The notes: a model not told the origin generated them from the letters alone. 15,243 nt of DNA from Elainellaceae cyanobacterium (GCA_051117555.1 JBNPEG010000237.1:1-15243), one strand, 5' to 3'; positions 1 through 15,243 are shown, counted from the stretch's first letter. Made by a program: numbers and translations.

Positions 1-61
1 AGCGTAACCCATGCTGATCAGGCATCTTAGCTTTTATCAGTAACCCTAGTGCGCCCCTTGA

Positions 62-1669
62 TTAGGGTATGCGATCATCCTCTACAGAGGGAGGCATTGA
101 AGAGTCTTTGGATGATTCCTCAGATGACTGCTGCGACATATTCGACGAGGGCAAGTATGAGATATCCTCAGACGATGACTCCGCCGCTCTGAAGGTTTCC
201 AGAGGGCTAACCGGATAGACTGGAGTAGACGATGGCAGCAGCTCTAGTTGCCCCGCTGATGGATTTGGCATTGACGGCACAGGCTGTAAATCGGGCTTGG
301 GTTTTCGCTGACTTCGTCGTCGCTGAGACGTATATTCTTCCGATGTTTCCTCTGCCACCACTTCATAGAGCCGAGCAAACTTATGAGGCTGCCCCTTGCG
401 CAAGACCCGCCCCAATCGCTGAATGTATTCGCGGGTTGAACCGGTTCCTGAGAGCAAAATCGCGATGCTGGCCGCCGGTACGTCAACGCCTTCATTCAAC
501 ACATGAGAGGCCACCAGCGTCTTGTAGGTTCCATCCCGAAAGCGGTCAAGAATCTCATGTCTTTCTTTGACAGGAGTCTGGTGGGTAATCGCAGGAATCA
601 AAAACTCCTGGGAAATCCGATAGACTGTAGCATTATCATTCGTAAAAATAAGAGTCTGTTCTGGATAATGCTCGGCAAGCAAATCGGCCAAGACCCTGAG
701 TTTGCCCTCAGTGCCAAGGGCGATCGCCTTTGCATCCCGATGGGCTAACATGGCTCGTCTGCCTGCCCTTGATTGAGCACTTGCACGAACAAATCGCTGC
801 CACCCCTGGAGGCTGCTCAGCCAGATGTTTGACTCGCTTAAAAAGGCATTGCGGGTGCTGATTAGAGCATCGTAGCGATCGCGCTCCTGTTGAGACAGCT
901 TCACCCGAATCTGGACGACTTCGTGACGAGCAAGCGCCTGACCTGCAAGTTCGTCTGCCGTTCGATGATAGACCACCTGACCCAGCAGCATATCGAGTTC
1001 GGAGTGCTTACCATCGGTGCGATCGGGGGTCGCAGTCAGCCCTAACCGATAGGGAGCGATCGCATATTCGGCAATCACGCGATTAAAATCGCTGGGCAAA
1101 TGATGACACTCATCACAAATTAGCAGCGCATACTGGTTGCCAAGGCGTTCGGCATGAATCGCGGCGCTATCATACGTGGCCACTAAAATAGGAGAGCGAT
1201 CGCGCGATCCGCCTCCCAACAGCCCCACCTCTACATCCGGAAATGCTGCGACAAGGTGGGCATACCACTGGTGCATCAAATCAAGGGTTGGAACCGTAAT
1301 CAACGTGCTGCGAGGCGTTGCCTGCATCGCCAGTTGAGCGAGATAGGTTTTGCCTGCCGCCGTTGGCAACACGACCAGCCCCCGTCGCCCCGCTCGAATC
1401 CAAGCATCAAGCGCTTCGCGCTGATGAGGATAGGGCGTCATCTCGATAGCAGGTTTTAGCTCAACCGGGCTAAACTCGCGTGCCAAATCTTCAAATCGGG
1501 TTCCTTCAGCCTGAAGGGTTTCTACCAAATCGCGATATTGAATAGCAGGAACGCGAAACCGTTCAATCCGGTCATCCCATATGGCATAGTCGATCCAGGT
1601 TTTCCCTCGGGGTGGAGGATGTAGAATCAACGTGCCTCGATCAAATTTCAGCGTAGAGGTACGCCCCAT
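62..1669 (-). CDS. Superfamily II DEAD/DEAH-box helicase, XPB/Rad25 (ResIII + Helicase_C) type
   Basis: Q-motif PYPHQREA, Walker A LPTAAGKT, DECHH, motif III GLTATP, EGVDVP and motif VI QRLGRVLR. Ser/Pro-rich C-terminal tail. The ORF opens at 1678; the second ATG (1669) is preferred as start. Confidence 0.88.
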   Translation of the reverse strand: MGRTSTLKFDRGTLILHPPPRGKTWIDYAIWDDRIERFRVPAIQYRDLVETLQAEGTRFEDLAREFSPVELKPAIEMTPYPHQREALDAWIRAGRRGLVVLPTAAGKTYLAQLAMQATPRSTLITVPTLDLMHQWYAHLVAAFPDVEVGLLGGGSRDRSPILVATYDSAAIHAERLGNQYALLICDECHHLPSDFNRVIAEYAIAPYRLGLTATPDRTDGKHSELDMLLGQVVYHRTADELAGQALARHEVVQIRVKLSQQERDRYDALISTRNAFLSESNIWLSSLQGWQRFVRASAQSRAGRRAMLAHRDAKAIALGTEGKLRVLADLLAEHYPEQTLIFTNDNATVYRISQEFLIPAITHQTPVKERHEILDRFRDGTYKTLVASHVLNEGVDVPAASIAILLSGTGSTREYIQRLGRVLRKGQPHKFARLYEVVAEETSEEYTSQRRRSQRKPKPDLQPVPSMPNPSAGQLELLPSSTPVYPVSPLETFRAAESSSEDISYLPSSNMSQQSSEESSKDSSMPPSVEDDRIP

Positions 1670-1794
1670 TGCACCCATGATTAGTTCGGCAAGGATTGGC
1701 TTGAATCGTCTGAATGGTGAATGCGTGACTCGTTAGAGTCTATCATTCAAGATTTTAGACATGTTCATTGTAGAATGTGTAATTTCGGTACGTT

Positions 1795-3015
1795 ATGCGG
1801 ATACGGCACTCATTCTGGATTTTGCTGGTAGCGGTATTAGCACTTTGTCTGATTCCGAGTTGTGTCTCAGACCCAACAGTGAGCAATCAATGGGTCAGGG
1901 GCGATCGCCTCAGTGAACCCCTTGGCGACCTCCAGGCACTCACGGTTCGCAAAGAAACGCTGACCTTTGATTGGACATCACTATCTGGTCAAGACACCTC
2001 CAAACCTGAATCGAGGCGACAGGGGCAGCTCACGGCAACCTACCAGATTCGTAATCCCGGTGACCCCGTCAACGTGACGTTTACACTGACTGCACCGGGC
2101 GCAAAACGTGGCAAGATCAAGCTCGACAATCAAACTATTCCGACCCAACCAGCCCCTCTGCCAAATCTTCCAGATACCCTAACTCAATCCGTTTCCATAC
2201 CCGCATTTAGCAATCGGAGCGATCGCGATCGCAGTATTGATCGGGTTAATCCCAATCGATGGTATGACCTATTGGCTCGACTAAGCCAATCGTCAGCGCA
2301 GCGTAAGGTTGCGACTCTCTACGACTTAGAGCAAATTCGTCCTCCCAAAACTCCCGCCACGGGCACAACCGTTACCATCCCCTTACCAGGCGGCGATCAT
2401 ACACTAACCCTCACCTACCGAATGCGACCGTACGAACACCACGGCAATCATGTCTATAAGGACTACGTGATCGGTTACTTATTCGCTCCAGACCAGTCAT
2501 GGCAATCGACTGAGCGGATTGACCTCGAAGTGATCGTGCCCCGTAATTGGGACATGGTATCGTCTCTATCCATGCTGCGGCGCGATCGGGTCATTTGGGC
2601 AACCTATCTAAACTATCCTGCCGATGGAATGGCGATCGCCTTCCGATATCACCTCAATCCATTTGCGATGCTAACGAGCCTTGCCCTGAGACTCGGAGGC
2701 GCCATTTTAGGATGGGTGAGCGCCTATCGCATCGGGCAACAGTTCGGTCGATCGAATCGGGTCGGTTGGTTTAAGAGTCAGTCAAATCTCGAACGGTTAA
2801 TCAAGCTGAATGGCTTGGCAAGTCTAGCATTCTTACTCCCTGCCCTAGCAGGCACCTGGCTAAGCTATGAGCTACTGAACAGCGAGTTTATTTCGACGGT
2901 TTGGATGCAGCACTACATCATCATGCATACTGTCTTACTCATCATCGGTACGGCGTTGGGCTGTGTAACGGCCTCAGCCGCAACCGCCAACTCAGGGCTA
3001 CAATCTGAGATTTGA
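1795..3015 (+). CDS. Hypothetical exported/membrane protein: putative lipoprotein signal, beta-rich domain (possibly DUF4424-like) and about 3 C-terminal TM helices
   Basis: 406-aa ORF. N-terminus MRIRHSFWILLVAVLALCLIPSC is a signal peptide with a lipobox-like Cys; hydrophobic stretches lie near the C-terminus. The domain resemblance is tentative. Confidence 0.7.
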   Translation: MRIRHSFWILLVAVLALCLIPSCVSDPTVSNQWVRGDRLSEPLGDLQALTVRKETLTFDWTSLSGQDTSKPESRRQGQLTATYQIRNPGDPVNVTFTLTAPGAKRGKIKLDNQTIPTQPAPLPNLPDTLTQSVSIPAFSNRSDRDRSIDRVNPNRWYDLLARLSQSSAQRKVATLYDLEQIRPPKTPATGTTVTIPLPGGDHTLTLTYRMRPYEHHGNHVYKDYVIGYLFAPDQSWQSTERIDLEVIVPRNWDMVSSLSMLRRDRVIWATYLNYPADGMAIAFRYHLNPFAMLTSLALRLGGAILGWVSAYRIGQQFGRSNRVGWFKSQSNLERLIKLNGLASLAFLLPALAGTWLSYELLNSEFISTVWMQHYIIMHTVLLIIGTALGCVTASAATANSGLQSEI

Positions 3016-3048
3016 GCTGATTTTAAGTCTCAAATCCCCAAAAAATCG

Positions 3049-3210
3049 TGGCGTTGCTGATCTACGCGAATGAATTTAATCGCGAGCAAGATGCTGATGC
3101 TACGCATTGCCACAGGCAAACCGCACTGCTCAAGATTATTTGCCCGAAAGAAGTGTGAGCGTCTCGCTTACACCCGTATAAGACAAAATCATCCCAATTA
3201 AGCAACGCCA
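3049..3210. mobile_element. MITE/REPIN-like non-autonomous element with 10-bp terminal inverted repeats
   Basis: TGGCGTTGCT (3049-3058) and AGCAACGCCA (3201-3210) are perfect inverted repeats. Inside are degenerate REP-like units GCGAGCAAGATGCT (3082-3095) and the hairpin GTGTGAGC-gtctc-GCTTACAC (3153-3173). No transposase. Confidence 0.5.
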
Positions 3211-3271
3211 AATCGTCTAGGGATAGCCCTGAGATTCAACTTAATGTCTCTCTTTTTGTAGAGAATCAACT

Positions 3272-3289
3272 TTCACAATTCGTTACAAT
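3272..3289 (+). promoter_or_regulatory. Putative HLR1 (RpaB-binding) direct repeat
   Basis: TTCACAAT-tc-GTTACAAT versus consensus (G/T)TTACA(T/A)(T/A)-N2-(G/T)TTACA(T/A)(T/A): one mismatch, about 35 nt before the probable start at 3324. Confidence 0.5.
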
Positions 3290-3323
3290 AGTTAATAGAA
3301 GGTAACGAGAGGTGATTCGTCTC

Positions 3324-3587
3324 ATGATGCCCAACTTATTTCAGGCAACTCAAGACTACTGGCAAAAGCTAGACGCACTAGAAGCAGCCTATCAGCGCGG
3401 CGACGTTTCGATTAAAGAAGTCGATGATCGCGTTGAAGAACTCATGAAAGAATTAGGACAAGAACGGCGGGCAGCGCTTCGATTTTTTTGGGACAATCTC
3501 AGTCGATTCTGGCGCGAGCAGAAAGAACCGATTGCAGCAACGGCACTGGTTGGCATGTTAACCTACGCGTGGATTGTAATCAGCTAG
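3324..3587 (+). CDS. Small hypothetical protein with charged helical N-terminus and C-terminal TM helix
   Basis: ORF 3312..3587. GAGGTGA SD favours the ATG at 3324. C-terminal hydrophobic segment [18 protein letters not shown]. Stop is 1 nt before the msrA start. Confidence 0.75.
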
Positions 3588-3588
3588 T

Positions 3589-4062
3589 ATGAATTCTCAT
3601 TCCACTACCGAAATCGCAACCTTTGGAGCGGGCTGCTTCTGGGGCATTGAAGCCGCATTTCGGAGAGTTCCGGGTGTTGTTTCGACGTCGGTAGGCTATA
3701 TGGGCGGACATTTCCCAAACCCTTCCTACTTGGATGTCTGCGCTCGCATCACCGGGCATGCCGAGGTCACTCAGGTTGAATATGATATCAACCAGGTTTC
3801 ATACAACGATCTGTTAAACGTGTTTTGGGATATCCACGACCCCACCAGCGTGAACCGCCAAGGTCCTGATCGCGGCGATCAGTATCGGTCTGTCATTTTT
3901 TATCACACTCCAGATCAAGAGCAAGCAGCCCGACAATCAAAGCGAAAGCTTCAGCTCTCTGGAAATTGCGATCGCGATATCGTCACCGAGATCAAGCCCG
4001 CATCCGATTATTACCGTGCTGAAGACTATCATCAGCAGTATTACGAAAAGAAGAAACGTTAA
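3589..4062 (+). CDS. msrA: Peptide-methionine (S)-S-oxide reductase MsrA
   Basis: Catalytic FGAGCFWG motif, [21 protein letters not shown] and AEDYHQQY. Confidence 0.96.
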
Positions 4063-4150
4063 CGCTTCGCTTGATGAAAACGAATGCAGCGCGAATTTTA
4101 GATAATCTTGGTGTCCGATACCAGTTGCTGAGTTTTGAAATCTTAAATTA

Positions 4151-5326
4151 TCATTGACGAAACACAGGCAGCGTAAAATGAAAGCTGCTTCCCCTACCGG
4201 CAGACGAATCGACCCAAATTTGCCCATAGTGCGCTCGTACAATGCGCTGACATAACGACAAACCAATTCCGTATCCTTCTTTCAATTCATCTCGCTTAAG
4301 GCGAAACTGGTCTTCAAAAATATGGGATTGGTTTTCTTTTGGAATCCCAGGCCCATCATCGCAAATGCTGACTTGAATTTTTTGAGTGGTGCGATGCAGT
4401 GCGGAAATATGAATAGTTCCACCGTCAGGAGTATATTTAATTGCGTTGTCTAGCAAATTGACGAGTAGTTGCCTGACTCGATCTTGATCGGCATAAACCT
4501 TCGGCAAATCGTTGGGAATGTCGATTTCGATGTATTGAGATTTGACTTGATACTGGTTTTTGAGCCGATTCAAAATATCTAAACACAATTTCTTGAAATC
4601 AAAATTCTTGGGATGAATTTCAAATCCCGCTGATGTGCCCTTTGCAGCTTGCAGAATGTCAGTAATCATACGATCAATTGCTTTCGTTTGAGCCCGGGCA
4701 TGTTTGAGGAGCTGAGCCATCATGGCAGGGTTCAGTCGCTCTCGATGCTGCGAATTTTCCTCATTCCCCATTTCTAAGGTTTCTAACGCAATCGAAAGAG
4801 CCGTCAGCGGGTTACGCAAATCATGGGCCAGCATGGCGATGAGGCGATCCTTAAACTGAAGCTGTTCGTGCAATGCCTCTCTTTCTTGCTTCGTTCGAAA
4901 TAGGTCATCTGATAACCGAATGACCTCAGCAGCGCGCAACGTCGAGATGGGCAGGTGTTTATCTCGGTCATCATCAGCCCCATCTGGATCAATGGCTTGC
5001 CTATCTCGACAGGTTTCGATTGATCGCTGCCAACGAGACCACCAATGGTCTATTTGAGCAACTAGATCGCTTCCTGCCAGCACTTGCCGAGGTTCTGGAA
5101 GTATTTTAATCAACGCAGGAGTTGCAACTAATCGAAAATGCTCGGCTAAGTAGGGATGCTCAACTACATCGATGACTTGTAAATCGACAGAACACTCATC
5201 GTCTCTGTCTCGAAGATAATTTCGAATTTGACGAATTTTCTCGCTCGAAGTCGGTCGCTTGTCGACAAACAGCAAGAGCTGCAAGAGCGCCTGAGAATTC
5301 GCAATTTGTTTGGGCAATGCCTCCAT
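4151..5326 (-). CDS. sasA: Adaptive-response sensor histidine kinase SasA (KaiB-like N-terminal domain + HisKA + HATPase)
   Basis: N-terminal LQLLLFVDKRP...LAEHFRLVATPALIKILPEPRQVLAG (KaiB-like), H-box AHDLRNPL, N-box NLLDNAIKY, G-boxes DDGPGI and GYGIGL. Confidence 0.92.
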   Translation of the reverse strand: MEALPKQIANSQALLQLLLFVDKRPTSSEKIRQIRNYLRDRDDECSVDLQVIDVVEHPYLAEHFRLVATPALIKILPEPRQVLAGSDLVAQIDHWWSRWQRSIETCRDRQAIDPDGADDDRDKHLPISTLRAAEVIRLSDDLFRTKQEREALHEQLQFKDRLIAMLAHDLRNPLTALSIALETLEMGNEENSQHRERLNPAMMAQLLKHARAQTKAIDRMITDILQAAKGTSAGFEIHPKNFDFKKLCLDILNRLKNQYQVKSQYIEIDIPNDLPKVYADQDRVRQLLVNLLDNAIKYTPDGGTIHISALHRTTQKIQVSICDDGPGIPKENQSHIFEDQFRLKRDELKEGYGIGLSLCQRIVRAHYGQIWVDSSAGRGSSFHFTLPVFRQ

Positions 5327-5712
5327 GCAATCCTTCTCAGAAATAAATCGTCACTACACCGTTGAGGGAAACTAACTGAGTCATAAGCGTTGAGTTTAGC
5401 GGTCTCCCCTGATTTCTCACAACTCCCTATATTTTACAGACTAAATCTTTATTATCTTTATCTTTCCTTAAGAAGTTAGGTTCATCATAACGCTAAGGAT
5501 TTGTAAAGAAACGAGTTTTGTTTCAGCATAACGGCATCCTCTCCGTAGTTCTTCTAAGGGAACGGCAGTCTAGCTTCCTTGAGGAGAGGTTAAGGAACGG
5601 ATGGTAGTTTTAGCCAACCATTCGTGGAAGATAGAGCGGGTCGTGTCAATCTTCTCATTTCTGAGGTTGATTGGCTTCCGAAGTATGCTGGTAATAGAGT
5701 CGAGAGGGGAGG

Positions 5713-6396
5713 ATGATGACTAATTCTCAAATCCAGCATCAAGATTATTCTGCCGAGGTTTATCAAGGCCAGTTCGGTGAATTTACGATTACAAAAAGCG
5801 ATCGCCTGGGTGTCATGATTTACCGAGGCGGGCTCATGGTTGCCGCCATCAGTTTTGCGATGGGTGTTGCTCTGACGGTGTGGGAACCTCAGACCCCAAT
5901 TGTTCTGTCGATAATAACGCTGCTGTATGCGAGTTTTTCTCTGGCATTGGGGATTAGTTTATTAACCATCCACATCTATCTGGCAGCGCTGCATCGATTT
6001 CTACAAGTGTGTTGGTTGATCGGAGTCAGTGCATCCGTGGCGTTAATTTTCCAGAATTCTGTGCCACTCCCCCTATTGGTATACGAGCAACCCGCTGTGA
6101 TTTGGGGAATCGGATTTACATTCGTTGCGCTGACAGGGATTTTCTTTAAAGAAGCATTTTGTTTTAATCGATTCGAAACTAAACTGCTGACTCCGCTGGT
6201 ACCGCTTCTGCTATTGGGCCATCTATCTGGAATATTGTCGCCTCCAGTTTCTCAAGCACTGTTAGGAGTGTGGGCCGTTTTAATGATGGTGTTTGCAGTT
6301 CGCAAAGCGTTGCAGCCCATTCCTCCCGATATTGGGGATAAAAGCGTGTTTGACTACTTGCGGCAACAGCGCCTTGCTAATCACTCGAATACATAA
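5713..6396 (+). CDS. DUF2301 family integral membrane protein
   Basis: Multi-TM 227-aa ORF with YQGQFGEFTI, IHIY, GIFFKEAFCF and DIGDKSVF motifs. GAGGGGAGG SD upstream. Confidence 0.85.
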   Translation: MMTNSQIQHQDYSAEVYQGQFGEFTITKSDRLGVMIYRGGLMVAAISFAMGVALTVWEPQTPIVLSIITLLYASFSLALGISLLTIHIYLAALHRFLQVCWLIGVSASVALIFQNSVPLPLLVYEQPAVIWGIGFTFVALTGIFFKEAFCFNRFETKLLTPLVPLLLLGHLSGILSPPVSQALLGVWAVLMMVFAVRKALQPIPPDIGDKSVFDYLRQQRLANHSNT

Positions 6397-6439
6397 TCCT
6401 TAGTTTCTATGTCAACCTAGCGATGCTCCACTCCAACGA

Positions 6440-7132
6440 ATGCTGACTGATAGCAAGAACTCACGCCTATTCAAGTTTGCACGCCGTTTAGGTCGCTATT
6501 GTTATGAGGGTTGGCTAATCGTTTGGGCATGGTTCTGGATAGTGCTTTGTGCGATCGCATCTAGACTGCTGGCGATCGCCAACATTTATCCGTTCCTGGC
6601 TGCTAATAAACCACTCGAAACAGCGAACGCATTAGTTGTAGAAGGGTGGTTGTCGGATATGGCACTCAAACGAGCCGTTGATGAATTTCAGCAGGGTGCT
6701 TACCAATGGCTCATCGTCACCAGTTGTCCCCTGTTGCATGGCTACTACTTATCAGACTGTGAAAATTTTGCCGATCTTAAAACAGCAACCCTGATCAAAT
6801 TAGGAATAGAGCCAAACCGCATTATTAGTCTAGCGGTTCCAAAAGCTGAGCATCATCGCACCATCACTGCGGCTATGACGCTACACGACTGGCTCCTCAA
6901 TGAAGCGCCCACGATTCGTTCGATTAACGTCTATACGGTGGGGCCTCATGCTCGCCGAAGCTGGAAGTTATTTCAGCGAGTATTAGAACCCACCGTCAGA
7001 GTCGGTATCATTGCTGCACCACCGTTGACCTATGACCCAAAATGCTGGTGGACATCTAGCGAAGGGGCTCGCTCGGTGATTTCTGAAACGATTGGCTATA
7101 CCTACGCAATTTTACTGAACCGAGCGAGCTAG
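6440..7132 (+). CDS. YdcF/DUF218 (ElyC/SanA-like) family protein
   Basis: N-terminal TM segment, LVVEGW, T..A motif, VYTVGPHARRS and W(W)...SE..GY near the C-terminus. Confidence 0.72.
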   Translation: MLTDSKNSRLFKFARRLGRYCYEGWLIVWAWFWIVLCAIASRLLAIANIYPFLAANKPLETANALVVEGWLSDMALKRAVDEFQQGAYQWLIVTSCPLLHGYYLSDCENFADLKTATLIKLGIEPNRIISLAVPKAEHHRTITAAMTLHDWLLNEAPTIRSINVYTVGPHARRSWKLFQRVLEPTVRVGIIAAPPLTYDPKCWWTSSEGARSVISETIGYTYAILLNRAS

Positions 7133-7148
7133 CGTCTGCTTCGTGTCT

Positions 7149-7850
7149 CTAGCTCACATCGCGTAGAGAGGATTGGGCATCCCATCTTAGCTTTCGGGCA
7201 ATTCTGAATAGTTCGTGTCCGGTATGCAAATAGTGCTCGGTATAGCTATACGTAAATCGTTCCAATTCCTCAATCCCGTCTCCGGTTTGATTAAGGCAGT
7301 AAAAAAGGCTAGACGCCGCTCCCGCTAGATTAGCAGGATTGGGAACGGAGCGAAAGAACTGTTGCGCTTGATTCAGATGCTCTCGACAATCGTCAAGATA
7401 TGCCTGGAAATCAGCCATTAGCTCATCGTCAAATGGATCAGCAGCAAGCTGATCCATTTGGTCTTCTAAGGGATTTAAAATACGGCACAGCAAACGATTG
7501 ACAGGTTGATAGACAAGCCGTAACCAGCGTTCAGATTGCTGGTCAGTGTCTCGTCCAGACTGTTTACGACGATAATATTGGCTTTGAGCAGCGGCGGCCC
7601 GATGCTGGCGATAGGGTGCGCTGGATCGGGATAAAACGGTCTTGAAGTGGCGATCGTAAGCCTGACGTCGCTCAGGATCTCCTAAAACTTCATACGCTTC
7701 GTTGATGACAGCAATGCGATGATGGTTGGCGATCGCCTGATTACTGTCAGGATGAAATAGCTTTGCTAGCCGACGATACGCTTGTTTGATCTCGGCTTGG
7801 TTGGCGCTGACATTAACCTCTAGATCGTCGTAATAATTCGAGTGTGCCAT
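7149..7850 (-). CDS. J-domain (DnaJ-like, class C) co-chaperone
   Basis: NYYDDLEV...EIKQAYRRLAKLFHPD...INEAYEVLGDPERRQAYD J domain; no G/F region or zinc finger. ATG at 7850 preferred over GTG at 7856. Confidence 0.88.
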   Translation of the reverse strand: MAHSNYYDDLEVNVSANQAEIKQAYRRLAKLFHPDSNQAIANHHRIAVINEAYEVLGDPERRQAYDRHFKTVLSRSSAPYRQHRAAAAQSQYYRRKQSGRDTDQQSERWLRLVYQPVNRLLCRILNPLEDQMDQLAADPFDDELMADFQAYLDDCREHLNQAQQFFRSVPNPANLAGAASSLFYCLNQTGDGIEELERFTYSYTEHYLHTGHELFRIARKLRWDAQSSLRDVS

Positions 7851-7937
7851 GCCCACATTTTATCGCGCTTGCTCGCGAACAAATCGAGAAAGAATCATAC
7901 AATTTTTGGCGATCGCTTAACCCGGAGGCTCCGACTG

Positions 7938-8897
7938 CTAGCCCATCGCAGCCGTAACAAGTTCAGGATCTTGAAACAATGGGGTACTGAGATAGCGCTC
8001 ACCAAAACTGGGCTGAATCATGACAATAAGACGGCCTTCATTTTCAGGGCGCCGGGCAACCTGAATCGCAGCCGCTAAGGCAGCACCACTCGAAATTCCA
8101 GAGAGCAACCCTTCTTCGCGCGCAAGACGACGACCATAGGCGATCGCATCTTCATCCGCCACTGCAATCACTTCGTCAATTAAGTCCCGTCGCAGCACGT
8201 CCGGCACAAATCCAGCACCAATTCCTTGGATCTTATGAGGCCCGGGTTGTCCACCCGACAAGATGGGGCTATTGACAGGTTCAACGGCGATCGCCCGAAA
8301 GGTAGACTTACGCTGCTTCAAGACTTCTGAAACTCCCGTGATAGTGCCTCCAGTCCCCACCCCCGCTATTAGAAAATCTACCTGTCCGTCAGTGTCATCC
8401 CAAATTTCAACGGCCGTCGTTTCTCGATGAATTTTTGGATTGGCCGGATTCCGAAACTGCTGCAACATATAAGCGTGAGGCAACGTATCGACAATCTGTT
8501 GTGCCCTTTGAATACAACCGCCCATGCCTTCAATTCCAGGCGTTAACTCAAGTTCTGCTCCATACGCTCTCAACATGGCGCGTCGTTCCGAACTCATTGT
8601 TTCTGGCATGGTCAAAATCAGACGATAGCCCCTCGCCGCTGCTGCCATTGCCAACGCAATCCCCGTATTCCCTGACGTTGGCTCAACTAGCACCGTTTTC
8701 CCAGGTTCAATTAACCCCCGATGCTCTGCCATATCAATCATGCTGGTGCCAATTCGGTCTTTCACAGAAGCAGACGGATTCATCCCCTCCAATTTCACAA
8801 CAATCTGGGCAACGCATCCCTCTGAACAAGGAATACGGTTCAACTGCACCAGCGGTGTACGACCGATAAGCTGAGTAATATCACGAGCAATTTTCAT
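7938..8897 (-). CDS. cysK: Cysteine synthase A (O-acetylserine sulfhydrylase)
   Basis: PLP lysine motif [39 protein letters not shown] and SFGERYLST. Confidence 0.96.
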
Positions 8898-8901
8898 GAA
8901 A

Positions 8902-8958
8902 ATCTGTCTCTATCTGCCTCTATCTGTCTCTATCTGCCTCTATCTGTCTCTATCTGCC
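8902..8958. repeat. Tandem repeat of 10-bp TATCTGYCTC units alternating T/C (20-bp higher-order unit, ~5.7 units)
   Basis: ATCTGTCTC TATCTGCCTC TATCTGTCTC TATCTGCCTC TATCTGTCTC TATCTGCC, read directly from the sequence. Confidence 0.95.
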
Positions 8959-8967
8959 AATAACGAT

Positions 8968-9402
8968 TTAGATGTAGTACATGATATCGAGTTGCTGGCG
9001 CGCATCTCGTTGATCTGCTAAATCTTGGAGCGTATACTTACTTAACACAGCATCTGCGGCCTGACGAGCTTCCTGCCAAATTTCGTGAACCACAATTCCT
9101 GGGGTCGATTGGGGTATTTGCTTAGTAGAAGGTTGGGTATCTAACCCCTCAATGCAGGTTACGACATCCAATATGCTGATTTTCCAAGGCTCTTTGGCTA
9201 GCAAATATCCACCTCTGGCTCCCCGCTGACTCCGAACCAATCCAGACCGCCGCAGCGTTGCCAAAAGTTGTTCTAAATAGCGATCCGGGATGTTCTGCTC
9301 AGCAGAAATCTGGCGAATTTGTAAGGGTTCGCCACCATTGTAATGAGTTGTGAGTTCCAGCAGCGCTAGAAGTGCGTATTCACTCTTACTAGAAAGTTCC
9401 AC
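8968..9402 (-). CDS. Rrf2 family transcriptional regulator, CymR-like
   Basis: ELSSKSEYALLALLEL, YLEQLLATLRRSGLVRSQRGARGGYLLA winged HTH. Lacks the IscR 3-Cys cluster motif, ends in MYYI, and lies directly upstream of cysK. GTG start. Confidence 0.92.
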   Translation of the reverse strand: MELSSKSEYALLALLELTTHYNGGEPLQIRQISAEQNIPDRYLEQLLATLRRSGLVRSQRGARGGYLLAKEPWKISILDVVTCIEGLDTQPSTKQIPQSTPGIVVHEIWQEARQAADAVLSKYTLQDLADQRDARQQLDIMYYI

Positions 9403-9459
9403 AGGTTAGTTTAGAAGCCTCAACTATATTGCGCCTAGGATGCCCTATGCATCTTCCTT

Positions 9460-9487
9460 AGTATATCCCGGTTCTCCACTGGGGTTT
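9460..9487 (-). promoter_or_regulatory. Putative -10 box (TATACT) with overlapping imperfect palindromic Rrf2-type operator
   Basis: Minus-strand TATACT at 9460-9465. The 25-bp ATATCCCGGTTCTCCACTGGGGTTT (9463-9487) has 7 of 10 outer positions dyad-symmetric. Confidence 0.45.
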
Positions 9488-9569
9488 GCAGGTTTAATGT
9501 GACAAATAAAAACATAATCAGCGATTGGATTAGAAGTCCTGCTTGATAGCGGTGCGTTCAAGTTAAGCG

Positions 9570-9607
9570 AAAAAACGCCTGAGCCCCTATAAAATCGAGC
9601 TCAGGCG
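9570..9607 (-). terminator. Intrinsic terminator after the downstream porin
   Basis: 9-bp stem CGCCTGAGC (9576-9584)/GCTCAGGCG (9599-9607), followed by T6 on the minus strand. Confidence 0.7.
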
Positions 9608-9661
9608 CTATTAAACTGAAGAGACTAGGAACCAGCAATTCAAACAACTAGATTCATGGGT

Positions 9662-11368
9662 CTAGAAGCTGAACGTCGTTCTGAGGTGACCAATGATCGC
9701 ATCATCATTATCGTTGTCGTTGAACGGATCGTTGATCCAAACAACGCTAGGTGTGATGGAGATGAAATCATTCAGGCGATACCGATAGAATCCTTCAAGC
9801 AAAAAGCTTGTGTCATCTCCGAAATCGTCATCTCCGGTAAACTCACGGCTATAGGTCGGAACACCTGCTAAGACACCAATCATGTTGCCTTCGCCCAACA
9901 CATCGTTGATAGCTAACGTGCCTTGGTAGCTCCAGGTTTCATAGTCAGGGTTAGCTCCGATACCGTTGACATTCGCGTAGAAAATTCCGCCACCGATTTC
10001 GAAGATGTCTAACTTAACGTTAAACTGACCACCGTAGTAGTTACCCACTTGAGGACCATCGCCAAAAATTAACCCATCACCCGCGTAAGAGTTGGAGTAG
10101 GTCAAAGCAGCATCTATGAAATCACTCAAGAAAGTCAACTGAGCGATTCCACCGTAGTCGCCATTAAATAAACCCGCACCGGGGCTAGGATCAGAGGGTT
10201 CACCCGATGAATAACCAAAGTCGAGGCTGAGGGCATCAGTGATTTGAATAATCGCACCTGCACCTGCATCACCAGGAATGAAGTTGTACTGAGGAGGGAA
10301 ACCAAAGTTGCTGATGCTGCCGCCACCAGAGCTATCCAAGGGGCTGATCGTACTAACTACGTAGTCATCTGCACCGATGCTGTTTGCGCCAATGGTAATT
10401 GCAGCAACGTCAAGGAGTGTGAAGGTGTAGACCAAATCGTCAAGGACAAAGTCACCGCCGCCACCACCGCTGAAGGAGCGACCAATTGGGTCAGAGGAGA
10501 AATCGGGAAGATCACGAGCCTGGAAGCGAGTTCTCAAGCGATCTTCACCCGTAAAGCTGGTATCAAAGTTCATACGAACCCGATAGCCAAAGGTGGTCTC
10601 ATCATCAAAGCCGTCAGGCTCATCAATCGGAACTTCCTGAGCAAAGATGACTTCAGCATTCAGCTTGGTGGTGGTAGAAAACTGGTTTGCTTCGACTTCA
10701 GCCACGCGAGCTTCTAATGCATCAACCCGACCGCGAAGCGTTGCTAGCTCAGCCGCAAACTCTTCCTGCAACCGCTGAAGAACAGCCAAGTCTTCACGGG
10801 TGACAACGTCAGCTAGACCTGCTGCAATCAGTTCATTGATGCGGTCTAAACACGCATTCATACCAGCCGCAAACTCATACCGAGTCATCGCCCGGTTACC
10901 GCGATAGGTTCCGTCGGGATACCCTGCGATACAACCATAGCGCTCAACCAGCGATTGCAGAGCTTGGAATGCCCAGTCAGTCGGTTGAACGTCAGATAGC
11001 TGAGAAATCGATGTCACCTGTCCTAGAGAATTGACGGTGCCCTCGCTGCTATATTCTTGAACCTGGTTCAAGAAATAAACGCTGTCGTCTTGAGCGTCTG
11101 CGCTCTCTTCGAGAGAAGACGCAGATGGCTCAGCAGGCACACCAGCCAGTTGAATGGGCTCAGCGCTAGCGGACTGTTCTAAGTTTTCACCATCGAAAAC
11201 GGAAATTTCCTCAACGTCGGAAATCTCAGCCAACTCAGGCAAGAATGCGTCGCTCGATTCACTAGACTGGGAAGTCTCAGACGCGATCGCAGACGTAGAA
11301 GCAATCAATGTAGCCGTTAAGACTGCTGGAGTAACCAGCAATGAATTCCATAAAATCTTAGGCAGCAT
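9662..11368 (-). CDS. Cyanobacterial outer-membrane porin (SLH domain + OprB-like barrel; SomA/SomB, 'iron uptake porin' family), copy 1
   Basis: Signal peptide, QVTSISQLSDVQPTDWAFQALQSLVERYGCIAGYPDGTYRGNRAMTRYEFAAG SLH region, coiled coil, QFSTTTKL barrel start and terminal Phe (RTTFSF). ATG 11368 follows the GTGTGAGGA RBS. Confidence 0.93.
   Translation of the reverse strand: MLPKILWNSLLVTPAVLTATLIASTSAIASETSQSSESSDAFLPELAEISDVEEISVFDGENLEQSASAEPIQLAGVPAEPSASSLEESADAQDDSVYFLNQVQEYSSEGTVNSLGQVTSISQLSDVQPTDWAFQALQSLVERYGCIAGYPDGTYRGNRAMTRYEFAAGMNACLDRINELIAAGLADVVTREDLAVLQRLQEEFAAELATLRGRVDALEARVAEVEANQFSTTTKLNAEVIFAQEVPIDEPDGFDDETTFGYRVRMNFDTSFTGEDRLRTRFQARDLPDFSSDPIGRSFSGGGGGDFVLDDLVYTFTLLDVAAITIGANSIGADDYVVSTISPLDSSGGGSISNFGFPPQYNFIPGDAGAGAIIQITDALSLDFGYSSGEPSDPSPGAGLFNGDYGGIAQLTFLSDFIDAALTYSNSYAGDGLIFGDGPQVGNYYGGQFNVKLDIFEIGGGIFYANVNGIGANPDYETWSYQGTLAINDVLGEGNMIGVLAGVPTYSREFTGDDDFGDDTSFLLEGFYRYRLNDFISITPSVVWINDPFNDNDNDDAIIGHLRTTFSF
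10662..11020. repeat. 359-bp direct repeat, copy 1 (identical to 12761-13119)
   Basis: Base-by-base comparison found no mismatches from AGCTTGGTGG to ATGTCACCTG. Confidence 0.93.
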
Positions 11369-11374
11369 TCTTCG

Positions 11375-11386
11375 TGTCCTCACACC
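11375..11386 (-). promoter_or_regulatory. RBS region / putative Yfr1 sRNA target site of porin 1
   Basis: mRNA GGUGUGAGGACA is complementary to 9 nt (UCCUCACAC) of the conserved Yfr1 motif ACUCCUCACAC. The same 12-mer occurs at porin 2. Confidence 0.6.
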
Positions 11387-11601
11387 TATTTCAAGAAATG
11401 ACTGACAATCTACAAAGCAATTTATAGCATTGCCATCTCGTAACTTGATGTTTCCTCAGAACAGATTAGCAGAAAAAACCAGGATGGTTAACTAGGCTGA
11501 TCTAATTATTCATGAGGATTTCAAGGTGAGAACTCAGAACCACCTATATATTAAGGACTTAACCTAATTTGGTAAATGCAATAAAAACAGGAGATAAATA
11601 A

Positions 11602-11631
11602 CTCAAGCCTCACCCTTAAGCAAGGCTTGAG
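11602..11631 (-). terminator. Probable terminator/stabilising hairpin after the upstream porin
   Basis: 9-bp stem CTCAAGCCT/AGGCTTGAG with 12-nt loop, followed by TTATTT on the minus strand. Confidence 0.5.
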
Positions 11632-11685
11632 ACATCGTTGGTCATTGCCATCTGCTGATGAGCATGTCGGAGACGCAAGCCTTCC

Positions 11686-13545
11686 TTAGAATTTGAAGAC
11701 GGTTCTCAGCGTACCGATGATCACATCATCGTTGTCGTCCACATTGAATGGGGAGTCAATATAAATCACGCTAGGCGTAATTGTGATGAAATCATTAATT
11801 GGGTAGCTGTAGAATCCTTCAATCAGAAAACCGCTATCTGAAGACTGGTCATCAAGGTCGCGAGTGTACGTTGGAACACCGCCGACAACGCCCAGACGAG
11901 CGCCTTCTACAAGCAAGTCGTTTAGGGCAAGCGTCCCCTGATACGTCCAGGCTTCGTAGTCTGGGAGTGCGCCGATTCCGTTGACTTGGGAAAAGGCAAT
12001 GCTTCCTCCCACCTCAAGGAAATTATCAAATAGCTTGAAGTTAAACGCACCGCCATAGGTATTGGCAACGGCTGGACCATCAATATCGTAAACATTATCG
12101 ATTCTCTGGAGGTCGCTCGTGGGTGAATATGAGTTGACATAGGTCAAGCCAACATCGACGAGGTCGCTCTCAAACGTTAGCTGACCAATCGCACCATAAT
12201 CACCGTTAAATAGACCGCTTCCTCCTTCAGGGTCTGATGGATCATCCGCGACATAACCGCCTTCAATCAAAACGGCAAAATCGTCGTTCTCGATCAGTGC
12301 AACCGAAGCACCAATTCCTGCGCCACTGCCAGGGAAAGCTTGTTCGTAAACGCCTACGTCGCCAAATTCGCTGATTGAACCACTGCTCGAACTAGACAGA
12401 GGCGTGATGTCATTGACCGGATCATCGATATCAAGTCCGGTGGCACCGATCAGAATTTCAGCCCGGTCGAATAGAGTGAACGTGTAGATCAAGTCATCCA
12501 GAGCAAAATCATTCCCCTCGTCGCCTCCTGCGTTGAAGCCCAGTGGGTCATCAGGAAAAGTGTCGCCGATATCGTTTTCAAAGTTTCCAGCTTCAACACT
12601 GGTTTCTAACTCATCTTCACCCGTAAAACTGGTGATGAAGTTCAAACGAACCCGATCGATGAAGACGGCTTGGTCACCATCGTCGATATCGTCTCCGCTT
12701 GCCGTCACGTTGCCATCATCAACCCCAATGGCAGATACAAGGAACTGCACCTCACCTTCAAGCTTGGTGGTGGTAGAAAACTGGTTTGCTTCGACTTCAG
12801 CCACGCGAGCTTCTAATGCATCAACCCGACCGCGAAGCGTTGCTAGCTCAGCCGCAAACTCTTCCTGCAACCGCTGAAGAACAGCCAAGTCTTCACGGGT
12901 GACAACGTCAGCTAGACCTGCTGCAATCAGTTCATTGATGCGGTCTAAACACGCATTCATACCAGCCGCAAACTCATACCGAGTCATCGCCCGGTTACCG
13001 CGATAGGTTCCGTCGGGATACCCTGCGATACAACCATAGCGCTCAACCAGCGATTGCAGAGCTTGGAATGCCCAGTCAGTCGGTTGAACGTCAGATAGCT
13101 GAGAAATCGATGTCACCTGCCCTAGCGATTCAGAGTCTCCATTCGTGTTGTAAAACTGAACCTGATCGAGAACGTCTTCAGTTGACTGCTCACTAGACTC
13201 TGAACCCATCACAGGTTCGTCCTGAACCGTAGCCGGTTGCTCCATAGCACCTTCAGTACCCTCTAAAGATTCAGCCTCTAAAGGTTCGATTTGGTGAGTA
13301 TCGAGCGAGTCACTCGATTCAAATTGATTGTCTGCTCCATTGTCTGTCTCAACGTCCACAGGCTGATCGGCAACTTGAGCAAGTTCGAAATCTCCACCCA
13401 ATAGCTCAGAGACATGATTCGTAGCGAAGTCGGACCCAGAATCAGATTGAGTTTCTGAGGCGATCGCCCCCGCTTCAGAGACAACAAATATACCAACAAA
13501 AACCGGTGTAACAAGCAATGAATGCCACAAAAATTTATTACTCAT
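11686..13545 (-). CDS. Cyanobacterial outer-membrane porin (SLH + OprB-like barrel), copy 2
   Basis: MSNKFLWHSLLV signal peptide, long acidic linker, same SLH/coiled-coil block as copy 1 and terminal RTVFKF. ATG 13545 is preferred over the ORF-track start 13635 by parallel with copy 1. Confidence 0.93.
   Translation of the reverse strand: MSNKFLWHSLLVTPVFVGIFVVSEAGAIASETQSDSGSDFATNHVSELLGGDFELAQVADQPVDVETDNGADNQFESSDSLDTHQIEPLEAESLEGTEGAMEQPATVQDEPVMGSESSEQSTEDVLDQVQFYNTNGDSESLGQVTSISQLSDVQPTDWAFQALQSLVERYGCIAGYPDGTYRGNRAMTRYEFAAGMNACLDRINELIAAGLADVVTREDLAVLQRLQEEFAAELATLRGRVDALEARVAEVEANQFSTTTKLEGEVQFLVSAIGVDDGNVTASGDDIDDGDQAVFIDRVRLNFITSFTGEDELETSVEAGNFENDIGDTFPDDPLGFNAGGDEGNDFALDDLIYTFTLFDRAEILIGATGLDIDDPVNDITPLSSSSSGSISEFGDVGVYEQAFPGSGAGIGASVALIENDDFAVLIEGGYVADDPSDPEGGSGLFNGDYGAIGQLTFESDLVDVGLTYVNSYSPTSDLQRIDNVYDIDGPAVANTYGGAFNFKLFDNFLEVGGSIAFSQVNGIGALPDYEAWTYQGTLALNDLLVEGARLGVVGGVPTYTRDLDDQSSDSGFLIEGFYSYPINDFITITPSVIYIDSPFNVDDNDDVIIGTLRTVFKF
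12761..13119. repeat. 359-bp direct repeat, copy 2 (identical to 10662-11020)
   Basis: Base-by-base identity with copy 1, offset 2099 bp. Confidence 0.93.
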
Positions 13546-13556
13546 GTCCTCACACC
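13545..13556 (-). promoter_or_regulatory. RBS region / putative Yfr1 sRNA target site of porin 2
   Basis: mRNA GGUGUGAGGAC-AUG directly abuts the start codon. Confidence 0.6.
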
Positions 13557-13698
13557 CAAACAACTCAAAAGTTATGAAATAGCTCCGCTGACACAGCGAT
13601 TGTGATTGTTCAACCGAAGCATTTCTTCTTTCCAAAGAGAGATATAAAACAACAGACTGAGTTGAGCCTGAGAAAAAAATTAATTCGACATATAGAAA

Positions 13699-13728
13699 AG
13701 GTTAAGCACAGATTGAAAGAAGTTTAAA
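13699..13728 (-). promoter_or_regulatory. Putative Pho box (SphR/PhoB site)
   Basis: Minus strand TTTAAACT-tct-TTCAATCT-gtg-CTTAACCT: three 8-bp units at 11-bp period resembling PyTTAAPyPy(T/A). Confidence 0.4.
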
Positions 13729-13881
13729 AACATGATTTGAGTCAGGTTTTAATACTGATTTAATAACGGGTTTAGGCTCGTTAAGCACGGCTAGGCAATG
13801 CTTCCAGCAACATTAAGAATATTTCGTCTCTCCTTAAAGTAGAAATATTTTTTTATTTAAAAAAACCACAGATATAGACAT

Positions 13882-13907
13882 AAAAAAACCTGCGAGTCTC
13901 CGCAGGT
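13882..13907 (-). terminator. Intrinsic terminator downstream of phhB
   Basis: ACCTGCG-agtctc-CGCAGGT stem-loop, followed by a T-tract on the minus strand. Confidence 0.65.
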
Positions 13908-13973
13908 CTTATCAGTTCTTAATGTATTAATGCTTCAAACATATAGCGATCCTAAATCGCTTGTGAATTGTGC

Positions 13974-14012
13974 GTGAGTGTTGGGGCGGGCGCCGCTCGC
14001 CCCAACACTCAC
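13974..14012. repeat. 18-bp near-perfect inverted repeat (REP-like hairpin)
   Basis: GTGAGTGTTGGGGCGGGC-gcc-GCTCGCCCCAACACTCAC, 17 of 18 Watson-Crick pairs. Confidence 0.85.
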
Positions 14013-14060
14013 AACCCATCTGAGATTGCTATAGTAGGTTCGATGAAGTCAATTCATCAA

Positions 14061-14342
14061 CTACTGAATACCCGAAATGACGTTAGCCATTTCAAAGTCA
14101 CTGTCCGTTAAGCCGCCAGCATCATGACTGGTCAACTCAATGGTTACCTTGTTGTAAGAGATTGAGATGTCAGGGTGGTGTCCTGCTGCTTCTGCGGGCT
14201 CAACTAAACGGTTCACGAAATTGATAGCTTCTACAAAGTCCTTAAACTCCCGGGTACATTGAATTTTTTTACCCTCAACTGACCAGTTAGGGAGCTGGTT
14301 AGCCCGCTGTTGAGCATCAGATTGACTTAATAATTGCGCCAT
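14061..14342 (-). CDS. phhB: Pterin-4-alpha-carbinolamine (4a-hydroxytetrahydrobiopterin) dehydratase
   Basis: FKDFVEAINFVNRL, AEAAGHHPDI and LTSHDAGGLTDSDF motifs; 93 aa. Confidence 0.92.
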   Translation of the reverse strand: MAQLLSQSDAQQRANQLPNWSVEGKKIQCTREFKDFVEAINFVNRLVEPAEAAGHHPDISISYNKVTIELTSHDAGGLTDSDFEMANVISGIQ

Positions 14343-14642
14343 AGCAATCAGTCCCCATTATTTATACATACTGCTGTCAGCGCGATCGCAAACTAGGTTG
14401 CAACCAGCGCTACACTTTATAGCCTATAGACCTTATAACTCAGTTACAAGGTTAATCTGTCTATGGGATAGTTCTTTGGCAGTCGATGGGTTGACGTTTA
14501 AGGCAGCCGCATTCATGCGCAGCCACGCTAAGTTGAAGCCATGCAGTAGCAGGTATTTATCATCCGCCCTTCTGCCTCCTGCTTCTCAAGCATCCTCTAA
14601 AAGCTTTGTACCTAGCTCGATGCCTCTTTAAGATGTCTCTTT

Positions 14643-14953
14643 AAAAAGCTATCCGCTCTTACCATCAACGAACAAGTACGAACTTGAACGTCTTATCGGT
14701 AAGAGCGGTGTAGCGGGTCTTCAAGTTGAACTAGACTGCCGGGAGGAACTCTAGGTTATCCCAGCAATGCCTTCAAAAGGCAAACAGCTGAACTCTAGAG
14801 AGCAGCCCCGGCACACAGCCAGTTAATTTCAACTTGGAGACCCATACATTTACTACTATCTTGCATGGGCATCACCTCCTTGTTCCCTAAGTGGATATGT
14901 CTCAAAAGGACACTCATCAAGGATTTACCTTAATGATCAGGCTCATCTGCCTT
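14643..14953 (-). ncRNA. Candidate structured RNA / small-peptide mRNA (unassigned family)
   Basis: Nested inverted repeats at 14648-14714, 14715-14843 and 14840-14870; extended -10 TGTTATTCT at 14960-14968; T5 tract at 14643-14647. Boundaries are inferred. Confidence 0.45.
14795..14866 (-). CDS. Putative small peptide MQDSSKCMGLQVEINWLCAGAAL (23 aa)
   Basis: AAGGAGGTGAT (14871-14881) is a perfect complement of the 16S 3' end, with GGAGG 8 nt before ATG 14866. In-frame alternative ATGs at 14872 and 14917. Confidence 0.45.
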   Translation of the reverse strand: MQDSSKCMGLQVEINWLCAGAAL

Positions 14954-15001
14954 GGAGCTAGAATAACACACTCTCATATAAAGTGGGTGTTGAGTTGGAA
15001 T

Positions 15002-15031
15002 AAAAAAGGCTCCCTGCAAACGCAGGGAGCC
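15002..15031 (-). terminator. Intrinsic terminator of psbD
   Basis: Perfect 10-bp stem GGCTCCCTGC-aaac-GCAGGGAGCC, followed by T6 on the minus strand. Confidence 0.88.
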
Positions 15032-15085
15032 AAACTGTGGAATCTTAATTACCCTGTCAAAGGTTGAGCATTATGCTGAACAACT

Positions 15086-15243
<158 letters not shown>

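Follow-up and report, generated by a model that had tools for sequence, protein, structure and literature searches.

The stretch of DNA analysed here (the window) comprises 15,243 nucleotides from an Elainellaceae cyanobacterium (GCA_051117555.1 JBNPEG010000237.1:1-15243) and represents one entire contig (C3), which ends within psbD. The feature under study is the 5' part of an RNA gene of about 250–300 nt that occupies the minus strand from roughly 14.9 kb to position 14643. All features of this RNA gene and of its neighbours lie on the minus strand, according to re-derived coordinates, and are the following:

15008..15243, minus strand: 3' end of psbD (D2; stop 15088-15086) and terminator 15031-15008, upstream of the RNA (PDB D2 chains, terminator scan)
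14904..14936, minus strand: hairpin and U-run, then a GAGA-type motif (terminator-like site 14936-14914)
14643..14896, minus strand: whole conserved RNA gene, very probably an Ncl0160 homologue (DNA conservation across families, covariance model, published alignment blocks)
14871..14881, minus strand: Shine-Dalgarno sequence (SD) AAGGAGGUGAU, an 11-nt complement of the 16S 3' tail (sequence match; unique in the genome)
14795..14866, minus strand: 23-codon ORF MQDSSKCMGLQVEINWLCAGAAL (14866-14798) and TAG stop (14797-14795)
14840..14870, minus strand: candidate alternative hairpin that would sequester the start, GCCCAUGCA (14870-14862) with UGUAUGGGU (14848-14840), around the invariant loop GAUAGUAGUAAA (local fold)
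14715..14843, minus strand: long fold-back with helices P1 (GGGUC/GACCC), P2, P3, P4 (GCCGGGG/CUCCCGGC) and P5 and a variable apex (RNAalifold, covariation)
14643..14713, minus strand: extended intrinsic terminator, CUA-CA-CCGCUCUUACC ... GGUAAGAGCGG-A-UAG and then CUUUUU (inverted repeat, RNAalifold, covariation)
14061..14342, minus strand: gene for a pterin-4a-carbinolamine dehydratase (PCD/PhhB-like), downstream of the RNA (PF01329, E 3.4e-31)

The limits of the RNA gene have been set from just upstream of the SD to the U-run of the terminator, a distance (SD to U-run) of 240 nt in the window and of 185–304 nt across 107 homologues. The C-terminus of psbD matches the D2 chains of the PDB (E 2.9e-29, 51/51 residues); the terminator at 15031-15008 is strong, and the hairpin at 14936-14914 is a weaker, terminator-like site. 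The hairpin at 14904..14936 may belong to the RNA as its 5' hairpin or serve psbD as a second terminator, and the 5' end of the RNA may lie upstream of it. In the Nostocales rows of the published alignment a similar hairpin with a U-run stands before the SD, and the Nostoc transcription start site (TSS 5442335) is located upstream of the hairpin (Fig. S1 of Brenes-Alvarez et al., 2016; PMC4734099). On the other side of the RNA, the PCD gene encodes a 93-aa Pterin_4a protein and begins 300 nt behind the terminator. The 743-nt spacer around the RNA is present as a single copy in the 6.06-Mb genome and finds matches in 30 of 41 related genomes, its own included; a repeat or mobile element was ruled out because only one genomic copy exists.

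On the basis of sequence comparison, the window RNA is almost certainly homologous to Ncl0160, a small RNA of cyanobacteria. For the Synechocystis sRNA ncl0160, homologues have been described in 83 genomes (Brenes-Alvarez et al., 2016; PMC4734099), in which a strongly conserved region can be read as a peptide of 23–25 aa, with a ribosome-binding site before its start and with TAA (47), TAG (34) or TGA (2) as stop codon; these authors considered ncl0160 "likely translated". The homologue of Nostoc sp. PCC 7120 has its TSS at 5442335f and its end at 5442618, which corresponds to 283 nt and 351 reads (PMC4734099, Table S3). The ordered blocks SD-ATG, GATAGTAGTAAA, GCCGGGGCTGTTCTCTAA, GTTCCTYCCGGCAGTC, GACCCGCTAGACCGCTCT and AAGAGCGGATAGTTTTT of the window appear in identical order in Fig. 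S1 and Table S3 of that paper, when compared by reading. Both family traits are also found here, namely a ribosome-binding site and start followed by a frame of 23–25 codons whose stop occupies a fixed place, and a Rho-independent terminator giving an RNA of roughly 240–300 nt. The Ncl0160 RNAs of Synechocystis sp. PCC 6803 and Nostoc sp. PCC 7120, as published, share with the window the SD, the ATG, a 23–25 codon frame with a TAA or TAG stop and the fold-back, and the terminator ends in ...GAGCGGATAG plus a U-run in the published homologues and in the window alike. The setting differs: the RNA lies between psbD and the PCD gene here, whereas the Synechocystis transcriptional unit (TU), in its published record, is convergent to slr1608 and runs antisense into the slr1608 3' end. 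The element is therefore not the isolated one that the initial annotation had described, but belongs to a published family.

Within the literature searched, PMC4734099 is the only article that treats ncl0160 in its main text, and it offers a prediction and no function. The main text of a Synechocystis Ribo-seq preprint (10.64898/2025.12.20.695498) makes no mention of ncl0160, and that of a 2026 screen of 202 cyanobacterial genomes makes none of psbD, pterin or ncl; searches of the same literature for pterin-4a-carbinolamine dehydratase together with an sRNA in cyanobacteria found no paper, and those for ssl2296 and for Nostoc TSS 5442335 returned only unrelated work. Relative to the parts of PMC4734099 considered here, the covariation counts, the codon statistics, the lineages with a short ORF and the PCD/psbD synteny are new. 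In Rfam no family matched the window at the gathering thresholds, the best sub-threshold matches falling on the psbD terminator, and the E-value mode gave nothing relevant; ARAGORN found no tRNA or tmRNA.

Two sets of homologues have been used. A pattern reaching from the SD to codon 6 was scanned in one genome per species and gave at least 120 stretches; the named organisms among the matches listed (80 rows) are all cyanobacterial, and the remainder are metagenome bins. From 140 loci, 138 usable homologues were clustered at 95% identity, and one per cluster was kept, which left 107. Their start regions are not independent evidence, because the pattern itself required the SD, the AUG and codons 3–6. 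The second set comes from a covariance model, built from 27 sequences and a shorter (3'-truncated) alignment, which matches the window at 14704-14882 with E 9.8e-57. Among 151 cyanobacterial genomes sampled evenly from the class, this model detected the RNA in 123 (71 of 84 genera), against 103 with BLAST alone, and 43 divergent homologues were taken from its matches without the start pattern, for a total of 150. Of the 123 positive genomes, 122 have a single copy and the remaining one (G043) has two, and the model gave no match in 11 genomes of one family of small genomes and a single one in 8 genomes of another family. At the DNA level, the block of about 14896-14698, which holds the SD, the frame and the 3' arm, retains 70–87% identity in other cyanobacterial families. 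Among loci flanked by at least 1 kb, 15 of 54 have the end of psbD upstream in the same orientation; among those truncated by a contig end the figure is 32 of 53, which fits assemblies breaking in multi-copy psbD.

The long fold-back and the extended terminator are strongly supported by covariation. The fold-back, in which the second half of the ORF forms the 5' strand and P5 is CUCU/GGAG, is visible in the DNA as an imperfect 24-nt inverted repeat (14715-14738/14820-14843). The core of the terminator is a perfect 11-bp hairpin within 14653-14708 followed by the U-run, and its stem is lengthened by CUA:UAG around a small internal loop; this hairpin belongs to the MFE fold of 87 of 106 homologues, and in terminator helix 4 the paired share is 97%, and 8 pairs vary on both sides. 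The consensus structure that RNAalifold obtained from the 107 homologues contains 49 pairs, and 94.7% of its 5187 cells are paired versus 30–51% with slid partners. Moreover, 31 of the 49 pairs change on both sides versus 13–15 in the slid controls, the corresponding cells number 419 versus 41–69, and none of 500 shuffles attains any of the observed pairing measures. For the 43 divergent homologues the paired share is 90.2% versus 29–51% when slid, in an alignment that leans toward the model. The RNAalifold structure of the covariance model carries the start hairpin and a pairing of the SD with ACCGCY instead of P1, and the pair counts on alignment A4 lean to these two elements because P1 is lacking there. 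In a ranking by mutual information the consensus pairs come first, and no alternative helix emerges. As an RNA, the 626-nt intergenic region has a z of -5.0 with respect to shuffles. Several conserved G-U pairs would become A-C if the opposite strand were transcribed, and therefore the RNA is read from the minus strand.

The perfect 11-nt SD, the ATG CCC ATG and the 23-aa frame noted in the initial annotation hold on the minus strand at their coordinates. The SD AAGGAGGTGAT (14881-14871) occurs once in the window and once in the 6.06-Mb genome, a rarity at chance level because a reversed control pattern is equally rare. ATG CCC ATG occupies 14872-14864; the second ATG (14866) stands 8 nt behind the GGAGG core, and the alternative in-frame ATG at 14872-14870 would give 25 aa. 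In the pattern-selected set the SD, the AUG and an open frame are present in 107/107 homologues, with 23 codons in 102, 17 in 3, 24 in 1 and 25 in 1, and with TAA (59) or TAG (48) as stop. GGAGGTG is invariant in alignment A1, in part through the pattern selection, and so is a 17-nt block of SD, spacer and AUG. The divergent set, obtained without that pattern, also has in 43/43 cases a GGAG-type SD, an AUG 6–11 nt behind it and an ORF of 16–27 codons. Since a conserved anchor stands 48 nt from the AUG in 32 of these, 51 nt in 8, 60 nt in 1 and 47 nt in 2, changes in length are mostly multiples of three; this is the case in 9 of 11 variant rows, and in one genus a +9 change is combined with a -6 change, the whole argument depending on about 8 events. 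A deep group (L143, L166-L170) has unrelated nucleotides in the first half of the frame and one added codon before the stop, and keeps the SD, the AUG, the frame and the stop. The UAR stop stands at the edge of a conserved block and is not replaced by a sense codon in 102 of 107 homologues; the chance of a 24-codon open frame in random sequence is about one in three. In total, the 150 homologues examined all keep the SD, the AUG and the open frame. The 40-aa form that the initial annotation derived from ATG 14917 is not conserved, an in-frame start upstream of the SD (a 40/41-aa extension) being found in only 32 of the 107.

The initial annotation had also placed a switch at the start codon. 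The 9-bp hairpin with two G-U pairs is indeed the local MFE structure (-14.9 kcal/mol, z = -3.07, 1 of 200 shuffles as good), and in the window the GGAG core of the SD also pairs with CUCC (14839-14836). In addition, the proposed competition is borne out by modelling, and GGGU(C) at 14843-14839 serves both in this hairpin and as the 5' strand of P1, the basal helix of the fold-back. Across the 107 homologues the five inner GCCCA:UGGGU pairs never vary and the next two form in 86 and 101, the U-A pair being broken in 21. At the outer end, 61 and 70 homologues lack the last two pairs, so that the full 9-bp hairpin is a local form. In one homologue (L144) GCGG replaces GCCC without a compensating change. 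P1, the rival for GGGU, is also nearly invariant, and because both helices vary so little neither state of the switch receives covariation support. In modelled folds of the nascent RNA (SD to stop) the start hairpin has a median probability of 0.76 and exceeds 0.5 in 91 of 107 homologues, whereas in the full-length RNA the medians are 0.977 for P1 and 0.016 for the start hairpin (0.84 and 0.17 in the window). On the 3'-truncated alignment, RNAalifold pairs GGAGGU with ACCGCY, later the 5' arm of the terminator; this pairing is possible in 94.9% of cells, and both sides are invariant. By eye, pairing of the SD with the terminator arm or with the Yfr1 motif amounts to 5–6 bp with a mismatch, and no covariation accompanies it. 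On these models, in which the hairpin dominates the nascent fold and covariation is absent, the start may plausibly be masked by a kinetic route while the RNA is being made, although such a mask is on the doubtful side. The invariance of GAUAGUAGUAAA and of the SD-AUG spacer is a constraint at the nucleotide level that plain translation leaves unexplained.

Transcription as an sRNA has been documented for Synechocystis and Nostoc (PMC4734099; Kopf et al., 2014). In Synechocystis, the read counts of TU475/ncl0160 were 76,346 for darkness, 162,252 for the stationary phase and 1,656,605 for the exponential phase, while those of the neighbouring TU473 were 0–1001 (Kopf et al., 2014, Table S1). In the Grad-seq data of the same organism the ncl0160 sRNA peaks in fraction 7 (0.258) and has a second population in fractions 14–18 (0.08, 0.175, 0.065); in fractions 16–17 its value of 0.175 contrasts with 0.01 for Yfr1 and less than 0.01 for tmRNA, and the ncl0160 3'UTR feature falls in cluster 16, a main rRNA cluster according to that paper (Riediger et al., PMC8136920). 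The single RNA run that turned up, a soil metatranscriptome (word share 0.04), contains contigs of relatives only, over 14795-14894 only, and is uninformative on the transcript ends of the window.

What is established is a single-copy RNA with its own, unusually conserved intrinsic terminator and a covarying, long irregular hairpin; this RNA opens with a strong SD and an AUG that are kept in homologues, and its short frame follows the ascending 5' side of this hairpin and ends close to the apex. The mini-ORF is probably translated, and the chances appear evenly balanced that selection keeps its translation and not its peptide. The reading preferred here, for which the case seems about as strong as the case against it, is that of an abundant, ribosome-engaging and translation-coupled regulatory RNA in which translation itself is selected. 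Ribosomes would load at the SD and translate the mini-ORF, and what selection preserves would be translatability, that is, the SD, the AUG, the open frame and the position of the stop. During synthesis GGGU(CUCC) would pair with the AUG, and in the window also with the SD, and so mask them; formation of the 3' strand GACCC and of the terminator hairpin would later free the start, after which translation would unzip the fold-back. In clades where the PCD gene starts right behind the terminator, read-through would make the RNA a PCD leader. An extension of this model, which we regard as unlikely, is a self-timed, ribosome-sensing RNA in which translation would be the signal and the peptide a by-product. 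According to it, the nascent SD would pair with ACCGCY of the terminator 5' arm and the AUG with GGGU, and completion of P1 and of the terminator would free both; the periodic unzipping of a growth-phase-dependent RNA would follow, and the free and ribosome-bound states would be the regulatory output, including PCD read-through where the genes are linked.

Alternatively, the frame could encode a functional microprotein of 23–25 aa and the RNA structure could merely tune expression or stability, an explanation that appears somewhat unlikely. Frame, start and stop in 150/150 homologues, indels that are mostly in frame, a C-terminal RLCAGAV(x)L motif that recurs down to the most divergent group and the view of the authors of PMC4734099, who favour translation, all speak for it. 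However, codon-position statistics show no purifying selection at the protein level: column entropies at positions 1, 2 and 3 of codons 7–23 are 0.54, 0.62 and 0.68, with no excess at the third, and the ratio of synonymous to nonsynonymous distinct variant codons is 21:111 in frame versus 17:97 and 18:101 out of frame, so that the synonymous fraction is no higher in frame, stop avoidance (1 in frame versus 9 and 3) being the sole difference between frames. Many positions accept 5–9 unrelated residues in the 107 homologues, neither of the two Cys pointed out in the initial annotation is conserved, and an exact look-up of 7 peptide sequences in a collection of 15 billion proteins found none. The conserved C-terminus overlies helices P3–P5, which covary as RNA, and its residues are probably dictated by these helices; in 3/107 and 11/43 homologues the frame stops at codon 17–18, in the internal loop between P3 and P4, and there the C-terminus is lost and the helices persist with compensating changes. 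Of the earlier proposal of a regulated microprotein or a ribosome-binding regulatory RNA, in essence one that PMC4734099 had put forward for this family, the conserved SD, AUG and frame stand, and the lack of purifying selection weighs on the peptide. Quite unlikely is the opposite explanation of a purely non-coding structured RNA, whose SD-like site would bind another RNA, a protein or the 16S tail without translation and whose frame would be a by-product of nucleotide conservation. The absence of protein-level selection in the codon statistics, the invariance of GAUAGUAGUAAA and of the 17-nt block, the strong structural covariation and the potential of the SD to pair with ACCGCY are in accordance with it, but a correctly spaced AUG and an ORF are retained in all 43 divergent homologues, even where the N-terminal nucleotides are unrelated, length varies by multiples of three in 9/11 variant rows, the UAR stop is never sense in 102/107, and the heavy-gradient population is one that Yfr1 and tmRNA lack (PMC8136920).

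The neighbouring gene suggests another explanation, a leader-peptide transcription attenuator of PCD, which is improbable as judged from the loci compared. A short ORF followed by an intrinsic terminator is present. Of the 80 pattern-set loci with enough flank, 50 have a co-oriented PCD gene downstream and none has one on the opposite strand; PCD also follows in 8 of 43 divergent loci, whereby the linkage extends to divergent families (58/123 in all). It starts 257–1418 nt behind the SD (median 378), in 23 of the 50 within 257–333 nt and directly behind the terminator, and in G043 a PCD gene follows each of the two RNA copies; read-through into PCD is likely where the genes abut. On the other hand, PCD is non-adjacent in 65 of the 123 loci checked and in the Synechocystis TU record (Kopf et al., 2014, Table S1), and the window has 300 nt between terminator and PCD. 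The conserved Asp/Glu-Ser-Ser-Lys codons bear no obvious relation to the recycling of pterin, and co-occurrence is uninformative because PF01329 is nearly universal, being present in 148/151 genomes regardless of the RNA and in four copies in the genome of the window. Thermodynamic modelling yielded no antiterminator, nor did mutual information: with the ORF strand masked the terminator is in the MFE fold of 86/106 homologues versus 87/106 unmasked, and attenuation is thus unsupported as a general mechanism. Finally, the over-strong SD and the sequestered start had led the initial annotation to an analogy with type I toxin mRNAs, in which a metastable 5' hairpin and fold-back inhibition control a toxin. 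The over-strong SD, the hairpin over the nascent start and the long-range fold-back agree with such a toxin mRNA; this explanation is extremely improbable here and was rejected because the peptide has no transmembrane character, as well as for its composition, the single copy and the phylum-wide spread. None of 104 peptides reaches a Kyte-Doolittle mean of 1.6 over 19 residues (the maximum in the window is 0.82), and 105/107 carry a charged residue within the last 12 positions. Besides, there is one copy per genome and the RNA occurs in 71/84 genera, a consensus scan found no promoter-like site on the plus strand over the locus, and in Synechocystis the abundance of the RNA during growth is extremely high (Kopf et al., 2014, Table S1).

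The translation-coupled regulatory RNA proposed here can be compared with several known systems. Dual-function sRNAs such as SgrS/SgrT, RNAIII/hld, SR1/SR1P, Spot 42/SpfP and AzuCR are small, terminator-ended RNAs with a tiny ORF. Ncl0160 shares these properties, but its ORF overlaps the structured core and its peptide is seemingly unconstrained. In the type I toxin mRNAs hok, tisB and aapA1, the start is hidden in the nascent state by a metastable 5' hairpin, and a long-range fold-back is present; Ncl0160 differs in its non-hydrophobic peptide, in that the consensus promoter scan gives no sign of an antitoxin RNA, and in being single-copy and phylum-wide. In the leader-peptide attenuators trpL, pheL and ermCL a short ORF precedes an intrinsic terminator, and a gene in the same orientation often follows immediately, whereas for Ncl0160 no antiterminator was detected, the downstream gene varies and the terminated product is an abundant, stable RNA. 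Yfr1 and Yfr2 are, like Ncl0160, near phylum-wide and carry an invariant single-stranded motif that is SD-like or anti-SD-like (PMC4734099, PMC6778093); on the other hand, they are much shorter and have no ORF, and Yfr1 has almost no heavy-gradient population (PMC8136920). Between the Ncl0160 SD and the published Yfr1 motif, pairing by eye covers at most 5 bp.

The window therefore holds a new member of a published small-RNA family, and not a novel orphan sORF. This family is present in 71 of 84 sampled genera and corresponds in Synechocystis to a very highly read TU, whose reads number as many as 1.66 million (Kopf et al., 2014, Table S1). It now has a testable structure, which includes helices backed by covariation, translatability without selection on the peptide, natural variants with a short ORF and a frequent link to PCD. 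Should the self-timed model prove true, Ncl0160 would stand for RNAs that use translation as their signal and yield the peptide as a by-product.

The reading frames, pairing possibilities and neighbourhood of the Ncl0160-homologous RNA involve the following features, all on the minus strand:

9662-11383 and 11686-13635 (-), two tandem genes for SLH-domain + OprB-type porins
14343-14642 (-), spacer of 300 nt between the RNA terminator and the PCD start, predicted to be structured
14698-14713 (-), terminator 5' arm, CUACACCGCUCUUA, candidate partner of the SD (GGAGGU:ACCGCY)
14844-14858 (-), invariant loop within the invariant GAUAGUAGUAAA, read here in its frames
14871-14881 (-), SD
14904-14936 (-), second terminator-like hairpin with a U-run, just 5' of the SD
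15086-15243 (-), 3' part of psbD, cut by the contig end

The 17-aa version of the mini-ORF, with a stop at codon 18, has been found in several lineages, including all the genomes sampled in one family (loci L154-L157, L163-L165, L182, L142, L181, L030, L113, and L122). In these loci the frame ends within the internal loop that separates helices P3 and P4, and the helices downstream of the stop are kept; such loci are natural "short-ORF" variants of the RNA. As for the other frames, the one shifted by two bases meets three stop codons in a row (UAG UAG UAA) within the invariant loop, which is itself invariant at the nucleotide level, and the third frame is closed by the UGA within GGUGAUG.

A possible interaction involves the terminator 5' arm, which is similar to the 16S anti-SD tail and able to pair with the SD. 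Across the 43 divergent homologues of the covariance-model set, 94.9% of cells allow the two to pair, but both sides are nearly invariant. On the 5' side, a hairpin equivalent to the second terminator-like one is present in Nostocales rows of the published Ncl0160 alignment, and the transcription start mapped in Nostoc is located upstream of it (Brenes-Alvarez et al., 2016; PMC4734099); the local hairpin may be part of the RNA. Further upstream, the 15,243-nt window is an entire contig that ends within psbD. Many homologous RNA loci likewise have a contig end 250-1000 nt away and adjoin a psbD 3' end, which suggests that multi-copy psbD is a point where assemblies break.

Downstream of the RNA, the nearest large ORF encodes an SLH-domain + OprB-type porin in nine related loci, and conservation of the spacer before PCD is limited to the same-genus genome G002 (88%). 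With regard to PCD itself, the source genome contains four PF01329 (pterin-4a-carbinolamine dehydratase) paralogues (contigs C239, C212, C84, and C3), of which only that of the window (C3) adjoins the RNA. In genome G043, two copies of the RNA are present (G043:C329:421-995 and G043:C112:9282-9864), each with a co-oriented PF01329 gene about 120 nt downstream, an arrangement that resembles a joint duplication of RNA and gene as one unit.
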